DNA of 64,000 bases from Bacilli bacterium (GTDB lineage: Bacteria > Bacillota_I > Bacilli_A > RF39 > UBA660), in assembly GCA_017934595.1 (NCBI GenBank), contig JAGBJG010000008.1, positions 65,687-129,686 on the forward strand, read 5' to 3'. Both the position numbers and the translations under genes were made by a program. Positions 1-64,000 of this stretch are shown piece by piece. The notes below the pieces were generated by a model, which made no database searches, was not told where the DNA came from, and worked only from the letters and a program-made list of their open reading frames with translations. Numbering within the stretch: position 1 is the stretch's first letter; the number at the start of each line of letters is the position of its first letter.

Positions 1-9
1 AATACATAT

Positions 10-246
10 ATGACTAATTTAATGAGTTTTATCAATAGTAATACTAAATTATTAAAAACAAATATAATTGATGATACTATGGAATTAGTATTTAATAGCT
101 ATATTTTAAATGATACAGATAATATATTAGAAGAAGTTATAAATACAATATCTTTATCAATTAAAGATAATTATGACGTATCAGAAGTGATATTTTATGT
201 AGATAATGATGAAATTTATAAAAGTGTGTTAAAAAGTCTTGAATAA
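10..246 (+). CDS. hypothetical protein; the frame is open to the window edge, so this may be the C-terminal part of a longer gene
   Basis: ORF with no in-frame stop upstream to position 1; no recognisable motif. Confidence 0.3.
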   Translation: MTNLMSFINSNTKLLKTNIIDDTMELVFNSYILNDTDNILEEVINTISLSIKDNYDVSEVIFYVDNDEIYKSVLKSLE

Positions 247-292
247 TATTTAATTTTATTATATAATTAATGTGTTTCCAAATGAAGCACAT

Positions 293-369
<77 letters not shown>

Positions 370-441
370 TTTATGATAATTACCCCTTATTGGGGTTTTT
401 ATTTTGCCTTAATATATGTTATAATTTCATTAGGTGATATT

Positions 442-1104
442 ATGGAAAATGAGTATTTGAATGAAGACATGTATAATAAAGGTAAAAATAAAATAAGAGT
501 AATTATTATAGTTATTGTCTTAATTGGTTTAGCTATAGGTGGTGGATTAATATATTTTGGTATTAATAGATCTAATCCAGAGAGAATAGAATCTTTAACT
601 AATGAATTAAACATAGCTAAAGAAGAATTAGTTACTTTAAAAAATTCATTGACTGAAAAGAATAAACCAGTTAATGAAGAAATAAAAAAATTAGAACGTG
701 TTCCTTTTAGAGGTTTTACAGAAGATTATTACGAAAACCAAGATAAAATAGTTGAATTAAAGGAAAGTATAAAAGAAGATACTAAAACTATCGAAGATAT
801 TAATTACGTATTTGAATATGGATGTACATTTAATCATAATATTAATCTTAATAAATATTGTGATTTATATAATACTTTAGAAAGAGCTAATGATAAAACA
901 TATAGTATACCATTTTATATGTTTGGTGGATTTGTTATAGTTGCTGTGCTTATGTCATTATTACCATTTATATTTATGTTAAAAGGTAGAGAAATAACTT
1001 CATTTGTGACTGAGCAAGGTTTACCAATTGCTAAAGAATCAGTAGAAAAGATGGGACCATCAGTTGCTAAGATGGCAAAAGATATTAAAGATAAAATAAA
1101 ATAG
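442..1104 (+). CDS. membrane protein with central coiled-coil, unknown function
   Basis: RBS AGGTGA before the ATG at 442; TM helix near the N-terminus and a second near the C-terminus; charged coiled-coil middle. Confidence 0.5.
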   Translation: MENEYLNEDMYNKGKNKIRVIIIVIVLIGLAIGGGLIYFGINRSNPERIESLTNELNIAKEELVTLKNSLTEKNKPVNEEIKKLERVPFRGFTEDYYENQDKIVELKESIKEDTKTIEDINYVFEYGCTFNHNINLNKYCDLYNTLERANDKTYSIPFYMFGGFVIVAVLMSLLPFIFMLKGREITSFVTEQGLPIAKESVEKMGPSVAKMAKDIKDKIK

Positions 1105-1174
1105 AAGCTAAATGCTTCTATTTTGCATATATTAAAAAAATGTGGTATTATATACCCTCGAAAGAGGGGTTAAT

Positions 1175-1732
1175 ATGAATTATATTGATTATGACGTCGC
1201 TATGTTAAGACAATTTTTCAACGAAAGAGAATTATCTGCGGGTAAGATAAATTATATTTTAAATAAGAATCCATTTGATTTAGACTATGTAATTTGGGAA
1301 AAACAAACAATAAATAATAATTTTACTTTTTCAAAACATGTAAAATGTTTAATAGGAGAAGATGAATCTATATGTGAAATTACTAACCATAAAGATAATA
1401 GAATAACTTCTGTAATGTCTAATCCAAGTGAGTATAGAATATGTACTGAATCAGGTAAAATATATTTAAACTTTGATAGTGTTCTTTTATTTAAAGGAAT
1501 AGCTAATGGTGAGGATTTAATATTAAGAAATATAGATTTTAGAAGAGCTGATATCGTTATGGGTGTATGTACTAAAAACCCTCACTATTATAAAAGATGT
1601 AAAGAATTCTATGAAAGTGTAACAGATGGTTATCACATGTTTAAGATTGTTAAAGAGGATGATAAACAAAAAATATATATCGCGTCTAATAGAAGACCAT
1701 ACAAAAAGAACTTATATAATAGTTCTTTTTAA
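1175..1732 (+). CDS. hypothetical protein
   Basis: RBS GAGGGG 7 nt before the ATG at 1175; no recognised domain. Confidence 0.5.
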   Translation: MNYIDYDVAMLRQFFNERELSAGKINYILNKNPFDLDYVIWEKQTINNNFTFSKHVKCLIGEDESICEITNHKDNRITSVMSNPSEYRICTESGKIYLNFDSVLLFKGIANGEDLILRNIDFRRADIVMGVCTKNPHYYKRCKEFYESVTDGYHMFKIVKEDDKQKIYIASNRRPYKKNLYNSSF

Positions 1733-2301
1733 AATGCTGTTTTTATCTTGTATAATATCTCTAATTTAATAGCTATATTTTTAATATCTTCTAATAGAGT
1801 TTCATCTACGATAGCTTCATATATAACATTTAAATCAAATTCTTTATATAGAATATTAATTACTTTTTGATCTACATAACTTATTTTATCATAAGGTATT
1901 TCAAATCTAATTTTATATCCATCTACTAATTCTTTTATTTCACTAGATTTAACTAAATCATTAATTGAATTAGCATAAGCTCTAAGTAACCCTCCCGCAC
2001 CTAATTTAATGCCACCGAAGTATCTGACTACAATAGCTAATATATGATCTAATTCATTTTTTCTTAATATATCTAAAATAGGTATACCAGCAGTACCAGA
2101 AGGTTCACCATCATCAAATGCTTTTTCTTTTCCGTCACAAATGTATGCATAACATATATGAGTAGCATCTTTATATTCATCTTTCATTTTATCAAGAATG
2201 TTTTTTACATCATCAGTACTATTTATTTTAATTAAATAACCTATAAATTTAGATTTATTTATTTCTTTAGTATCAGACATATTTCTAGCTATAGTATACA
2301 T
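1729..2301 (-). CDS. yigZ: YigZ/IMPACT family protein (UPF0029)
   Basis: GEPSGTAG motif and overall IMPACT-family pattern; RBS GGTGAT upstream on the minus strand. Confidence 0.75.
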   Translation of the reverse strand: MYTIARNMSDTKEINKSKFIGYLIKINSTDDVKNILDKMKDEYKDATHICYAYICDGKEKAFDDGEPSGTAGIPILDILRKNELDHILAIVVRYFGGIKLGAGGLLRAYANSINDLVKSSEIKELVDGYKIRFEIPYDKISYVDQKVINILYKEFDLNVIYEAIVDETLLEDIKNIAIKLEILYKIKTAF

Positions 2302-2346
2302 AAAATCACCAAGTTAATTATATCAATTTTTCTTGAAAAATGCTAT

Positions 2347-2375
2347 TTGACATATTTTTGTAAAGAATGTATAAT
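2347..2375 (+). promoter_or_regulatory. consensus sigma-A promoter: TTGACA, 17-nt spacer, extended -10 TGTATAAT
   Basis: Perfect -35 at 2347-2352, TG at 2368-2369, TATAAT at 2370-2375. No plus-strand ORF lies downstream. Confidence 0.55.
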
Positions 2376-2381
2376 CTAATT

Positions 2382-2432
2382 AATGAGATTGGTCGTGACC
2401 CGTATGGGTTGCGGTCAATCTTATTTTCTTTT
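2382..2432 (+). ncRNA. candidate very short sRNA or orphan terminator: a 15-bp hairpin with 4 G-U pairs and a GUAU loop, followed by UUAUUUUCUUUU
   Basis: Stem 2387-2401 pairs with 2406-2420 only as RNA on the plus strand (G-U pairs become A-C mismatches on the minus strand). U-tract at 2421-2432. Confidence 0.3.
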
Positions 2433-2936
2433 ATAAATAGCTATAAGTTTTGAACCCTTTTTTAATATTATTTTATTTATCCATTTTCTAGCGGCATTAT
2501 TATAAATATTTTTGATTTGATATTTTGCTTCATTTATTGTTAATTTACTATTAGAAATATCTATAATAAAATTTTTTGATTGTTCTTTACTATCTTTTAT
2601 CATATTTTCAATTGTTCTTCGACTAGAACCGATTGGCATTTTTAAATCCCAATATTCGCCGTTCCACCAATAATCTGCTGTCTTAATTCCGTCAGGTATA
2701 TTAACTTTAGGATTCATATAAAATTCACCGCCAATTATTGTTTCGATCCATATAGCTATTTCTAATTCTTTGTCGCTGTAATCTAGGATTACTTTTTTTG
2801 TTCCATCTACAATATATATATTGTCGTTAGAAATATAGAAGTAACTATTCACTATCGTATGGCTATTAGGTATTGCATTTTTTAAATAATCAATTGTTAC
2901 ATCTATGTATTTTTTTTTAATTAAATTTTGTGTCAT
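2421..2936 (-). CDS. hypothetical protein (171 aa), possibly a toxin-like C-terminal domain
   Basis: RBS AAAGGA upstream on the minus strand; no confident family assignment. Confidence 0.5.
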   Translation of the reverse strand: MTQNLIKKKYIDVTIDYLKNAIPNSHTIVNSYFYISNDNIYIVDGTKKVILDYSDKELEIAIWIETIIGGEFYMNPKVNIPDGIKTADYWWNGEYWDLKMPIGSSRRTIENMIKDSKEQSKNFIIDISNSKLTINEAKYQIKNIYNNAARKWINKIILKKGSKLIAIYKRK

Positions 2937-3069
2937 AAATATAATCCTTTCTATTTACAACACACTACATTAAAAATATATAATAAACTATAAAATTTAA
3001 CAATATCTTTAGCAAAACTTTTCTTGAAAAAATATACTATCTATGTTATTATCATTAAAGGTGATTTGT

Positions 3070-4470
3070 ATGAACTTACCAAATATGTTGGACGCGAAAA
3101 AAAGAAATAGTGAAGAAACTAAACATATATATTTAGATGATAAAGTATCTGATATGTATAAAAATAAAAAATACTTTATAAGAACTTATGGTTGTCAGAT
3201 GAATGTACATGATAGTGAAGAGATAGCTTATATCTTAGAAAGTGTTGGAATGACTCCTATAGATACTATAGAAGGTGCAGATGTAGTAGTTTTAAATACA
3301 TGTGCCATAAGAGAAAACGCTCATGATAAGTTATATGGATTTTTAGGTAGATGTAAACATGAAAAAGAAACAAATAATCATGATTTAATTATCTGTATAT
3401 GTGGATGTATGCCTCAAGAAGAGTCTGTGGCTAATGATTTAATTAAAAATCATCCATATGTAGATATAGTATTTGGTACTCATAATATTCATGAACTTAC
3501 TGATATGCTACTTAATAAAATGGATAACCAAAATATTAAAGTATATTCTATGCAAGGTGAAGTATTTGAAAATGTTAAATATAAAAGAGATTCTAATATT
3601 AAAGCTTGGGTAGATATCCAATACGGTTGTGATAAATTCTGTACTTACTGCATAGTTCCATATACAAGAGGTAAACAAAGAAGCAGATATTCAACTGAAA
3701 TAGTAAAAGAAGTAGAATGTCTTAAAAAAGAAGGATATAAAGAAGTAACGTTACTTGGTCAAAATGTTAATGCATATGGTAAAGATATAGATGATATATC
3801 ATTTGCTGAATTATTAGCTAAAGTTGCTGATACAGGAATAGATAGAGTTAGATTTGTTACATCACATCCTTGGGATTTTACAGATGATATGATAGAAGTT
3901 ATAAGTGAACGTGATAATATCATGCCTTATATTCATCTACCATTACAATCAGGTTCTTCTAAAATATTAAAATTAATGGGTAGAAGATATACTAAAGAAG
4001 AATATTTAACTTTATATAATAATATTAAAGCTGCTATGCCAGAATGTGCTATTACAACAGATATTATTGTAGGTTTCCCAGGTGAGACTGAAGAAGATTT
4101 TAACGAGACTTTAGATGTAGTTAATGCTTGTAAATATGATTCTGCATTCACGTTTATTTATTCACCAAGAGAAGGTACACCTGCTGCTAAAATGGAACAA
4201 CTTGATAAAAAAGTATGTGAAGATAGATTACATAAATTAAATGAGTTGATAAATAAATACGCTAAAGAAGCTAATGATAAATATTTAGATAAAGTTGTAC
4301 CGGTATTAATTGAAGGATTAAGTGAAAAAAATGAATCTTTAATGATGGGTTATACTGATACAATGAAATTAGTAAATGTAAAAGGTGATTTATCTAATGT
4401 TGGTAAAATCGTTAATGTACATATAACTGATGTGAAAACTTGGAGTATGGATGGAGAAATAGTTGAATAA
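3070..4470 (+). CDS. miaB: tRNA-i6A37 methylthiotransferase MiaB (radical SAM)
   Basis: N-terminal MTTase motif YFIRTYGCQMNVHDSE, radical SAM CxxxCxxC (CTYCIVP), TRAM-like C-terminus; RBS GGTGA. Confidence 0.9.
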   Translation: MNLPNMLDAKKRNSEETKHIYLDDKVSDMYKNKKYFIRTYGCQMNVHDSEEIAYILESVGMTPIDTIEGADVVVLNTCAIRENAHDKLYGFLGRCKHEKETNNHDLIICICGCMPQEESVANDLIKNHPYVDIVFGTHNIHELTDMLLNKMDNQNIKVYSMQGEVFENVKYKRDSNIKAWVDIQYGCDKFCTYCIVPYTRGKQRSRYSTEIVKEVECLKKEGYKEVTLLGQNVNAYGKDIDDISFAELLAKVADTGIDRVRFVTSHPWDFTDDMIEVISERDNIMPYIHLPLQSGSSKILKLMGRRYTKEEYLTLYNNIKAAMPECAITTDIIVGFPGETEEDFNETLDVVNACKYDSAFTFIYSPREGTPAAKMEQLDKKVCEDRLHKLNELINKYAKEANDKYLDKVVPVLIEGLSEKNESLMMGYTDTMKLVNVKGDLSNVGKIVNVHITDVKTWSMDGEIVE

Positions 4471-4535
4471 ACTATTTTTCTTTTGACATTTATACTTATT
4501 TTTGGTATCATATCATATTGTCTAGAGGTGATGAT

Positions 4536-5348
4536 ATGAAACTAGAAATTATTAATATGTATAGTTATAATACTAATATTGTTAAAAATAATAGTTTTAA
4601 ATATATAAGACCTATCATAGAAGATACTATAGAAAATAAAAAGAAATATGGTATACCAACACTACCTATTATCTATGATTTAGAAAAGGTAGTAGAAGAT
4701 GTTGAAGTAGTTAATAATACAACTAATTTTTTGGAAAATAAATTAGTATCACTTACATTTGATGATGGACCTACTAAATATACAAATGAATTATTAAAAG
4801 TACTTGAAAGAAATCATAGTAGGGCAACATTCTTTATCTTAGGTAATAAGATTAGGGGTAATGAGGAAGCTATTAAAAATATTCGTTCTAAGGGTAACGA
4901 AATAGGTATAAATGGATATTCACATAAACCATTTACTAATATGAGTTTAGAAGATGTAGATGCTGAAATTGATAATACACTTGATATGTTGAAGAACTTA
5001 GGTGTTAAACCATCTAATATAGTAAGACCACCATATGGTAAATTAAACGGATCTATTAAGATAAGATCTAAATCGCCATTTGTACTTTGGAATATAGATA
5101 CAAGTGATGTACGTGATAAAGAAGCAATTAGAAATAAAATTATAAGTAATATTCAGCCTGGTTCAATTATAAAATTACATGATACATCTATAGATACGAT
5201 TGAAGCATTAGAAGAAGTATTACCTGAATTAATTAAAGACGGATATAGATTTGTTACTGTAGGTGAAATGAATAAAATATATGAGAATGATTTAGTTCCA
5301 GGTAAGGTATATGGTAAGGTATATGATAAATTAAAAGAAGTAGCTTAA
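4536..5348 (+). CDS. polysaccharide deacetylase (NodB-homology domain)
   Basis: TFDDGP motif and the HS..H and IKLHD motifs; RBS GAGGTGATGAT. Confidence 0.8.
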   Translation: MKLEIINMYSYNTNIVKNNSFKYIRPIIEDTIENKKKYGIPTLPIIYDLEKVVEDVEVVNNTTNFLENKLVSLTFDDGPTKYTNELLKVLERNHSRATFFILGNKIRGNEEAIKNIRSKGNEIGINGYSHKPFTNMSLEDVDAEIDNTLDMLKNLGVKPSNIVRPPYGKLNGSIKIRSKSPFVLWNIDTSDVRDKEAIRNKIISNIQPGSIIKLHDTSIDTIEALEEVLPELIKDGYRFVTVGEMNKIYENDLVPGKVYGKVYDKLKEVA

Positions 5349-5425
5349 AACACATTTAATAATGTGTTTTTTCTTGTAAAAAATACTATATTTTGATATA
5401 ATTTTTATAGAATAGGGTGAGGCTA

Positions 5426-7183
5426 ATGTTCGGTAAGATAATTTATATTAGTGATAACACAGCGCATATATCAATACCAGAAGGTACTCCTGTAGCTACT
5501 AACTTGATGAATATGCATGTTGTATTTGAAGATGATAATAAAAAAATATTAGGAGAAGTAGAAGATGTATCTAAAGAAGTTATTAAGGTTACTTTTTTGG
5601 GTGAAATTACAGAAAGAGGTTTTATTGGTGGAGTAATTAGAAAACCAACATTAGAAGCTAAATTAAGAATTATAAATAAAGATGAATTAGCTATGTTAGT
5701 TGGTGTACCTGGTAAAGGTAGATTTAGTGTTGGTGTATCACCTTTGTATGATGATTATCCTATTATGGCTAATGTTAATGATATGTTTAGTAATCATATG
5801 GCTATATTTGGTAACTCTGGTTCTGGTAAATCATGTGGCGTAGCTAGATTATTGCAAAATGTATTTACTGATCCAGCATTACTTCCATATAAAGCTAATT
5901 TCTTTATTTTTGATGCTTATGGTGAATATCATAACTCATTTAGAAATATTAATAGTATTAATCCAAATTATAATTTTAAATATTATACAACTAATAAATA
6001 TGACACAATGGGTGAAAAATTGAGAATTCCATTATGGCTTTTAGATACAGAGGATTTAGCGATACTTTTAAATGTTACTGAACATTCACAAATACCAATT
6101 GTAGAAAGAATGTTAAAATTAGTTCAAATATTTGCTTTAAGCAGTGAAATGTCTACTAAATATAAAAATCATTTAATAGCTAAAGCTATTATGGCAATAT
6201 TATTTACTAATCAAACATCCGCGTCTAAAAGAAATGATATATTTGCTATTCTAGAAACTTGTTCAACTAATGAATTTAATATGGAAGCTCCTGTACAAGG
6301 ACTTGGTTATGTTCGTAAGTTTAGAGATTGTTTCATTATAGATACAGCAGGTAACTTTACTGAAAGTATCTTAGTAACTGAATATGTAACATCATTTATA
6401 GATGAAGCATTAGATAAATATGAACCAACAGAAATAAATTATTATACATTAGAAGATTTAGAAAAAGCATTAAACTTCACATTAATATCTGAAGGATTAC
6501 TTAGAAATGATATAGCGTATGCATCTGCTATTACATTAAAAGTTAGATTACATTCATTATTAATTAGTGAATATAGTCAGTATTTTAAAGTACCTGAATT
6601 TATTACAAGAGAAAAATATATTGCTTCATTAGTTACAAAAGACGCTCATAAAGCTCAAATAGTTAACTTTAACTTAGAAGATGTAGATGATTGGTTTGCT
6701 AAATTTGTTACTAAGACTTTTGCTAAAATGTTATTTAATTTTGCTAAGAGTTTAAATAACCGTGCTACAATACCATTCCATATCTTCTTAGAAGAAGCAC
6801 ACAGATATGTTCAAAATGATAATGACTTATATTTACTAGGTTATAATATCTTTGAACGTGTTGCTAAGGAAGGTAGAAAATATGGTGTTATTCTAGATTT
6901 AATATCACAAAGACCAGTTGAACTTTCTGAAACAGTTATTTCACAAGTTTCTAACTTTATGATATTTAAATTAACACATCCAAGAGATATTGATTATGTT
7001 AAGAAGATGTTACCTAATATTTCAGCTGACATAGTTGAAAAACAAAAGAGCTTACAACCAGGTACATGTGTTGCCTTTGGACCAGCATTTAAAATACCAA
7101 TGATTATTAAAATGAAAATGCCAGATCCAGCTCCACAATCTTCAAACTGTGATATTATAAATACATGGACAGTACATCAATAG
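5426..7183 (+). CDS. HerA-like P-loop ATPase (HAS-barrel N-terminus, Walker A GNSGSGKS, Walker B LEEAHRY, SQRP motif)
   Basis: Motifs match the HerA/FtsK-type ATPase family. It is paralogous to 17490-19259. Confidence 0.65.
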   Translation: MFGKIIYISDNTAHISIPEGTPVATNLMNMHVVFEDDNKKILGEVEDVSKEVIKVTFLGEITERGFIGGVIRKPTLEAKLRIINKDELAMLVGVPGKGRFSVGVSPLYDDYPIMANVNDMFSNHMAIFGNSGSGKSCGVARLLQNVFTDPALLPYKANFFIFDAYGEYHNSFRNINSINPNYNFKYYTTNKYDTMGEKLRIPLWLLDTEDLAILLNVTEHSQIPIVERMLKLVQIFALSSEMSTKYKNHLIAKAIMAILFTNQTSASKRNDIFAILETCSTNEFNMEAPVQGLGYVRKFRDCFIIDTAGNFTESILVTEYVTSFIDEALDKYEPTEINYYTLEDLEKALNFTLISEGLLRNDIAYASAITLKVRLHSLLISEYSQYFKVPEFITREKYIASLVTKDAHKAQIVNFNLEDVDDWFAKFVTKTFAKMLFNFAKSLNNRATIPFHIFLEEAHRYVQNDNDLYLLGYNIFERVAKEGRKYGVILDLISQRPVELSETVISQVSNFMIFKLTHPRDIDYVKKMLPNISADIVEKQKSLQPGTCVAFGPAFKIPMIIKMKMPDPAPQSSNCDIINTWTVHQ

Positions 7184-7240
7184 TACTGTTTTTTCTTTAT
7201 ATTAAATACTTAATATGATATAATTAAATAGGTGATAAAC

Positions 7241-8545
7241 ATGTTTGAAAGTTTAGGAGATAGACTTACTAATGCGATTAATAAGATAAAAGGCTATGGT
7301 AAGATTACAGAAGATAATATTAGCGAAATCATGAGAGAAATTCGTCTTGCTTTATTAGAGGCAGATGTAAACTATGATGTTGTAAAGGAATTTACTAATA
7401 ATGTAAAGGAAAAGGCTTTAGGTGAAGAAGTAGCTAAATCACTTAAACCAAGTGAAGTATTTGTTAAAATAGTTAAAGATGAATTAGTAGAATTATTAGG
7501 TGGCGATAAGGCACCTTTATATACTGATGGCAAACCATCTATACTTATGATGGTAGGTTTACAAGGTACAGGTAAAACGACATCTATTGGTAAATTAGCG
7601 TTATTACTAAGAAAAAAATATAATAAGAAACCTTTATTAGTTGCTTGTGATATATATAGACCAGCTGCTATAGATCAATTAAAGCAAATAGGTAAAGAAT
7701 TAAATATCGAAGTATTTAGTGAAGATAAAGACCCAGTTACTATAAGTAAAGACGCAATTGGTTATGCTAAAGAAAATCATTTTGATTATGTTTTAATAGA
7801 TACTGCTGGTAGATTACAAATAGATGAAGAATTAATGTTAGAACTAGAAAACATTAATAAAGAAGTGAATCCAAATGAAATATTACTTGTAGTAGATAGT
7901 ATGACAGGTCAAAGTGCAGTAGATGTAATTAAAGGATTCAATGAAAAACTACCTTTAACTGGTGCTATTTTAACTAAGTTAGATGGTGATACTAAAGGTG
8001 GTGCTGCCTTATCAATTAGACACTTAACTAATATACCAATTAAATATATTGGTGTATCAGAAAAAATGGATGGATTAGAAGAGTTTTATCCTGAAAGAAT
8101 GGCTAATCGTATCTTAGATATGGGTGATATCATGTCTATGATTGAAAAAGCCGAAGATGTTATTGATAAAGACGAGATGGAAAAGACTGCTAAGAAAATG
8201 CAAAATGGTAAATTTGATTTAGAAGATTTCTTATCTACAATGAAGCAAATGAAAAAATTAGGACCACTTGAAAATTTACTTAAGATGTTACCAGGAGCTT
8301 CTAAATATAATTTAAAAGATGTTAAAATAGATCCAAAGGAAATGGCTCATATCGAAGCTATAATCTTATCTATGACACCTAAAGAAAGAAGAAATCCAGA
8401 TATTTTAAAAGCATCACATAAAATTAGAATCGCTAATGGTTCTGGTAGAACTGTTACAGAAGTAAATACTTTACTTAAACGTTTTGAAGAAATGCAAAAG
8501 ATGATGAAACAAATGAAAAATGGTAATTTTAAAATGCCGTTTTAA
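7241..8545 (+). CDS. ffh: signal recognition particle protein Ffh
   Basis: N-domain MFESLGDRL, G-domain GLQGTGKTT and DTAGR, M-domain Met-rich C-terminus; RBS AGGTGA. Confidence 0.9.
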   Translation: MFESLGDRLTNAINKIKGYGKITEDNISEIMREIRLALLEADVNYDVVKEFTNNVKEKALGEEVAKSLKPSEVFVKIVKDELVELLGGDKAPLYTDGKPSILMMVGLQGTGKTTSIGKLALLLRKKYNKKPLLVACDIYRPAAIDQLKQIGKELNIEVFSEDKDPVTISKDAIGYAKENHFDYVLIDTAGRLQIDEELMLELENINKEVNPNEILLVVDSMTGQSAVDVIKGFNEKLPLTGAILTKLDGDTKGGAALSIRHLTNIPIKYIGVSEKMDGLEEFYPERMANRILDMGDIMSMIEKAEDVIDKDEMEKTAKKMQNGKFDLEDFLSTMKQMKKLGPLENLLKMLPGASKYNLKDVKIDPKEMAHIEAIILSMTPKERRNPDILKASHKIRIANGSGRTVTEVNTLLKRFEEMQKMMKQMKNGNFKMPF

Positions 8546-8553
8546 GGTGTAAT

Positions 8554-9024
8554 ATGGAATTTTATGAAGTAGATGGAATTGTAGACTTAGAAAAATATAA
8601 TTATTCCAATTATAAAGTTGGTGTTATAGCGCATATAGTAGATAAAGATGGCAATATATTATTACAACAAAGAGGACTAAAATCTAGAGATGAAAATGGT
8701 TTATTTGAAGATGTTGGTGGAAAAGTAGATAAAGATGATATAGATTATAAATTTGCTATTGAGAGAGAAATAAAAGAAGAAATGGGCGATGATGTCAATA
8801 TAAACATTAGTGGCCCTATGGGAGTATGGTATGTTCCCAAGAAGGATACTAACTGGTTATTTATAGTATTTAAAGGCACTTATTTAAATGGCAATATTAA
8901 AATTATGGAACCAGATAAATGTATGGGGTATAAATTTTTTACATATGATGAAGCAATTAAATCTAATATGTTAAGTGAAAGCTGTAATTTTTTAGTTAAG
9001 ACTATGAAAAAAATTGGTGAATAA
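8554..9024 (+). CDS. NUDIX hydrolase
   Basis: Nudix box GGKVDKDDIDYKFAIEREIKEEMG (GX5EX7REUXEEXGU pattern). Confidence 0.75.
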   Translation: MEFYEVDGIVDLEKYNYSNYKVGVIAHIVDKDGNILLQQRGLKSRDENGLFEDVGGKVDKDDIDYKFAIEREIKEEMGDDVNINISGPMGVWYVPKKDTNWLFIVFKGTYLNGNIKIMEPDKCMGYKFFTYDEAIKSNMLSESCNFLVKTMKKIGE

Positions 9025-9086
9025 GGCATTTTTATTATGCATATAAAACCAACCTACATATGATAGATTAGGTAAGGGAGGATTTT

Positions 9087-9344
9087 ATGTTTAATAAAAA
9101 TTGTTCATGTAATATGCCATATGATATGGATCCATGTAATAGAGAACCAATTATGGAACCTATGATTAATAAATGTGTAGAAAAGGAATTTATACACGAA
9201 GTAAAACACTGCTGTCCTATAAATACACATGTTATTAATAAACATATTTATAATCACACATATACACCTATGTATACATGTACATCTGAGGATGTAGTTA
9301 TTAATAATGATTGTGGTGGATGTTCAAAATTTATAGGTAGATAA
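9087..9344 (+). CDS. small Cys/His-rich protein, possibly an inner spore coat protein D (CotD)-like
   Basis: 85 aa with HCCP, repeated H-x-H/T-H, and a C-terminal DCGGCSKF resembling the CotD family as I recall it; strong RBS AGGGAGG. Confidence 0.4.
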   Translation: MFNKNCSCNMPYDMDPCNREPIMEPMINKCVEKEFIHEVKHCCPINTHVINKHIYNHTYTPMYTCTSEDVVINNDCGGCSKFIGR

Positions 9345-9371
9345 AACTTACTTTATGTAAGTTTTTTTCTT
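9345..9371 (+). terminator. intrinsic terminator (ACTTAC-TTTAT-GTAAGT plus T7); copy 1 of a 27-bp direct repeat
   Basis: Perfect 6-bp inverted repeat followed by TTTTTTT; an identical copy lies at 9995-10021. Confidence 0.7.
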
Positions 9372-9418
9372 GACAAATAGTATAAACAATGTATATACTA
9401 TTATTGTGAGGTGATATT

Positions 9419-9661
9419 ATGGAGGTTAGATTACAAAGATGGGGAAATTCAATGGGTATAAGAATACCAAGTAGTATTTTAAAAGCTTTGAATTTAAAAG
9501 CTAATGATACTTTAGAAATAGTGGAAGAAGATAATAAAATTATAATAACAGTTAGGAAGAATAAAAAGATATCTTTAAGTGAAAGATTTAGAAAATATAA
9601 CGGGAATAATGAAGTTACTCCATATGATTGGGGTGAACCAGTAGGTAAAGAAATATGGTAA
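9419..9661 (+). CDS. mazE: antitoxin MazE/PemI (AbrB/SpoVT fold)
   Basis: MEVRLQRWGNSMGIRIPSSILKAL is a swapped-hairpin barrel antitoxin motif. It overlaps the mazF start; RBS GAGGTGA. Confidence 0.8.
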   Translation: MEVRLQRWGNSMGIRIPSSILKALNLKANDTLEIVEEDNKIIITVRKNKKISLSERFRKYNGNNEVTPYDWGEPVGKEIW

Positions 9662-9996
9662 AAAAGTATATACCTAAACAAGGCGATATCTGCTATATGG
9701 ACTTTAATCCTACTAAGGGTCATGAACAAAAAGGTAATCGACCAGCTATAGTAGTTAGTAATGATGTTTTTAATATTAATACTGGTATGGCTATTGTATG
9801 TCCAATAACATCTAATACTAAAGAATTTCCTACGCATTATATATTATCTGATTCTAAAAAGGTTAAAGGATCAGTTTTATGTGAACATATGAGGAGTATT
9901 GACTATACAATGAGAAAACTATCATTTGTTGAAAAAGCAAGTGATAATGATTTACTTAGTGTAGTGATGCTTATGAATGCTTGTATAGAAGAATAA
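9655..9996 (+). CDS. mazF: toxin MazF/PemK endoribonuclease
   Basis: QGDICYMDFNPTKGHEQKGNRPAIVVSND...VCPITS is the canonical MazF/PemK signature. Confidence 0.85.
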   Translation: MVKKYIPKQGDICYMDFNPTKGHEQKGNRPAIVVSNDVFNINTGMAIVCPITSNTKEFPTHYILSDSKKVKGSVLCEHMRSIDYTMRKLSFVEKASDNDLLSVVMLMNACIEE

Positions 9997-10021
9997 CTTA
10001 CTTTATGTAAGTTTTTTTCTT
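9995..10021 (+). terminator. intrinsic terminator; copy 2 of the 27-bp direct repeat flanking mazEF
   Basis: Identical to 9345-9371. Confidence 0.7.
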
Positions 10022-10058
10022 CAATCTATGATATAATATATAAGATAGGTTGTGGAGT

Positions 10059-11378
10059 ATGAAAAAGAGAAGTAATGGGAATAAAATAGTATTAATAGTA
10101 TTAGTAATACTACTTGTAATAGCTATTTTTACATATTATAAAACTGAATCTATAATAAATCCTAAAGATAATAATGTAGAAGAAAAAACTAAAAAAGAAG
10201 ATAGTAAGGATAATGTTGAAAAAGAAGATAATAAAAAAGACGAATCTGAAGAAAATAAAAATACTACATATACAAGTTCTTATTTAGGTACTGTAACTAA
10301 TAATTCAGGTACTGAAATTAAAGCTGGTTGGCAAGATGTTATTACAAAATATTTAGATTTATATACTGAATCATTGGTAAAGTTAGAAAGTAAAGATGTC
10401 AAAAAATTATTTACGACATCAAACGGTATAGAAGCACATTTAATTAACGCGATTATAGATTTAAAAGTAGAACATCATAAATTACAAAAGAATGATATGT
10501 CATTATCTAGCGCTAAATACGATATAGAATATAAAAATGTATCAATAGATGGTAATAGAGTTAAAATTGAATTTTTAGAAGATGATTATTATCAGTTTAA
10601 ATTTATGAAAAATGAATCTAAAATCTTTGATGTAGAAACTACTATCATGTTAAGAAAAAATAATGATAGCTATACAATTGATTATGTAAGATCTGGTCGT
10701 GATAATTATGTTATGTTTACTGATATAATTGATACAGATAAAGATTCAAAAACTGATATTGATAAATTAAAGTCAAAATATATAACATGGATTAAAGATG
10801 AAGTAGAAGAAAATGAAATATTATTGGAAGAAGCTAATAAAAAGGATTATAAAAGTATTTCATGTGACCATAAATATAATAGGGATGCAGCTACAGATTA
10901 TGCAATGAAGTATGCTGATGATAGAAATAATGAATATCATGATTATTCAAATGATGGTGGTAACTGTGCTAATTATGGATCACAAACTATCTATGCTGGT
11001 GGAATACCTATGGATATAAAAGGCGATTATGAGTGGAAATATTATGGTACTGGTGTTGATGAAAACAATACTAAAAATGGTAGATCTAATTCATGGACAT
11101 CAACAAGTTATTTCTATGATTATGCTAAAAATAATGAAGGCTCTGGAATGTGTGCTTCAACAGATGTAAACTTATTCTATGCAGAAGGTGGAGATATCAT
11201 TCAAGTAGGATATAGTGGATATACACATACAACAGTTGTCATAAATAAAATAATGAAAGATAATAAAATAATAGATATATCAATTAATTCTAATACAGTA
11301 GGATTAGAAAATTATCCATTGCTTGGATATGTATATCAAAACAAAAGACTTATTAAGATATTAGGTTATAATGATTGA
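10059..11378 (+). CDS. membrane-anchored protein with a putative C-terminal amidase domain (Amidase_6-like, GNCANYGSQ Cys motif)
   Basis: N-terminal TM helix, Lys/Glu-rich linker, C-terminal domain with GGNCANYGSQTIYAGG resembling the putative amidase family. Confidence 0.45.
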   Translation: MKKRSNGNKIVLIVLVILLVIAIFTYYKTESIINPKDNNVEEKTKKEDSKDNVEKEDNKKDESEENKNTTYTSSYLGTVTNNSGTEIKAGWQDVITKYLDLYTESLVKLESKDVKKLFTTSNGIEAHLINAIIDLKVEHHKLQKNDMSLSSAKYDIEYKNVSIDGNRVKIEFLEDDYYQFKFMKNESKIFDVETTIMLRKNNDSYTIDYVRSGRDNYVMFTDIIDTDKDSKTDIDKLKSKYITWIKDEVEENEILLEEANKKDYKSISCDHKYNRDAATDYAMKYADDRNNEYHDYSNDGGNCANYGSQTIYAGGIPMDIKGDYEWKYYGTGVDENNTKNGRSNSWTSTSYFYDYAKNNEGSGMCASTDVNLFYAEGGDIIQVGYSGYTHTTVVINKIMKDNKIIDISINSNTVGLENYPLLGYVYQNKRLIKILGYND

Positions 11379-11425
11379 TATAATGTGTATTTTATGATAT
11401 ATTTGTAATAGTAAGAAGGTGCGAC

Positions 11426-12190
11426 ATGGAAAATAGAATAATAAATGGTGTTAGCAATTATGAATATGATGAAAAAAGTGGTAAATTTGCTAATTATTCT
11501 TTAAGAAGATTAAAAACAAGATTAACAGCACTAGGTTTAACGCTTGGATTAGGATTATTTAGTGCAGTTGGTATTGAAACATATAATAATAATCATCCAT
11601 CACATGAATTTACAGTTGATATGTATGATACTGATTTTGTTACACAAGATATGGATACAGGTCTTGCAAGTTATGTTGAGCAACTAGAAAATAACACTAA
11701 TAAAGATATAAACGATTCTGCTATTGAAAATGCTTTAGAAAATTTATCATATTACGCTAATGCGAGAAATACTTATAATGGTGATGGAGTAGGTCGTGTT
11801 GAAATTGTAAAAAGTATTTCTAAAATTGAAGAGGCCTTTAGGGGAGTAATGTATAGGCAACTTACTATATCGTTACATTTGAGTCCTGATGCAGAATTTG
11901 AAATATTATCTTCGCATGGGAATGCTGATGGTGCTGACTATAGAATTATGGTATATGATGGTGATTACACATACGAAGTAACACCTACAGGCGATTATTT
12001 AAAAATAATTAATGGACTAGATGTACTAAATAATAATTGGCATGGTGATGGTTCTAATGAAGTATGGGCATCACAAATAAAAGACTATATTAAAAGATGT
12101 GATTCTATAGTGGAAGAAATTAACAATATAGCATATCTAAATAATTTTAGTTTTAAATATAAATCAGTAGAAAGTTCTAAATCTCTTTAG
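11426..12190 (+). CDS. hypothetical membrane-associated protein
   Basis: RBS AAGAAGGTG; one TM segment; no known domain. Confidence 0.45.
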   Translation: MENRIINGVSNYEYDEKSGKFANYSLRRLKTRLTALGLTLGLGLFSAVGIETYNNNHPSHEFTVDMYDTDFVTQDMDTGLASYVEQLENNTNKDINDSAIENALENLSYYANARNTYNGDGVGRVEIVKSISKIEEAFRGVMYRQLTISLHLSPDAEFEILSSHGNADGADYRIMVYDGDYTYEVTPTGDYLKIINGLDVLNNNWHGDGSNEVWASQIKDYIKRCDSIVEEINNIAYLNNFSFKYKSVESSKSL

Positions 12191-12719
12191 AACTTTTTTT
12201 GTAGTATTCATCATAAGTTAAATTACTTTCATATACTTTAATAGCTAAATCTCCTAAATATCTATAATGCCATGGTTCGTAATCATAACCTGTAATATCT
12301 TTTTTACCTTTAGGGTATCTTAGAATAAAACCATATTCATGAGCATGTTTAGATAACCATATAAATTCGTCTGTATTTTCAAAATCATACATATCATGTG
12401 TATCTGTACATAAATCAAACGCTAATCCAGTTTGATGTTCTGAATGACCGGGTAGGGCTATAGTATCATTTGCTTTATTTCCTTTTTTAGCATATTCAAT
12501 ATCGTATAATTCTTTTTGCCTTTCATATGATCTATAAGCTGATTCATTAATTATATGTAGATTATTTTTTAAAGCATCTTCAGCCATTTTTATAAACGCT
12601 ATAACTGCATCTTTTTTAGCCATTCCTTTAATAGAATATTTTTTATCTATTTCTATTAAATCTTTTGGCTCATAATCATCTGGCAATCCATATTCTTTAT
12701 TAACTAAGATATTATACAT
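12177..12719 (-). CDS. D-alanyl-D-alanine carboxypeptidase, VanY/M15B family
   Basis: LAS metallopeptidase motifs SEHQTGLAFDL and EPWHYRY; RBS AGGTGATTTT directly before the ATG at 12719. Confidence 0.8.
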   Translation of the reverse strand: MYNILVNKEYGLPDDYEPKDLIEIDKKYSIKGMAKKDAVIAFIKMAEDALKNNLHIINESAYRSYERQKELYDIEYAKKGNKANDTIALPGHSEHQTGLAFDLCTDTHDMYDFENTDEFIWLSKHAHEYGFILRYPKGKKDITGYDYEPWHYRYLGDLAIKVYESNLTYDEYYKKSSKEI

Positions 12720-12758
12720 AAAATCACCTAAAACATTATATGAAAAAAACAAGTATAA

Positions 12759-13712
12759 TTACTTGTTTTCTATATAATATGCATAATATTCTTCGTAAGT
12801 TAGGCCACTTTCGTATACTTTAGTAGCTAAGTCACGACCTAAATATCTATAATGCCAAGATTCATAATCATAACCTGTTAAGTATTCTTTATCCTTAGGA
12901 TATCTTAATATAAATCCATATTTGTGTGCATTTTTAGATAGCCATGCAAATTCCTTTGTTTGATCAAAATCATCTCCATCAGCTCCATATGTAACTATAT
13001 CAATGGCTAATCCTGTGTTATGTTCAGAAGCACCAGCTCTTGCGGCTAAAGCATCTCCGTATAATTTATGGGTTTTCTTTTGAGTTTCATAACTTCTATA
13101 TGAATCATTTATTATTAAAGTTAAATCTTCTTCTTTAGCAGCGTCAAACATTAATATAAATTGATCATATACTTCTTCAGTAACTTTTTGTTCTCCATAT
13201 GAATACCAGTTTTTGACATTAACTAATTCTGGCTCGTAATTTTCATCTAAGTTATAGTACTTATTTACTAGCATAGCATTACCTAAGTCAGTATCAGTTT
13301 TTAATTCTAAACTATAGAAATCTTTATCCGCATGTACATTTACTATCGCGATGACATCATCGATGCTTTTATTTTTATTGTTATTATAATAATTTAAATA
13401 ATTTTCTAAATTTTTATCAATGAAATATTTAGATGTTAATATATCTAACATTTTTTCATTGTAATCTAGTTTTTTTACAACTTCACTTTTTTTAATCGCG
13501 ACAATCTTTTTAGCTGTTTCCTTATCATATCCCATTTTATTTAGTTTATGATAATCACTTGTTAAGAATTTAATTATCGTAACCATAAATATTATAAATA
13601 TAATTATACTTACTACTAATATAGCAAATTTAATAACTTTATTTTTACTTATTTTATAAGGCTTATTTTTTTTTACTTCATTTTCTATATTATTTTGGAT
13701 TTCGTTTTCCAT
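12759..13712 (-). CDS. membrane-anchored VanY/M15B family D,D-carboxypeptidase (paralog of 12177-12719)
   Basis: SEHNTGLAIDI and ESWHYRY motifs; N-terminal TM; its own terminator hairpin at ~12736-12756. Confidence 0.75.
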   Translation of the reverse strand: MENEIQNNIENEVKKNKPYKISKNKVIKFAILVVSIIIFIIFMVTIIKFLTSDYHKLNKMGYDKETAKKIVAIKKSEVVKKLDYNEKMLDILTSKYFIDKNLENYLNYYNNNKNKSIDDVIAIVNVHADKDFYSLELKTDTDLGNAMLVNKYYNLDENYEPELVNVKNWYSYGEQKVTEEVYDQFILMFDAAKEEDLTLIINDSYRSYETQKKTHKLYGDALAARAGASEHNTGLAIDIVTYGADGDDFDQTKEFAWLSKNAHKYGFILRYPKDKEYLTGYDYESWHYRYLGRDLATKVYESGLTYEEYYAYYIENK

Positions 13713-13800
13713 ATCATCACCATAACCATTATACCATGAAAATAGTTTTTATAAAATCATAAATAATACTTTTTAGCATATTTATTACTAGAGGTGAATT

Positions 13801-14931
13801 ATGAAGAAAATAATTTTTATATTGATAATAAGTATATTATTTATATCCCCTATAAAAGCACTTGATTTAGGTAGTAATGCCAAAAGTGTTATATTAATAG
13901 AAACTTCTACAGGAGATATTTTATATGAAAAAAATAGTCATGAAAAACTGCCTCCTGCTTCTATGACTAAAATGATGAGTATGTTACTTATATTAGAAAA
14001 TATTGATAAAGGTATAATTAAGTGGGATGACGTTGTAACTGTATCTGCTAATGCATCTGGTATGGGTGGTAGCCAAATTCTTCTTGAAACAGGTGAAGAA
14101 ATGACGGTTGAAGATTTGTTTAAGGGAATAGCTATTGCTTCTGGTAATGATGCTGTAGTTGCTTTAGCAGAATATATAGCTGGTACAGTTGATGAATTTG
14201 TTAATATGATGAATGAGAAAGCTAAAGAATTAAATTTAGCTGATACATATTTTAAAAATCCACATGGTCTAAATGATACGAATCATTATTCAAGTGCTTA
14301 TGATATGGCTATGATAGCTAAAGAATTATCTAAACATGAAAAAGTATTTGAATATACTTCTATATATGAAGATTATTTAAGAGAGGGAACATCAAAAAAA
14401 TTATGGTTAGTTAATACTAATAAATTAGTTAGATTTTATAAAGGGGTAGATGGGTTAAAAACGGGATATACTGAAGAAGCAGGTTATTGTCTTACTGCAT
14501 CAGCTAATAAAGGTTTTAGAGTAATCGCGGTAGTAATGGGTGAACCTTCATCTGAACTTAGAAATAAAGAAGTTAGTGAAATCTTGGATTATGCATATGC
14601 AACATATAAATTAAATACTATTTTGAAAAAAGATGATACTTTAGGTAAAGAAGAAGTAGCTTTATCTAAAAAGAAATATGCCACACTAGTACCGATAGAA
14701 GATATTACTGTTTTAAATAAAAAAATAGATGATGATAAAAATTATTCATATAGTATTACTGTGGATAAATTAAAAGCTCCAATTAAAAAAGGTGATAAAG
14801 TAGGGTATATAGATGTTTTGGAAAACGGTAATATAATTAAAACTTTTGATATAACTGTAAAAGAAGACATAAAAAAAGCTAATATTATAGAATTATATAT
14901 TAGATATTTAAAAGAATTAATTACAATATAA
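13801..14931 (+). CDS. serine-type D-Ala-D-Ala carboxypeptidase (PBP5/DacF-like, S11)
   Basis: Signal peptide; SxxK (ASMTK), SGN (ASGNDA) and KTG (LKTGYT) motifs. Confidence 0.85.
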   Translation: MKKIIFILIISILFISPIKALDLGSNAKSVILIETSTGDILYEKNSHEKLPPASMTKMMSMLLILENIDKGIIKWDDVVTVSANASGMGGSQILLETGEEMTVEDLFKGIAIASGNDAVVALAEYIAGTVDEFVNMMNEKAKELNLADTYFKNPHGLNDTNHYSSAYDMAMIAKELSKHEKVFEYTSIYEDYLREGTSKKLWLVNTNKLVRFYKGVDGLKTGYTEEAGYCLTASANKGFRVIAVVMGEPSSELRNKEVSEILDYAYATYKLNTILKKDDTLGKEEVALSKKKYATLVPIEDITVLNKKIDDDKNYSYSITVDKLKAPIKKGDKVGYIDVLENGNIIKTFDITVKEDIKKANIIELYIRYLKELITI

Positions 14932-14951
14932 AAAGGAACTTAATGTTCCTT

Positions 14952-15908
14952 TTATTTTTCATTTATATGATTCCAACATTCAACCCATGAATTACTATTT
15001 GTAACACCGGCTCTTTCTAATACATTAGTAGTTAATTGGAATATTGATAATATTAAGAAGATTATAACAGCTAAGAATAATCTATTCATAAATTTCTTTC
15101 TGTTTTTTTCTATTTCATCATCCTTACCAGCAATAGTAGCTTTTAGGAAATCGATACTTCCCATTATTATTAAAATAACAGGTGTAACATATCTTAATAA
15201 ATTATATATAGTTTTAACAGTTTTAATTATTGAGGCAACACTTGCATCATTACAATCAAATCCAACTACAATAGTTTCAGAACCAGTAGAACCTGATGAA
15301 GCAGAAGTTGAACCATTACCAGCACTATTACCATCTTGGTCTTCTGCTAAATTGCCGTTATCAGTTATAATTTGTGCATTACCATTTCCTGAATTAACAC
15401 TTTCAGCATTACATTCTGCTTTTGTTTTGTAACCCATATTATAACCGTATCCTTGATTAGCTAAATCATTACATGAACTTTCACTGTTTCTTTGATAGAA
15501 AGTATAAGTGTTATTTTGTTTCATGCAGCATCCTTTAGCATTAGCATTATTTGCCGCGTTATCTGAACTTGTATCAACAACTGTACTAGAAGCATATGTA
15601 CAACATCCGTTACTGTAAGTCCCATTTAATTTCTTTCTACATTCGCTTTCTGTAACATCGCATGCAGTAAGTGTTTCGTTGATATTTACATTTGTATTTT
15701 TCTTATTACATTCATCTTGTGTTAAATTAGTTGAATGATCTGTATAAGTATTACACACGCTATCTGGAAGTGATGCATACACATATTTATTGTCAGCCGT
15801 CTTGTAACAACAATTAACATTTACCGCTTTAACTCCATTAGTAAATCCTAAAAATACTAATGAAAATATAATTAAATATATAAATTTATTTCGTTTCATA
15901 TTTACCAT
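14952..15908 (-). CDS. secreted cysteine-rich protein with a Gly/Ser/Asn-rich linker and two C-terminal TM helices
   Basis: Signal peptide, ~20 Cys in the N-terminal 150 aa including CC pairs, low-complexity middle, C-terminal hydrophobic pair; the start could be ATG 15908 or 15899. Confidence 0.5.
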   Translation of the reverse strand: MVNMKRNKFIYLIIFSLVFLGFTNGVKAVNVNCCYKTADNKYVYASLPDSVCNTYTDHSTNLTQDECNKKNTNVNINETLTACDVTESECRKKLNGTYSNGCCTYASSTVVDTSSDNAANNANAKGCCMKQNNTYTFYQRNSESSCNDLANQGYGYNMGYKTKAECNAESVNSGNGNAQIITDNGNLAEDQDGNSAGNGSTSASSGSTGSETIVVGFDCNDASVASIIKTVKTIYNLLRYVTPVILIIMGSIDFLKATIAGKDDEIEKNRKKFMNRLFLAVIIFLILSIFQLTTNVLERAGVTNSNSWVECWNHINEK

Positions 15909-15993
15909 CCTTACTAATACGATTATATCATAGAATATTATTGTAAATCAATATTAAATATGATAAAATGAATATAGTATTGGAGATGGATTT

Positions 15994-16509
15994 ATGGATA
16001 AGTTTGTGCCTGATATATATCAAAAAAGCATTAACACAATTGACTACAAGAAATTATATAATAGAGGTATCAGATGTATCTTATTTGATATCAATAATAC
16101 ATTAGTTTCTAAAGATAGTAAAATAATAGATAATAAGTTAAAAGAATTATTTGAAAGTATAAAAAAAATTGGTATTAAGCCAGTTATATATGCGAATACT
16201 TTTAAGAAACGTGTAAATTACTTTATGAATGAATTAGGATGTGATGGATATTCACATGTACATTCTATTTTTAATAATAGTATGGATCATATATTAGAGG
16301 ATTACAAAGAATCTGAAATAGCTTTAGTAGGGGATGAAATGATTAATGATATTTCCTATGGTAATAAATATGGTATTACAACTATATTAGTTAATCCTAT
16401 AAGTACTTATGATGGATTTTTATCATGTTCAAGACGTGGTAAAGAAAAAAGAGTTATGACTAAATTAAGAAATAATAATTTATTTGTTAAGGGTAGATAT
16501 TATGAATAA
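15994..16509 (+). CDS. yqeG: YqeG-family HAD phosphatase
   Basis: HAD motif ILFDINNTL; immediately precedes and overlaps yqeH as in Bacillus. Confidence 0.7.
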   Translation: MDKFVPDIYQKSINTIDYKKLYNRGIRCILFDINNTLVSKDSKIIDNKLKELFESIKKIGIKPVIYANTFKKRVNYFMNELGCDGYSHVHSIFNNSMDHILEDYKESEIALVGDEMINDISYGNKYGITTILVNPISTYDGFLSCSRRGKEKRVMTKLRNNNLFVKGRYYE

Positions 16510-17479
16510 GTGTATAGGTTGTGGAGCTGTACTTCAAAATACTGATAGTAATTCAGTTGGATATGTTAAAAACTTAGATTCTAGATTATGTGAAAGATGT
16601 TTTAAAATCAGAAATTACGGCGAATATATAAGTGCTATTAAAGATGAAAATGATTTTATAGTAATGCTAGAAAGTATAAATAAGACTAATGATTTAGTTA
16701 TATTAGTTTGTGATTTATTTAATTTTAATCCAAATATGGAATTAATATCTAAATATATTAAAAATGATGTTTTATTAGTTTTAACTAAAAGAGATTTACT
16801 TCCTAAATCATTATATGAAGAAAAATTATTAAATTATATTGAGACTGATTTAAATATTGTGGATAAAATAATAATTAGTAGTGAAAATAATTACCATTTT
16901 GATGAATTGATGGAATTAATTAGGAAGTATAAAAAAAGTAATGATGTTTATGTTATAGGTTATACTAATGCAGGTAAATCTACAATGATAAATAAAATAC
17001 TTTATAATTATGTAGATAGCAATGATAATATAACTACATCAATATTACCTAATACAACAATCGATAATGTATTAATTAAAATAGATGATGAACTAAATCT
17101 AATTGATACACCAGGTGTATTAGATGATGGAAGTATTTATTATTATAAAGATATCAAAGAATTAAAACGAATTACACCTAAGAAAGCTATAAAACCAATT
17201 AGTTATCAAATAAAGAAAAAACAAAGTATTGTAGTAGAAGATTTATTTAGAATAGATTTAGAAAATAATGATATAGTTATGTATATATCTAATAAATTAA
17301 AAGTAGATAGAACGTATAAAAATATTAAATCTGATATGGATAAATATGATATACATATTAAAGGTGGACAAGATATAGTTGTATCTGGATTAGGATTTAT
17401 TAAATTTATGAAAGATGAAGATATAACATTCTATGTATTAAAAGGCGTAAAAATATATACAAGAAAGAGTTTAATATAG
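16502..17479 (+). CDS. yqeH: ribosome biogenesis GTPase YqeH (circularly permuted GTPase)
   Basis: N-terminal zinc ribbon CIGCGAVLQ...CERC; G motifs TKRDL then GYTNAGKST then DTPG (permuted order). Confidence 0.8.
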   Translation: MNKCIGCGAVLQNTDSNSVGYVKNLDSRLCERCFKIRNYGEYISAIKDENDFIVMLESINKTNDLVILVCDLFNFNPNMELISKYIKNDVLLVLTKRDLLPKSLYEEKLLNYIETDLNIVDKIIISSENNYHFDELMELIRKYKKSNDVYVIGYTNAGKSTMINKILYNYVDSNDNITTSILPNTTIDNVLIKIDDELNLIDTPGVLDDGSIYYYKDIKELKRITPKKAIKPISYQIKKKQSIVVEDLFRIDLENNDIVMYISNKLKVDRTYKNIKSDMDKYDIHIKGGQDIVVSGLGFIKFMKDEDITFYVLKGVKIYTRKSLI

Positions 17480-17489
17480 GAGGCATTTT

Positions 17490-19259
17490 ATGTTAGGGAA
17501 TATAATAGGGATTGAAGAGAACTTAGTATTATTAAAACTTACAGATACTAATAGTGATAATTTATCTAATATGTATGTAACACTAGAAAATAGTGAAAAT
17601 ATATGTGTAGGTGAAATAGGTAATATAAAAGATGGTATTGCTTATATCAATTTATTAGGTGAAATTATTGATAGTAAATTTGTATTTGGTGTCATTAGAA
17701 AGCCATTAATGAATTCAAATGTTAGATTGATACCAACTGAAAAGGTACCTGCTATTATTTCATGCGATAATTCTGATGAATCTAAATATTTATATTTAGG
17801 TAAAAGTCCAATATATAAAGATGTAGATATTAATATACCAATTAACAAATTCTTTAGTAATCACTTTGCTATATTTGGATCAACTGGATCTGGTAAATCA
17901 TGTTCAGTATCAAGAATATTTCAAAATTTATATAGCAAGAGAAATGCGATTCCATATAAATCAACTATATTAATATTTGATGCATATGGTGAGTATCATC
18001 AAGCATTTTCTAAATTAAGTGAAGTTGCTCCAGAAATATCTTTTAAATCTTATACCACTAATACTAAATTTAGTGATACAGATATTATTAAAATACCTTT
18101 ATGGTTACTTGGAGTAGATGATTTAGCTTTATTATTAGGAGTTGAATCACATAACCAAATTCCAATTGTAGAAAAAGCTTTAAAGATAGTATCTATCTTT
18201 GGTAGAGAAGAATCTGAAGTTATTAAAAGTAAAAATGATATCATTGCCAGAGCTATTTTAGATATCTTAACTAGTGGTAGATCTGCATCTCAAATAAGAG
18301 ATCAAGTTGTATCAGTTTTATCTTACTATAACACAAAAGAATTAAATCTTGAAACACAAATATTCCAACCAGGTTATACAAGAACATTAAAACAATGTTT
18401 ACTTATTGATGCTAATGGCAAGATAAGAGAAATGGAATTATTAATGAATTTCATGAACTCTTTCTTAGATGATTCATTAGAATTAAATTTACCTGATGGA
18501 ACATTTGCTTATACATTAAAAGATTTATGTGATGCGATGGATTTTGCATTAATATCTGAAGGTGTATTAAAGAGTGATAAAATATTTGATGAATCTAATA
18601 TTTTAAAAGTAAGATTACATTCACTACTTAATAGTAATGAAGCAAGATATTTTGACGTTCCTGATTATATAACAAGAGATCAATATATCAGAAATTTACT
18701 TACAGCTACTAATGGTAGAAAAGCTCAAATAATTAACTTTAATATTAACTATGTTGATGATAGATTAGCTAAGACTATAACAAAGATATATTCAAAAATG
18801 TTCTTTGATTATGCTAAACAAATGGATGATAGAGGTTCCTTACCTTTCCATATTGTCTTAGAAGAAGCACATAGATATGTTCAAAATGATAATGATAATT
18901 TCTTATTAGGTTACAATATCTTTGAACGTATTACAAAAGAGGGTAGAAAGTATGGAGTTTTATTAGGATTAATATCTCAAAGACCTTCTGAACTTTCTGA
19001 AACTGCTTTATCTCAATGTAATAACTTCTTAATATTTAAGATGATTCATCCAAATGATATTGGATATATTAGAGAAATGGTTCCAAATATTACTGATGAA
19101 ATAGTTAAGAAAATTAAAATCTTACAACCAGGTACATGTATGGCATTTGGTCTTGCATTTAAAGTTCCGACAATTATTAAATTTGAAATGCCAAATCCAT
19201 CACCTGCGTCTAACTCAGCTAATATAGAAGAAAAATGGTTTATTAAAAAGAATGCGTGA
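17490..19259 (+). CDS. HerA-like P-loop ATPase, second paralog
   Basis: GSTGSGKS, LEEAHRYVQNDND, ISQRPSELSE motifs. The C-terminal ~150 aa are highly similar to 5426-7183. Confidence 0.65.
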   Translation: MLGNIIGIEENLVLLKLTDTNSDNLSNMYVTLENSENICVGEIGNIKDGIAYINLLGEIIDSKFVFGVIRKPLMNSNVRLIPTEKVPAIISCDNSDESKYLYLGKSPIYKDVDINIPINKFFSNHFAIFGSTGSGKSCSVSRIFQNLYSKRNAIPYKSTILIFDAYGEYHQAFSKLSEVAPEISFKSYTTNTKFSDTDIIKIPLWLLGVDDLALLLGVESHNQIPIVEKALKIVSIFGREESEVIKSKNDIIARAILDILTSGRSASQIRDQVVSVLSYYNTKELNLETQIFQPGYTRTLKQCLLIDANGKIREMELLMNFMNSFLDDSLELNLPDGTFAYTLKDLCDAMDFALISEGVLKSDKIFDESNILKVRLHSLLNSNEARYFDVPDYITRDQYIRNLLTATNGRKAQIINFNINYVDDRLAKTITKIYSKMFFDYAKQMDDRGSLPFHIVLEEAHRYVQNDNDNFLLGYNIFERITKEGRKYGVLLGLISQRPSELSETALSQCNNFLIFKMIHPNDIGYIREMVPNITDEIVKKIKILQPGTCMAFGLAFKVPTIIKFEMPNPSPASNSANIEEKWFIKKNA

Positions 19260-19273
19260 GTAGCATTCTTTCT

Positions 19274-19301
19274 TGCATTAATATAAATTTTAATATATAA
19301 T
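19274..19301 (+). promoter_or_regulatory. promoter TTGCAT, 16-nt spacer, TATAAT driving the antitoxin-like sRNA
   Basis: -35 at 19274-19279; -10 at 19296-19301. Confidence 0.45.
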
Positions 19302-19307
19302 GTATAT

Positions 19308-19422
19308 AGATGAGGGAAACTTCATAAAATAAAAAAGGAGTTACTTAACTTCGCGTGTTAGGTTACTACCTTAGTTAGGTTTTGCCTAGCCGTTTATGTT
19401 AAATGGTTAGGCGCTTTTTATT
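19308..19422 (+). ncRNA. candidate ~115-nt sRNA (type I antitoxin-like), copy 1
   Basis: Own promoter; 5' hairpin GAGG-GAAA-CUUC; AAAAAGGAG with no start codon after it; terminator GCCUAGCC...GGUUAGGC plus U-tract at 19384-19422. 5' motif shared with 43928-44034. Confidence 0.45.
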
Positions 19423-19490
19423 ATTGTTAATAAATATATTATTAATAATAATATGATAACTAATTTTAGAAATTTATTATCTTTCTTCAT
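19407..19490 (-). CDS. 27-aa hydrophobic peptide MKKDNKFLKLVIILLLIIYLLTIIKSA (type I toxin-like)
   Basis: Strong RBS AAGGAGG 8 nt before the ATG. Single TM helix with charged ends. Its 3' end overlaps the sRNA terminator. Not in the ORF track (too short). Confidence 0.5.
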   Translation of the reverse strand: MKKDNKFLKLVIILLLIIYLLTIIKSA

Positions 19491-19570
19491 AGTATCAACC
19501 TCCTTTTATATATCATTGGTGATGATAAGAAAAAGAGGTAGCAACCTAACAGTCTTTCACTCCTATAGCA

Positions 19571-19599
19571 ATTGTAACACGAAACATTGTTTGTGTAAA
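19571..19599 (-). promoter_or_regulatory. promoter TTTACA, 17-nt spacer, TACAAT for the small toxin-like peptide mRNA
   Basis: Read on the minus strand. It gives a ~75-nt 5'UTR containing ACCUCUUUUU, which is complementary to the SD AAAAGGAGGU. Confidence 0.4.
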
Positions 19600-19614
19600 T
19601 GTAAAAAAGAAATG

Positions 19615-20553
19615 TTAATTCATTTCTTTTATTTTATCTCCTTGATAAATATTTCTCTTTTTCATTTCTTTATCTATATCATTTAAGACACAGAATTTCT
19701 TTACTAACCAATTAGGTTCGATTAAATCTTCTTTATTAGGATCTCCTGTAATTCTATTAATGACTATCTCAGGTCTTAAATATTCTAACTGGTTACATAC
19801 AATATCTATATATTCTTCTTTAGTTAAGATATGGAATGGATTTTCCATATACATTTTAGCTAATACTGTATCTTTAACTACACTTAACATATGTATTTTT
19901 ATACCTTGAATATCTAAGTTATTTAAATACTTTACTGTTTCAATCATCATATCTTTAGTTTCATAAGGTAAGCCATTTATGATATGTACTACAACATTGA
20001 TATTTCTTTTTCTTAAACTTATAACCATGTCATGAAATTCTTTTAAAGTATGACATCTATTGATTAAATTAGATGTACTTTCATGTATCGTTTGTAGACC
20101 TAACTCAACTGTTAAATATGTTTTTTTAGATAACTCTTCTAAATAATCTAAACATTCATCTGTTATAGCGTCAGCTCTTGTAGCTATATTTATACCAACT
20201 ACATTAGGTAAGTTTAATACAGCTTCATATTTTTCTTTTAATACTTCTACTTTAGCATAAGTATTAGTATTAGCTTGGAAATAAGCTATATATTTACTAT
20301 TAGGCCATTTTTTACTAATCATATTTTTTACTTCATTAAATTGTTTTACTAAATTATCTTTAGGATTTCCACCAAATTCACCGGAACCACCTTTGCAATA
20401 AATACATCCACCAATACCTTTAGTACCATCAATATTAGGGCAAGTAAATCCACCGTTTAATGATACTTTAAATACTTTAGAATTAAATTTATGTTTATAA
20501 AAATAATCTAGTGTATGATATCTTTTATTTGAATCACTATATAAAAAGGCCAT
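19615..20553 (-). CDS. TIGR01212-family radical SAM protein
   Basis: CPNIDGTKGIGGCIYC cysteine motif near the N-terminus; RBS GGTGAT. Confidence 0.75.
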   Translation of the reverse strand: MAFLYSDSNKRYHTLDYFYKHKFNSKVFKVSLNGGFTCPNIDGTKGIGGCIYCKGGSGEFGGNPKDNLVKQFNEVKNMISKKWPNSKYIAYFQANTNTYAKVEVLKEKYEAVLNLPNVVGINIATRADAITDECLDYLEELSKKTYLTVELGLQTIHESTSNLINRCHTLKEFHDMVISLRKRNINVVVHIINGLPYETKDMMIETVKYLNNLDIQGIKIHMLSVVKDTVLAKMYMENPFHILTKEEYIDIVCNQLEYLRPEIVINRITGDPNKEDLIEPNWLVKKFCVLNDIDKEMKKRNIYQGDKIKEMN

Positions 20554-20652
20554 AAAATCACCTAATTAATTATAACATATATGAAAAAAATGTGAAAAAA
20601 TATTTATTTTTATTATTTAAAAGTGTTATAATTAAAATGGAGGTTAGATAAT

Positions 20653-22044
20653 ATGAAGAAGAATAGTTTATTAAAAGCGATTCTAATTGCGTTTGGTATT
20701 GCTGTTATTCTAAGTTGGATTATTCCTGCTGGTGGATATAGTTCTGGTACATTTACTGCTGGTACTACTAATCCTGTAGGTATCATTAACTTATTTAGAT
20801 TACCAGTAATGACAATGCAAACATTCATTCAATACACTATTGTATTCTTAAGTATTGGTGCTTTATATGGCGTACTTAATAAAACTGGTGTATATGGTAA
20901 TATCGTTTCAGGTATTGCTAAAAAATGGAAAGGAAAAGAAAAAGCATTACTAGTAATTATTACTATTGCATTTGCGTTAATTGGTTCATTAACTGGATTA
21001 TCAGTATATGCATTCTTAATATTACCATTTGTAGCTGCTATCTTAATGATGGCTGGATTTGATAAATTTTCTAGTCTACTTGCTACAGTAGGTGCGTTAC
21101 TAGTAGGTGAAGCTGCATCAATTTTTGGATTCAGTGGAGCTGGATATATTATTAATGTATTTGGTCTTAAAATGACTGATGAAGTAATTACAAAAATAAT
21201 ATTATTTGTATTACTATTAGGTTTATACTTATTCTTTGTAATAAGAAAGAGTGTAGTAGGAAAGAAGAAAGAAGAAGAAATTCCATTCTTAGTAGTTGAA
21301 AAAGCTTCTAAGAAGAGTAAGATGCCATTAATCATTATATCTGTTGTATTCTTAATTATTTCATTAATTGGTATGTATAACTGGTATTATGGTTGGGGTG
21401 TAGAATTCTTCAATAACTTAGATACTAAGATTAGTTCTATTACTATTGGAACTTATCCAATTATGTCTAATATCTTAAATGGTGTATCTATTTTAGGATA
21501 TTGGGGTAACTATGAATTTGCAGTTGCTATCGTAATTGTAACATTCATTATTGCTTGGGTTTACAATGTTAAATTAGCTGATTTAGCTGAAGGCGCTAAA
21601 GATGGTATGAAAGAAATATTACCTGTTGCTATTTATGCAACTATCTGTAATATTATATTCACTGTTATGTTAGCTGATCAAAGTAATATGTATGCTACTA
21701 TTGTTAACTGGTTAAATGGTATTAAAGGTACATACAGTGTTCCAGTAGCATCATTAATTTCAGCATCAGGATCACTTTTCTATAATGATTTCTATTACTT
21801 ATTATATAATGCCGCTAATGTATTCAGTACATATGAAGCAGTATATTATCCAGTATTAGGAGTATTAACTACAGGTATCTTTGGTATCTTTATGATGGTA
21901 CTTCCTACAAGTGTTATGTTAGTAGCTGGATTAAAATACTTTAATGTTTCTTATACTGAATGGTTAAAGAAGATGTGGTTATATCTATTAGAAGCATTAG
22001 TAGTATTAATTATAGTAGTTATTGTAGTAACAATGATGATATAA
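20653..22044 (+). CDS. polytopic membrane transporter, YfcC-like family
   Basis: ~12 predicted TM helices; N-terminus resembles the YfcC (putative basic amino acid antiporter) family; RBS GGAGG. Confidence 0.5.
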   Translation: MKKNSLLKAILIAFGIAVILSWIIPAGGYSSGTFTAGTTNPVGIINLFRLPVMTMQTFIQYTIVFLSIGALYGVLNKTGVYGNIVSGIAKKWKGKEKALLVIITIAFALIGSLTGLSVYAFLILPFVAAILMMAGFDKFSSLLATVGALLVGEAASIFGFSGAGYIINVFGLKMTDEVITKIILFVLLLGLYLFFVIRKSVVGKKKEEEIPFLVVEKASKKSKMPLIIISVVFLIISLIGMYNWYYGWGVEFFNNLDTKISSITIGTYPIMSNILNGVSILGYWGNYEFAVAIVIVTFIIAWVYNVKLADLAEGAKDGMKEILPVAIYATICNIIFTVMLADQSNMYATIVNWLNGIKGTYSVPVASLISASGSLFYNDFYYLLYNAANVFSTYEAVYYPVLGVLTTGIFGIFMMVLPTSVMLVAGLKYFNVSYTEWLKKMWLYLLEALVVLIIVVIVVTMMI

Positions 22045-22094
22045 TAAATAATTAAAAAGGGATTAAATTAATCCCTTTTTGTGTGTATTTATGA
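22045..22094 (+). repeat. 50-bp direct repeat, copy 1 (contains terminator hairpin GGGATTAA-ATT-TTAATCCC plus T5)
   Basis: A near-identical copy lies at 22908-22958 (one extra A). Confidence 0.8.
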
Positions 22095-22126
22095 AAATGT
22101 GCATATAATATAAGTGAATATACTAT

Positions 22127-22155
22127 TTGACATTTATTATGTTTTATAGTATATT
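22127..22155 (+). promoter_or_regulatory. promoter TTGACA, 17-nt spacer, TATATT for the ToxI-like repeat RNA and toxin
   Basis: Perfect -35; followed by a small leader hairpin GCAUUU-GUG-AAAUGC at 22163-22177. Confidence 0.5.
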
Positions 22156-22183
22156 AAAGTTGCATTTGTGAAATGCAGTAGAT

Positions 22184-22296
22184 AAAAAAGCTGGTGATTC
22201 CCACCATAAGAGGAACCGAAAAAAGATAGTGATTCCGACTATGACAGGAACCGAAAAAAGATAGTGATTCCGACTATGACAGGAAACTAAAAAAGT
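22184..22296 (+). ncRNA. type III antitoxin-like RNA: 3.2 tandem 35-nt repeats starting AAAAAAG
   Basis: R1 22184-22218, R2 22219-22253, R3 22254-22288 (R2 and R3 differ at 2 positions; R1 is more divergent), then a partial 4th unit. Same architecture as ToxI/antiQ. Confidence 0.6.
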
Positions 22297-22330
22297 AACT
22301 AGAGAGCAAACTCTAGTTTTATTTTATATA
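22296..22330 (+). terminator. intrinsic terminator or attenuator between the repeat RNA and the toxin gene
   Basis: AACUAGAG-AGCAAA-CUCUAGUU hairpin followed by UUUUAUUUUAU. Confidence 0.6.
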
Positions 22331-22394
22331 TATTGCGAACAAATGTATTGTAAAAAGGAGTGCGTTATGTTAAAATAAATATAGAGGTGATAAT

Positions 22395-22894
22395 ATGAAC
22401 GGCTTTTTAATAGTCAAGGTAAATTCGAAGTATTGTGATTATTTAAGAAAATATGATAGTAAGGTTCCATATAATTCTGGATTAAAAGAATTAAGACCTT
22501 TTATTGGAGTGTTGTTTTATATTGATAATATGATGTATTTTGCGCCTCTATCAAGTCCTAAACCTAAACATCAACGATTGAGAGCTAAACCTGATTTGAT
22601 TAAAATTGATGATGGTAAACTTGGTGTAGTTAATCTAAATAATATGATCCCTGTTAAAGAAAATTTAATTGAATTAATAGATTTAGACAGAACTAGTGAT
22701 GATATATCAGAAAAACAATATATTAAATTATTAAAAAACAATTAAATTGGTTGAATCGTAATAAGGTAAAGATTAAAGAAAAATCTATTTCGTTATATGA
22801 TAAATATATTACTGGTAGATTAAATGTCTATGTAAAAGAAAGATGTTGTGATTTTAAATTACTTGAAGAAAAATGTATGAAATATAAGTTATAA
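22395..22894 (+). pseudogene. ToxN/AbiQ-family type III toxin (endoribonuclease), disrupted by a frameshift in an A6 run at 22733-22738
   Basis: The N-terminus SKYCDYLRKYDSKVP...FIGVLFYIDNMMYFAPLSSPK matches my recollection of ToxN. Frame 0 stops at 22745. The +1 frame continues for 51 aa to TAA at 22892-22894 and matches the ToxN C-terminus (CDFKLLEEK), restoring ~167 aa. Confidence 0.65.
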
Positions 22895-22907
22895 GGATGT
22901 ATAATAT

Positions 22908-22958
22908 TAAATAATTAAAAAAGGGATTAAATTAATCCCTTTTTGTGTGTATTTATGA
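22908..22958 (+). repeat. direct repeat, copy 2 (51 bp) with the terminator hairpin
   Basis: Identical to 22045-22094 except for one extra A. Confidence 0.8.
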
Positions 22959-22996
22959 TATAATATATAGGTATTAGTTTAAAGGAGGGAATCCCT

Positions 22997-23299
22997 ATGT
23001 TATCTAAAAATGAAGTAGATCATGTAGCTGATTTAGCTAGATTACATGTTGACGAAGCTGAATATGAGTTATATGAAAAACAATTATATGATATATTATC
23101 AGAAATTAAAAAAATAGAAGATGTTGATGTTGAGGGAGAAACTGAAATTATGATATCTCCATCAACAAATAAAAATACATATTCAAATGATTCAATTGGA
23201 CCAATGCTTTCAACAAGTGATGTATTAAAAAACGCTAAACATACTAATGGTGATTTTATTGTTGTGCCTAGAGTAGTTGCTGATTCTGAGGAGATATAA
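22997..23299 (+). CDS. gatC: Asp/Glu-tRNA amidotransferase subunit C
   Basis: Typical GatC N-terminus VDHVADLARLHVDEAE; first gene of gatCAB. Confidence 0.85.
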   Translation: MLSKNEVDHVADLARLHVDEAEYELYEKQLYDILSEIKKIEDVDVEGETEIMISPSTNKNTYSNDSIGPMLSTSDVLKNAKHTNGDFIVVPRVVADSEEI

Positions 23300-23300
23300 T

Positions 23301-24746
23301 ATGACAAAGTATTTAGATTTAAGCATTAAAGAAATTAATGAATTATTAAAAGATAAAAAGATTAAACCAATAGATTTAGTAAACGAAGCATTTGAAAGAA
23401 TTGAAGCAAGTGATTTAAACGCTTTTATAACTTTAAACAAAGAAGAAGCTATAAAAGAAGCATTAGAATTAGAAAATAAAGAAATAGATAATATATTATT
23501 TGGAATCCCTGTTGCTATAAAAGATAACATTGTAACTAAAGGGTTAAGAACTACAGCTGCCTCACATATATTAGATGATTTCAATCCTATATATGATGCG
23601 GAAGTTATAAAAAAAATAAAAGATAAACATATGATAATTGTTGGTAAAACTAACATGGATGAATTTGCCATGGGATCAACTGGTGAGACTAGTTATTTTG
23701 GTAACACTTTAAATCCATGGGACAAAAAAATGGTTCCAGGTGGTTCTTCATCTGGTTCAGCCGCATCAGTAGGAGCTAGATTAGTTCCAATAGCTTTAGG
23801 TACTGATACAGGCGGAAGTATCCGTCAACCTTCAAGTTTCTGTGGCGTAGTAGGTTTAAAACCAACATATGGTAGAGTATCAAGATACGGTCTTATTGCT
23901 TTCGCATCTTCTCTAGATCAAATTGGACCAATCACTAGAAATGTATATGAAAACGCATTAATGTTAAATGTAATTGCAGGTCAAGATGATAAAGATATGA
24001 CTTCTAGTTATGAAGAAGTAAAAGACTATACTTGTTTAATAGGTGAAGATGTTAAAGGTATGAAGATAGCTATACCTAAATTTTATATGAGTGAAACTAT
24101 TGATAAAGAAGTAAGAGATAAAGTAGAAAATGTTACAAAAATATTAAAAGATAAAGGATGTACTGTAGATTATGTAGATATGAAATATGTTTCATCCGCG
24201 ATTCCTTTATATCAAGTAATTGCTTTAGGTGAAGCGAGCTCTAACCTAGCTAGATATGATGGTGTTAGATATGGATATGTAACTAAAGATTTTAAAGATA
24301 TCAATGAATTATATAAAATGACAAGATATGAAGGCTTTGGTAGAGAAGTAAAAAGAAGATTAATGATAGGTTCATATATCTTAAGCGGTAAAAACGCGGA
24401 TAAATATTATAGAAAAGCATTAATTGTAAGGAAAAAATTAACAGATGAATTTAAAAGTATATTATCTAAATATGATTTAATTATTGGACCTACAAATACT
24501 AATGTAGCTTATCCTATAGGTACTAAATTAGATGATGCCTTAAAAAGTTTCTACGATGATTTACTTACTATACCTGTTAATATGGCAGGTCTACCAGCTA
24601 TGTCTCTTCCAATAGGATTTAAAAATGGCCTACCTGTAGGTATGCATATTATAGGTAATTATTTTAGTGAAGAAGAAATATATAAATTAGGAAGTTTTGT
24701 TGAAAAAGAATTAAACTTAAACTTAGATCCAAGAGGTGATAAGTAA
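23301..24746 (+). CDS. gatA: Asp/Glu-tRNA amidotransferase subunit A (amidase signature)
   Basis: Amidase signature GGSSSGSAASV, GTDTGGSIRQP; RBS GAGGAG. Confidence 0.9.
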   Translation: MTKYLDLSIKEINELLKDKKIKPIDLVNEAFERIEASDLNAFITLNKEEAIKEALELENKEIDNILFGIPVAIKDNIVTKGLRTTAASHILDDFNPIYDAEVIKKIKDKHMIIVGKTNMDEFAMGSTGETSYFGNTLNPWDKKMVPGGSSSGSAASVGARLVPIALGTDTGGSIRQPSSFCGVVGLKPTYGRVSRYGLIAFASSLDQIGPITRNVYENALMLNVIAGQDDKDMTSSYEEVKDYTCLIGEDVKGMKIAIPKFYMSETIDKEVRDKVENVTKILKDKGCTVDYVDMKYVSSAIPLYQVIALGEASSNLARYDGVRYGYVTKDFKDINELYKMTRYEGFGREVKRRLMIGSYILSGKNADKYYRKALIVRKKLTDEFKSILSKYDLIIGPTNTNVAYPIGTKLDDALKSFYDDLLTIPVNMAGLPAMSLPIGFKNGLPVGMHIIGNYFSEEEIYKLGSFVEKELNLNLDPRGDK

Positions 24747-26152
24747 TGTACGAAGTAGTAGTAGGAATAGAAGTACACGTTGAATTAAAAAGTAATTCAA
24801 AAGTGTTTTCACATAGTCAAAATGAATATTCTAATGAACCAAATATCTATGTAAATGAAATAGATTTAGGTATGCCTGGAGTACTTCCAGTATTAAATAA
24901 AAAAGTAATTGAAATGGCTTTACAAGCCTCTTTAGCCTTGAACTGTAAAATAAACAAAGTAATGCACTTCGATAGAAAAAATTATTTCTATCCAGACTTA
25001 CCAAAAGGATATCAAATAACAGAGCAAGATACACCAATTGGATATGATGGATATATTGATATTGGTGATAAGAAAATAGGTATTGAAAGATTACATATCG
25101 AAGAAGATACATGTAAAAGTATTCATGGTAAAACTGGTACTATGTTAAATGCCAACAGAGCTGGTGTACCATTAATTGAAATAGTATCTAAACCAGATAT
25201 GAGAAGTCCAGAAGATGCAGTCGCATATTTAACTAAATTAAGAGAAATATTATTATATTTAGGTATCAGTGATGTAAAAATTGAAGAAGGTTCAATGAGA
25301 TGTGACTGTAATGTATCACTACATAAACCTGGAACACCATTTGGTACTAAAATAGAAATTAAAAATATTGGTTCTATCAATAACGTTGGTGAAGCTATTA
25401 AATATGAAATAAAAAGACAAAGTGAAATCCTTGATAGAGAAGGTTTCATTAAACATGAGGAGACTAGAAGACTTGACGACAAGACAATGACAACTATACT
25501 TATGCGTGTAAAGGAAACTGGTAATGATTATAGATATTTTCCTGAACCAGATATTCCTTATGTAGAAATTAGTGATGATTGGATTAATGAAGTAAAAGCT
25601 AATATGCCAGTATTCGCTGATGAATTAAAAGAAAAATATGAAGCATTAGGTATTAATTCTAATAATCTTAAGACTATTATTAGTAGATTAGATTTAGTAG
25701 AATTTTTAGAATCTGTTATTGATTCATGTGATCCTATAATCGCATCTAATTTACTTACAGGAGATATCTTAAGTTATTTAAATAAAAATTATGTATCTAT
25801 TAATAAAATTAAATTAAATAGTGATAACTTTGTAGAACTTGTTAATAATATTAAAGAAGATAAAGTATCTAGTAAGCAAGCTAAGGAAATCATTCCTTAT
25901 CTATGTGAAAATGGTGGTACTTTAGCTGATGCTATATCAAAACTTGGTATAGAAGAAATTAATGATATTAGTGCTATAAAAGATATTATTAAAAAAGTAT
26001 TAGATAGTAATCCAGAATCTATCAAAGACTTTAAAGAAGGAAAAGATAGAGCTATAAAATACCTTATGGGTCAAGTTATGAAAGAGTCAAAGGGTAAGGT
26101 AAATCCAAAGACAGCTAATGATCTTTTAATGTCTTTAATTCGTGAATACTAA
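24746..26152 (+). CDS. gatB: Asp/Glu-tRNA amidotransferase subunit B
   Basis: GatB N-terminal cradle domain and the YqeY-like C-terminus. Confidence 0.9.
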   Translation: MYEVVVGIEVHVELKSNSKVFSHSQNEYSNEPNIYVNEIDLGMPGVLPVLNKKVIEMALQASLALNCKINKVMHFDRKNYFYPDLPKGYQITEQDTPIGYDGYIDIGDKKIGIERLHIEEDTCKSIHGKTGTMLNANRAGVPLIEIVSKPDMRSPEDAVAYLTKLREILLYLGISDVKIEEGSMRCDCNVSLHKPGTPFGTKIEIKNIGSINNVGEAIKYEIKRQSEILDREGFIKHEETRRLDDKTMTTILMRVKETGNDYRYFPEPDIPYVEISDDWINEVKANMPVFADELKEKYEALGINSNNLKTIISRLDLVEFLESVIDSCDPIIASNLLTGDILSYLNKNYVSINKIKLNSDNFVELVNNIKEDKVSSKQAKEIIPYLCENGGTLADAISKLGIEEINDISAIKDIIKKVLDSNPESIKDFKEGKDRAIKYLMGQVMKESKGKVNPKTANDLLMSLIREY

Positions 26153-26203
26153 ATTGTAAATTGAAGACATTTATAGTATAATTAAAATAGAGGTGGAATT
26201 GAT

Positions 26204-26659
26204 ATGGAATTTATAAAAAAGAATAAGAAGATGGTAATAATAATCGCAGTTGCTTTAGTAATAATAATTTTACTTTTTGGTATCATTAAATCTTTAATGC
26301 CAGATACAAGAAAGAGTGTATGGGGTACTAGGACTGTTGATGTTTCTAAACATCCAATAAGTGATGAGGAAATAAGCGCTGTTAAAGAATTCTATGAGAG
26401 TAACGAAAATGTAGTTAATATTACATATCGTTTAAGTGGTAGAAAGATGATCTTCATTATAACTGTAAAAGAAAAAACAGCTAAAAGTGTAGTGGAAGAA
26501 TTATCAGGAAAAATGTTAGAAAAATTAAGTGATGATGTAAAGGGATTCTATGACATTGAACTTTCATATGTATGTGAAGATAGTGAAAATGCTGAATATC
26601 CAATTATGGCTTATAGAAATAAAACAAGACATAACTTTAGATTCACTTATGCGGGGTAA
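26204..26659 (+). CDS. hypothetical membrane-anchored protein
   Basis: N-terminal TM; RBS AGAGGTGGA. Confidence 0.45.
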   Translation: MEFIKKNKKMVIIIAVALVIIILLFGIIKSLMPDTRKSVWGTRTVDVSKHPISDEEISAVKEFYESNENVVNITYRLSGRKMIFIITVKEKTAKSVVEELSGKMLEKLSDDVKGFYDIELSYVCEDSENAEYPIMAYRNKTRHNFRFTYAG

Positions 26660-26662
26660 TAT

Positions 26663-28693
26663 ATGAAGAAAAAAGTAGTAATAATAATTATATCTCTTGT
26701 AGTTGTTCTTGCTATATTAGGTGGTTTCTTATATTTCACAAGTGAAGATAAGATCACATCATTAAACGCTATTGAAAAGAAGTGGATCGATAGTAATAAA
26801 AAAACATTACAAGATATATCAATATATACTGATATTCCAGTATTTAGTTACAATAGTGAAGGTATAATATTTGATTATTTAAACAACTTAGAAAATTCAA
26901 CAGGATTAGAGTTTAATAAAGTTCCATATAAAATTGGTGACACAATTAAAACTGATTATGCTTTTGAGCAAAAAGATACTTTAGATAATGATGATATTCT
27001 TATGTATACTGATAACTATGTATTAGTAACTAAAACAAATAAAGTATATAATAACCCGAGCGAAATGAAAAATTTCACTGTGGGTATATTAAATGATACA
27101 TTAGATAAAGTAAATGGATATTTATTAGGAGCTGATGTATCATATAAAACATTCAATGATTATAATGCGATGATGCAATCTTTAGGTGTAGATGTTGATT
27201 CTGTTGTTATACCTAGAATTAGATTTTTAGCTAATGTAGTTGATAATGATTCATTAAATATTAGTTATAATATTACAGAATATAAAATATATTATGTATT
27301 AAATTTAGGAAGTAATAACACTTTAAATAATATATTAACTAAGTATTACAAAAAGTGGAGTAATGATAACTATGATAAATCATTCAATACTAATTTATTA
27401 AATAGTTATTTTGCTGTATCTGAAGATGCTTCTAAGAATATAGCTAGACTTAGAAGTAAAAGATATATATATGGATTTGTAAATAATGCTCCATATGATA
27501 TTTTAAGTGATGGAGAATTAGTTGGTATAAATAATGAAATAATTTCTAATTTTTCAAAAGTATCAGGTATTACTATTGAATATAAAGAGTTTAATAATGT
27601 TGATAGTTTAGTTGAAGCTTTTAATTCAAATAAAATTGATTTCTATTTTGATAGTAGTAAGGAATATACTTATGATTTAGATATTAATAAATCCGTATCA
27701 CCTTTTAGTGAATCAATAGTTATATTAACATCCAATAAAAGCAATATAATTGTTAATTCAATTAATTCATTAAGTGATACAAAGGTAGGCGTACTTAAAA
27801 ATAGTAAAATATCTAATTATTTAACAGAACACAATATTCCGGTTAAAGAATATGATAGTGTTAAAAAGTTAATGAATGATAAAAAAGTATCTGTTAAGGC
27901 AATCGATAATTATAATTATGAATATTACATAAATAAAGGAATTAAGAATTATCGTAAGAATTATGAAGTAACATTCTCTGGTGATTATACATATGTATTT
28001 AGAAGCATAACTGATAATAAAGATTTTTATAATTTCTTTAATTTCTATTTAACATTTGTAGGCACTAAGTCACTTATAAATACAGGTATAAATGCTGCTA
28101 TTAATAATACAATGATATTTGTAACATTGAGATATGTTGCGTATGTATTAGGAGCTTTATTAATAGCTTCACTAATCGCATTAGTAGTATATAAAATAAA
28201 ACATAGACAAGCTAAAAAATCTAATTTGACTAAAGAAGAAAAATTAAAATACATTGATATGTTAACTTCTTTAAAAAATAGAAATTATTTAAATGATAAT
28301 ATTGAACTTTGGGATAATTCAGAAGTATATCCACAAAGTATAGTTATGGTTGATTTAAATAACTTAGCTTATATAAATGATAACTATGGTCATGCTGAAG
28401 GCGATGAAGTAATTAAAGAAGCAGCTAATATCCTTATTAGAACACAAATACCTAATAGTGAAATAATAAGAACTAATGGTAATGAATTCTTAATATATTT
28501 AGTTTCATATGATGAAAAACAAGTTATAGCATATATAAGAAAAATAGCAAAAGAATTAAAAGATGTAGCTCATGGATTTGGATCTGCAATTGGTTATAGT
28601 ATGATAACTGATGCTATTAAAACAATTGATGATGCAATTAATGAAGCAACACTTGATATGAAAAATAATAAGGAGGAATTAAGCAAAGATTAG
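26663..28693 (+). CDS. membrane protein with periplasmic solute-binding-like domains and a C-terminal GGDEF-like domain whose motif is degenerate (NGNEF)
   Basis: TM at ~470-500; GGDEF-domain flanking motifs (DLNNLAYINDNYGH, RTNGNEF). Confidence 0.65.
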   Translation: MKKKVVIIIISLVVVLAILGGFLYFTSEDKITSLNAIEKKWIDSNKKTLQDISIYTDIPVFSYNSEGIIFDYLNNLENSTGLEFNKVPYKIGDTIKTDYAFEQKDTLDNDDILMYTDNYVLVTKTNKVYNNPSEMKNFTVGILNDTLDKVNGYLLGADVSYKTFNDYNAMMQSLGVDVDSVVIPRIRFLANVVDNDSLNISYNITEYKIYYVLNLGSNNTLNNILTKYYKKWSNDNYDKSFNTNLLNSYFAVSEDASKNIARLRSKRYIYGFVNNAPYDILSDGELVGINNEIISNFSKVSGITIEYKEFNNVDSLVEAFNSNKIDFYFDSSKEYTYDLDINKSVSPFSESIVILTSNKSNIIVNSINSLSDTKVGVLKNSKISNYLTEHNIPVKEYDSVKKLMNDKKVSVKAIDNYNYEYYINKGIKNYRKNYEVTFSGDYTYVFRSITDNKDFYNFFNFYLTFVGTKSLINTGINAAINNTMIFVTLRYVAYVLGALLIASLIALVVYKIKHRQAKKSNLTKEEKLKYIDMLTSLKNRNYLNDNIELWDNSEVYPQSIVMVDLNNLAYINDNYGHAEGDEVIKEAANILIRTQIPNSEIIRTNGNEFLIYLVSYDEKQVIAYIRKIAKELKDVAHGFGSAIGYSMITDAIKTIDDAINEATLDMKNNKEELSKD

Positions 28694-28711
28694 TCTTTGC
28701 TTTCTTACGTT

Positions 28712-29503
28712 ATGAAAAAAGAATTAAAAAGGATATACAAATTAATTTTTCAACCATATATGCGTATTTTACCAGGTAATATAGCTTTTTCACTTATGAT
28801 GGCATTAATACCCATATTATCTTTAATATTTTTAGCGCTAAACATATTTAATTTTTCTTATCCAAGGTTCTCAGATAAGTTAGCCAATTTTATACCTAGT
28901 GCAGTTATAGATATAATAATGGAATTTTTAAGTAGTAATAGATTTAACAGTGCTATTTTGTTAATCATTGGTATATGGGCTGCATCTTCTGGTATGAACG
29001 CGCTTATTATAGCTTCTAATGTTGTTTATAATCACGAGGTAAATACTTGGTTTAAAAGGAGAGCTAAAGCTTTAATTTTAACATTTTTAGTAATATTAAT
29101 GATTGTAATTAATTTGGGTGTATTAGTATTTGGTAGTACTGTATTAGGATTCATTATTCGTCTATTTAGTTTGAGTGGTAAATTATTAATTATATTTGAT
29201 TATGCAAAATGGCCAATCGCGATATTGTTAATTTATACTATTGTTAAAACAATATATATAGTAGCTCCTGATGCTAAAGTAGAAAATAGTACTGTAGTTA
29301 AAGGAAGCATATTTACAACATCAATTTGGATGATATCATCAGCGGTATATTCATTTTATGTTACTAATATAGCTAATTATGGTATTAAATATGGTAGTTT
29401 ATCTAACATAATCATATTGTTAGTTTGGTTATACATATTATCATATGTATTAGTATTAGGTATGGCAATTAATGTAAATGAGTATAATAAAGAATCTAAA
29501 TAG
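28712..29503 (+). CDS. YihY/BrkB family membrane protein
   Basis: Six TM helices and the typical N-terminal IAFSLMMALIPILS pattern; the start is uncertain (a TTG at 28697 is also possible). Confidence 0.6.
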   Translation: MKKELKRIYKLIFQPYMRILPGNIAFSLMMALIPILSLIFLALNIFNFSYPRFSDKLANFIPSAVIDIIMEFLSSNRFNSAILLIIGIWAASSGMNALIIASNVVYNHEVNTWFKRRAKALILTFLVILMIVINLGVLVFGSTVLGFIIRLFSLSGKLLIIFDYAKWPIAILLIYTIVKTIYIVAPDAKVENSTVVKGSIFTTSIWMISSAVYSFYVTNIANYGIKYGSLSNIIILLVWLYILSYVLVLGMAINVNEYNKESK

Positions 29504-29550
29504 ATTGTAATTAAAAAATTATTTTGATATAATTTTATAGAGGTAATAAT

Positions 29551-30174
29551 ATGAAAGATAAAAAGAGATTAATAATATTAATAATAGTTATTGTTTTAAC
29601 TTTAATCGTATGTGGGATAATTGTCTTTGATTATATAAAAGATGATAATAAAAAACCAAATACAGCTGAGGTACAAATTACAAATAATATCAAAGATTAT
29701 GGTTATGTACTTCGTGATACTGATACAGAATACTATAAAGAATTATTTGATAAACTTAAAGTAGCTTTAGACAAAGATGAAGTTGATGAAGAATTATACG
29801 CGACATTATTAAGCCAATTATTTGTTACTGATTTTTATACATTAAGTAATAAATTAAGTAATAGTGATATTGGTGGTTTAGATTTTGTTCTTTCGACTGT
29901 TAAAGATAATTTTGCAGCTAAAGCAAAAGATACTATGTATAAGAGTGTTAAAACAAATTTATATGGTGATAGAGAACAAGAACTTCCTACAGTAACCAAA
30001 GTATCAGTTGATAATATAATTACTAATAATTATTCATATGGTGATAATAAAGATACCAAAGCTTATTCAGTTAAATGTTCCGTTACTTATGATAAAGAAT
30101 TAGGTTATCCAACTACTGTAAAATTAACATTAGTTCATACTGATAATAAGTTAGAGGTAGCAAAAGTAAATTAA
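29551..30174 (+). CDS. hypothetical membrane-anchored or lipoprotein-like protein
   Basis: N-terminal TM (with a cysteine at residue 21 that could be a lipobox); RBS AGAGGT. Confidence 0.45.
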   Translation: MKDKKRLIILIIVIVLTLIVCGIIVFDYIKDDNKKPNTAEVQITNNIKDYGYVLRDTDTEYYKELFDKLKVALDKDEVDEELYATLLSQLFVTDFYTLSNKLSNSDIGGLDFVLSTVKDNFAAKAKDTMYKSVKTNLYGDREQELPTVTKVSVDNIITNNYSYGDNKDTKAYSVKCSVTYDKELGYPTTVKLTLVHTDNKLEVAKVN

Positions 30175-30245
30175 AATAAGAGACTTAATCAATTGATTAG
30201 GTCTTTTTTGTTATTAATAGAATATAATTAATTGGGTGAAGTTAG

Positions 30246-31442
30246 ATGAAAGTTTTAAAAAAATATAGATCATTAATAATATTATTATGTTCTATAATAT
30301 TGGGAAGTATCTTAGGATTAATTTTTGGTTCTAAAGTTACTTTCTTAAAACCATTAGGTGACATATTTTTAAACTTAATGTTTACACTAGTAATACCACT
30401 TATATTTTTTACAGTAGTCAGTGCGGTATCATCAATGCCTAATTTTAAAAGATTAGGTAAGATATTAAAAAATGTTTTATTAATATTTATGATTACAAGT
30501 TTATTAGCTGCTTTAGTAATGTTTATTACTTTAAAAATAGTAAATCCAATTAGTGGTTCCATTCCTTTAGAAGATGGAGTAGTAGAAACATTATCAGTAG
30601 GAGATCAAATTGTAAAAGCAGTAACAGTATCTGATTTTAGTGGCTTACTTTCAAGAAGTAATATTCTACCTCTTATAATATTTTCATTATTATTTGGTAT
30701 ATCGTTATCTTTAGTTGGAGATAAAGCATCAGGAGTTAAAAAGACAATTGATGTACTTGCTAAGACAATGATGAAGATGGTTAAAGTAGTTATGTATTAT
30801 GCTCCTATAGGTTTATGTGCATATTTTGCTTCTTTGGTAGGAGAGTATGGACCTAGTATTATTGGTAGTTATGCTAAAAGTATTATAATTTATTATATAG
30901 CTGCTATAATGTATTTCTTAGTATTTTATACTATTTATAGTTATATTGCAGGTGGTAGTAGTGGTGTTAAAAGATTTTGGAAAAGTATTATTCCATCAGT
31001 TGTAACATCACTTGCTACACAATCTTCTTTAGCTACACTTCCAGTTAATATGGATATATGTGATGAAATGGATATCCCAAAAGATATTTCTAAAGTTACA
31101 TTATCATTAGGTTCTACTATGCATATGGAAGGTTCTAGTATGGGTGCTATTCTAAAAATAATGTTTTTATTCGCATTATTAGGTAGACCATTTACAGGTA
31201 TAGGTAATATTTTAATCGCATTTTTAATTGCCATATTATCAGCTGTTGTAATGGCAGGTGTGCCAGGTGGAGGATTAATAGGGGAAACATTAATAGTAAG
31301 TTTATATGGACTTCCTACATCAGCTTTTGCTGTTATCGCAACTATTGGAATATTAATAGATCCACCAGCCACTTTATTAAATGCTACTGGTGATATAGCT
31401 ACATCTATGTTAGTTACAAAATATGTTGATAAAAAGGTTTAA
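30246..31442 (+). CDS. dicarboxylate/amino acid:cation symporter (DAACS/GltP family)
   Basis: 8 TM plus hairpin-loop architecture; conserved motifs of the sodium:dicarboxylate symporter family. Confidence 0.8.
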   Translation: MKVLKKYRSLIILLCSIILGSILGLIFGSKVTFLKPLGDIFLNLMFTLVIPLIFFTVVSAVSSMPNFKRLGKILKNVLLIFMITSLLAALVMFITLKIVNPISGSIPLEDGVVETLSVGDQIVKAVTVSDFSGLLSRSNILPLIIFSLLFGISLSLVGDKASGVKKTIDVLAKTMMKMVKVVMYYAPIGLCAYFASLVGEYGPSIIGSYAKSIIIYYIAAIMYFLVFYTIYSYIAGGSSGVKRFWKSIIPSVVTSLATQSSLATLPVNMDICDEMDIPKDISKVTLSLGSTMHMEGSSMGAILKIMFLFALLGRPFTGIGNILIAFLIAILSAVVMAGVPGGGLIGETLIVSLYGLPTSAFAVIATIGILIDPPATLLNATGDIATSMLVTKYVDKKV

Positions 31443-31488
31443 AAACCTTTTTATTTTTGCTATAATGTTTAAGGTAGGAGTAGGTTAT

Positions 31489-32010
31489 ATGAAAATATTT
31501 TTAGCACGACATGGTGAGGTTAAACATAATGTCCTTAAATCATTTAATAGTTCAGATGAGGATTTAACAGAAAACGGTATTGAACAATCTTTGAAATTAA
31601 AAGACGATATTAAAGATTTTAACATCGATTTAATTATATCGTCACCACTAAAAAGAACTATGCATACAGCTAATATAATTAATAAAGAATTAAATATTAT
31701 AACTGATAATAGATTAAGAGAAAGAGAATGTGGTAATTTATCGGGTCTTACTTTTAATAAAGAAGATAAAAAAGAGTATTGGAATTATTACACTTCAAAA
31801 AGATATGGTACAGAAGAAGATATTAAAGAATTTTTTGATAGAATATTTAAATTCTTAGATGAACTTAAGGAAAAGAATTATTCATCTGTACTTATTGTAA
31901 CTCATAGTGGTGTTACCAGAGCTTTTAATGCATACTTTAATGGTATAGGTGATGGTGATTTCTCATCTAAAGGATTAAAAAACTGTGAATTTATAGAATA
32001 TGAGTTTTAA
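31489..32010 (+). CDS. histidine phosphatase family protein (phosphoglycerate mutase-like)
   Basis: LARHGEV catalytic RHG motif; RBS GGAGTAGG. Confidence 0.75.
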   Translation: MKIFLARHGEVKHNVLKSFNSSDEDLTENGIEQSLKLKDDIKDFNIDLIISSPLKRTMHTANIINKELNIITDNRLRERECGNLSGLTFNKEDKKEYWNYYTSKRYGTEEDIKEFFDRIFKFLDELKEKNYSSVLIVTHSGVTRAFNAYFNGIGDGDFSSKGLKNCEFIEYEF

Positions 32011-32055
32011 TAGTTTATAATTTAAAAATATGTATAAACTATAAATGGTGATCTT

Positions 32056-32553
32056 ATGAAAAAAATATTTGTCATAACTTTAATCATTTTATGTTTATAT
32101 GGAATATATAAAGTTAATAATAAAAAAACTATACAAGTAAGTAATGTATCTAATTTTAAAATTGATGATTATAATGTATTTTATCTTGATTTAAGTGAAA
32201 CTAATATTACTACTAAAAATATAGATAAATACATTTCTAAAAATATGGATATAATCAGTATTACACCATATATTAATCCTATATATAAAGATAAAGTAGG
32301 CAATATAAAATATAATTTTATGAGTAATTTATCAATTAAGAAAAATATTAATAAATTTGAAAATTATTATAAAGATACAATTAAGGAATATGAATATATA
32401 GATGATATTGACTATAGTATTAAAGATGGTATAAAAATATTAGAATTAGAAGTATACGCGAAAGGTATAGATATCGTTAACTTAATATATGATAATAATA
32501 GTATTAGATATAAAATAGTATTCAATGGAGAATACAATTATTTAGGTATATAA
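32056..32553 (+). CDS. hypothetical secreted protein
   Basis: Signal-peptide-like N-terminus; RBS GGTGA. Confidence 0.45.
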   Translation: MKKIFVITLIILCLYGIYKVNNKKTIQVSNVSNFKIDDYNVFYLDLSETNITTKNIDKYISKNMDIISITPYINPIYKDKVGNIKYNFMSNLSIKKNINKFENYYKDTIKEYEYIDDIDYSIKDGIKILELEVYAKGIDIVNLIYDNNSIRYKIVFNGEYNYLGI

Positions 32554-32635
32554 AAATACCTTTTTTATTTTTTCGACAAAATATGACATAATTCGACAAA
32601 ATAATTTGCTAGTATTTAATTAGATAGGAGGAATT

Positions 32636-33460
32636 ATGAATAATGTCGAAAGATATAGTAGTAAGATTTTTGAAGATATTAAACATGTAGATGATGATGG
32701 AAATGAATATTGGTATGCAAGAGAATTGCAAAAAATATTGGAGTATAGTCAGTGGAGAAGATTTGAAAGTACAATTATTAAAGCAAGAGAGAGTTGTATT
32801 GCGGGCAAATATAATATTTCTGACCATTTTGCCAATGTCGGCAAAATGGTTAAAATAGGTTCGAATACTGATAGGCGACTTGTAGATTACAAATTATCTA
32901 GATATGCATGTTACCTTATAGTAATGAATGGTGATCCGAGAAAAGAGGTGATTGCTTTAGGCCAAACTTATTTTGCTGTTCAAACAAGAAAACAAGAATT
33001 GTTGGAAGAAAAATATAGTGGTCTTAATGAAAATGAAAAAAGAATCCTTTTGAGACGCCAAACGAAAAGTGGCAATATTAATTTAAATAGAACAGCTGTA
33101 AAAGCTGGTGTAAAAAATCTAGATAGATTTCATAATGCAGGATATAAGGGATTATATAATGGTGAAACAGCTGATGATATAGCTAAAAGAAAGAAACTTA
33201 GATATAGAGAGGATATATTAGATAATATGGGTAGCAAGGAGTTGGCAGCAAATTTACTTAGAATTACTCAAACCGATGAGACAATAGAAAATAATAAAAT
33301 AGTAGGCGAAAAAAATGCTTGTGATACTCATAATAAAGTTGGACGTATTATTAGAAAAGCTATTAAAACAGCGGATGGAATTATGCCGGAAAATTTAGAT
33401 TGCCCTAATAAAAGTATTAAAGAATTAGAAAAAGATACAAAAAGAAAGATTAATAGTTAA
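32636..33460 (+). CDS. dinD: DNA damage-inducible protein D homolog (DinD)
   Basis: Strong similarity, as I recall it, to E. coli DinD: FEDIKH...EYWYARELQKILEYSQWRRF...SDHF...LSRYACYLIVMNGDP...GQTYFAVQTRKQEL. Confidence 0.7.
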   Translation: MNNVERYSSKIFEDIKHVDDDGNEYWYARELQKILEYSQWRRFESTIIKARESCIAGKYNISDHFANVGKMVKIGSNTDRRLVDYKLSRYACYLIVMNGDPRKEVIALGQTYFAVQTRKQELLEEKYSGLNENEKRILLRRQTKSGNINLNRTAVKAGVKNLDRFHNAGYKGLYNGETADDIAKRKKLRYREDILDNMGSKELAANLLRITQTDETIENNKIVGEKNACDTHNKVGRIIRKAIKTADGIMPENLDCPNKSIKELEKDTKRKINS

Positions 33461-33539
33461 ATTGACATATATTTTAACAAAATTATGTCGTTTTCTTTTT
33501 TTTTATATGAGAAAATGGTATAATTAAATAGGTGAGCAT

Positions 33540-34262
33540 ATGAAAATAAATGATGTTGATATAAATTATGTAAGATATGGAAATAATAAAAAAGATACCA
33601 TAGTTTTATTACATGGTTGGGGTCAAAATATTGATATGATGAGACCACTAGGTAATTATTTAGAAGATGACTATAGTATCCTTATAATTGATTTACCTGG
33701 ATTTGGAGAAAGCACTGAGCCAACATATGCATGGAGTTTAGATGATTATGTTGAATCAGTAAGAAAAATAATAGAAAAAGAAAATGTTAAAAATCCTATA
33801 GTAATGGGACATAGCTTTGGTGGTAAATTAGCTATATTATATGCATCAAAATATGATACTAAAAAATTAGTTTTATTTGCTCCTCCAATAAATCATAATC
33901 ATAAAGTAAGTATGAAAAGTAAAGTACTTAAAAGTATTAAAAAATTACCTATGATGGATAAAATAGGTGAGAAAATGAAAAAACATATGGGTTCAACTGA
34001 TTATAGAAATGCTTCTCCTATAATGAGAGAAATATTAGTTAATCATGTTAATACTGATATATATGATAAGTTAGATGATATAAAAGCTTCTACACTAATT
34101 ATATGGGGTGAGCAAGATATGGCGGTTAATCCAAGTGTAGCTTATGAAATAGAATCTAAAATAAAAGATTCAGGTGTTGTAATGTTACCCGGTACACATT
34201 ATGCATATTTAGAAAATTTAAATAGAGTAGTTTCTATAATAGAAAGTTTCTTGGAGGGATAG
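33540..34262 (+). CDS. alpha/beta hydrolase
   Basis: HGWGQN oxyanion region; GHSFGG nucleophile elbow. Confidence 0.75.
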   Translation: MKINDVDINYVRYGNNKKDTIVLLHGWGQNIDMMRPLGNYLEDDYSILIIDLPGFGESTEPTYAWSLDDYVESVRKIIEKENVKNPIVMGHSFGGKLAILYASKYDTKKLVLFAPPINHNHKVSMKSKVLKSIKKLPMMDKIGEKMKKHMGSTDYRNASPIMREILVNHVNTDIYDKLDDIKASTLIIWGEQDMAVNPSVAYEIESKIKDSGVVMLPGTHYAYLENLNRVVSIIESFLEG

Positions 34263-34263
34263 T

Positions 34264-35856
34264 ATGAAAAGTTTTATTGTTACATTGATACCTATATTTT
34301 TGTTTTTAGCATTTAAAGTTCATAAAGCTTTTCATATGTTACAACAAAATTGGTACAATGAAGGAAATAGATATAATATATGGATTAAAAGAAATATTAA
34401 AAAAGTATTCTTTAATTATGACTTAGTATTAATACCATTATTTATATTAAGTTTATTTATAGATATGGGTATAATGGTATATGTATATTTAATTACATAT
34501 TTAGTAGTTTTATATTTATATCGTAGAGATTTAAAACGTGAACAATTAAAGAAACCATTAGTATTTACAGCTAGAATCAAAAGATTATCTGTTACAGTAT
34601 TATTAATATATGCATTAGTTATGTATTTTATCTTTAGAGAGTATGATAATTATTATGCCAATATATACTATTTGGTAATAGGTATAGCAGTATATTTAAG
34701 TTTCTATATTGTATTACTTGCTAATTATATTAATCAACCAGTTGAACATTTAGTATATCTACATTTCAAAAGACAAGCACTTAAAAAACTTGAAGGTATG
34801 AATAGTATGGAAGTAATAGGTATTACTGGTAGTTATGGTAAAACAAGTAGTAAAAATATTGTATCAGAAATACTTAATGTTAGATATAATGCATTTCCTA
34901 CACCTAAAAACTTTAATACAGCGTATGGACTTATCAATACAGTAAATAATTACTTAGATAAATTTAGTGATTATTTTGTATGTGAAATGGGTGCGTCTAA
35001 AGTTGGACAAATAAAAGATTGTGCAGATATAGTTAAACCTAAATACGGTATTATTACATGTATAGGTGAAGCACATCTAGAAAGTTTTGGTAGTAAGAAA
35101 AATATTGAAAATACTAAATTTGAATTAGTTGAAGCACTAAAGGAAGATGGACTAGCTATCTTAAATGGTGATGATGAAATTCAAATGAAACATAAAATTA
35201 AAAATAAAGTTAAAGTTATGACAATTGGTATTGATAATCCTGATGTTGATGCAAGAGCTTGTAATATCAAATTATCACATAAAGGAACTAGTTTTGATGT
35301 AATATTTAAAGGTGATAAGAAAAAATATCATTTTGAATCAATGTTATTAGGTAAGAATAATGTTTATAATTTATTAACGGGTATATTATTAGGTAAATAC
35401 TTAGGTATAAGTGTTGATAGATTAGAATTAGGTGTTAGAAATGTTAGACCAGTTGAACATAGATTAGAGTTAAAAAAACATGGTAACTTATCTATTATAG
35501 ATGATGCTTACAATAGTAATCCGGCTGGATCTAAAATGGCAGTTGAAGTACTTGGTATGATGCCTGGTAAAACAATAATAGTAACACCTGGTATGATTGA
35601 ATTAGGTGAATTACAATACAAGGCTAATTTTGATTTTGGTACTTATATAGCTGATAATAAAATTGATGAAGTTATATTAGTAGGAGCTAAACAAACTAAA
35701 CCAATATTAGATGGTCTTAAAAAGAAGAAATTTAAAGAAGAAAATATTCATGTATTAAATGATGTAAGGGATGCTTTCCCATTAATTAATAAATTACAAG
35801 GTAAAGAGACATACGTATTATTAGAAAATGATTTACCTGATATTTTCAACGAGTAG
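34264..35856 (+). CDS. murF: UDP-MurNAc-tripeptide--D-Ala-D-Ala ligase MurF, with an unusual ~170-aa hydrophobic N-terminal extension
   Basis: P-loop GITGSYGKTS and Mur ligase central and C-terminal motifs; the first ~170 aa contain about 4 predicted TM helices. Confidence 0.8.
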   Translation: MKSFIVTLIPIFLFLAFKVHKAFHMLQQNWYNEGNRYNIWIKRNIKKVFFNYDLVLIPLFILSLFIDMGIMVYVYLITYLVVLYLYRRDLKREQLKKPLVFTARIKRLSVTVLLIYALVMYFIFREYDNYYANIYYLVIGIAVYLSFYIVLLANYINQPVEHLVYLHFKRQALKKLEGMNSMEVIGITGSYGKTSSKNIVSEILNVRYNAFPTPKNFNTAYGLINTVNNYLDKFSDYFVCEMGASKVGQIKDCADIVKPKYGIITCIGEAHLESFGSKKNIENTKFELVEALKEDGLAILNGDDEIQMKHKIKNKVKVMTIGIDNPDVDARACNIKLSHKGTSFDVIFKGDKKKYHFESMLLGKNNVYNLLTGILLGKYLGISVDRLELGVRNVRPVEHRLELKKHGNLSIIDDAYNSNPAGSKMAVEVLGMMPGKTIIVTPGMIELGELQYKANFDFGTYIADNKIDEVILVGAKQTKPILDGLKKKKFKEENIHVLNDVRDAFPLINKLQGKETYVLLENDLPDIFNE

Positions 35857-35866
35857 GAGGATTTTT

Positions 35867-37078
35867 ATGAGAATTAAATTAGGAGTTATTTTTGGTGGAG
35901 AAACTGTAGAACATGAAGTAAGTATTATTTCTGCAGTTCAAGCTATGGAAAATATAAATGAAGAGAAATATGAAGTAATACCAATTTATATTGATAAAAA
36001 TAGAGTATGGTATACAGGAAATATGTTAAGAGATATGTCTATATATAGAGATATGGACTTACTTAAAAGATATGCGAAAGAAGTAGTACTATATAAAAAG
36101 AATGGTGAATTCGTATTACAAAACGTTAATGGTATGTTTAAAAAAGTAGTTAATACATTAGATGTAGTACTCCCAATTGTACATGGTCAAAATGTAGAAG
36201 ATGGTTCATTGGCAGGATATTTAGATACTTTAGGTATTCCTTATGCAGGACCTAGTATAATGGGTGCAGCTATTGGACAAGATAAAGTAACTATGAAAGA
36301 AGTATTTAAAGCTAACAATTTACCAATAGTTCCATATTTATGGTTCTATGATGTAGAATATAATAGTAATAAAGAAAGTATCTTAAAAGATATTAAAAAA
36401 TTAGGATACCCAGTTATTGTTAAACCTGCTAGATTAGGTAGTAGTGTAGGTATTAAAGTAGCTAAGACACAAGAAGAAGTAGAAGAATCTATTAATGACG
36501 CAATTGCATATGATGAAAAAATCATTGTTGAAAAAGTTATTGATAATTTAGTTGAAGTAAACTGTAGTGTTTTAGGTAACTATGAATATACTGAAGCATC
36601 AGTATTAGAAGAAGTTACAAGTAAGAGTGATTTATTAACTTATCAAGAAAAATATATGGGTGGCGGAAAAGGCAAACTTAAAGGTGGATTTAAAAATGCA
36701 TCTAAAATGTCATCTAAAGGTATGGCTTCTGCTAAAAGAAAAATTCCTGCTACAATAGGAGATAAGTTAACTAAAGAAGTACAAGATTTATCTAAAGAAG
36801 TATTTAGAGTATTAAACTTAAGTGGTGTATGTAGAATTGATTTCTTAATAGATGGAAAAAATAAGAAAGCATATATCAATGAACCAAATACTATACCTGG
36901 ATCATTATCATTCTATTTATGGGATGCATCTGGTAAGAATTATACTGAATTATTAGATGAAATTATTACGCTAGCTATTAGAAATTATAAAAATAGAGAT
37001 AAGAAAACACATAGTTTTGATACAAATATTTTAAGTAACTATGGTGGTGTAAAGGGCATGAAGGGCAAATTAAAATAA
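35867..37078 (+). CDS. ddl: D-alanine--D-alanine ligase
   Basis: MRIKLGVIFGGETVEHEVSIISA N-terminus and ATP-grasp motifs; it contains a ~30-aa Gly/Lys/Ser-rich insertion near residue 270. Confidence 0.85.
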   Translation: MRIKLGVIFGGETVEHEVSIISAVQAMENINEEKYEVIPIYIDKNRVWYTGNMLRDMSIYRDMDLLKRYAKEVVLYKKNGEFVLQNVNGMFKKVVNTLDVVLPIVHGQNVEDGSLAGYLDTLGIPYAGPSIMGAAIGQDKVTMKEVFKANNLPIVPYLWFYDVEYNSNKESILKDIKKLGYPVIVKPARLGSSVGIKVAKTQEEVEESINDAIAYDEKIIVEKVIDNLVEVNCSVLGNYEYTEASVLEEVTSKSDLLTYQEKYMGGGKGKLKGGFKNASKMSSKGMASAKRKIPATIGDKLTKEVQDLSKEVFRVLNLSGVCRIDFLIDGKNKKAYINEPNTIPGSLSFYLWDASGKNYTELLDEIITLAIRNYKNRDKKTHSFDTNILSNYGGVKGMKGKLK

Positions 37079-37126
37079 GACTATATTTTAGTCTTTTTTT
37101 AATGTATAATAATATTAGGTGATAAT

Positions 37127-37489
37127 ATGAAAAAAGGATTTACTTTGGTTGAATTATTAGCTGTAATAGCTGTACTAGCTTTAATAGCTGCTATATCATA
37201 TCCTATTGTTACAGGCCTATTAGGTGATATGAAAGAAAATGCATCTGAATCACAAAAAAGAGAAATTATTGATGCAGCTAAATATTGGGTACAAAATAAT
37301 AGTGCGTTATTATCAGATACAGTAGGTGCAGAATATACATTAACTGTTCAAAGACTTAAAGATGAAGAATATCTTAGTAATGAAAAATTAAGAGATATAG
37401 AAACTAGCGCAGTATTAAAAAAAGCTTGTGTAAAAATAACTACACAAGATCATAAATACACATATGAATATGTTAAAAATTGCCAATAA
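37127..37489 (+). CDS. prepilin-type (type IV pilin/ComGC-like) pseudopilin
   Basis: MKKGFTLVELLAVIAVLALIA class III signal (G at -1, E at +5). Confidence 0.7.
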   Translation: MKKGFTLVELLAVIAVLALIAAISYPIVTGLLGDMKENASESQKREIIDAAKYWVQNNSALLSDTVGAEYTLTVQRLKDEEYLSNEKLRDIETSAVLKKACVKITTQDHKYTYEYVKNCQ

Positions 37490-37500
37490 AAAAATACTAA

Positions 37501-37629
37501 TTATTTAGCATTTTTTTTGTTCTTTTTTCTATTTGCATAAGTTTTGTTAACTAATTTTACTTTTTTACCAATCTTAGTTATAAATTTTTTCTTAGTACCT
37601 TCAGGTAAGTTTGCTTTAATTACTTTCAT
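37501..37629 (-). CDS. small basic 42-aa protein MKVIKANLPEGTKKKFITKIGKKVKLVNKTYANRKKNKKNAK
   Basis: Very strong RBS GGAGGTG 7 nt before the ATG on the minus strand; Lys-rich; below the ORF-track length cut-off. Confidence 0.35.
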   Translation of the reverse strand: MKVIKANLPEGTKKKFITKIGKKVKLVNKTYANRKKNKKNAK

Positions 37630-37752
37630 ATAGCACCTCCATACACATATAAAATTATATCATAAATATTTTAATTTACATACAATTATTTGTTAAATTT
37701 GCAAAAAAGTATTCCAAAAACTATAAAATATGTTATAATATTATTGTTCTTT

Positions 37753-37828
37753 TGGATTGTTAGCTCAGTTGGTAGAGCAACTGACTCTTAATCAGTGGGT
37801 CTAGGGTTCGAGTCCCTAACAGTCCACC
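37753..37828 (+). tRNA. tRNA-Lys (anticodon CTT)
   Basis: Acceptor GGATTGT/ACAGTCC, anticodon loop CTCTTAA, T-loop TTCGAGT, CCA end. Confidence 0.8.
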
Positions 37829-37921
37829 ATTTATGTTTATTACTGATTTTTTGTTTATTTTGTGTAAAAAGGTATTGCCAAAACGCATAAAATAATATAT
37901 AATTAAAAAGTCAGTTGAATT

Positions 37922-37998
<77 letters not shown>

Positions 37999-38002
37999 AA
38001 TT

Positions 38003-38079
38003 GCCTTAATAGCTCAGTTGGTTAGAGCACTTGACTGTTAATCAAGGGGTCGTAGGTTCGAGTCCTACTTGGGGCGCCA
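38003..38079 (+). tRNA. tRNA-Asn (anticodon GTT)
   Basis: Acceptor GCCTTAA/TTGGGGC, anticodon loop CTGTTAA, CCA end. Confidence 0.85.
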
Positions 38080-38083
38080 TTCT

Positions 38084-38160
38084 GGCCAGTTGGTGAAGTG
38101 GCTTAACACACTGCCCTTTCACGGCAGCATTCATGGGTCCGAATCCCGTACTGGTCACCA
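38084..38160 (+). tRNA. tRNA-Glu (anticodon TTC)
   Basis: Acceptor GGCCAGT/ACTGGTC, anticodon loop CTTTCAC, T-loop TCCGAAT; terminator hairpin follows at 38172-38200. Confidence 0.85.
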
Positions 38161-38242
38161 TTTTGAAATTAACCTAGATTTATATCTGGGTTTTATTTTG
38201 TCTATTTTTATGATAAAATATTATAAGAATAGGAGACTGAAC

Positions 38243-39583
38243 ATGAAGAAAAAGGGATTTACATTAATAGAGTTATTAGCAGTAATAGTAATATTAGCTA
38301 TAATAGCTTTAATATTAACACCAGTGATAAGTAATGTAATAGAAAGCGCACGTGAAGCTGCATTTAAACAAACGATAAATGGAGTACTATCAGCAGCAGA
38401 AAGTTATGTAACAGAACATATATTAGACAATAATGGGACAGATATGCAATATCCAATTACATTTACATGTGATGGCGTATCATGTAAGGATGAAAATAAT
38501 AATGAATTAGTGTTTAATGGAAAAGTACCGATAACAGGAACAGTAATTATAGAAGAAAATACTATAAGAGCAGAGGAATTATGTGATGGAAAACAATGTG
38601 GTTCTGGATCCAAAGAAAACGTAATAGTAAATAATGGTTCAACTCCAGTAGAAGCATGCAACGCTTCACCTGGTGATGTATGGTTATTTAATTATTTAGA
38701 TGAAACACATGAAACAAGATATCATACTTTTGCTATCCCATGTCGTGGAACATATAAATTTGAAGTATGGGGAGCTCAAGGCGGTTCAGTTGATTCATAC
38801 TATGGAGGTAAAGGTGGTTACTCTGTTGGTGAACTCCCATTAACTACTGCTGATACTTTATATATTGCTGTTGGTGGTCAAGGTGGTAAATCCGGATCTG
38901 GCGTAGTTTATGGTGGATACAATGGCGGTGGTAACGGCCATGGTGGAACATGTAATGGAAATGGAAATAGATGGGGGACTTCTGGTGGTGGAGCTACTCA
39001 TATAGCTAAAGTTCCTGGAGAATTACCGTTACTTGAATCTTATAAAGGTATATTAAGTGATAATGGTACTACCAATGATATATCTGATGATCATTATATA
39101 TCTGATTATATTTTAATTGTAGCCGGAGGCGGCGGTGGTGGTTTTAACATTGCAAATTGGATGTATGGACCTGGTGGCTTTGGTGGAGGTGCTGTTGGTG
39201 GAAATGGTACTCATAATAGTGCTGGTCAAACAACTGATTATGCTACAGGTGGTACACAAATATCTGCCGGTTACCCTGGTGATGGATATACAAGTATTTC
39301 ATCTAGAAGTGCTCGCTTTATAGAATATACAATTGCATCTTTTGGTCAAGGCGGTAATACCACTACTTGGGATTGTATAGAAGGCGGCGGAGGCGGCGGA
39401 GGCTTCTTTGGTGGTGGTTCTGGTTCAGAAACAGCAGGAGCTGGTGGATCTGGATATATAGGTGTACTAAGTAATGCTTCAATGATAGCTGGTAATTCAG
39501 CTATGCCAACATATGATGGAACATCAACAATGATAGGTAATGGTGGAAATGGATTTGCCAAAATTACATTTTTAGGTAATTAA
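38243..39583 (+). CDS. type IV prepilin-like N-terminus fused to a large glycine-rich domain (446 aa)
   Basis: MKKKGFTLIELLAVIVILAIIA class III signal, then YKFEVWGAQGG...YIAVGGQGG motifs and long G runs. Start at 38243 with RBS AGGAG. The ORF-track start at 38069 overlaps the tRNAs and is rejected. Confidence 0.6.
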   Translation: MKKKGFTLIELLAVIVILAIIALILTPVISNVIESAREAAFKQTINGVLSAAESYVTEHILDNNGTDMQYPITFTCDGVSCKDENNNELVFNGKVPITGTVIIEENTIRAEELCDGKQCGSGSKENVIVNNGSTPVEACNASPGDVWLFNYLDETHETRYHTFAIPCRGTYKFEVWGAQGGSVDSYYGGKGGYSVGELPLTTADTLYIAVGGQGGKSGSGVVYGGYNGGGNGHGGTCNGNGNRWGTSGGGATHIAKVPGELPLLESYKGILSDNGTTNDISDDHYISDYILIVAGGGGGGFNIANWMYGPGGFGGGAVGGNGTHNSAGQTTDYATGGTQISAGYPGDGYTSISSRSARFIEYTIASFGQGGNTTTWDCIEGGGGGGGFFGGGSGSETAGAGGSGYIGVLSNASMIAGNSAMPTYDGTSTMIGNGGNGFAKITFLGN

Positions 39584-39636
39584 ATAATATAAGATAACTG
39601 CATTTTTGCAGTTTTTTATTATATGAATATATTGAC

Positions 39637-39665
39637 AATTTGATTATAATAATTTATAATTAAGT
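39637..39665 (+). promoter_or_regulatory. perfect consensus promoter TTGACA, 17-nt spacer, TATAAT for tRNA-Ser
   Basis: -35 at 39637-39642; -10 at 39660-39665. Confidence 0.55.
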
Positions 39666-39673
39666 AGTCAGTT

Positions 39674-39764
39674 GGAGTAGTACTCAAGAGGCTGAAGAGG
39701 CGCCCCTGCTAAGGGTGTAGACCGGGTAACTGGTGCGAAGGTTCAAATCCTTTCTACTCCGCCA
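39674..39764 (+). tRNA. tRNA-Ser (anticodon GCT), long variable arm
   Basis: Acceptor GGAGTAG/CTACTCC, anticodon loop CTGCTAA, 19-nt variable arm, CCA end; terminator follows at 39776-39805. Confidence 0.85.
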
Positions 39765-39858
39765 TGATGAAATTGAAGCAATAGACTCAAGTTTATTGCT
39801 TTTTTCATTGTAAAAAAAATATTAAATGATATACTATATACAGAATAGGAGAGTATAT

Positions 39859-41226
39859 ATGAAGGAAAAGGGATTTACATTAATAGAATTATTGGCAGTT
39901 ATAGTAATATTAGCTATAATAGCTTTAATAATAACTCCAATAATATCAAACGTTATTGATGCTTCTAGAAAAGCAGCCTTTAAAGAATCAGTAAATGGTA
40001 TTATTGATTCAGGAGGAAGTTATCTACAAGAATATATTTTAGCTCATAATGATGAATTAAATGATTTTCCAGTAGAATTTCCATGTGATGGAACAAAATG
40101 TGGAAATGATGAATTTACTTTAACATTTAAAGGAAATGTACCAAAAAGTGGAAATATCATAATTCAAAGAGATGGTATATTAGCTGAATATATCACAGAC
40201 GGAAAATACTGTGCATACGGATATAAATGGAATTTAGTAGTAGAAAATAGTTGTGGGGATGTAGATGTGACAAACCCAACAATTACAGGAACACAAAACG
40301 GAAAAGTTATAACATTAACAATGACAGATAATGAATCTGGAATAGATAGTTATTGTGCGACTAATGTTGATAGTACTGAAGGATGTAATTGGGTAGTACC
40401 AAGTAATGCTTCAAGTGAAGAATATGAAATAGCAGAAGCAGGAACAAAATATTTCTTTACTAAAGATAAAAAGGGAAATATTTCAGATAGTATTAATTTT
40501 ACAACGACATCAAATGATTATTGCCAATATATTTTAAATCCAATAGCTGGCGAATATGGATATAAAGGTAGTGTTCAATCATTTACAGTACCAGCTGATT
40601 GTCCTGGAACATATAAATTAGAAGTATGGGGAGCACAAGGTGGTAGTAGTACACAAGGTGGCTCTGGTGCCTATGGTGGTTATTCTTCTGGAACAGTAAA
40701 ACTAGCTGCTGGAACAGTATTATATATTGCAGTAGGAGGCCAAGGCGGCGCTGGTGGTGGTGGCTATAACGGCGGTGGATCTGCGTTTAGTATAAGTGGT
40801 GGCGGTGGCGGAGCTACACATATTGCTACTACTAACCGTGGTACATTATCAAATTATAATTCATATAGAAGTGAAGTTTTAATTGTTGCAGGTGGTGGCG
40901 GCGGAGTTGGTTTTTGGACAGATTATGGTCTTCAATTCTTAGCTGGTGGTGCTGGTGGTGGTACTACTGGTGGAAATAGTACACGTGGTGCTCAAGGTGG
41001 AACTCAAAGTAGTGGTTATGCCTTTGGTCAAGGTGGCAATGGGACATGTTATGGCGGTGGAGCTGGCGGCGGCGGCGGCTGGTATGGCGGCTATGGTATT
41101 AACTGTAATGATGGTGGTGGCGGCGGTGGTTCCGGATATATCGGCGGTGTAACCGACGGAACTACAACAGCTGGGCAACGTGCAGGACATGGTGGTGCTA
41201 AAATAACTTTCATAAGTTTTAATTAA
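39859..41226 (+). CDS. type IV prepilin-like N-terminus fused to a large glycine-rich domain (455 aa), paralog of 38243-39583
   Basis: MKEKGFTLIELLAVIVILAIIA, then YKLEVWGAQGG...YIAVGGQGG and G runs; C-terminal AKITFISFN, like AKITFLGN in the paralog. Confidence 0.6.
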   Translation: MKEKGFTLIELLAVIVILAIIALIITPIISNVIDASRKAAFKESVNGIIDSGGSYLQEYILAHNDELNDFPVEFPCDGTKCGNDEFTLTFKGNVPKSGNIIIQRDGILAEYITDGKYCAYGYKWNLVVENSCGDVDVTNPTITGTQNGKVITLTMTDNESGIDSYCATNVDSTEGCNWVVPSNASSEEYEIAEAGTKYFFTKDKKGNISDSINFTTTSNDYCQYILNPIAGEYGYKGSVQSFTVPADCPGTYKLEVWGAQGGSSTQGGSGAYGGYSSGTVKLAAGTVLYIAVGGQGGAGGGGYNGGGSAFSISGGGGGATHIATTNRGTLSNYNSYRSEVLIVAGGGGGVGFWTDYGLQFLAGGAGGGTTGGNSTRGAQGGTQSSGYAFGQGGNGTCYGGGAGGGGGWYGGYGINCNDGGGGGGSGYIGGVTDGTTTAGQRAGHGGAKITFISFN

Positions 41227-41334
41227 CATTAAGTCTTACTTAATGTTTTTTAATTCCTACTATTTTAGTAGAAATTACATATTTTAGGTTTAATATCTAT
41301 AAATATATGGTATAATTAACTATAGGTGATGTTT

Positions 41335-42456
41335 ATGATATATTTAGATTATTCAGCTACAACTCCTGTAAATAAGGATGTATTAAATAGCTTTGATAAA
41401 GTATGTTTAGATTATCCAGGTAATCCTAATTCATTACATAAATTAGGTACTAGTAACGCTAAATTAATTATGGATGCAACTAAGCAAATAAAAGAATTAT
41501 TAAATATCAATGATATGGAAGTAATTTATACATCTGGTGCATCAGAATCTAATAATACTGTAATTAAAGGTGTTGCTTCTAAATATAGCAATAGAGGTAA
41601 ACATATAATTACATCTCCATTTGAACATTCTAGTGTAAATGCACCACTTAACTATTTAGCTAGTAATGGTTATGATGTAGATTTTGTAGAATTAAATGAA
41701 GATGGGACAGTTAATTTAGATAATTTAAAAAGCTTAATGAGAGATGATACAATCTTAGTATCTATTTCAGCTGTTAATTCAGAATTAGGTATCAGACAAC
41801 CTATAGAAGAAATCGCTAAAATAGTAAAAGAATATCCTAAATGCTTTTTCCATAGTGATATGACACAAAGTATTGGTAAAATTAATATTCCAATTAAAGA
41901 TATTGATTTTGTAAGTTTTACTGCTCATAAATTCTTTGGACTTAAAGGAATAGGCGTCTTACTAAAAAAAGAATCTATAGTTATTGAACCGTTAATTCAT
42001 GGTGGTAAATCAACATCTATTTATAGATCTGGTACACCTTCATCTGCATTAATAGTATCAATTTCTAAAGCATTAAGATTAGCATTAGAAAATCAAAATG
42101 AAAAAATTGAACATATAAGAAAGTTAAACGATTATTTAAAAGAAAATATTAAAGATTTAGAAGGAGTATATATAAATAGTACTGATAAATCTATACCACA
42201 TATATTTAATATGAGTATTATTGGTGTTAAACCTGAGACTATGTTACATGCATTAGAATCTCATGATATTTATATATCAACTCAATCTGCATGTGCTAAG
42301 GGAGATGTTTCTAAAGCAGTACTTGCCTTAACTCATGATGAAGAAAGAGCTAAATCATCAATAAGAGTAAGTATATCTTATGTAACTGAAAAGCGTGAAA
42401 TAGATGAATTCATTAAATGGTTTAAGGTATGCTTGAAGGAGTTAAGATTAAAATGA
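41335..42456 (+). CDS. cysteine desulfurase / class V aminotransferase (NifS/IscS-like)
   Basis: PLP-lysine motif FTAHKFFG; N-terminal YLDYSATTP; RBS AGGTGA. Confidence 0.8.
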   Translation: MIYLDYSATTPVNKDVLNSFDKVCLDYPGNPNSLHKLGTSNAKLIMDATKQIKELLNINDMEVIYTSGASESNNTVIKGVASKYSNRGKHIITSPFEHSSVNAPLNYLASNGYDVDFVELNEDGTVNLDNLKSLMRDDTILVSISAVNSELGIRQPIEEIAKIVKEYPKCFFHSDMTQSIGKINIPIKDIDFVSFTAHKFFGLKGIGVLLKKESIVIEPLIHGGKSTSIYRSGTPSSALIVSISKALRLALENQNEKIEHIRKLNDYLKENIKDLEGVYINSTDKSIPHIFNMSIIGVKPETMLHALESHDIYISTQSACAKGDVSKAVLALTHDEERAKSSIRVSISYVTEKREIDEFIKWFKVCLKELRLK

Positions 42457-42713
42457 AAATAGTAAAGATAAACGCTTTATGGTGTAGTGGTTGTCTTTAT
42501 ATGAAAAAAGTATGGAAAGAAGTATTAAATATTTATCCAGATTTAGAAATAGAAGAATATGATTTAGATATGGATGAAGAAATGGCTAAATCATATAATC
42601 CTGGAGATACTCTTCCTGTCGCTATTTTCTATAAAGGTGATACTGAATATAAAAGATTATGTGGTGAACATAATAAAGATGAAATTATAGACATAATTAA
42701 GGAGTGCATATGA
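42453..42713 (+). CDS. small thioredoxin-like protein (WCSGC)
   Basis: CxxC motif in a thioredoxin-like context; RBS AAGGAG. Confidence 0.6.
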   Translation: MKIVKINALWCSGCLYMKKVWKEVLNIYPDLEIEEYDLDMDEEMAKSYNPGDTLPVAIFYKGDTEYKRLCGEHNKDEIIDIIKECI

Positions 42714-43891
42714 AAAAAATATATTGGTTAATAATAAGTTTATTAATATTATTACCTATAGGTGTGGAAGCTAAAAAAGATGTATATTTATTCCATGATT
42801 ATACATGTATGCATTGTAAAGCTGAAATAGAATATTTAAATAGTGTTAAAGATGAATATGATCTAGATCTACATCTATATGAAATAGGTGATAGAACTGC
42901 TTCATATTATAATGATAATGTAGATTTATTTAAGAAAATAAGTGATAAATTAGGAATTAATAAAAGTAATAAATTTCCGTTTACTATTATTGGAGATAGA
43001 TACTATATAGGTTTTGATGATAGTACAGAAAAATCTATGGATAATTTATTAAAAGAATTTGATAATAGTATAAATGTATTTGAGAAAGTAGTTAATGATG
43101 AAGATGTTTCAGATATTAATATGAAGTATGGGGAATTTAATGAAATAAAAATATTTGGTCATACCATAAATATTAATAAGATGCCGCTTCCTATAATAGC
43201 TACAGTAATAGGTTTTATAGATGGCTTTAATCCATGTGCGATGTGGGTATTAATATTCTTAATAACAATGCTTATGAATATGAAGAACAAAAAAAGAATG
43301 TGGACTTTAGGTATAACATTCTTAGTTACTTCTGCATTTGTATATTTGCTTATTATGCTTGCGTGGTTAACTCTTATAGGTAGCTTATCAACTATTACAT
43401 GGTTTAGATTAGGAATAGCTTTAGTTGCTTTAATAGGTGGATTAGTTAACTTAAATAGCTTCAGAAAGAGTCTTAAAAAAGATGATGGTTGTGAAGTAGT
43501 AGATGAAAAAAAGAGAAAGAAAATTATAACTCGTATTAAGAAAATAGTAACTGAAAAATCATTTATATTAGCTTTAATAGGAGTTATGGCATTAGCTATA
43601 TCAGTAAATGTAATTGAACTTGCATGCTCTGCAGGACTTCCTATGGCATTTACTCAAATATTAGCGATTAATACTTTATCTACATTTGAATATATGATTA
43701 ATATATTAATATATATATTCTTCTTCTTAATCGACGATATTATCGTATTTGTAATAGCTATGTTAACATTGAATGTAACAGGTATATCTACTAAGTATAC
43801 TAAGTATTCTCATTTAGTAGGTGGTATTATAATGGTTATAATAGCAGTACTTATGGTATTTAAACCTGAATGGTTGATGTTTAATATTTAG
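42710..43891 (+). CDS. thiol-disulfide oxidoreductase: N-terminal thioredoxin-like domain (CMHC) fused to a CcdA/DsbD-like membrane domain
   Basis: Signal peptide, YTCMHCK CxxC, then about 6 TM with GFNPCAMW (DsbD/CcdA family cysteine). Confidence 0.6.
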   Translation: MKKIYWLIISLLILLPIGVEAKKDVYLFHDYTCMHCKAEIEYLNSVKDEYDLDLHLYEIGDRTASYYNDNVDLFKKISDKLGINKSNKFPFTIIGDRYYIGFDDSTEKSMDNLLKEFDNSINVFEKVVNDEDVSDINMKYGEFNEIKIFGHTININKMPLPIIATVIGFIDGFNPCAMWVLIFLITMLMNMKNKKRMWTLGITFLVTSAFVYLLIMLAWLTLIGSLSTITWFRLGIALVALIGGLVNLNSFRKSLKKDDGCEVVDEKKRKKIITRIKKIVTEKSFILALIGVMALAISVNVIELACSAGLPMAFTQILAINTLSTFEYMINILIYIFFFLIDDIIVFVIAMLTLNVTGISTKYTKYSHLVGGIIMVIIAVLMVFKPEWLMFNI

Positions 43892-43920
43892 TTGATATAT
43901 TTAATAAAATATTATATAAT
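43892..43920 (+). promoter_or_regulatory. promoter TTGATA, 17-nt spacer, TATAAT driving sRNA copy 2
   Basis: -35 at 43892-43897; -10 at 43915-43920 (perfect). Confidence 0.5.
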
Positions 43921-43927
43921 GTATTTA

Positions 43928-44034
43928 GTGAAGGAAACTTCATACAATATAAAAAGGAGATACTCGATTTCCATAGTCGGGCATCGCCATATAGGTTTGG
44001 CCTAGTCTATGCTTAGATTAGGCATTTTTCTTTT
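43928..44034 (+). ncRNA. candidate ~107-nt sRNA (type I antitoxin-like), copy 2
   Basis: 5' hairpin GAAG-GAAA-CUUC; AAAAAGGAG with no start codon after it; 10-bp terminator stem 44000-44023 plus U-tract. 5' 35 nt ~80% identical to 19311-19345. Confidence 0.45.
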
Positions 44035-44111
44035 AATAACAGAAGCAGTAAAGCAACTGATAAAAAAAGGATAATTATTATTAGAAAAGATATTTCAGTA
44101 TCCTTCTTCAT
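44013..44111 (-). CDS. 32-aa hydrophobic peptide MKKDTEISFLIIIILFLSVALLLLLLKEKCLI (type I toxin-like)
   Basis: RBS GGAGG 9 nt upstream; single TM with a Lys-rich C-tail; 3' end overlaps the sRNA terminator. It is the internal start of the longer ORF-track entry 44013..44228. Confidence 0.5.
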   Translation of the reverse strand: MKKDTEISFLIIIILFLSVALLLLLLKEKCLI

Positions 44112-44199
44112 AATTATCAGCCTCCTTCCATTATCTAAGTAGTAAAATAAGGTAATGAAGGAATTTGGCAATGCCAAACAATCTTGTATCTCCAAAATA

Positions 44200-44228
44200 A
44201 TTATATCAAAAATATGTTCGTATATCAA
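44200..44228 (-). promoter_or_regulatory. promoter TTGATA, 17-nt spacer, TATAAT for the toxin-like peptide mRNA (minus strand)
   Basis: It gives a ~80-nt 5'UTR containing UCCUUC, complementary to the SD GAAGGA. Confidence 0.4.
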
Positions 44229-44293
44229 TTATTAAATTGATATATTTTTAATTTTAAAAAATAATGATATAATACTTCTAGTCAGGTGATACT

Positions 44294-45106
44294 ATGGATT
44301 ATAAAGAGATAGAAAGAAGTATAATTACTAAATATAGAAAAACTATATGGAGTAACTTTGTTAAAGCTATAAAAGAATATAAACTAATTAATGATGGAGA
44401 TAAAATAATGGTATGTATAAGTGGAGGTAAAGATTCATTTTTACTTGCCAAATGTATAGAAGAATTACATAAACATAGTAAGATTAAATTTGATGTATGT
44501 TATGTATCCATGAATCCAGGATATAATAAAGAAAATATGGATAAGATAGTGGAAAATGCCAAAAGATTAAATATTAATTTAGAAGTATTTGAAACAGATA
44601 TATTTGCTGTAGCTAATAAATTAAATAATGAACATCCTTGTTATATGTGTGCCAGAATGAGAAGAGGGCATCTATATAATAAAGCAAAAGAATTGGGATG
44701 TAATAAAATAGCCTTAGGTCATCATATGAATGATGTAGTTGAGACATCATTATTATCTATGTTGTATGCAGGAGAAATTAAAACAATGTTACCAAAATTA
44801 CCAAGTGATAATTTCCCTGGATTAGAGCTTATAAGACCATTATATTATATTTTAGAAGAAGATATTATTTCATGGGCTAAAACAAATAATTTACAATTTA
44901 TTAACTGTGCATGTAAATTCACAGAAAGAAAAGATGAAAACGCTAGTAAAAGATTAGAAATGAAAAATTTAATTAAAGAACTTAAAAAGGTAAATCCTAG
45001 AGTTGAATATAATATATTAAAAAGTTTAGATAATATTAATTTAAACTGTGTGTTAGGTTATAAGAAAAATGGTGAATATCATAGTTTTATGAATGAAGAT
45101 AAGTAG
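44294..45106 (+). CDS. ttcA: tRNA 2-thiocytidine(32) synthetase TtcA-like PP-loop ATPase
   Basis: PP-loop SGGKDS and CxxC Fe-S motifs (CYMCARMRRG, NCAC). Confidence 0.7.
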   Translation: MDYKEIERSIITKYRKTIWSNFVKAIKEYKLINDGDKIMVCISGGKDSFLLAKCIEELHKHSKIKFDVCYVSMNPGYNKENMDKIVENAKRLNINLEVFETDIFAVANKLNNEHPCYMCARMRRGHLYNKAKELGCNKIALGHHMNDVVETSLLSMLYAGEIKTMLPKLPSDNFPGLELIRPLYYILEEDIISWAKTNNLQFINCACKFTERKDENASKRLEMKNLIKELKKVNPRVEYNILKSLDNINLNCVLGYKKNGEYHSFMNEDK

Positions 45107-45177
45107 CAATTCTACTAAAAGTAGGTTGCTATTTTTTTTATTTAACTTTATACTTAAATTAGAGTAGGAGGGAATGT

Positions 45178-46086
45178 ATGAATTACGATAACATAGGTGA
45201 ATTCATAAAAGAAAGAAGAAAAGCTAAAGGTTTAACTCAAAAAGAATTAGCAGTTAAATTAGGTGTTACTGATAAGGCTGTATCTAAATGGGAAACAGGA
45301 TTAGGTTGTCCAGATGTATCTATATTAGAAATCTTATCTAAAGAATTAGATTGTTCTATCTTAGAATTACTTAAAGGTAGAGAAATAGTAGATGAAGTTA
45401 TACCAGTTACTGAGGCAGATGATTATATTAAAACATCTATGAAGTATGGTGAAAATAATTTTAAAAAATTAATAAATAAAGTAATCGCATTTATAGTAAT
45501 ATTTATTGTTTCAATATTATTTATACTAAATATAATTAATATATATAATCAAAGATTAAAATACCCACGCAATGATCTTATATCAAAGCAAATAGCAGAA
45601 AAAATTGATTTAATAAATAAAAATATTAGTATTATTGAAAAACACCAAGGTAAATATAGTAAAGAAGATTATAATACTATAATATCTATTCTTCATGACG
45701 CTAAAAAAGATATAGAAAGTAATCCATATGTTAAATATAGCGGTGATGAATTATCATTGGGTGATTTATATGTTATGGATAGATTAGGAATAAAATACAC
45801 TGATAATATAACGTTACTTAAATTATTGACTAAATATGATAGCAGTAAAGAAGATTATGTTGAATTAATTGTAGAATCAATTGGTACACGTATGTTTTTA
45901 GGTAGTGCAATGGCAGAAGAACCAAGTGATTTAATGTATAGATATCAAATTGGAAAATATACTGATGAATTTGATTATAATCCTATGATACCTGTACAAG
46001 CTCGTGAATATGATATTTACTATAGACTAGGATTATATGTTAATGCAACAAAAATGATAATGGAAGTAGGTGATATACATGAATAA
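45178..46086 (+). CDS. XRE-family HTH transcriptional regulator with TM segment
   Basis: HTH LTQKELAVKLGVTDKAVSKWE; TM at ~110-130. Confidence 0.7.
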   Translation: MNYDNIGEFIKERRKAKGLTQKELAVKLGVTDKAVSKWETGLGCPDVSILEILSKELDCSILELLKGREIVDEVIPVTEADDYIKTSMKYGENNFKKLINKVIAFIVIFIVSILFILNIINIYNQRLKYPRNDLISKQIAEKIDLINKNISIIEKHQGKYSKEDYNTIISILHDAKKDIESNPYVKYSGDELSLGDLYVMDRLGIKYTDNITLLKLLTKYDSSKEDYVELIVESIGTRMFLGSAMAEEPSDLMYRYQIGKYTDEFDYNPMIPVQAREYDIYYRLGLYVNATKMIMEVGDIHE

Positions 46087-46783
46087 AATATTGTTTTGGA
46101 TTAAAAACATATTAAGTGTATTAGTACTTACGTTAATAGTTTTATATTCATTCAAAGTTATATTCAACAATATTATATTTATTTCATTATATGTTATATT
46201 CTTGATAGTTACATTAAAAGATATAATTAAGAAAGATAAAATAAATAATGATAAATTATATAATATTATTTCTATATTAGTATTATTTATTATATCATTT
46301 GTATATCTAAGAGTATTTATGGATTCTGGGTTCATACATAATTCTAGTTATTATATGGATATTATGAATATAACTAATATATATACTGACAATCATATGA
46401 TTAGTACATATATAGATCAAAATATGCTTTGGTTTAATATATCACTAGTATTATTATTACTATATAGATTTATGAATTATACAAGAGTTAAGAAAGAATA
46501 TTTATCTACATCTATAGTATTAATGATTATATCAATAATATCAATAATACCTAGTATTTATACATTGACATTAGTAGATATTGCAAGTAGATACTTAGAT
46601 GCTTCATTTTCAGCAAGTTATTTATTTATAACACTTATCTTAGTTGGTATTGAAGTATTTAGATTTATTCAAGGTAAATATAAAAATAAAATGTATATGT
46701 TTTGGGTATCTTTAGGATTTCATTTATTTGGCATTATTACATGTGCGATTCAAATGCATTATACATTTAAATATTGGCTATAA
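46079..46783 (+). CDS. polytopic membrane protein, unknown function
   Basis: About 6 TM; RBS GTAGGTGA before the ATG at 46079. Confidence 0.45.
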   Translation: MNKILFWIKNILSVLVLTLIVLYSFKVIFNNIIFISLYVIFLIVTLKDIIKKDKINNDKLYNIISILVLFIISFVYLRVFMDSGFIHNSSYYMDIMNITNIYTDNHMISTYIDQNMLWFNISLVLLLLYRFMNYTRVKKEYLSTSIVLMIISIISIIPSIYTLTLVDIASRYLDASFSASYLFITLILVGIEVFRFIQGKYKNKMYMFWVSLGFHLFGIITCAIQMHYTFKYWL

Positions 46784-46818
46784 AATAAATCTGTGATATA
46801 ATTTAAATGGTGATTATA

Positions 46819-46965
46819 ATGGAAGATAAAACATGTGGCTGCAGTGAAAATTGCACATGTGGGTGTCAAGAAGGTTCTGAATGCACTTGTAATGGTGAAT
46901 GTACATGTGGATGTGAATCAGATGAATGCACTTGTGAGGATTGTAATTGCGAAGAAAATAAATAA
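46819..46965 (+). CDS. 48-aa cysteine-rich peptide (17 Cys) MEDKTCGCSENCTCGCQEGSECTCNGECTCGCESDECTCEDCNCEENK; metallothionein-like or a modified-peptide precursor
   Basis: RBS GGTGAT 8 nt upstream; followed by two terminator hairpins (46978-46998 and 47017-47048); not in the ORF track. Confidence 0.5.
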   Translation: MEDKTCGCSENCTCGCQEGSECTCNGECTCGCESDECTCEDCNCEENK

Positions 46966-47053
46966 AAGAGTAGAAATGAAGTGAACCCCAAATAGTTCAC
47001 AAAATAAAAAAAGAGGTTAGATACATATTCTAATCTCTTTTTTTATTGACAAA

Positions 47054-47083
47054 TGTTATATGGTGTTATATACTGTTATATGT
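47054..47083 (+). promoter_or_regulatory. three tandem 10-bp repeats TGTTATATGG/TGTTATATAC/TGTTATATGT overlapping the promoter; likely the GntR (YtrA-like) operator
   Basis: Repeats lie between -35 TTGACA (47046-47051) and the RBS of the GntR gene. Confidence 0.4.
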
Positions 47084-47097
47084 AAGGAGGAATAACT

Positions 47098-47478
47098 ATG
47101 AAAATGATAATTAGTAATAGTAGTTCAGTACCTATATATGAACAAATAAAAAAATCCATTATTGATCAAATAATGAATGATGAATTGTTAGAAGATGAAG
47201 CAATACCTTCAATAAGAACATTAGCGCAGGATATAAAAATAAGTGTAATGACAATTAAGAAAGCATATGATGAGTTAGAAGAAGAAGGATATATCATAAC
47301 AAAACAAGGTAAAGGTAGCTTTGTCGCACCTAAGAATACTAATCTCGCAAAAGAACATGCACAAAAAGAATTGGAAAAACACATTAAAGATATTGTAGAT
47401 ATATCTAATAAATATGATATTTCAAAAGAAGATATAATAGATACATTTAATATATTTTATGGGAGTGAGGAAGAATGA
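47098..47478 (+). CDS. GntR-family transcriptional regulator (YtrA subfamily-like)
   Basis: wHTH PSIRTLAQDIKISVMTIKKAYDELEEEGYI; short C-terminal domain. Confidence 0.8.
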   Translation: MKMIISNSSSVPIYEQIKKSIIDQIMNDELLEDEAIPSIRTLAQDIKISVMTIKKAYDELEEEGYIITKQGKGSFVAPKNTNLAKEHAQKELEKHIKDIVDISNKYDISKEDIIDTFNIFYGSEEE

Positions 47479-48332
47479 AAAACGCAATAGAAATTAAAAA
47501 TTTAAAGAAAATTTATCCAGATTTTAGTTTAAGTATAGATGAACTAAAAATACCATCAGGAGTAGTAATTGGATTAATTGGTGAAAATGGTGCAGGTAAA
47601 ACTACTTTTATAAAATCAATATTAAATATTATAAAAAAAGATAGTGGGACAATAAAAATATTTAATAAGGATTTAGAAGAACAAGAATTAGATATTAAAA
47701 AAGATATTGGTGTAGTATTAGATAATTCATTTATTCCAGATACTCTAAATCCAAAAGATATAAATTTTATAATGAAAGAAGTATATGATAATTGGGATAC
47801 TGAATTGTTCTATAAATATTTAAAAGAATTTAAAATAAAAGATAGTCAAATGTTAAAGACTATGTCTAAGGGGATGAAGAAAAAGGTAGAAATAGCTACT
47901 TCACTTTCACATCATCCTAAATTACTTATCTTAGATGAAGCAACAAGTGGATTAGATCCAATTGTTAGAAATGAAGTTTTAGATATATTCTTAGATTTTA
48001 TCCAAGATGAAGAACATACAGTAATATTATCAACACATATAACAAGCGATTTAGAACATATTGCAGATTATATTATATTTATAAACAACGGTGAAATAGT
48101 ATTAGAAAAAGAAAGAAATGAAATTTTAGATAACTATGGTATTTTAAAATGTGATATAGACGCATTTGATTCTATAGATAAAGAGGATATAGTTAGATAT
48201 AAAAAGACTAAATATAACTATGAAATATTAGTAGATGATAAAAACAAATGTAAGAAGAAATATAAAAAATACATAGTTGATAATATAACATTAGAAGACT
48301 TAATGTTATTAATTATTAAAGGAGGTAAGTAG
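47475..48332 (+). CDS. ABC transporter ATP-binding protein
   Basis: Walker A GENGAGKTT, signature MSKGMKKK-like, Walker B LLILDEATSGLD. Confidence 0.85.
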   Translation: MKNAIEIKNLKKIYPDFSLSIDELKIPSGVVIGLIGENGAGKTTFIKSILNIIKKDSGTIKIFNKDLEEQELDIKKDIGVVLDNSFIPDTLNPKDINFIMKEVYDNWDTELFYKYLKEFKIKDSQMLKTMSKGMKKKVEIATSLSHHPKLLILDEATSGLDPIVRNEVLDIFLDFIQDEEHTVILSTHITSDLEHIADYIIFINNGEIVLEKERNEILDNYGILKCDIDAFDSIDKEDIVRYKKTKYNYEILVDDKNKCKKKYKKYIVDNITLEDLMLLIIKGGK

Positions 48333-48333
48333 G

Positions 48334-48963
48334 ATGTTAGGCATGATTAAAAAAGATTTATGCATGGTAAAAAATACTAAATTTTTATTCTTAATGGCAT
48401 TAGTAATATGTGTAATATATTCATTTATGTTTGATATGGATATGTCATTCTTCTTACCATTTATGGGTGTAATAAGTATAGTATCAACATTTAGTTTTGA
48501 TGATTATAATAATTGGCATGCATATGCGGCTACATTACCACAAGGTAAGGTTAGTGTAGTTAAATCAAAATATATAGTTACAATTATTTTAACTACAATC
48601 TTAACATTAGTAAGTATATTATTAGGACTTGTAATTGGACTAATAAAAAATAATTATAATTTTGATATAGCAATTTCATCTATTATGGGTGAGTTAGTTG
48701 CGATAATATCAATAGCAGCAATATTATTCCCAGTAACATTTAAATATGGTTCAGAAAAAGGTAGAATGGTATTAATAATATTTGGATTAGGACTAGGTAT
48801 AGTTGGATTATTATTTAGTAAAGTAATAGATTTCAAATTACCTGTAGAATTAATTATATTTGTAACTAAATATAACGTACTATTATTTATAGGTTCAATA
48901 GTATTAATATTAACAATATCATATGTTATTTCAAAAAAAGTATATTTAAAAAGAGAATTTTAA
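48334..48963 (+). CDS. ABC-2 type membrane permease
   Basis: 6 TM; translationally coupled to the ATPase. Confidence 0.6.
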   Translation: MLGMIKKDLCMVKNTKFLFLMALVICVIYSFMFDMDMSFFLPFMGVISIVSTFSFDDYNNWHAYAATLPQGKVSVVKSKYIVTIILTTILTLVSILLGLVIGLIKNNYNFDIAISSIMGELVAIISIAAILFPVTFKYGSEKGRMVLIIFGLGLGIVGLLFSKVIDFKLPVELIIFVTKYNVLLFIGSIVLILTISYVISKKVYLKREF

Positions 48964-49024
48964 CTGATAAAAGGGTAGAAATACCCTTTTTATTTATGCT
49001 ATAATTAAGTTAGAAGGTGGTTTT

Positions 49025-50467
49025 ATGAAATATGATCTTATAGTAGTTGGTATGGGTCCCAGTGCAGTTTTTTTAGCCTATGAGCTTACAAAATTAAATT
49101 CTAAGAAAAAAGTACTTTTAATTGATCAAGGAAAGAATATTAAAAAAAGAATGTGTCCAATTGAAAAAACGGGTAAATGTATGAAATGTAAACCTTTCTG
49201 TAATATTACTTGTGGATTTTCAGGAGCAGGTGCATTTAGTGATGGAAAAATACTTTCTTATCACATGTCATCATTAGGTAACTCTAATGATATGTATTTA
49301 GGTGGTAATGGCGGTGGATATATTAAAGAATATATGAGCGAACAAGAAATAAAAGATTTACTTGTATATACTGATAATGTATATCTAGATTTTGGAGCTG
49401 ATACTCATTTAGAGGGATTAGAATATCAAGATGAAATAAAGAAATTACAAAAGAAAGCAGCAGAACAAGACTTAGGTTTAGTATCTTGTCCTATAAGACA
49501 TTTAGGAACTGAAAAGGCACATATCTTATATACTAAGATTCAAGATTACTTAGAAGAACATAATGTTGAAATGATGTATGAAACAGAAGTTAAAGATTTA
49601 ATAATTGAAGATGGTAAAATTAAGGGTGTAGTTATAAAACATAATAACTATAGCGAAACAGAAAATATATATGGTAGTGAAGTTGTTTTAGCTGTAGGTA
49701 GAAAAGGTGCATCTTGGTTAAGTAATATGTGTAAAGTACATGATATTGAAACTAAGATAGGTGCGGTTGATATAGGTATTCGTTATGAATTACCAGATGA
49801 AGTAATGAAAGATATAAATAAATATATGTATGAAGGCAAATTCATAGGTAGATTAAAACCATATGAAGATAAAGTTAGAACATTCTGTCAAAATCCAAGT
49901 GGATTTGTATCATCAGAAGTTTATGATAATGGATTAATATTAGTTAATGGACATTCATATAAAGATAAGAAGAGTACGAATACTAATTTAGCTATATTAG
50001 TAACACATCACTTTACAACACCGTTTGATAGACCAATTGAGTTTGGTGAAAATGTAGCAAGAAACTTAAATGCTTTAGCAGCTGGACATGTCATGGTACA
50101 AAGATTAGGCGATATCAAAAGAGGTGGTAGATCATACCAAAGTTCACTTGATAATAATTCAGTTGTACCAACTTTAAAAGACGCTGTAGCTGGAGATTTA
50201 ACTTATAGTTTAGGTTATAGAACTATGACTGATATTATAAACTTTATATACGCTATAGATAAAGTTGCGCCTGGTTTTGCTAATGATGATAATTTATTAT
50301 ATGGACCAGAAATTAAATTCTATAGTAATGAAGTTGTATTAAACGAAAGATTTGAAACTAGTATTAAGGGATTATACTCTATAGGTGATGGTGGAGGACT
50401 TACAACAGGTCTTATGATGGCATCAGCTTCTGGAGTACAAATGGCTCGTATATTAGAAAAGAAATAA
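49025..50467 (+). CDS. FAD-dependent oxidoreductase (COG2509-like)
   Basis: N-terminal Rossmann DLIVVGMGPSAVFLAYEL; C-terminal GDGGG. Confidence 0.7.
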   Translation: MKYDLIVVGMGPSAVFLAYELTKLNSKKKVLLIDQGKNIKKRMCPIEKTGKCMKCKPFCNITCGFSGAGAFSDGKILSYHMSSLGNSNDMYLGGNGGGYIKEYMSEQEIKDLLVYTDNVYLDFGADTHLEGLEYQDEIKKLQKKAAEQDLGLVSCPIRHLGTEKAHILYTKIQDYLEEHNVEMMYETEVKDLIIEDGKIKGVVIKHNNYSETENIYGSEVVLAVGRKGASWLSNMCKVHDIETKIGAVDIGIRYELPDEVMKDINKYMYEGKFIGRLKPYEDKVRTFCQNPSGFVSSEVYDNGLILVNGHSYKDKKSTNTNLAILVTHHFTTPFDRPIEFGENVARNLNALAAGHVMVQRLGDIKRGGRSYQSSLDNNSVVPTLKDAVAGDLTYSLGYRTMTDIINFIYAIDKVAPGFANDDNLLYGPEIKFYSNEVVLNERFETSIKGLYSIGDGGGLTTGLMMASASGVQMARILEKK

Positions 50468-50522
50468 TTATTGATATATTTGGTTAAATATGTTAGTATA
50501 TAAATCAATTTAGGAGGGTTTT

Positions 50523-51161
50523 ATGAACAAAGAGATAATTAGAGCAAACGGTATAATTGCTGTTGAAACATCTGATGGTCAAAAAGAAGTTTGTGAAGAA
50601 ACTAATGATTTAATGGAAACATTATCTATCGATAATAACATTGAATATTTAAAAGGAAGAATAGATTATTCGGAAAACGAAATAGCAAAACTAAACGGAA
50701 AACGTAGTAATTATGATATTTCATTAAAAATTGAAAGATGGGGTAAATGGCCTATAGGGATTGCATCATTGCTTGCATCAATATGCCTTGTATTCGCGCC
50801 TGCCATAACACTTGAAGGTTATATCTTCGCGGTTTGTTTCCCAATAACTACAGTTGGAATATTAGAAATTTGTAAATTAATGATTAAACATAAAGATGAA
50901 AAAGCTGCTGATATGATAGCTCGTCATGAAGTTGTTATTAAATTTATAGAAGCTGATTTGGAAAAAGAATGCGAAAGAAAAAAATCAGAAGTAGTATATA
51001 AAGAAGAACCTGCTTTTGTGGTAGAAAAAGTAGATACTAAAGAACTTAATGCATATATGGAAAGATATGCTGATTTATATAAATTGTATGATTCCATTGA
51101 AACAGTTGAAGCAGAAGAAGTAGGTAAAGCTAAAACATTTGGCTCAATAAGAAGAAAGTAG
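50523..51161 (+). CDS. hypothetical protein with two TM segments
   Basis: RBS AGGAGGG. Confidence 0.45.
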   Translation: MNKEIIRANGIIAVETSDGQKEVCEETNDLMETLSIDNNIEYLKGRIDYSENEIAKLNGKRSNYDISLKIERWGKWPIGIASLLASICLVFAPAITLEGYIFAVCFPITTVGILEICKLMIKHKDEKAADMIARHEVVIKFIEADLEKECERKKSEVVYKEEPAFVVEKVDTKELNAYMERYADLYKLYDSIETVEAEEVGKAKTFGSIRRK

Positions 51162-51205
51162 TTTATTAAAACTACTTTTTGTTATATAATTAAAGTGGTG
51201 ATACT

Positions 51206-52246
51206 ATGACAATTTTAGATTATGTCAAAAAATATAATTATACTTTTGAAGAAAAAGAATTTAATGAAGTAGATAATTTAATATTGGCTACTATAATTTA
51301 TGCTGATATGAATAAGCTAATAGGAAAAAATGAAAAGATAACATTAGGGGAATTATCAGATAGATTTTTTGAAAATTACAAAAAAGATAAAGTTATAATG
51401 GCTGTTAAAGAATCTATTAAGTTACTTAAAATTGTAAAAGATAGTATAAGATTTAAAGATATATTGGTATATAACTATGTATATAAAAGTGATGATTATT
51501 CACAGTTTTCTGCAGTAACATTTGAATTTGGTAATACGCTTTATATAGCGTATGAAGGTACTGATGAATTAGTAAGTGGTTGGGAAGAAGATTTTGATAT
51601 GGCTTATACATTTCCAGTAAAAGCCCAAAAGGAAGCAATTAAATATTTAAATAAATATACATTTACTAGCAAGAATATAATCTTAGGGGGACATTCTAAG
51701 GGTGGTAATTTAGCTTTAGTAGCTGGTATGTTATCAAATATATTTCTAAGAAGTAGAATTACTAAAATATATAGTAATGATGGACAAGGGCTTAGAAAGA
51801 CAGAATTACATTCAGTTAAATATAAAAGAATTAGAAAAAAATATATTCATCTAATTCCTCAAAATTCTATTGTAGGATTATTATTTAGACACGAAAATGA
51901 TATCGTTGTTAAAGCTAATGCACTTACATTATTTTCACATATTCCATCTACATGGAAAGTAGTAGATGATCATTTTGAAAGAACTGAATTAGTTAAATCA
52001 AGTATTATATTTGATAAAGGTTTATCTATGTGGTTAGATAAATATGGATATGAAGATAGAAAGAAATTTATAAAAGAATCATTCAATGTATTTAGAGAAA
52101 ATGGTATAACATCTATAATACAAATTAGAAAAGATTTTTCACATGTTGTTAATATAATTAAAAGTTCATCTAAAGTATCAGATGAAGTTAAAGAAATGTT
52201 TAGTGAATTAATTAATATTATTAATCAAGTAAGAAAAGAAAAATAG
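51206..52246 (+). CDS. lipase-like alpha/beta hydrolase (DUF2974/Mbeg1-like)
   Basis: GGHSKGGNLA nucleophile elbow. Confidence 0.55.
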   Translation: MTILDYVKKYNYTFEEKEFNEVDNLILATIIYADMNKLIGKNEKITLGELSDRFFENYKKDKVIMAVKESIKLLKIVKDSIRFKDILVYNYVYKSDDYSQFSAVTFEFGNTLYIAYEGTDELVSGWEEDFDMAYTFPVKAQKEAIKYLNKYTFTSKNIILGGHSKGGNLALVAGMLSNIFLRSRITKIYSNDGQGLRKTELHSVKYKRIRKKYIHLIPQNSIVGLLFRHENDIVVKANALTLFSHIPSTWKVVDDHFERTELVKSSIIFDKGLSMWLDKYGYEDRKKFIKESFNVFRENGITSIIQIRKDFSHVVNIIKSSSKVSDEVKEMFSELINIINQVRKEK

Positions 52247-52372
52247 TACAAAAAGTACTATTTTTTTGATAAAATATAGTAAATGCAACCAAAAATATAC
52301 AAAATGAAACTCAAAATTGGTAGTGTGCAACCAGGTGCGTATCATATAATTTTATGTAGAAAGGAGAAATTT

Positions 52373-53701
52373 ATGAATTTCAAAGATAATTTAAAAAAGA
52401 TAAGAAAGGATAATAACTTATCACAAGAAGAACTTGCAGAAAAACTTAATGTGACACGTCAAAGTGTATCAAAATGGGAAAGTGGAATAGCCTATCCAGA
52501 AATGGATAAAGTAATCCAAATATGTAAGATGTTTAATTTAAACATTGATGATTTACTTAATAAAGATATAACTGAGGTAAAGGAAACTAAAGAAAGTAAA
52601 AATACTGTTAATAAGTATGTTGAAGATTTCTTATGTTATATAACTAAAGTAACTAAATTATTTAGTAGTCTAAAATTCAAAGGAAAAGTTAAGTGTATAT
52701 TTGAACAATTAATATTAATATTTGTATTATTTATACTAGTTATGATAATTGGAGGTATAGGTTCATATATCTTAGATACAATATTATCATTTATACCTAG
52801 ATTTACATATAATATTATATATAATATATTTGAAGGTATATATATAGTAGTTTCTTTAATATTTGGTTTATTATTACTAAGTCATATATTTAAAGTTAGA
52901 TATTTAGATTACTATGAAATAGTAGAAGAAGTAGAAGAAAAAGAAGAAGTAAAAACTGATAAACCTGTTTTAGAATCTAAATCTGAAAAAATCATTATAA
53001 GAGATGAAAATCATAGTGGATATAGTTTTATTAAAGGAATAGGTAAATGTATTTTATTTATGATTAAATTCTTTGTATTATGTATTATATTTGGATTAGC
53101 TATGGCATTAATTGGTTTAACAATGGCAACTGTAATATCATTCATGTTTATAAAGACTGGATTAATGTTTATAGGTGTATTATTAATTTTATTATCTTGT
53201 ATAATTATTACTATTATATTTATACATTTATTCTTTAATTTTGTATTTAATAAAAAGATCAACTTTAAGAGAATATTTATTGTTATGATTATATCTTTAT
53301 TAGGTATAGGTATAGGTAGTGGATTATCATTTATCGCGATTAAAGATTTTACTATTGAAAATGAGCATATATCTAAAAATGTTACTGTTGATATGAAAAA
53401 TGATTTATATATAGGTGATAGATATACAAGTATTAAATATATTGAAAAAGATATTTCAAATGTTGAAGTAGTAGTTAATTATAGTAAATATATGGATATG
53501 GACATTGTTACTGACGATAAAGCTATCTTCTTTATTGGTGGATATGAAGAATCTTTTATTAATATGTTAAAGAATAATATTGATGATATTAATAATAAGA
53601 AGATTACTTATTATGATGGTTTTGATGTAGAAGTATATGCATCTAAAGATAACATATCTAAATTAAAAACTAATTCATATAATAGAAGACATCATAATTG
53701 A
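52373..53701 (+). CDS. XRE-family HTH regulator fused to a polytopic membrane domain
   Basis: LSQEELAEKLNVTRQSVSKWE; RBS AAAGGAG before the ATG at 52373. Confidence 0.65.
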   Translation: MNFKDNLKKIRKDNNLSQEELAEKLNVTRQSVSKWESGIAYPEMDKVIQICKMFNLNIDDLLNKDITEVKETKESKNTVNKYVEDFLCYITKVTKLFSSLKFKGKVKCIFEQLILIFVLFILVMIIGGIGSYILDTILSFIPRFTYNIIYNIFEGIYIVVSLIFGLLLLSHIFKVRYLDYYEIVEEVEEKEEVKTDKPVLESKSEKIIIRDENHSGYSFIKGIGKCILFMIKFFVLCIIFGLAMALIGLTMATVISFMFIKTGLMFIGVLLILLSCIIITIIFIHLFFNFVFNKKINFKRIFIVMIISLLGIGIGSGLSFIAIKDFTIENEHISKNVTVDMKNDLYIGDRYTSIKYIEKDISNVEVVVNYSKYMDMDIVTDDKAIFFIGGYEESFINMLKNNIDDINNKKITYYDGFDVEVYASKDNISKLKTNSYNRRHHN

Positions 53702-53764
53702 TGTCTTTTCTCTTGAATAAAAATTTAATTAAATATATAATAGATATATAGATAGGAGTGTAGT

Positions 53765-54442
53765 ATGAAAAAGTTTTTGGTATTAGTTTTAAGTATATTA
53801 CTTATCTTACCATTAGCTGGATGCAGTAAATCTGATGCGAGTAGATTTAAAGAAGAATATGAATCTTTAAATGGTGAAGTTATAAATGGAAAAGAAATAA
53901 GAACTTTAAATATATCTAAGAAAAACCCATTTGTATATAAAGAAGCAAAGGATATTGTATCAATGATTAAAGCTGGTGATACATTTGTAGTATACTTTGG
54001 ATTCGCGAGATGTCCATGGTGTAGAAGTATATTACCTAATTTAATAAAAGCAGCTGATGAATTAGATATTGATAAAATATATTATGTTGATGTACTTGAT
54101 ATAAGAGATACTATGGATATTGATGATAAAGGTAATCCATATAAGAAGAAAGACGCGGATAAATCTTATTATGAATTATTAAATCTATTGGATGGTGTAT
54201 TAGAAGATTATACATTAACTAAGAATAATAAAAAAATTGCTACAGGTGAAAAAAGAATATATGCACCTAATATAGTAGTGGTTAAAGATGGTGAAGTTAT
54301 TAATATGACCACAGGAGTAAGTGAATTACAAACTGATGGCTATATGGAATTAACTGATGAGATGAATAATGAAAGTTATAATAAAATAAAAAATAATTTA
54401 AATGAATTAAATGGTACAGTATGTACAAAGGAAGGATGTTAG
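53765..54442 (+). CDS. thioredoxin-fold lipoprotein (CPWC)
   Basis: Lipobox LAGC; CxxC ARCPWCRS. Confidence 0.55.
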   Translation: MKKFLVLVLSILLILPLAGCSKSDASRFKEEYESLNGEVINGKEIRTLNISKKNPFVYKEAKDIVSMIKAGDTFVVYFGFARCPWCRSILPNLIKAADELDIDKIYYVDVLDIRDTMDIDDKGNPYKKKDADKSYYELLNLLDGVLEDYTLTKNNKKIATGEKRIYAPNIVVVKDGEVINMTTGVSELQTDGYMELTDEMNNESYNKIKNNLNELNGTVCTKEGC

Positions 54443-54445
54443 GTT

Positions 54446-55120
54446 ATGAAGACAAGTAATGTTATGTGGGGTTTTGTATTTATTTTAGTAGGATGTATTT
54501 TAGGAGTTAATGCATTAGGAATCGCACATATAAATATTTTCTTTGATGGATGGTGGACATTATTTATAATTGTTCCAGCATTCATAAATATTTTTAAAGA
54601 TGATGATAAAGAAGCAGCATTCGTATGGTTAATGGTTGGTGTAATCTTATTATTAGCTTGCAATGATTATATATCATTTGATCTAGTATGGAAATTAGCT
54701 TTACCAGCTATCCTAGTATTAATTGGTATATCTATTATGTTTAAAGATAGAGTAGAAAAAGAAGTTAGAGTTAAAATAAAAGAAAGTAGAAAAGATGCTG
54801 ATAGAAAAACTATCTGTGCAACTTTCCAAGAAAAAATAGAAAAAGCTGACAAAAAAGCAGAAGAAGTATCATTAGAAACTATATTTGCTAGTATGAAATA
54901 TGATATGAGAGATGTTGAAGTTAAAAAAGATATGGTTATTAAAACATCTACAGTATTCGGTAGTACAAAAATAATTGCTCCAAAAGGTGTTGCTGTTAAA
55001 GTAAGTGCATCTGGAATTTTTAAAGATACAATCAATAAAGTAAAAGGTAAAGATGCAAAATATACAATATATGTTGATGCTTCAACAGTATTTGGGAGCG
55101 TGATTGTAAGTGACAAGTAG
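54446..55120 (+). CDS. LiaF-like membrane protein (DUF2154-like C-terminal domain)
   Basis: 4 TM N-terminus; C-terminal beta-rich VFGSTKIIAP.. pattern repeated. Confidence 0.5.
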   Translation: MKTSNVMWGFVFILVGCILGVNALGIAHINIFFDGWWTLFIIVPAFINIFKDDDKEAAFVWLMVGVILLLACNDYISFDLVWKLALPAILVLIGISIMFKDRVEKEVRVKIKESRKDADRKTICATFQEKIEKADKKAEEVSLETIFASMKYDMRDVEVKKDMVIKTSTVFGSTKIIAPKGVAVKVSASGIFKDTINKVKGKDAKYTIYVDASTVFGSVIVSDK

Positions 55121-55895
55121 TCAAAAAGTAATTAAAGGTTTAGCTATTGCTTTAGCAGTATTCATAATAATTGGATTTGTTAATTTAATTTTCTTTATAC
55201 TTGGTGGATTTAATTATATATTTGTAGGTAAAGATGATGTTACATATAGTACACATAATATTTACGATGTAGCTAATTTAAATATCAAAGTATCATATTC
55301 AAAAATAAATATTATTGATAGTGATGAATTTAAAATAGAATTAAATAGTTTATGTGAATATAGTATTTCTAATAATACATTAACTATAAAAGATATTAAG
55401 AAATTCAGAGTAAACCCAGGAGCAGATATATATCTAAATTTATACATTCCAGTAGGAAAAGTATTTGATGATGTATATATAGATGCAGGTGCTGGGAATG
55501 TTAAGATTGATACAATTAAAGCTAATACATTAGATTTTGATATGGGTGCCGGAAAAGTATCTATTAATAATCTTGAAGTATATAGTCATGCTAAACTAGA
55601 TGGTGGAGCCGGTAACTTTAATATTGAAAATGGTATTTTATCTAATGTTGACTTTGATATGGGAGTAGGTAATGTAGATATTAAAGCTTCATTAACAGGT
55701 AATAATAAAATCGATATGGGTATGGGTAATCTATCAATTGATTTAATAGATAGTGTTAATAATTATAGATTTGATATTGAAAAAGGTATTGGTTCTGTTA
55801 GTATTGATGGTGAAGGTAAAAGTAATGGTGTTTATGGAAATGGTGCTACATTCATTGAAATAGATGGCGGAATAGGTAGTATTAATATACACTAG
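55110..55895 (+). CDS. DUF4097/LiaG-like putative adhesin (beta-helical repeats)
   Basis: Repeated D.GAGNV.I motifs; GTG start overlapping the upstream stop. Confidence 0.55.
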   Translation: MTSSQKVIKGLAIALAVFIIIGFVNLIFFILGGFNYIFVGKDDVTYSTHNIYDVANLNIKVSYSKINIIDSDEFKIELNSLCEYSISNNTLTIKDIKKFRVNPGADIYLNLYIPVGKVFDDVYIDAGAGNVKIDTIKANTLDFDMGAGKVSINNLEVYSHAKLDGGAGNFNIENGILSNVDFDMGVGNVDIKASLTGNNKIDMGMGNLSIDLIDSVNNYRFDIEKGIGSVSIDGEGKSNGVYGNGATFIEIDGGIGSINIH

Positions 55896-55903
55896 GAGGA
55901 CAT

Positions 55904-56425
55904 ATGGATTTAAAAGAGTTAAGAAAAAACGAATTAGTTAATAATATAATTTTATTAGTTGTAGGTATTATTCTTACAATTTGGCCTGATGAAACATTAG
56001 ATTTAGCTGTTAATTTAGTTGGATCAGTTGTTGTAATATTTGGTATTATTAATTTAGTAATGTTCTTTAAAAGTAATAATGATTATCTAACATTATTTAT
56101 AGGTATATTAGCTTTAGTAGCTGGTATATGTATTATTGTTAAGTCAGCTACAATTATATCTATAATTCATATATTACTTGGTATAGCAGTATTAGCTGAT
56201 GGTATTACTAATATTAAGACATTATTAGATATTAAAAATGATTCTAAGAAATGGAAAGTATTATTTATATCAGCTATTATAACTACTGTATTTGGATTAC
56301 TTCTAATATTTAGACCATTATTTATTGCAGATATGATAATAAGAATTGGTGGTATAATAATTATTATAGCTGCTTTAGAAGGAATGTTAATTACACATGA
56401 TATTAAAAAGCTAATAGAGAAATAA
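55904..56425 (+). CDS. DUF308/HdeD-like small membrane protein
   Basis: 5-6 TM; RBS AGGAGG. Confidence 0.45.
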   Translation: MDLKELRKNELVNNIILLVVGIILTIWPDETLDLAVNLVGSVVVIFGIINLVMFFKSNNDYLTLFIGILALVAGICIIVKSATIISIIHILLGIAVLADGITNIKTLLDIKNDSKKWKVLFISAIITTVFGLLLIFRPLFIADMIIRIGGIIIIIAALEGMLITHDIKKLIEK

Positions 56426-56591
56426 TATTTCTCTTTTTTTATTTTTATGATACAATTATATTGTATTAATTACTTGCCAAGAGTTAATACCTTAAAATTT
56501 GTGACGATAATTTATATTTTTGGGCAAGAAAAATATATCTATTCGAGGTACCTTTATAGGTGCCTCTTTTTAAATATGAAAGGAGTAATAT

Positions 56592-57587
56592 ATGTTAGAA
56601 AGTGATTTTAAAAAGGTTATAGGCGATATAAAAAAGCAAATAGAAAATACTAGATTAGAGATTTTCCAAAATGCTAATAAAAGTTTATTGAATTTATATT
56701 TTTATATTGGTAAGTCACTTGTTGAAAATTCTAAATATGGTAATAATTTTATTAATAATATGTCTATTGAACTTAAAATTTCATATCCTAATATGAAGGG
56801 TTTTTCAGTTAGAAACTTGAAAAATATGCGAAAATACTATTTGATATGTTCACAAAATGAAAAAGTGCAGAAAGCTTCTGCACAAATTCCTTGGTCACAT
56901 AATATTCTTATTTTCGATAAGATAAAATCTGATGATGAGAGAATATGGTATATAAATCAAACTTTTTTGAATGGTTGGGGATATTATCGATTGCAAGATG
57001 AAATTCAACTTGATACATATTCTAGACAAAATGCAAATTTAAAATTACATAATTTTTCTAAAGTACTTCCAGATATTCATGGTGATATGGCAAGGGAAAT
57101 AATGAAAGATCCATACATATTTGATATATCAACATTGAAAGAAAATTACCTTGAGAAAGATTTGGAAAATGCGATGGTTGAGCAAATAAAGAATACCTTA
57201 CTTGAATTGGGTAGTGGATTTAGTTTTGTTGGCAATCAATATAAAATTATGGTTGGCAATGAGGAATATTTTATTGATTTATTATTTTATCATATTAAAT
57301 TACATTGTTACGTAGTAATTGAATTAAAAAATACAAAATTCAAACCTGAGTATGCTGGTAAAATGAATTTTTATTTAACTGCAGTAGATGAAATAGTAAA
57401 AAGTGATTCAGATAATCCTTCAATAGGGTTAATATTATGCAAAGAAAAAAATAAATTTACAGTTGAATATGCACTTAAAAATCTTAATAAACCTATTGGT
57501 GTTAGTACATATGAGTTAACTAAGTATTTACCAACAGAGGAAGATTTGAATTTGCATATTAATATTGAATCTAAAGTTTTAAATTAA
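56592..57587 (+). CDS. DUF1016/YhcG-family PDDEXK nuclease
   Basis: N-terminal YhcG-like region; C-terminal D...ELK PDDEXK-like motif (IDLLFYH...VVIELK). Confidence 0.6.
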   Translation: MLESDFKKVIGDIKKQIENTRLEIFQNANKSLLNLYFYIGKSLVENSKYGNNFINNMSIELKISYPNMKGFSVRNLKNMRKYYLICSQNEKVQKASAQIPWSHNILIFDKIKSDDERIWYINQTFLNGWGYYRLQDEIQLDTYSRQNANLKLHNFSKVLPDIHGDMAREIMKDPYIFDISTLKENYLEKDLENAMVEQIKNTLLELGSGFSFVGNQYKIMVGNEEYFIDLLFYHIKLHCYVVIELKNTKFKPEYAGKMNFYLTAVDEIVKSDSDNPSIGLILCKEKNKFTVEYALKNLNKPIGVSTYELTKYLPTEEDLNLHINIESKVLN

Positions 57588-57660
57588 TGCATTATATATA
57601 GATTATAATCTTAAATTTTGCTATAATTAGTATGTTACAAAGTGTAGGAAAGGACAATTT

Positions 57661-60039
57661 ATGTTAGAAATAAAAAACATTAGTAAGAAGTATGTTGTAG
57701 GTGATTTTAAGCAAGTTGCTTTAAATGATGTATCTGTTAATTTTAGAAAAAGTGAATTTGCATCAATATTAGGACCATCTGGTTCTGGTAAAACAACACT
57801 TTTAAATATAATAGGTGGATTAGATCACTATGATACAGGTGATTTAATCATTAATGGTGTAAGTACTAAAAAATATAAAGATAGTGATTGGGATAGTTAT
57901 AGAAATCATCGTATAGGTTTCGTATTTCAAAGTTATAATTTAATATCTCATCAAACTATTTTAGCTAATGTAGAACTTGCATTAACTCTATCTGGTATAT
58001 CAAAAAAAGAAAGAATTAAAAAAGCTAAAAAAGCATTAGATGAAGTAGGATTATCACGCCATATTCATAAAAAACCAAATCAATTATCAGGAGGTCAAAT
58101 GCAAAGGGTTGCTATTGCGAGAGCTTTAGTAAATGATCCTGATATTATCTTAGCCGATGAACCTACCGGTGCACTTGATAGTGAAACTAGTATTCAAATT
58201 ATGGATATATTAGCTAATGTAGCTAAGACTAAATTAGTTATTATGGTTACACATAATCCAGAATTAGCTAATAATTATTCAAATAGAATTATTAAATTAA
58301 AAGATGGTGAAATTATAAGTGATTCTAATCCTTATAGTGAGAAAGAATCATCAGTAACTAATAGTAAAAGTAAGAAAACATCTATGAACTTATTCACAGC
58401 GTTATCACTTTCATTAAATAACTTAATGACTAAAAAAGGTAGAACTTTCTTAACTGCTTTTGCTGGTTCAATAGGTATAATTGGTATTGCTTTAATATTA
58501 TCTTTATCAAACGGTGTAAGAACTTATATTGATAAAACAGAAAGAGAAACATTATCAAACTATCCATTAACAATAGAGGCTAAAACATTTAGTATAGATA
58601 GTTCATTTAGTTTTTCTAATCCAAATGTTAATGTAGAGTGTGAAGATGGATATATTTGTACTAAAGATGATATTACATCTAATCCAGCTATTATGACATT
58701 GTCTAGAGAAGTTAAAAATGATTTAAAAGCATTTAAAAAAGAAATAGATAATAATTATCAAAATATTAAAGATTATGTAACTGATATTTCATATGACTAT
58801 AATATTAATTTACATATTTTTGATAAAAAAAGTAAAAAAGAAGTTAGTAATGCATCTGTAAGTGATTATATAGATTCATCTACATTTAATATGCTTATAG
58901 ATAATAAAGAATTATTAGATGGTCAATATGATATTTTAAAAGGTAGAATGCCATCTAATTATAATGAATTAGTATTAGTATTAGATAAAGAGGGTAATAT
59001 TCCTTTGTCTTTAGTATATAATTTAGGTTTATTAGATAGTAAGAATTTAAATGATGAAATTAAAAAGGTTAAAGATAAAGAGAAGAAATCTTTAGATAAA
59101 GTTACATATACATATGATGATTTCATAGGTTTAAAATATAGTTTAGTTTTAAATAATTTATATTTTGAAAAAATAAATAATAGATGGACTAATATATCAT
59201 CCGATCAATCTAAACTTGATAATTTAATTAATAATGGTATAGATTTAGAAATAGTAGGTATTATTAAAGTATCAGAATCTACTAAATCAGCAGCTAGTAA
59301 TTTTGTTGGTTATACTAATGAATTAATTAAATATGTAATAGATAATAATATGAAAAGTGAAGTTGTAAAAGAACAATTAGCTAATACTAATGTATCTGTA
59401 TTTACAGGAACAGAATTTAATGAAAGAATGAGCTATGACTCAGTTAGATATTTACTTGGTATGGCTGATTATGAAAATCCATCATCTATAAATATTTATC
59501 CTAAAGATTATGATTCTAAAGATAAAATTAAAGATATTATTGCTAAATATAATGAAGGTAAGAAAGATGATAATAAAATAACATATACTGATTATGTTGG
59601 TATATTAATGAGTGGTATTACTGATGTCATAGATGTTATTACATATATCTTAGTAGCCTTTGTAGCTATATCACTTATTGTATCTAGTATAATGATATCT
59701 ATAATTACTTATATCTCTGTATTAGAAAGAACTAAAGAAATAGGTATATTAAAAGCATTAGGTGCATCTAAAAAAGATATAACTAGAGTATTTAACGCGG
59801 AGACTATTATAGAAGGTTTTGTAGCAGGAGTATTTGGTATAGTAGTAACTTTATTAGTAAATATTCCAATTAATAAAATTGTATATAATATGTTTAGTGT
59901 GGATAGAATCGCATCTCTTCCATTTATTGGTGGAATAGTATTAATAGGTATAAGTGTCATCTTAACAGTAGTGGCTGGATTAATACCGGCTAGAATGGCA
60001 AGTAAGCAAGATGCAGTGGAATCACTAAGAACAGAATAA
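57661..60039 (+). CDS. fused ABC transporter ATP-binding protein/FtsX-family permease (MacB-like)
   Basis: GPSGSGKTT, LSGGQMQRVAIARAL, ILADEPTGALD; C-terminal FtsX 4-TM permease. Confidence 0.8.
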   Translation: MLEIKNISKKYVVGDFKQVALNDVSVNFRKSEFASILGPSGSGKTTLLNIIGGLDHYDTGDLIINGVSTKKYKDSDWDSYRNHRIGFVFQSYNLISHQTILANVELALTLSGISKKERIKKAKKALDEVGLSRHIHKKPNQLSGGQMQRVAIARALVNDPDIILADEPTGALDSETSIQIMDILANVAKTKLVIMVTHNPELANNYSNRIIKLKDGEIISDSNPYSEKESSVTNSKSKKTSMNLFTALSLSLNNLMTKKGRTFLTAFAGSIGIIGIALILSLSNGVRTYIDKTERETLSNYPLTIEAKTFSIDSSFSFSNPNVNVECEDGYICTKDDITSNPAIMTLSREVKNDLKAFKKEIDNNYQNIKDYVTDISYDYNINLHIFDKKSKKEVSNASVSDYIDSSTFNMLIDNKELLDGQYDILKGRMPSNYNELVLVLDKEGNIPLSLVYNLGLLDSKNLNDEIKKVKDKEKKSLDKVTYTYDDFIGLKYSLVLNNLYFEKINNRWTNISSDQSKLDNLINNGIDLEIVGIIKVSESTKSAASNFVGYTNELIKYVIDNNMKSEVVKEQLANTNVSVFTGTEFNERMSYDSVRYLLGMADYENPSSINIYPKDYDSKDKIKDIIAKYNEGKKDDNKITYTDYVGILMSGITDVIDVITYILVAFVAISLIVSSIMISIITYISVLERTKEIGILKALGASKKDITRVFNAETIIEGFVAGVFGIVVTLLVNIPINKIVYNMFSVDRIASLPFIGGIVLIGISVILTVVAGLIPARMASKQDAVESLRTE

Positions 60040-60133
60040 GATAAGGAAACTTATCTTTTCTTTTTGACAAATTTTAAAAAAGTATTATAATAAGACATCA
60101 ACAAGGGGAAAAGTTGCGGGTGATAATTATATT

Positions 60134-60436
60134 ATGGAAAATGATCTAAAAATTAAGAATTTAAAAATAATAAATGATAAAATTAAAGAATTAAATTATA
60201 ATTTAGCTCTTGAACGTATTGGTATAGTTCAATCTGGTGTAAGTATTGCTGTTATGGGAGCTGGATGTAAGATGTTTTCTGAAGTGATTAGTACACCTTG
60301 TAAATTTGTATGTGGACTTGCTATATTACTATGTACAGGAAATTTCATCCTTTGCGCTAATAGTGCTTCACGTGATAAATTTGCTATTGATGAATTAAAT
60401 TTTGAAAAAGAAAAATTAGAAGGTAAAACCTATTAA
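60134..60436 (+). CDS. hypothetical small membrane protein
   Basis: 100 aa; two hydrophobic segments. Confidence 0.4.
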   Translation: MENDLKIKNLKIINDKIKELNYNLALERIGIVQSGVSIAVMGAGCKMFSEVISTPCKFVCGLAILLCTGNFILCANSASRDKFAIDELNFEKEKLEGKTY

Positions 60437-60492
60437 TTTTTTTCTATTGTAAAAATAAAGGTGATGTGATAAAATTATTTTGTCACTTACAT

Positions 60493-60569
60493 GGCCTGTT
60501 GGTGAAGTGGTTTAACACATAGCCCTCTCAAGGCTACACACATGGGTCCGAATCCCATACAGGCTACCA
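60493..60569 (+). tRNA. tRNA-Glu (anticodon CTC)
   Basis: Close paralog of the tRNA-Glu at 38084-38160 but with anticodon loop CTCTCAA; terminator ACACCAUUAUGGUGU plus U-tract follows. Confidence 0.8.
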
Positions 60570-60727
60570 CGGTTAATTACACCATTATGGTGTTTTTATT
60601 TACATAAAAAAGGATAGGCACCGCAGCGACTATCCTACTGGACCCTAAAGGTCTTAAATTAACAATAGGGGCTAAACCCTTTGTTGATAATATTATATGT
60701 TATTTTTGTAAAAAAATCAACTCAAAC

Positions 60728-61408
60728 TTATTCTTGCGTAAAAAATCTATCATTGATTGCATTATCTATTGTCTTCATCATGTCTTTTGGACATTTTGCT
60801 TTTCCCATTATGTCGTATTCATTAATTGGCGGGAATATCCGTTCTTTAGATATTGTTGTTATCAAACTTGGACATGCATAAGTTGTTTTGATATACGTTT
60901 TATAATATTCTAATAATGTGGCGATTTTATTAACTTTTATTATTTCGGCAGGAGTTAATTTGTCTTTTCGATCAAATTTTTCTAAATCTTTATGTACTTT
61001 ATCTATAAATAATTCAGCAATTAATGTTGATAGATTTATATTAAATTTGTTGCTTTTAGATGTTAATGGGACTACTGTTAAAATATTATTTTTTGGATTA
61101 TCATAATTATTCATAACTATCGCAAAGTGTACTTGAGACATTTCTGAACCAATACCAATTCCAAAATCAGCCTTTATGATTGTTCCGCGCCCATAAGTCC
61201 TATAAGATTGTACATTTTTTTGGCCATTTAAACTATTTTCTAAAGCATTAGCTTCATTAGTTAATAATTTTGATTTTTTTAATAGCCATTCATCGACATA
61301 ACTAAATTTGTAAGGTAGTTTCTTTTTTACAATATTGTCATAGTTTATATAGGACAAATCTAATCTTATTTTTTCGTTGACTTCTTCCTGTGTTATATTT
61401 TTTTTCAT
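60728..61408 (-). CDS. extended MazF/PemK-like protein (226 aa) with N- and C-terminal extensions and no adjacent antitoxin
   Basis: Core GTIIKADFGIGIGSEMSQVHFAIVMNN...VVPLTSK matches the MazF fold signature; extended -10 TGGTATAAT promoter at ~61455; terminator at 60601-60624. Confidence 0.55.
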   Translation of the reverse strand: MKKNITQEEVNEKIRLDLSYINYDNIVKKKLPYKFSYVDEWLLKKSKLLTNEANALENSLNGQKNVQSYRTYGRGTIIKADFGIGIGSEMSQVHFAIVMNNYDNPKNNILTVVPLTSKSNKFNINLSTLIAELFIDKVHKDLEKFDRKDKLTPAEIIKVNKIATLLEYYKTYIKTTYACPSLITTISKERIFPPINEYDIMGKAKCPKDMMKTIDNAINDRFFTQE

Positions 61409-61529
61409 CTGTTTCTATCACGTTATCATATCCTTTCCTAGGAGTATTATACCAAAAATATGTTCGGTCAGCAATGTTTTTATAACATTTTTGTGTTTTA
61501 TTTATAATTATTTGATATAATTATATTAG

Positions 61530-62666
<1,137 letters not shown>

Positions 62667-62815
62667 AAGTGAACCATATGAAGAGGAAACGATTAAACGT
62701 TTCCTTATTTTTTGGCTATAAATGAATAAAATTATTTAATATTTTTAATTTATTACGATTAAAATGTAATTTTATGGTATAATACCATCTATAGAATATA
62801 CGTGGAGGTGATGAT

Positions 62816-63559
62816 ATGGATAATAAAACACAAGAAATATATATAAATTTAGATGATTCTGGGAAGTTGACTTCAAATGAAAAAATTTCTGTCTATGGTG
62901 GTTTATTATTTTTTTCCAAAAAAGAAAAAGATAAATTTATAACACAATATAGAAGTATAATAAATGATATAAAATGTAAATATTGTCATTGTTCTGCTGA
63001 TAATTGTAGCAAGAAATGTCCGGAAATTAAAAATACAAATATCCGACCAGTTGATAAAAGACGTATAATGAATTATATAAAAAAGTATTATGTGATCGCA
63101 TTAATTATTAAAAATGATGATGTATATGAACATATAAAAAATAATAAAGCGGCAAAAGGGAGATTTACGGATTATGCTATTCGAAGATTAATAAAAGAGA
63201 CGATTATTTCGTTGGTTAAATCAAAAGGATTAAATCCAAACATGCCCGTTAAATTAATTATAAATATTGATCAACAAAGTACAAAGAGTAATGGATATTA
63301 TAATTTGCATGATGGGTTGGTTGAGGAACTAAAAATAGGATTTAATAATTTTAATTATTCTTTTCAAATAAAACCGGTTTTAAGTGGTGATTTAGAACTT
63401 GATATTTCATATCAAGATTCTGGTAAAAGCTATGTCGTTCAGGCTGCGGATTTACTAGCTGGTACAATAAGAAAAAAATCATTAGATGCACTTTTGAGTA
63501 ACCAAGATATACACAATGAATTATCAGAATTTGTTGATTTTAAAATAATTTTACCATAA
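62816..63559 (+). CDS. DUF3800-family protein
   Basis: N-terminal IYINLDDSGK and C-terminal VQAADLLAGTIRK match the DUF3800 termini. Confidence 0.55.
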   Translation: MDNKTQEIYINLDDSGKLTSNEKISVYGGLLFFSKKEKDKFITQYRSIINDIKCKYCHCSADNCSKKCPEIKNTNIRPVDKRRIMNYIKKYYVIALIIKNDDVYEHIKNNKAAKGRFTDYAIRRLIKETIISLVKSKGLNPNMPVKLIINIDQQSTKSNGYYNLHDGLVEELKIGFNNFNYSFQIKPVLSGDLELDISYQDSGKSYVVQAADLLAGTIRKKSLDALLSNQDIHNELSEFVDFKIILP

Positions 63560-63561
63560 GA

Positions 63562-63671
63562 AAAAAGGCAACTAAGTGTTGCCTTTTCCCAGTTAGGGCG
63601 ACGTACATACAGCACGCTTAATTTATTAAAATCGACACCTAACTATCGACCTGACAAGATTTCTCTCCGGT
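63562..63671 (-). ncRNA. candidate ~110-nt sRNA (minus strand) in a 270-nt gap between convergent genes
   Basis: Minus-strand promoter TTGACA (63706-63701), 17-nt spacer, TATCAT (63683-63678); relatively GC-rich body; terminator GGCAACACUUAGUUGCC plus U6 ending ~63562. Confidence 0.3.
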
Positions 63672-63827
63672 ACATCAATGATACTATAAAAAAATATTTT
63701 TGTCAATATAAGTATCATTGTATTATTATCTTATGTAATAAAAAAAGAAATATGTATTGCATTAAAATATAATCGTAAATAATAGTAAAAAATAAAAGAG
63801 GTCAACATGTTGACACTCTTGGGAGTT

Positions 63828-64000
63828 CTAATTAGAACTCTTTATTTTATCTACATTTTTAAAATTCATTTTAGCTACTTCATATAATTTATCAAAACCA
63901 TATTTATTAACTATTTCTAATCCAACTTTATCAACTGCATCTGATGCACCTTTAGGAATATTCATACCTAAATCTTTACTCATTTTATCTATTTCTTTTA
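63828..64000 (-). CDS. 3' end of a small protein or small ORF (...MSKDLGMNIPKGASDAVDKVGLEIVNKYGFDKLYEVAKMNFKNVDKIKSSN); may start beyond the window
   Basis: Open frame on the minus strand with no upstream stop inside the window; internal ATG at 63983 has only a weak SD. Confidence 0.3.
   Translation of the reverse strand, partial: KEIDKMSKDLGMNIPKGASDAVDKVGLEIVNKYGFDKLYEVAKMNFKNVDKIKSSN

Follow-up and report, generated by a model that had tools for sequence, protein, structure and literature searches.

Organization of the Locus

The window, i.e., the whole 64,000-nt stretch of DNA analysed, contains at locus 2 two convergent promoters that flank a terminator-ended small RNA (sRNA) gene on the plus strand and an opposing hydrophobic peptide ORF on the minus strand. 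The sRNA promoter (43892-43920, plus strand) consists of the −35 hexamer TTGATA (43892-43897), a 17-nt spacer and the −10 hexamer TATAAT (43915-43920). The promoter of the peptide mRNA (44228-44200, minus strand) has TTGATA at 44228-44223, the same spacing and a TG-extended TATAAT at 44205-44200. Each scores 11/12, and both are present as the original prediction, a reading of the letters of this DNA, had described them. Sites scoring at least 11/12 with a 17-nt spacer were found 11 times on the two strands of the window, versus a mean of 3.4 and a maximum of 8 in 30 dinucleotide shuffles. The convergent pair of locus 2 accounts for two of the 11, and the minus strand of the window has only two. 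The features described at locus 2 exceed chance.

In the relatives collected by genome scan, the sRNA promoter has, by eye, the form TTGAxx-N17, mostly with TG before the −10 hexamer, and stands at the same distance from the 5' hairpin as in locus 2. Both RNAs are predicted from sequence to have promoters of their own, with strong and positionally conserved matches, as well as terminators. The evidence for locus 2 and for the whole family is computational throughout. Locus 2 and its paralogue, locus 1, adjoin housekeeping genes, and no obvious mobile DNA surrounds them.

The sRNA and Its Conserved Fold

The candidate antitoxin sRNA comprises about 108 nt (43927-44034, plus strand; both ends predicted). 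Its fold is more stable than that of shuffled sequences (z = −4.9), and it matches the covariance model of the family with 56.7 bits (E = 3e-6). The sRNA had earlier been placed at 43928-44034 with the first ~35 nt about 80% identical to locus 1; the predicted sRNA gene is present, and our own count on the locus 1/locus 2 alignment raises the identity to about 89%. The predicted transcript would carry, from 5' to 3', a hairpin, an A-rich stretch ending in GGAG, a second hairpin and the terminator T1, under a promoter that looks constitutive.

Hairpin 1 (43928-43943, plus strand; GUGAAG-GAAA-CUUCAU) has 6 bp and a GAAA loop. Its helix is 97.9% paired in the family, and diverged copies carry compensatory variants such as GAAAGAAAUUUC in L017. 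The A-rich stretch ACAAUAUAAAAAGGAG (43944-43959, plus strand) is nearly invariant in the family sRNA alignment. Its complement, CUCCUUUUUAUAUUGU, directly follows the complement of hairpin 2 and would form the U-tract of T2, a candidate terminator of the peptide mRNA. Hairpin 2 (43959-43985, plus strand; GAU-A-CUCGAUU / AGUCGGG-C-AUC) is the module of the sRNA body of which the mRNA leader carries a same-sense copy; the 50-nt sRNA-strand segment folds with −16.6 kcal/mol versus −12.5 kcal/mol for its longer complement segment. T1 (44000-44034, plus strand) is an intrinsic terminator with a stem-loop at 44000-44023 and the U-tract ATTTTTCTTT; its stem has the 10 pairs claimed earlier. T1 is more stable on the sRNA strand than on the complement in 26 of the 32 copies.

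A MAFFT alignment was out of register at hairpin 2, and an alignment based on the covariance model was used instead. In it, 95.1% of the cells are paired and double (compensatory) changes occur in 20 of the 26 pairs, counts that are somewhat inflated because this alignment is fitted to the structure. None of 500 shuffles reached the observed level, and slid controls gave 31-48%. Helices 2 and 3 (hairpin 2) are 92-93.5% paired, with double changes in 9 of their 11 pairs. For helix 4 (T1), pairing is 96.4% with double changes in 8/9 pairs and conserved U.G wobbles. Sequence and comparison together demonstrate covariation that preserves the predicted fold of the sRNA on the sRNA strand.

No conserved ORF was found inside the sRNA of locus 2 or its relatives. 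A 37-aa ORF from TTG 43892 was rejected as the sRNA product: it begins within the −35 hexamer, and neither locus 1 nor the relatives have it. The mini-ORF AUG-AAG-GAA-ACU-UCA-UAA was likewise discarded; it lies within hairpin 1, lacks a Shine-Dalgarno (SD) sequence, and its start is variable or missing (UUG in L003, AUA in L006).

The Peptide Gene and Its Leader

The peptide ORF (44111→44013, minus strand) encodes 32 aa plus stop, MKKDTEISFLIIIILFLSVALLLLLLKEKCLI, a candidate type I toxin with a ~20-residue hydrophobic core between charged ends and a predicted membrane helix. The family peptides have 24-34 aa and a similar form, i.e., a hydrophobic core with charged ends. The start at 44111 and the stop at 44013-44015 agree with the original prediction, and the stop and last codons fall within the stem of the sRNA terminator; in the members inspected, these codons lie in T1 or its U-tract. 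Relatives carry related small ORFs at the equivalent position, and variable sites are distributed over codon positions 1/2/3 as 11/5/19. By sequence and comparison, the ORF has been kept as a coding sequence. Pfam and NCBIfam profiles gave only chance-level matches of the peptides to unrelated membrane segments. A phmmer search of the 32-aa peptide against 1.84 billion representatives returned 0 matches, a result that says little for so short and hydrophobic a query.

The SD region GGAAGGAGGC (44120-44129, minus strand) lies 8 nt upstream of the AUG, in the sequence GGAAGGAGG that precedes the ORF. The predicted 5' leader extends over 82 nt (44112-44193, minus strand) from a predicted transcription start and begins with GGAGAUAC. 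It contains an anti-SD, UUCCUUCAUUACC (44151-44163, minus strand), which pairs with the SD region in the minimum free energy (MFE) structure, and the locus 2 mRNA folds more stably than its shuffles (z = −3.6). The pairing of leader UCCUUC with the SD, as originally proposed, is borne out in the MFE structure of the longer RNA, where UUCCUUC is paired with GGAAGGAGG. It does not hold as extra masking by the leader alone, in which P(unpaired) of the SD is 0.31 versus 0.35 in shuffled leaders.

In 12 members, comparable promoters (scores of 8.5-12, at least 10 in 11 of them) set the predicted start at (A)GGAG or a close variant. SD masking is significant in seven of the 12, with P(unpaired) of 0.00-0.03 versus ~0.3 in shuffled leaders. 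By eye, the anti-SD and SD types covary (CCACC/GGUGG, CCUCU/GGAGG and CUUCCUUC/GGAAGGAG). Sequence and comparison support a family leader that carries an anti-SD predicted to mask the SD.

The Paralogue and the Family

Locus 1 (19262-19610) aligns with locus 2 at a mean column identity of 79%, with conserved blocks at the sRNA −10 region and first ~45 nt, the terminator start, and the peptide SD and start; the suspected paralogy is thereby upheld. Its sRNA (19309-19425, plus strand; fold z = −4.6; covariance-model match of 77.4 bits) follows the promoter TTGCAT-N17-TATAAT (19273-19301, plus strand). The peptide unit (19407-19599, minus strand) comprises the promoter TTTACA-N17-TACAAT (19599-19571), a 74-nt leader starting with AGGAGUG, and the ORF MKKDNKFLKLVIILLLIIYLLTIIKSA (19490→19407, minus strand). 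Its mRNA folds with z = −5.3, and the SD has P(unpaired) of 0.00 versus 0.28 in shuffles. A third candidate in the window (46980-47085; filter-free covariance-model match, 26.6 bits, E = 0.03) was rejected as a copy: it is a hairpin, A-run and terminator only, located after a Cys-rich small ORF and lacking hairpin 2 and a convergent peptide.

Each locus contains inverted repeats (in locus 1, 19356-19371 and 19536-19551 at 94%), and the loci are multi-copy, tandem and variably placed, as would be expected if each were a mobile element of small size and non-autonomous type, or a repeat prone to recombination, whose RNA and ORF features are only incidental. However, the inverted repeats lie inside the predicted transcripts and not at element ends, the similarity between locus 1 and locus 2 stops at the two promoters, and neither a transposase gene nor a target-site duplication was noticed in passing. 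Such an origin is therefore very improbable. Annotated phages and plasmids gave no blastn match to the locus, and viral contigs none in a motif scan; no link to mobile elements emerged.

The family was collected by an sRNA motif scan and a covariance model, so that peptide genes without the sRNA are invisible to the census. A total of 38 sRNA copies (covariance-model matches) were obtained across 44 sources, with strong structural covariation, which confirms the dispersed family suspected from the two window loci. The carriers are genome and metagenome contigs of 22-32% GC, mostly uncultured and many from gut samples, often with tandem arrays; carrier genomes are labelled Bacilli, Tenericutes or 'Mycoplasma sp. 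CAG:611', and common human-gut variants are included. Among the genome matches, 12 of 30 (e.g., in Acidobacteriota, Poribacteria and Chitinophagales) were dismissed as chance motif matches in unrelated sequence. Rfam gave no relevant match at gathering score over the whole window, nor did locus 2, locus 1 and L007 yield one under the looser limits of E ≤ 10 or E ≤ 1.

Where the peptide side is intact, a convergent ORF with SD, promoter and anti-SD leader is seen. Four copies are sRNA-only (L010, L024, L025 and L032), L006 has an in-frame stop in the peptide, and L003b and L028 have shortened peptides. The retention of the sRNA while the peptide is lost or inactivated is a decay pattern typical of toxin-antitoxin loci, as judged from these sequences. 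It bears on the possibility that the product is non-toxic and serves the physiology of the cell as a small membrane protein (e.g., a transporter regulator or stress peptide), whose expression the cis-antisense sRNA only tunes; the locus would then be no addiction module. The setting of both window loci among housekeeping genes and the lack of matches in phages, plasmids and viral contigs would fit such a role. Against it stand the repeated loss of the peptide with the sRNA retained, the multi-copy tandem arrays with fast-diverging peptides, and a multilayer repression of translation (SD masking, predicted fold-back) typical of toxins. Moreover, no functionally linked neighbour gene conserved across the members was found. 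A physiological peptide is accordingly considered unlikely, and a toxin is preferred.

Predicted Pairing Between the Two RNAs

A new observation is that each mRNA leader is, in sequence, a same-sense copy of the body of its own sRNA. Leader and sRNA body align with a score of 28.5 in cognate versus 17.4 in non-cognate combinations, and the duplex of the leader with the antisense of its own sRNA body reaches −35.6 versus −21.8 kcal/mol (0 of 10,000 permutations in both cases). We know of no such same-sense duplicate of the sRNA body in the mRNA leader of systems of the bsrG/SR4 or txpA/RatA type.

Such a duplex would be meaningful only if the mRNA extends through most of the sRNA gene. The mRNA would pass T1 and end at the complement of hairpin 2 with its U-tract, the predicted 3' end being after CUCCUUUUUAUUUU. 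The inferred full-length peptide mRNA would then measure ~250 nt (43941-44193, minus strand), if T1 is read through to the candidate T2, and the two RNAs would be complementary over ~90 nt. The overlap thus probably extends far beyond the ~20 nt around the stop codon. In family means, hairpin 2 has −10.3 kcal/mol on the sRNA strand versus −6.0 on the complement, and T1 has −13.0 versus −10.6. The idea that the hairpin 2 complement is a strong terminator is weakened by this mean of −6.0 kcal/mol, which makes the mRNA 3' end and the ~90-nt overlap uncertain; among the candidates for this end, the hairpin 2 complement is nevertheless the best at hand.

The leader copies the sRNA body imperfectly and in the same sense, and would pair with the 3' tail of the full-length mRNA, which is thereby predicted to close on itself, with the leader region UGUCUACC as the proposed fold-back partner. 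At locus 2, the duplex of leader and tail has −35.2 kcal/mol. Leader:tail pairs of 20-30 bp together with anti-SD:SD pairing are predicted in 11 of the 11 members analysed, which rests on the predicted mRNA 3' end. The substitutions (A>G 14 and C>U 5 versus G>A 3 and U>C 2) are biased in a direction that would keep leader and tail paired. Masking the tail shifts the predicted SD accessibility in some members only (L007, L008), and an ON switch in which the tail controls exposure of the SD was not adopted on that ground.

The sRNA might be a same-sense mimic of the leader, competing with it for the mRNA 3' tail. In such a three-way switch, the mRNA would be locked by the fold-back until the sRNA displaces the leader; the displacement would create an RNase III substrate and return the leader anti-SD to the SD. 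The conserved 5' SD-like domain of the sRNA might add a second, ribosome-directed function. This model is tentative and less likely than not. To our knowledge, a logic of this kind is undescribed for type I systems; if true, fold-back control of a type I toxin would be seen here for the first time in Gram-positive-type bacteria.

Pairing in trans between the sRNA 5' segment and the toxin leader, as the original prediction had it, fared less well. The complementarity of UGAAGGAA and UUCCUUCA is real at the sequence level. The duplex of the locus 2 sRNA 5' end with the leader, however, is no better than that of a shuffled 5' end (z = −1.16), duplexes of the sRNA 5' end with the leader or translation initiation region in the family range from z = −1.7 to +0.95, and the site is not conserved, so that it is not a family feature. 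The sRNA has the sense of the leader, and pairing in trans would yield −18.5 kcal/mol versus about −19 kcal/mol spent to open both partners, i.e., no net gain. The two segments TAGTGAAGGAA (43926-43936) and TAATGAAGGAA (44153-44163) form a direct repeat with 91% identity; the 5' direct repeats DRa and DRb of par, which take in the start of toxin translation, are the counterpart of the proposed 5' complementarity. Pairing of CUUCAU from hairpin 1 with the AUGAAG start was also discarded, being no better than shuffled controls at sites that are not conserved.

Conservation of the 5' ~32 nt far exceeds that of the remaining sRNA or of the peptides, although the search motif selected for that. This domain (hairpin 1, A-rich stretch and GGAG) lies outside the minimal overlap and has no significant pairing with the leader, and sRNA-only copies persist. 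It could have a trans function of its own, e.g., binding of the 30S subunit or another target through the SD-like AAAGGAG, and the sRNA would then be dual-function or mainly a trans regulator, resembling SprF1, an antitoxin that binds ribosomes, or a stabiliser of the 5' STAB-SD type. Yet one copy (L007 3568-3669) keeps body and terminator while the 5' domain is absent, the U-tract of the mRNA terminator, with the A-rich stretch as its complement, accounts for that stretch equally well, and no target could be named. A trans function of this kind is considered improbable, and an antitoxin acting on the convergent mRNA is preferred.

Proposed Function

Locus 2, like locus 1, is best read as a type I toxin-antitoxin-like module that is carried on the chromosome and belongs to a family not described before, with a probability of about three in four. 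The originally proposed architecture of a convergent sRNA and a small hydrophobic peptide is strengthened by the comparative data; toxin and antitoxin are the roles we infer for the peptide and the sRNA. Compensatory changes with strand-specific G.U pairs, the covarying SD and anti-SD, and the codon-position bias point to selection on both RNA and protein function.

The convergent promoter would produce an mRNA with a ~80-nt leader and the 32-aa single-helix membrane peptide. The sRNA would bind the 3' region of this mRNA, probably beginning with a loop-loop contact at T1. As in the bsrG/SR4 and txpA/RatA mechanism, the duplex would be cut by RNase III, leading to mRNA decay, while the SD stays closed. 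The fold-back, similar to tac/fbi of hok, may provide a stable, untranslated mRNA store. Loss of the sRNA would permit peptide synthesis and, in turn, membrane damage.

Comparison with Known Systems

In the Gram-positive type I families, the antisense RNA is located 3' of the toxin gene, with an overlap that takes in the end of the ORF (PMC8594479). By the definition given there, the 3'-overlap architecture of TxpA/RatA, BsrG/SR4, YonT and SprG/SprF is found in the present family, which on sequence grounds is of this Gram-positive kind. As in bsrG/SR4 and txpA/RatA of B. subtilis, the RNAs are convergent, with a 3' overlap that includes the ORF end (its length in our family is inferred) and a small hydrophobic peptide. 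Unlike them, the family shows no RNA, peptide or profile similarity to these systems, and its peptides are shorter (24-34 aa). Partial masking of the SD in cis is known for bsrG, where first contact is made via the terminator loop; SR4 promotes mRNA decay and extends the SD masking (PMC3834814). Such toxins are silenced by RNase III (PMC3531473).

The par system (fst/RNA II) of Enterococcus pAD1 is also similar, having convergent RNAs that share the terminator region and a ~30-aa hydrophobic toxin. In Fst/RNAII, the interaction occurs outside the overlap and the antisense RNA does not overlap the ORF end (PMC8594479), whereas the present sRNA does; 5' direct-repeat pairing is neither significant nor conserved here, and no Rfam or Pfam family matches. 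The type I systems of C. difficile (e.g., CD2517.1/RCd8 and CD0956.2/RCd10) have small hydrophobic toxins with charged ends, antisense RNAs and multiple chromosomal copies (PMC5961336, PMC6563280) and occur in association with CRISPR arrays or prophages (PMC5961336, PMC7699646). The family resembles them, by description and with no Rfam match, in its low-GC Firmicutes hosts, hydrophobic charged-ended peptide and antisense RNA; unlike them, it has no CRISPR or prophage link.

Rfam holds 13 families of type I antitoxin RNAs (PMC8594479), and characterised type I systems are almost absent in Firmicutes beyond Bacillus, Staphylococcus, Enterococcus and C. difficile (PMC6563280). Type I systems escape annotation, their peptides being tiny and their RNAs unannotated. 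The present analysis adds a covariance model for a new family, together with ~38 examples from bacteria that are very AT-rich and for the most part uncultured, and its 24-34-aa peptides are candidates for membrane-active toxins. It also offers a search rule: convergent strong promoters and a terminator whose U-tract encodes the C-terminal lysines of the peptide.

In hok/Sok and aapA1/IsoA1, a 5' element pairs with the mRNA 3' end (tac/fbi) and an upstream anti-SD masks the SD; this fold-back makes the full-length mRNA inert (PMC9841398, PMC5416894). A leader:tail helix and anti-SD:SD pairing are likewise predicted here, with a predicted mRNA 3' end. Unlike Sok and IsoA, which pair with the processed mRNA in its 5' or ORF region, the present sRNA complements the 3' tail and mimics the leader; antisense targeting of a processed 5' leader, which defines hok/Sok, was not found, the sRNA sharing the sense of the leader. 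The hosts of hok and aapA1 are Gram-negative, and the present peptides have no similarity to Hok or AapA. If confirmed, leader/sRNA mimicry and 5'-3' fold-back would connect the hok/aapA logic of Gram-negative hosts with the 3'-overlap architecture of Gram-positive systems.

Organization of locus 2 and of its paralogue

Locus 2 consists of two convergent units. On the plus strand, the promoter TTGATA-N17-TATAAT (43892-43920; 11/12) precedes a predicted sRNA (43927-44034) that folds better than shuffled sequences (z = -4.9) and ends in the terminator T1 (44000-44023; 10 pairs, then a U-tract), the sole terminator-like site in the region. On the minus strand, a promoter with the same boxes and spacer and a TG extension (44228-44200; 11/12) drives an ORF (44111 to 44013) encoding MKKDTEISFLIIIILFLSVALLLLLLKEKCLI and preceded by GGAAGGAGG, the stop codon lying within the terminator stem. 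The peptide mRNA also folds better than shuffles (z = -3.6). Promoters, sRNA, terminator, ORF and stop overlap were all found where the original prediction had placed them. AT-rich DNA (26% GC) abounds in weak promoter-like sites (21 of at least 9/12 in the locus 2 region vs 19.7 expected), and only strong sites were therefore counted. Both strands of the whole window hold 11 sites of at least 11/12 with a 17-nt spacer, vs a mean of 3.4 in dinucleotide shuffles; the convergent pair of locus 2 makes up two of the 11, 336 nt apart. The minus strand of the window has no more than two strong (11/12) promoters, one of which (63706) lies just upstream of a DUF3800-I RNA (RF02969; 63553-63678, minus strand; 60.9 bits vs a gathering score of 44.2).

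The paralogue, locus 1, comprises an sRNA at 19309-19425 (plus strand; fold z = -4.6) and a minus-strand ORF (19490 to 19407) for MKKDNKFLKLVIILLLIIYLLTIIKSA, with an mRNA fold z of -5.3. The paralogy is borne out by the same architecture and by 79% mean column identity in the alignment. Conservation is concentrated in three blocks, which cover the -10 region and initial ~45 nt of the sRNA, the beginning of the terminator, and the SD/start region of the peptide gene. The window contains exactly two family copies, scoring 77.4 and 56.7 bits with the covariance model. A third candidate (46980-47085; 26.6 bits in a filter-free scan) was rejected on inspection as a look-alike. This weak false match arose from a hairpin, A-run and terminator downstream of an extremely Cys-rich, metallothionein-like 52-aa ORF (46807-46965, plus strand; MVIIMEDKTCGCSENCTCGCQEGSECTCNGECTCGCESDECTCEDCNCEENK).

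Housekeeping genes surround both loci in this 26% GC window, and identical contigs are present in two Logan assemblies (SRR12529204 and SRR12529154). The gene immediately before locus 2 (42704-43891, plus strand), which follows a thioredoxin gene, encodes a multi-pass membrane protein of 395 aa whose N-terminus carries a thioredoxin-like CxxC segment and which has no Pfam match at E <= 1e-5; the stop codon of this gene adjoins the sRNA -35 box. The locus 1 sRNA begins 50 nt after the end of the gene directly upstream, which encodes a HerA-like ATPase (17490-19259, plus strand; 589 aa; DUF87, E = 7.5e-26).

Members and hosts of the family

Scanning one genome per species for the shared sRNA motif gave 30 loci, of which 18 had the same arrangement and were kept as members; the remaining 12 were chance matches inside unrelated sequence. 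By eye, the features common to the copies are a TTGAxx-N17 promoter whose -10 box usually follows a TG, a 5' hairpin AUGAAG-GAAA-CUUCAU (hairpin 1), AAAAGGAG, a second hairpin (hairpin 2) followed by UGUCUACC, the terminator and, in most, a small hydrophobic ORF in convergent orientation. The family was seen in uncultured 'Bacilli' genomes from samples labelled rabbit, mouse and buffalo, together with 'Mycoplasma sp. CAG:611', a 'Tenericutes' genome, a 'Clostridia' genome and contigs labelled Muribaculaceae. A metagenome scan added 33 loci, at least two of them labelled human gut. The dispersed family proposed from the two window copies was extended by a profile search and a covariance model to 38 copies in 44 sources, a set gathered by the sRNA motif, which hence favours copies whose 5' domain is conserved and reaches no peptide gene that lacks an sRNA. 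Tandem arrays are included: four copies in ~1 kb (contig L017, 5577-6647), three copies (L003, 5023-6020) and two (L014, 880-1351). Peptides within the arrays have diverged, and not every copy is intact, some being truncated or degenerate.

GC content is 22-32% in all contigs that carry the family. Five of them (L009, L021, L025, L029, L032) belong to genomes that bear the label Muribaculaceae (SRP287540_co1_194 and _203); their GC content is 27-30%, and their promoters are of the Firmicutes type. Muribaculaceae are not known to be as AT-rich as the family contigs, so this Bacteroidota label probably reflects a binning or labelling error.

Structure and strand of the sRNA

In the covariance-model alignment, 95.1% of cells pair and 20 of the 26 pairs show changes on both sides, counts that are somewhat generous because the alignment was fitted to the structure. 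None of 500 shuffles reached any of the pairing measures, and sliding the 3' partners reduced pairing to 31-48%. An independent RNAalifold run on the MAFFT alignment also found compensatory changes in hairpin 1 and the terminator, both of which it recovered. Hairpin 2 and T1, both rich in G.U pairs, are stabler on the sRNA strand than on its complement (means of -10.3 vs -6.0 kcal/mol in hairpin 2, 27/32 copies; -13.0 vs -10.6 kcal/mol in T1, 26/32). No conserved ORF was found inside the sRNA of locus 2 or of the scan copies. These comparisons argue that the sRNA is a structured RNA under selection on its own strand.

At least one copy can do without the conserved 5' domain: neither hairpin 1 nor the A-rich stretch is present in a second sRNA copy on contig L007 (3568-3669, plus strand). 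From its promoter, this copy would begin right at (U)AGAGCAUUUUAC, in the manner of an mRNA leader.

The peptide gene

Twelve members have a promoter (8.5-12 on the scale used; at least 10 in 11 of them) from which the mRNA would begin at (A)GGAG or a near match to it, with a leader of 59-82 nt. The peptide SD stands at normal spacing. Because the ORF ends within T1 or the U-tract that follows, its C-terminal lysine codons are read from the complement of that U-tract. The peptides (24-34 aa) have an N-terminal charge of the M-K/R-K-K type, a hydrophobic core and usually a C-terminal KK. Variable sites fall on codon positions 1/2/3 as 11/5/19 among related copies, with mostly conservative replacements (I/V, F/I, R/K, R/H). 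In these respects, the ORF behaves like a gene. In the common human-gut subtype (L004, L030, L011), the apparent start of the conserved peptide (KTKTFIINVL...) is a GUG preceded by a weak AAAGG; an upstream AUG exists in L004 and L011, not in L030, so this start is tentative.

Four copies (L010, L024, L025, L032) consist of the sRNA only. Contig L006 (~770-950; copy at 948-1053) has an in-frame TAA after peptide codon 3 (MKW*KFILRVLDSICVILLITALIVAIIKKIDTD) and an intact sRNA, and looks like an inactivated candidate toxin with its antitoxin kept. The peptide sides of L003b and L028 are truncated. Such decay is typical of toxin-antitoxin loci and lends indirect support to the candidate-toxin reading. 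The orphan sRNA of L010 (1127-1235, minus strand), with no convergent peptide, lies just upstream of a gene starting MEKKELHYDAFISYRHNDLDKF, which resembles a TIR domain; a tie to a defence gene is possible.

The mRNA leader

An anti-SD lies in the leader just 3' of the conserved UGUCUNCC. In 7 of the 12 members, the SD is predicted to be paired almost all the time (P unpaired = 0.00-0.03 vs ~0.3 in shuffled leaders), and the two elements covary by eye: CCACC/GGUGG in L007, L014 and L026, CCUCU/GGAGG in locus 1 and L021, and CUUCCUUC with GGAAGGAG in L017 and locus 2. According to these folding models, translation of the peptide is repressed in cis. The masking predicted for locus 2 holds in part: the MFE structure of longer transcripts pairs UUCCUUCAUUACC with the SD region, but the leader-only ensemble is not significant (P unpaired 0.31 vs 0.35). 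Pairing of the sRNA 5' end (UGAAGGAA) with the leader segment UUCCUUCA had also been proposed. The complementarity exists as sequence, but the duplexes are no better than with shuffled 5' ends (z of -1.7 to +0.95) and their best position differs among members. The AUGAAG/CUUCAU match at the start codon was discarded as a pairing signal, being expected of any Met-Lys start.

Absent from the original prediction is the relation of the leader to the sRNA. Each leader is a same-sense copy of its own sRNA body (GGAG, hairpin 2, UGUCUACC), forming an inverted repeat in the DNA (19356-19371 and 19536-19551 in locus 1, 94%; arms of 15 and 14 nt in L021, 93%). The similarity is locus-specific (cognate 28.5 vs non-cognate 17.4; 0/10,000 permutations), such p-like numbers being indicative only because related copies are not independent. 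Most leader copies lack a 5-7-nt stretch, which we read as the counterpart of the hairpin loop. Substitutions in the leader copy are directional (A>G 14 and C>U 5 vs G>A 3 and U>C 2), a bias that, by way of G.U pairs, would preserve pairing to the sRNA antisense and would break it in the mirror-image case of sRNA read-through. Duplex energies between the leader and the antisense of the sRNA body are -35.6 kcal/mol for cognate vs -21.8 for non-cognate pairs (0/10,000 permutations); with the sRNA itself, the duplex calculation gave no net energy gain. Most simply, the mRNA would continue past T1 across most of the sRNA gene, and the resulting tail would then fold back on the leader. All 11 full-length mRNA models have 20-30 leader:tail base pairs with the SD still masked. 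The mRNA might end at the complement of hairpin 2 followed by CUCCUUUUUAUUUUAU, which would explain the strong conservation of the A-rich stretch of the sRNA; this 3' end is a prediction only, since the hairpin 2 complement is weak on the mRNA strand.

Proposed mechanism and comparison with known systems

The evidence, computational throughout and with predicted transcript ends, points to convergent units with a structured sRNA, a coding peptide, SD masking in cis and an overlap of at least terminator length. The sRNA and the mRNA would be complementary over ~90 nt. The sRNA would bind the mRNA 3' region, probably with first contact at the T1 loops, and RNase III would cleave the duplex, leading to mRNA decay with the SD still closed.

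No Rfam family matched at the gathering score or at permissive E-values; Rfam holds the 13 type I antitoxin families noted in PMC8594479. No Pfam or NCBIfam model matched any family peptide. According to a review of Clostridia, known type I toxins were almost absent from homology searches of that group except in C. difficile (PMC6563280). An antisense RNA on the 3' side that overlaps the ORF is the rule in Gram-positive systems (PMC8594479), and the arrangement fits it. Locus 2 and its relatives would share the working principle of Gram-positive 3'-overlap type I systems and sequence membership with none; from their sequences they are classed as a new family of this known, toxin-antitoxin-like kind. 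The proposed sRNA action is that of bsrG/SR4, where SR4 makes first contact by its terminator loop, then favours mRNA decay and extends the masking of the SD (PMC3834814). The leader/sRNA mimicry and the modelled fold-back are the unusual parts, and the novel reading built on them is rather less likely than not. The predicted fold-back resembles aapA1 (PMC5416894) as well as hok, in which a 5'-3' helix (tac/fbi) and an upstream anti-SD hold the full-length mRNA inert (PMC9841398).
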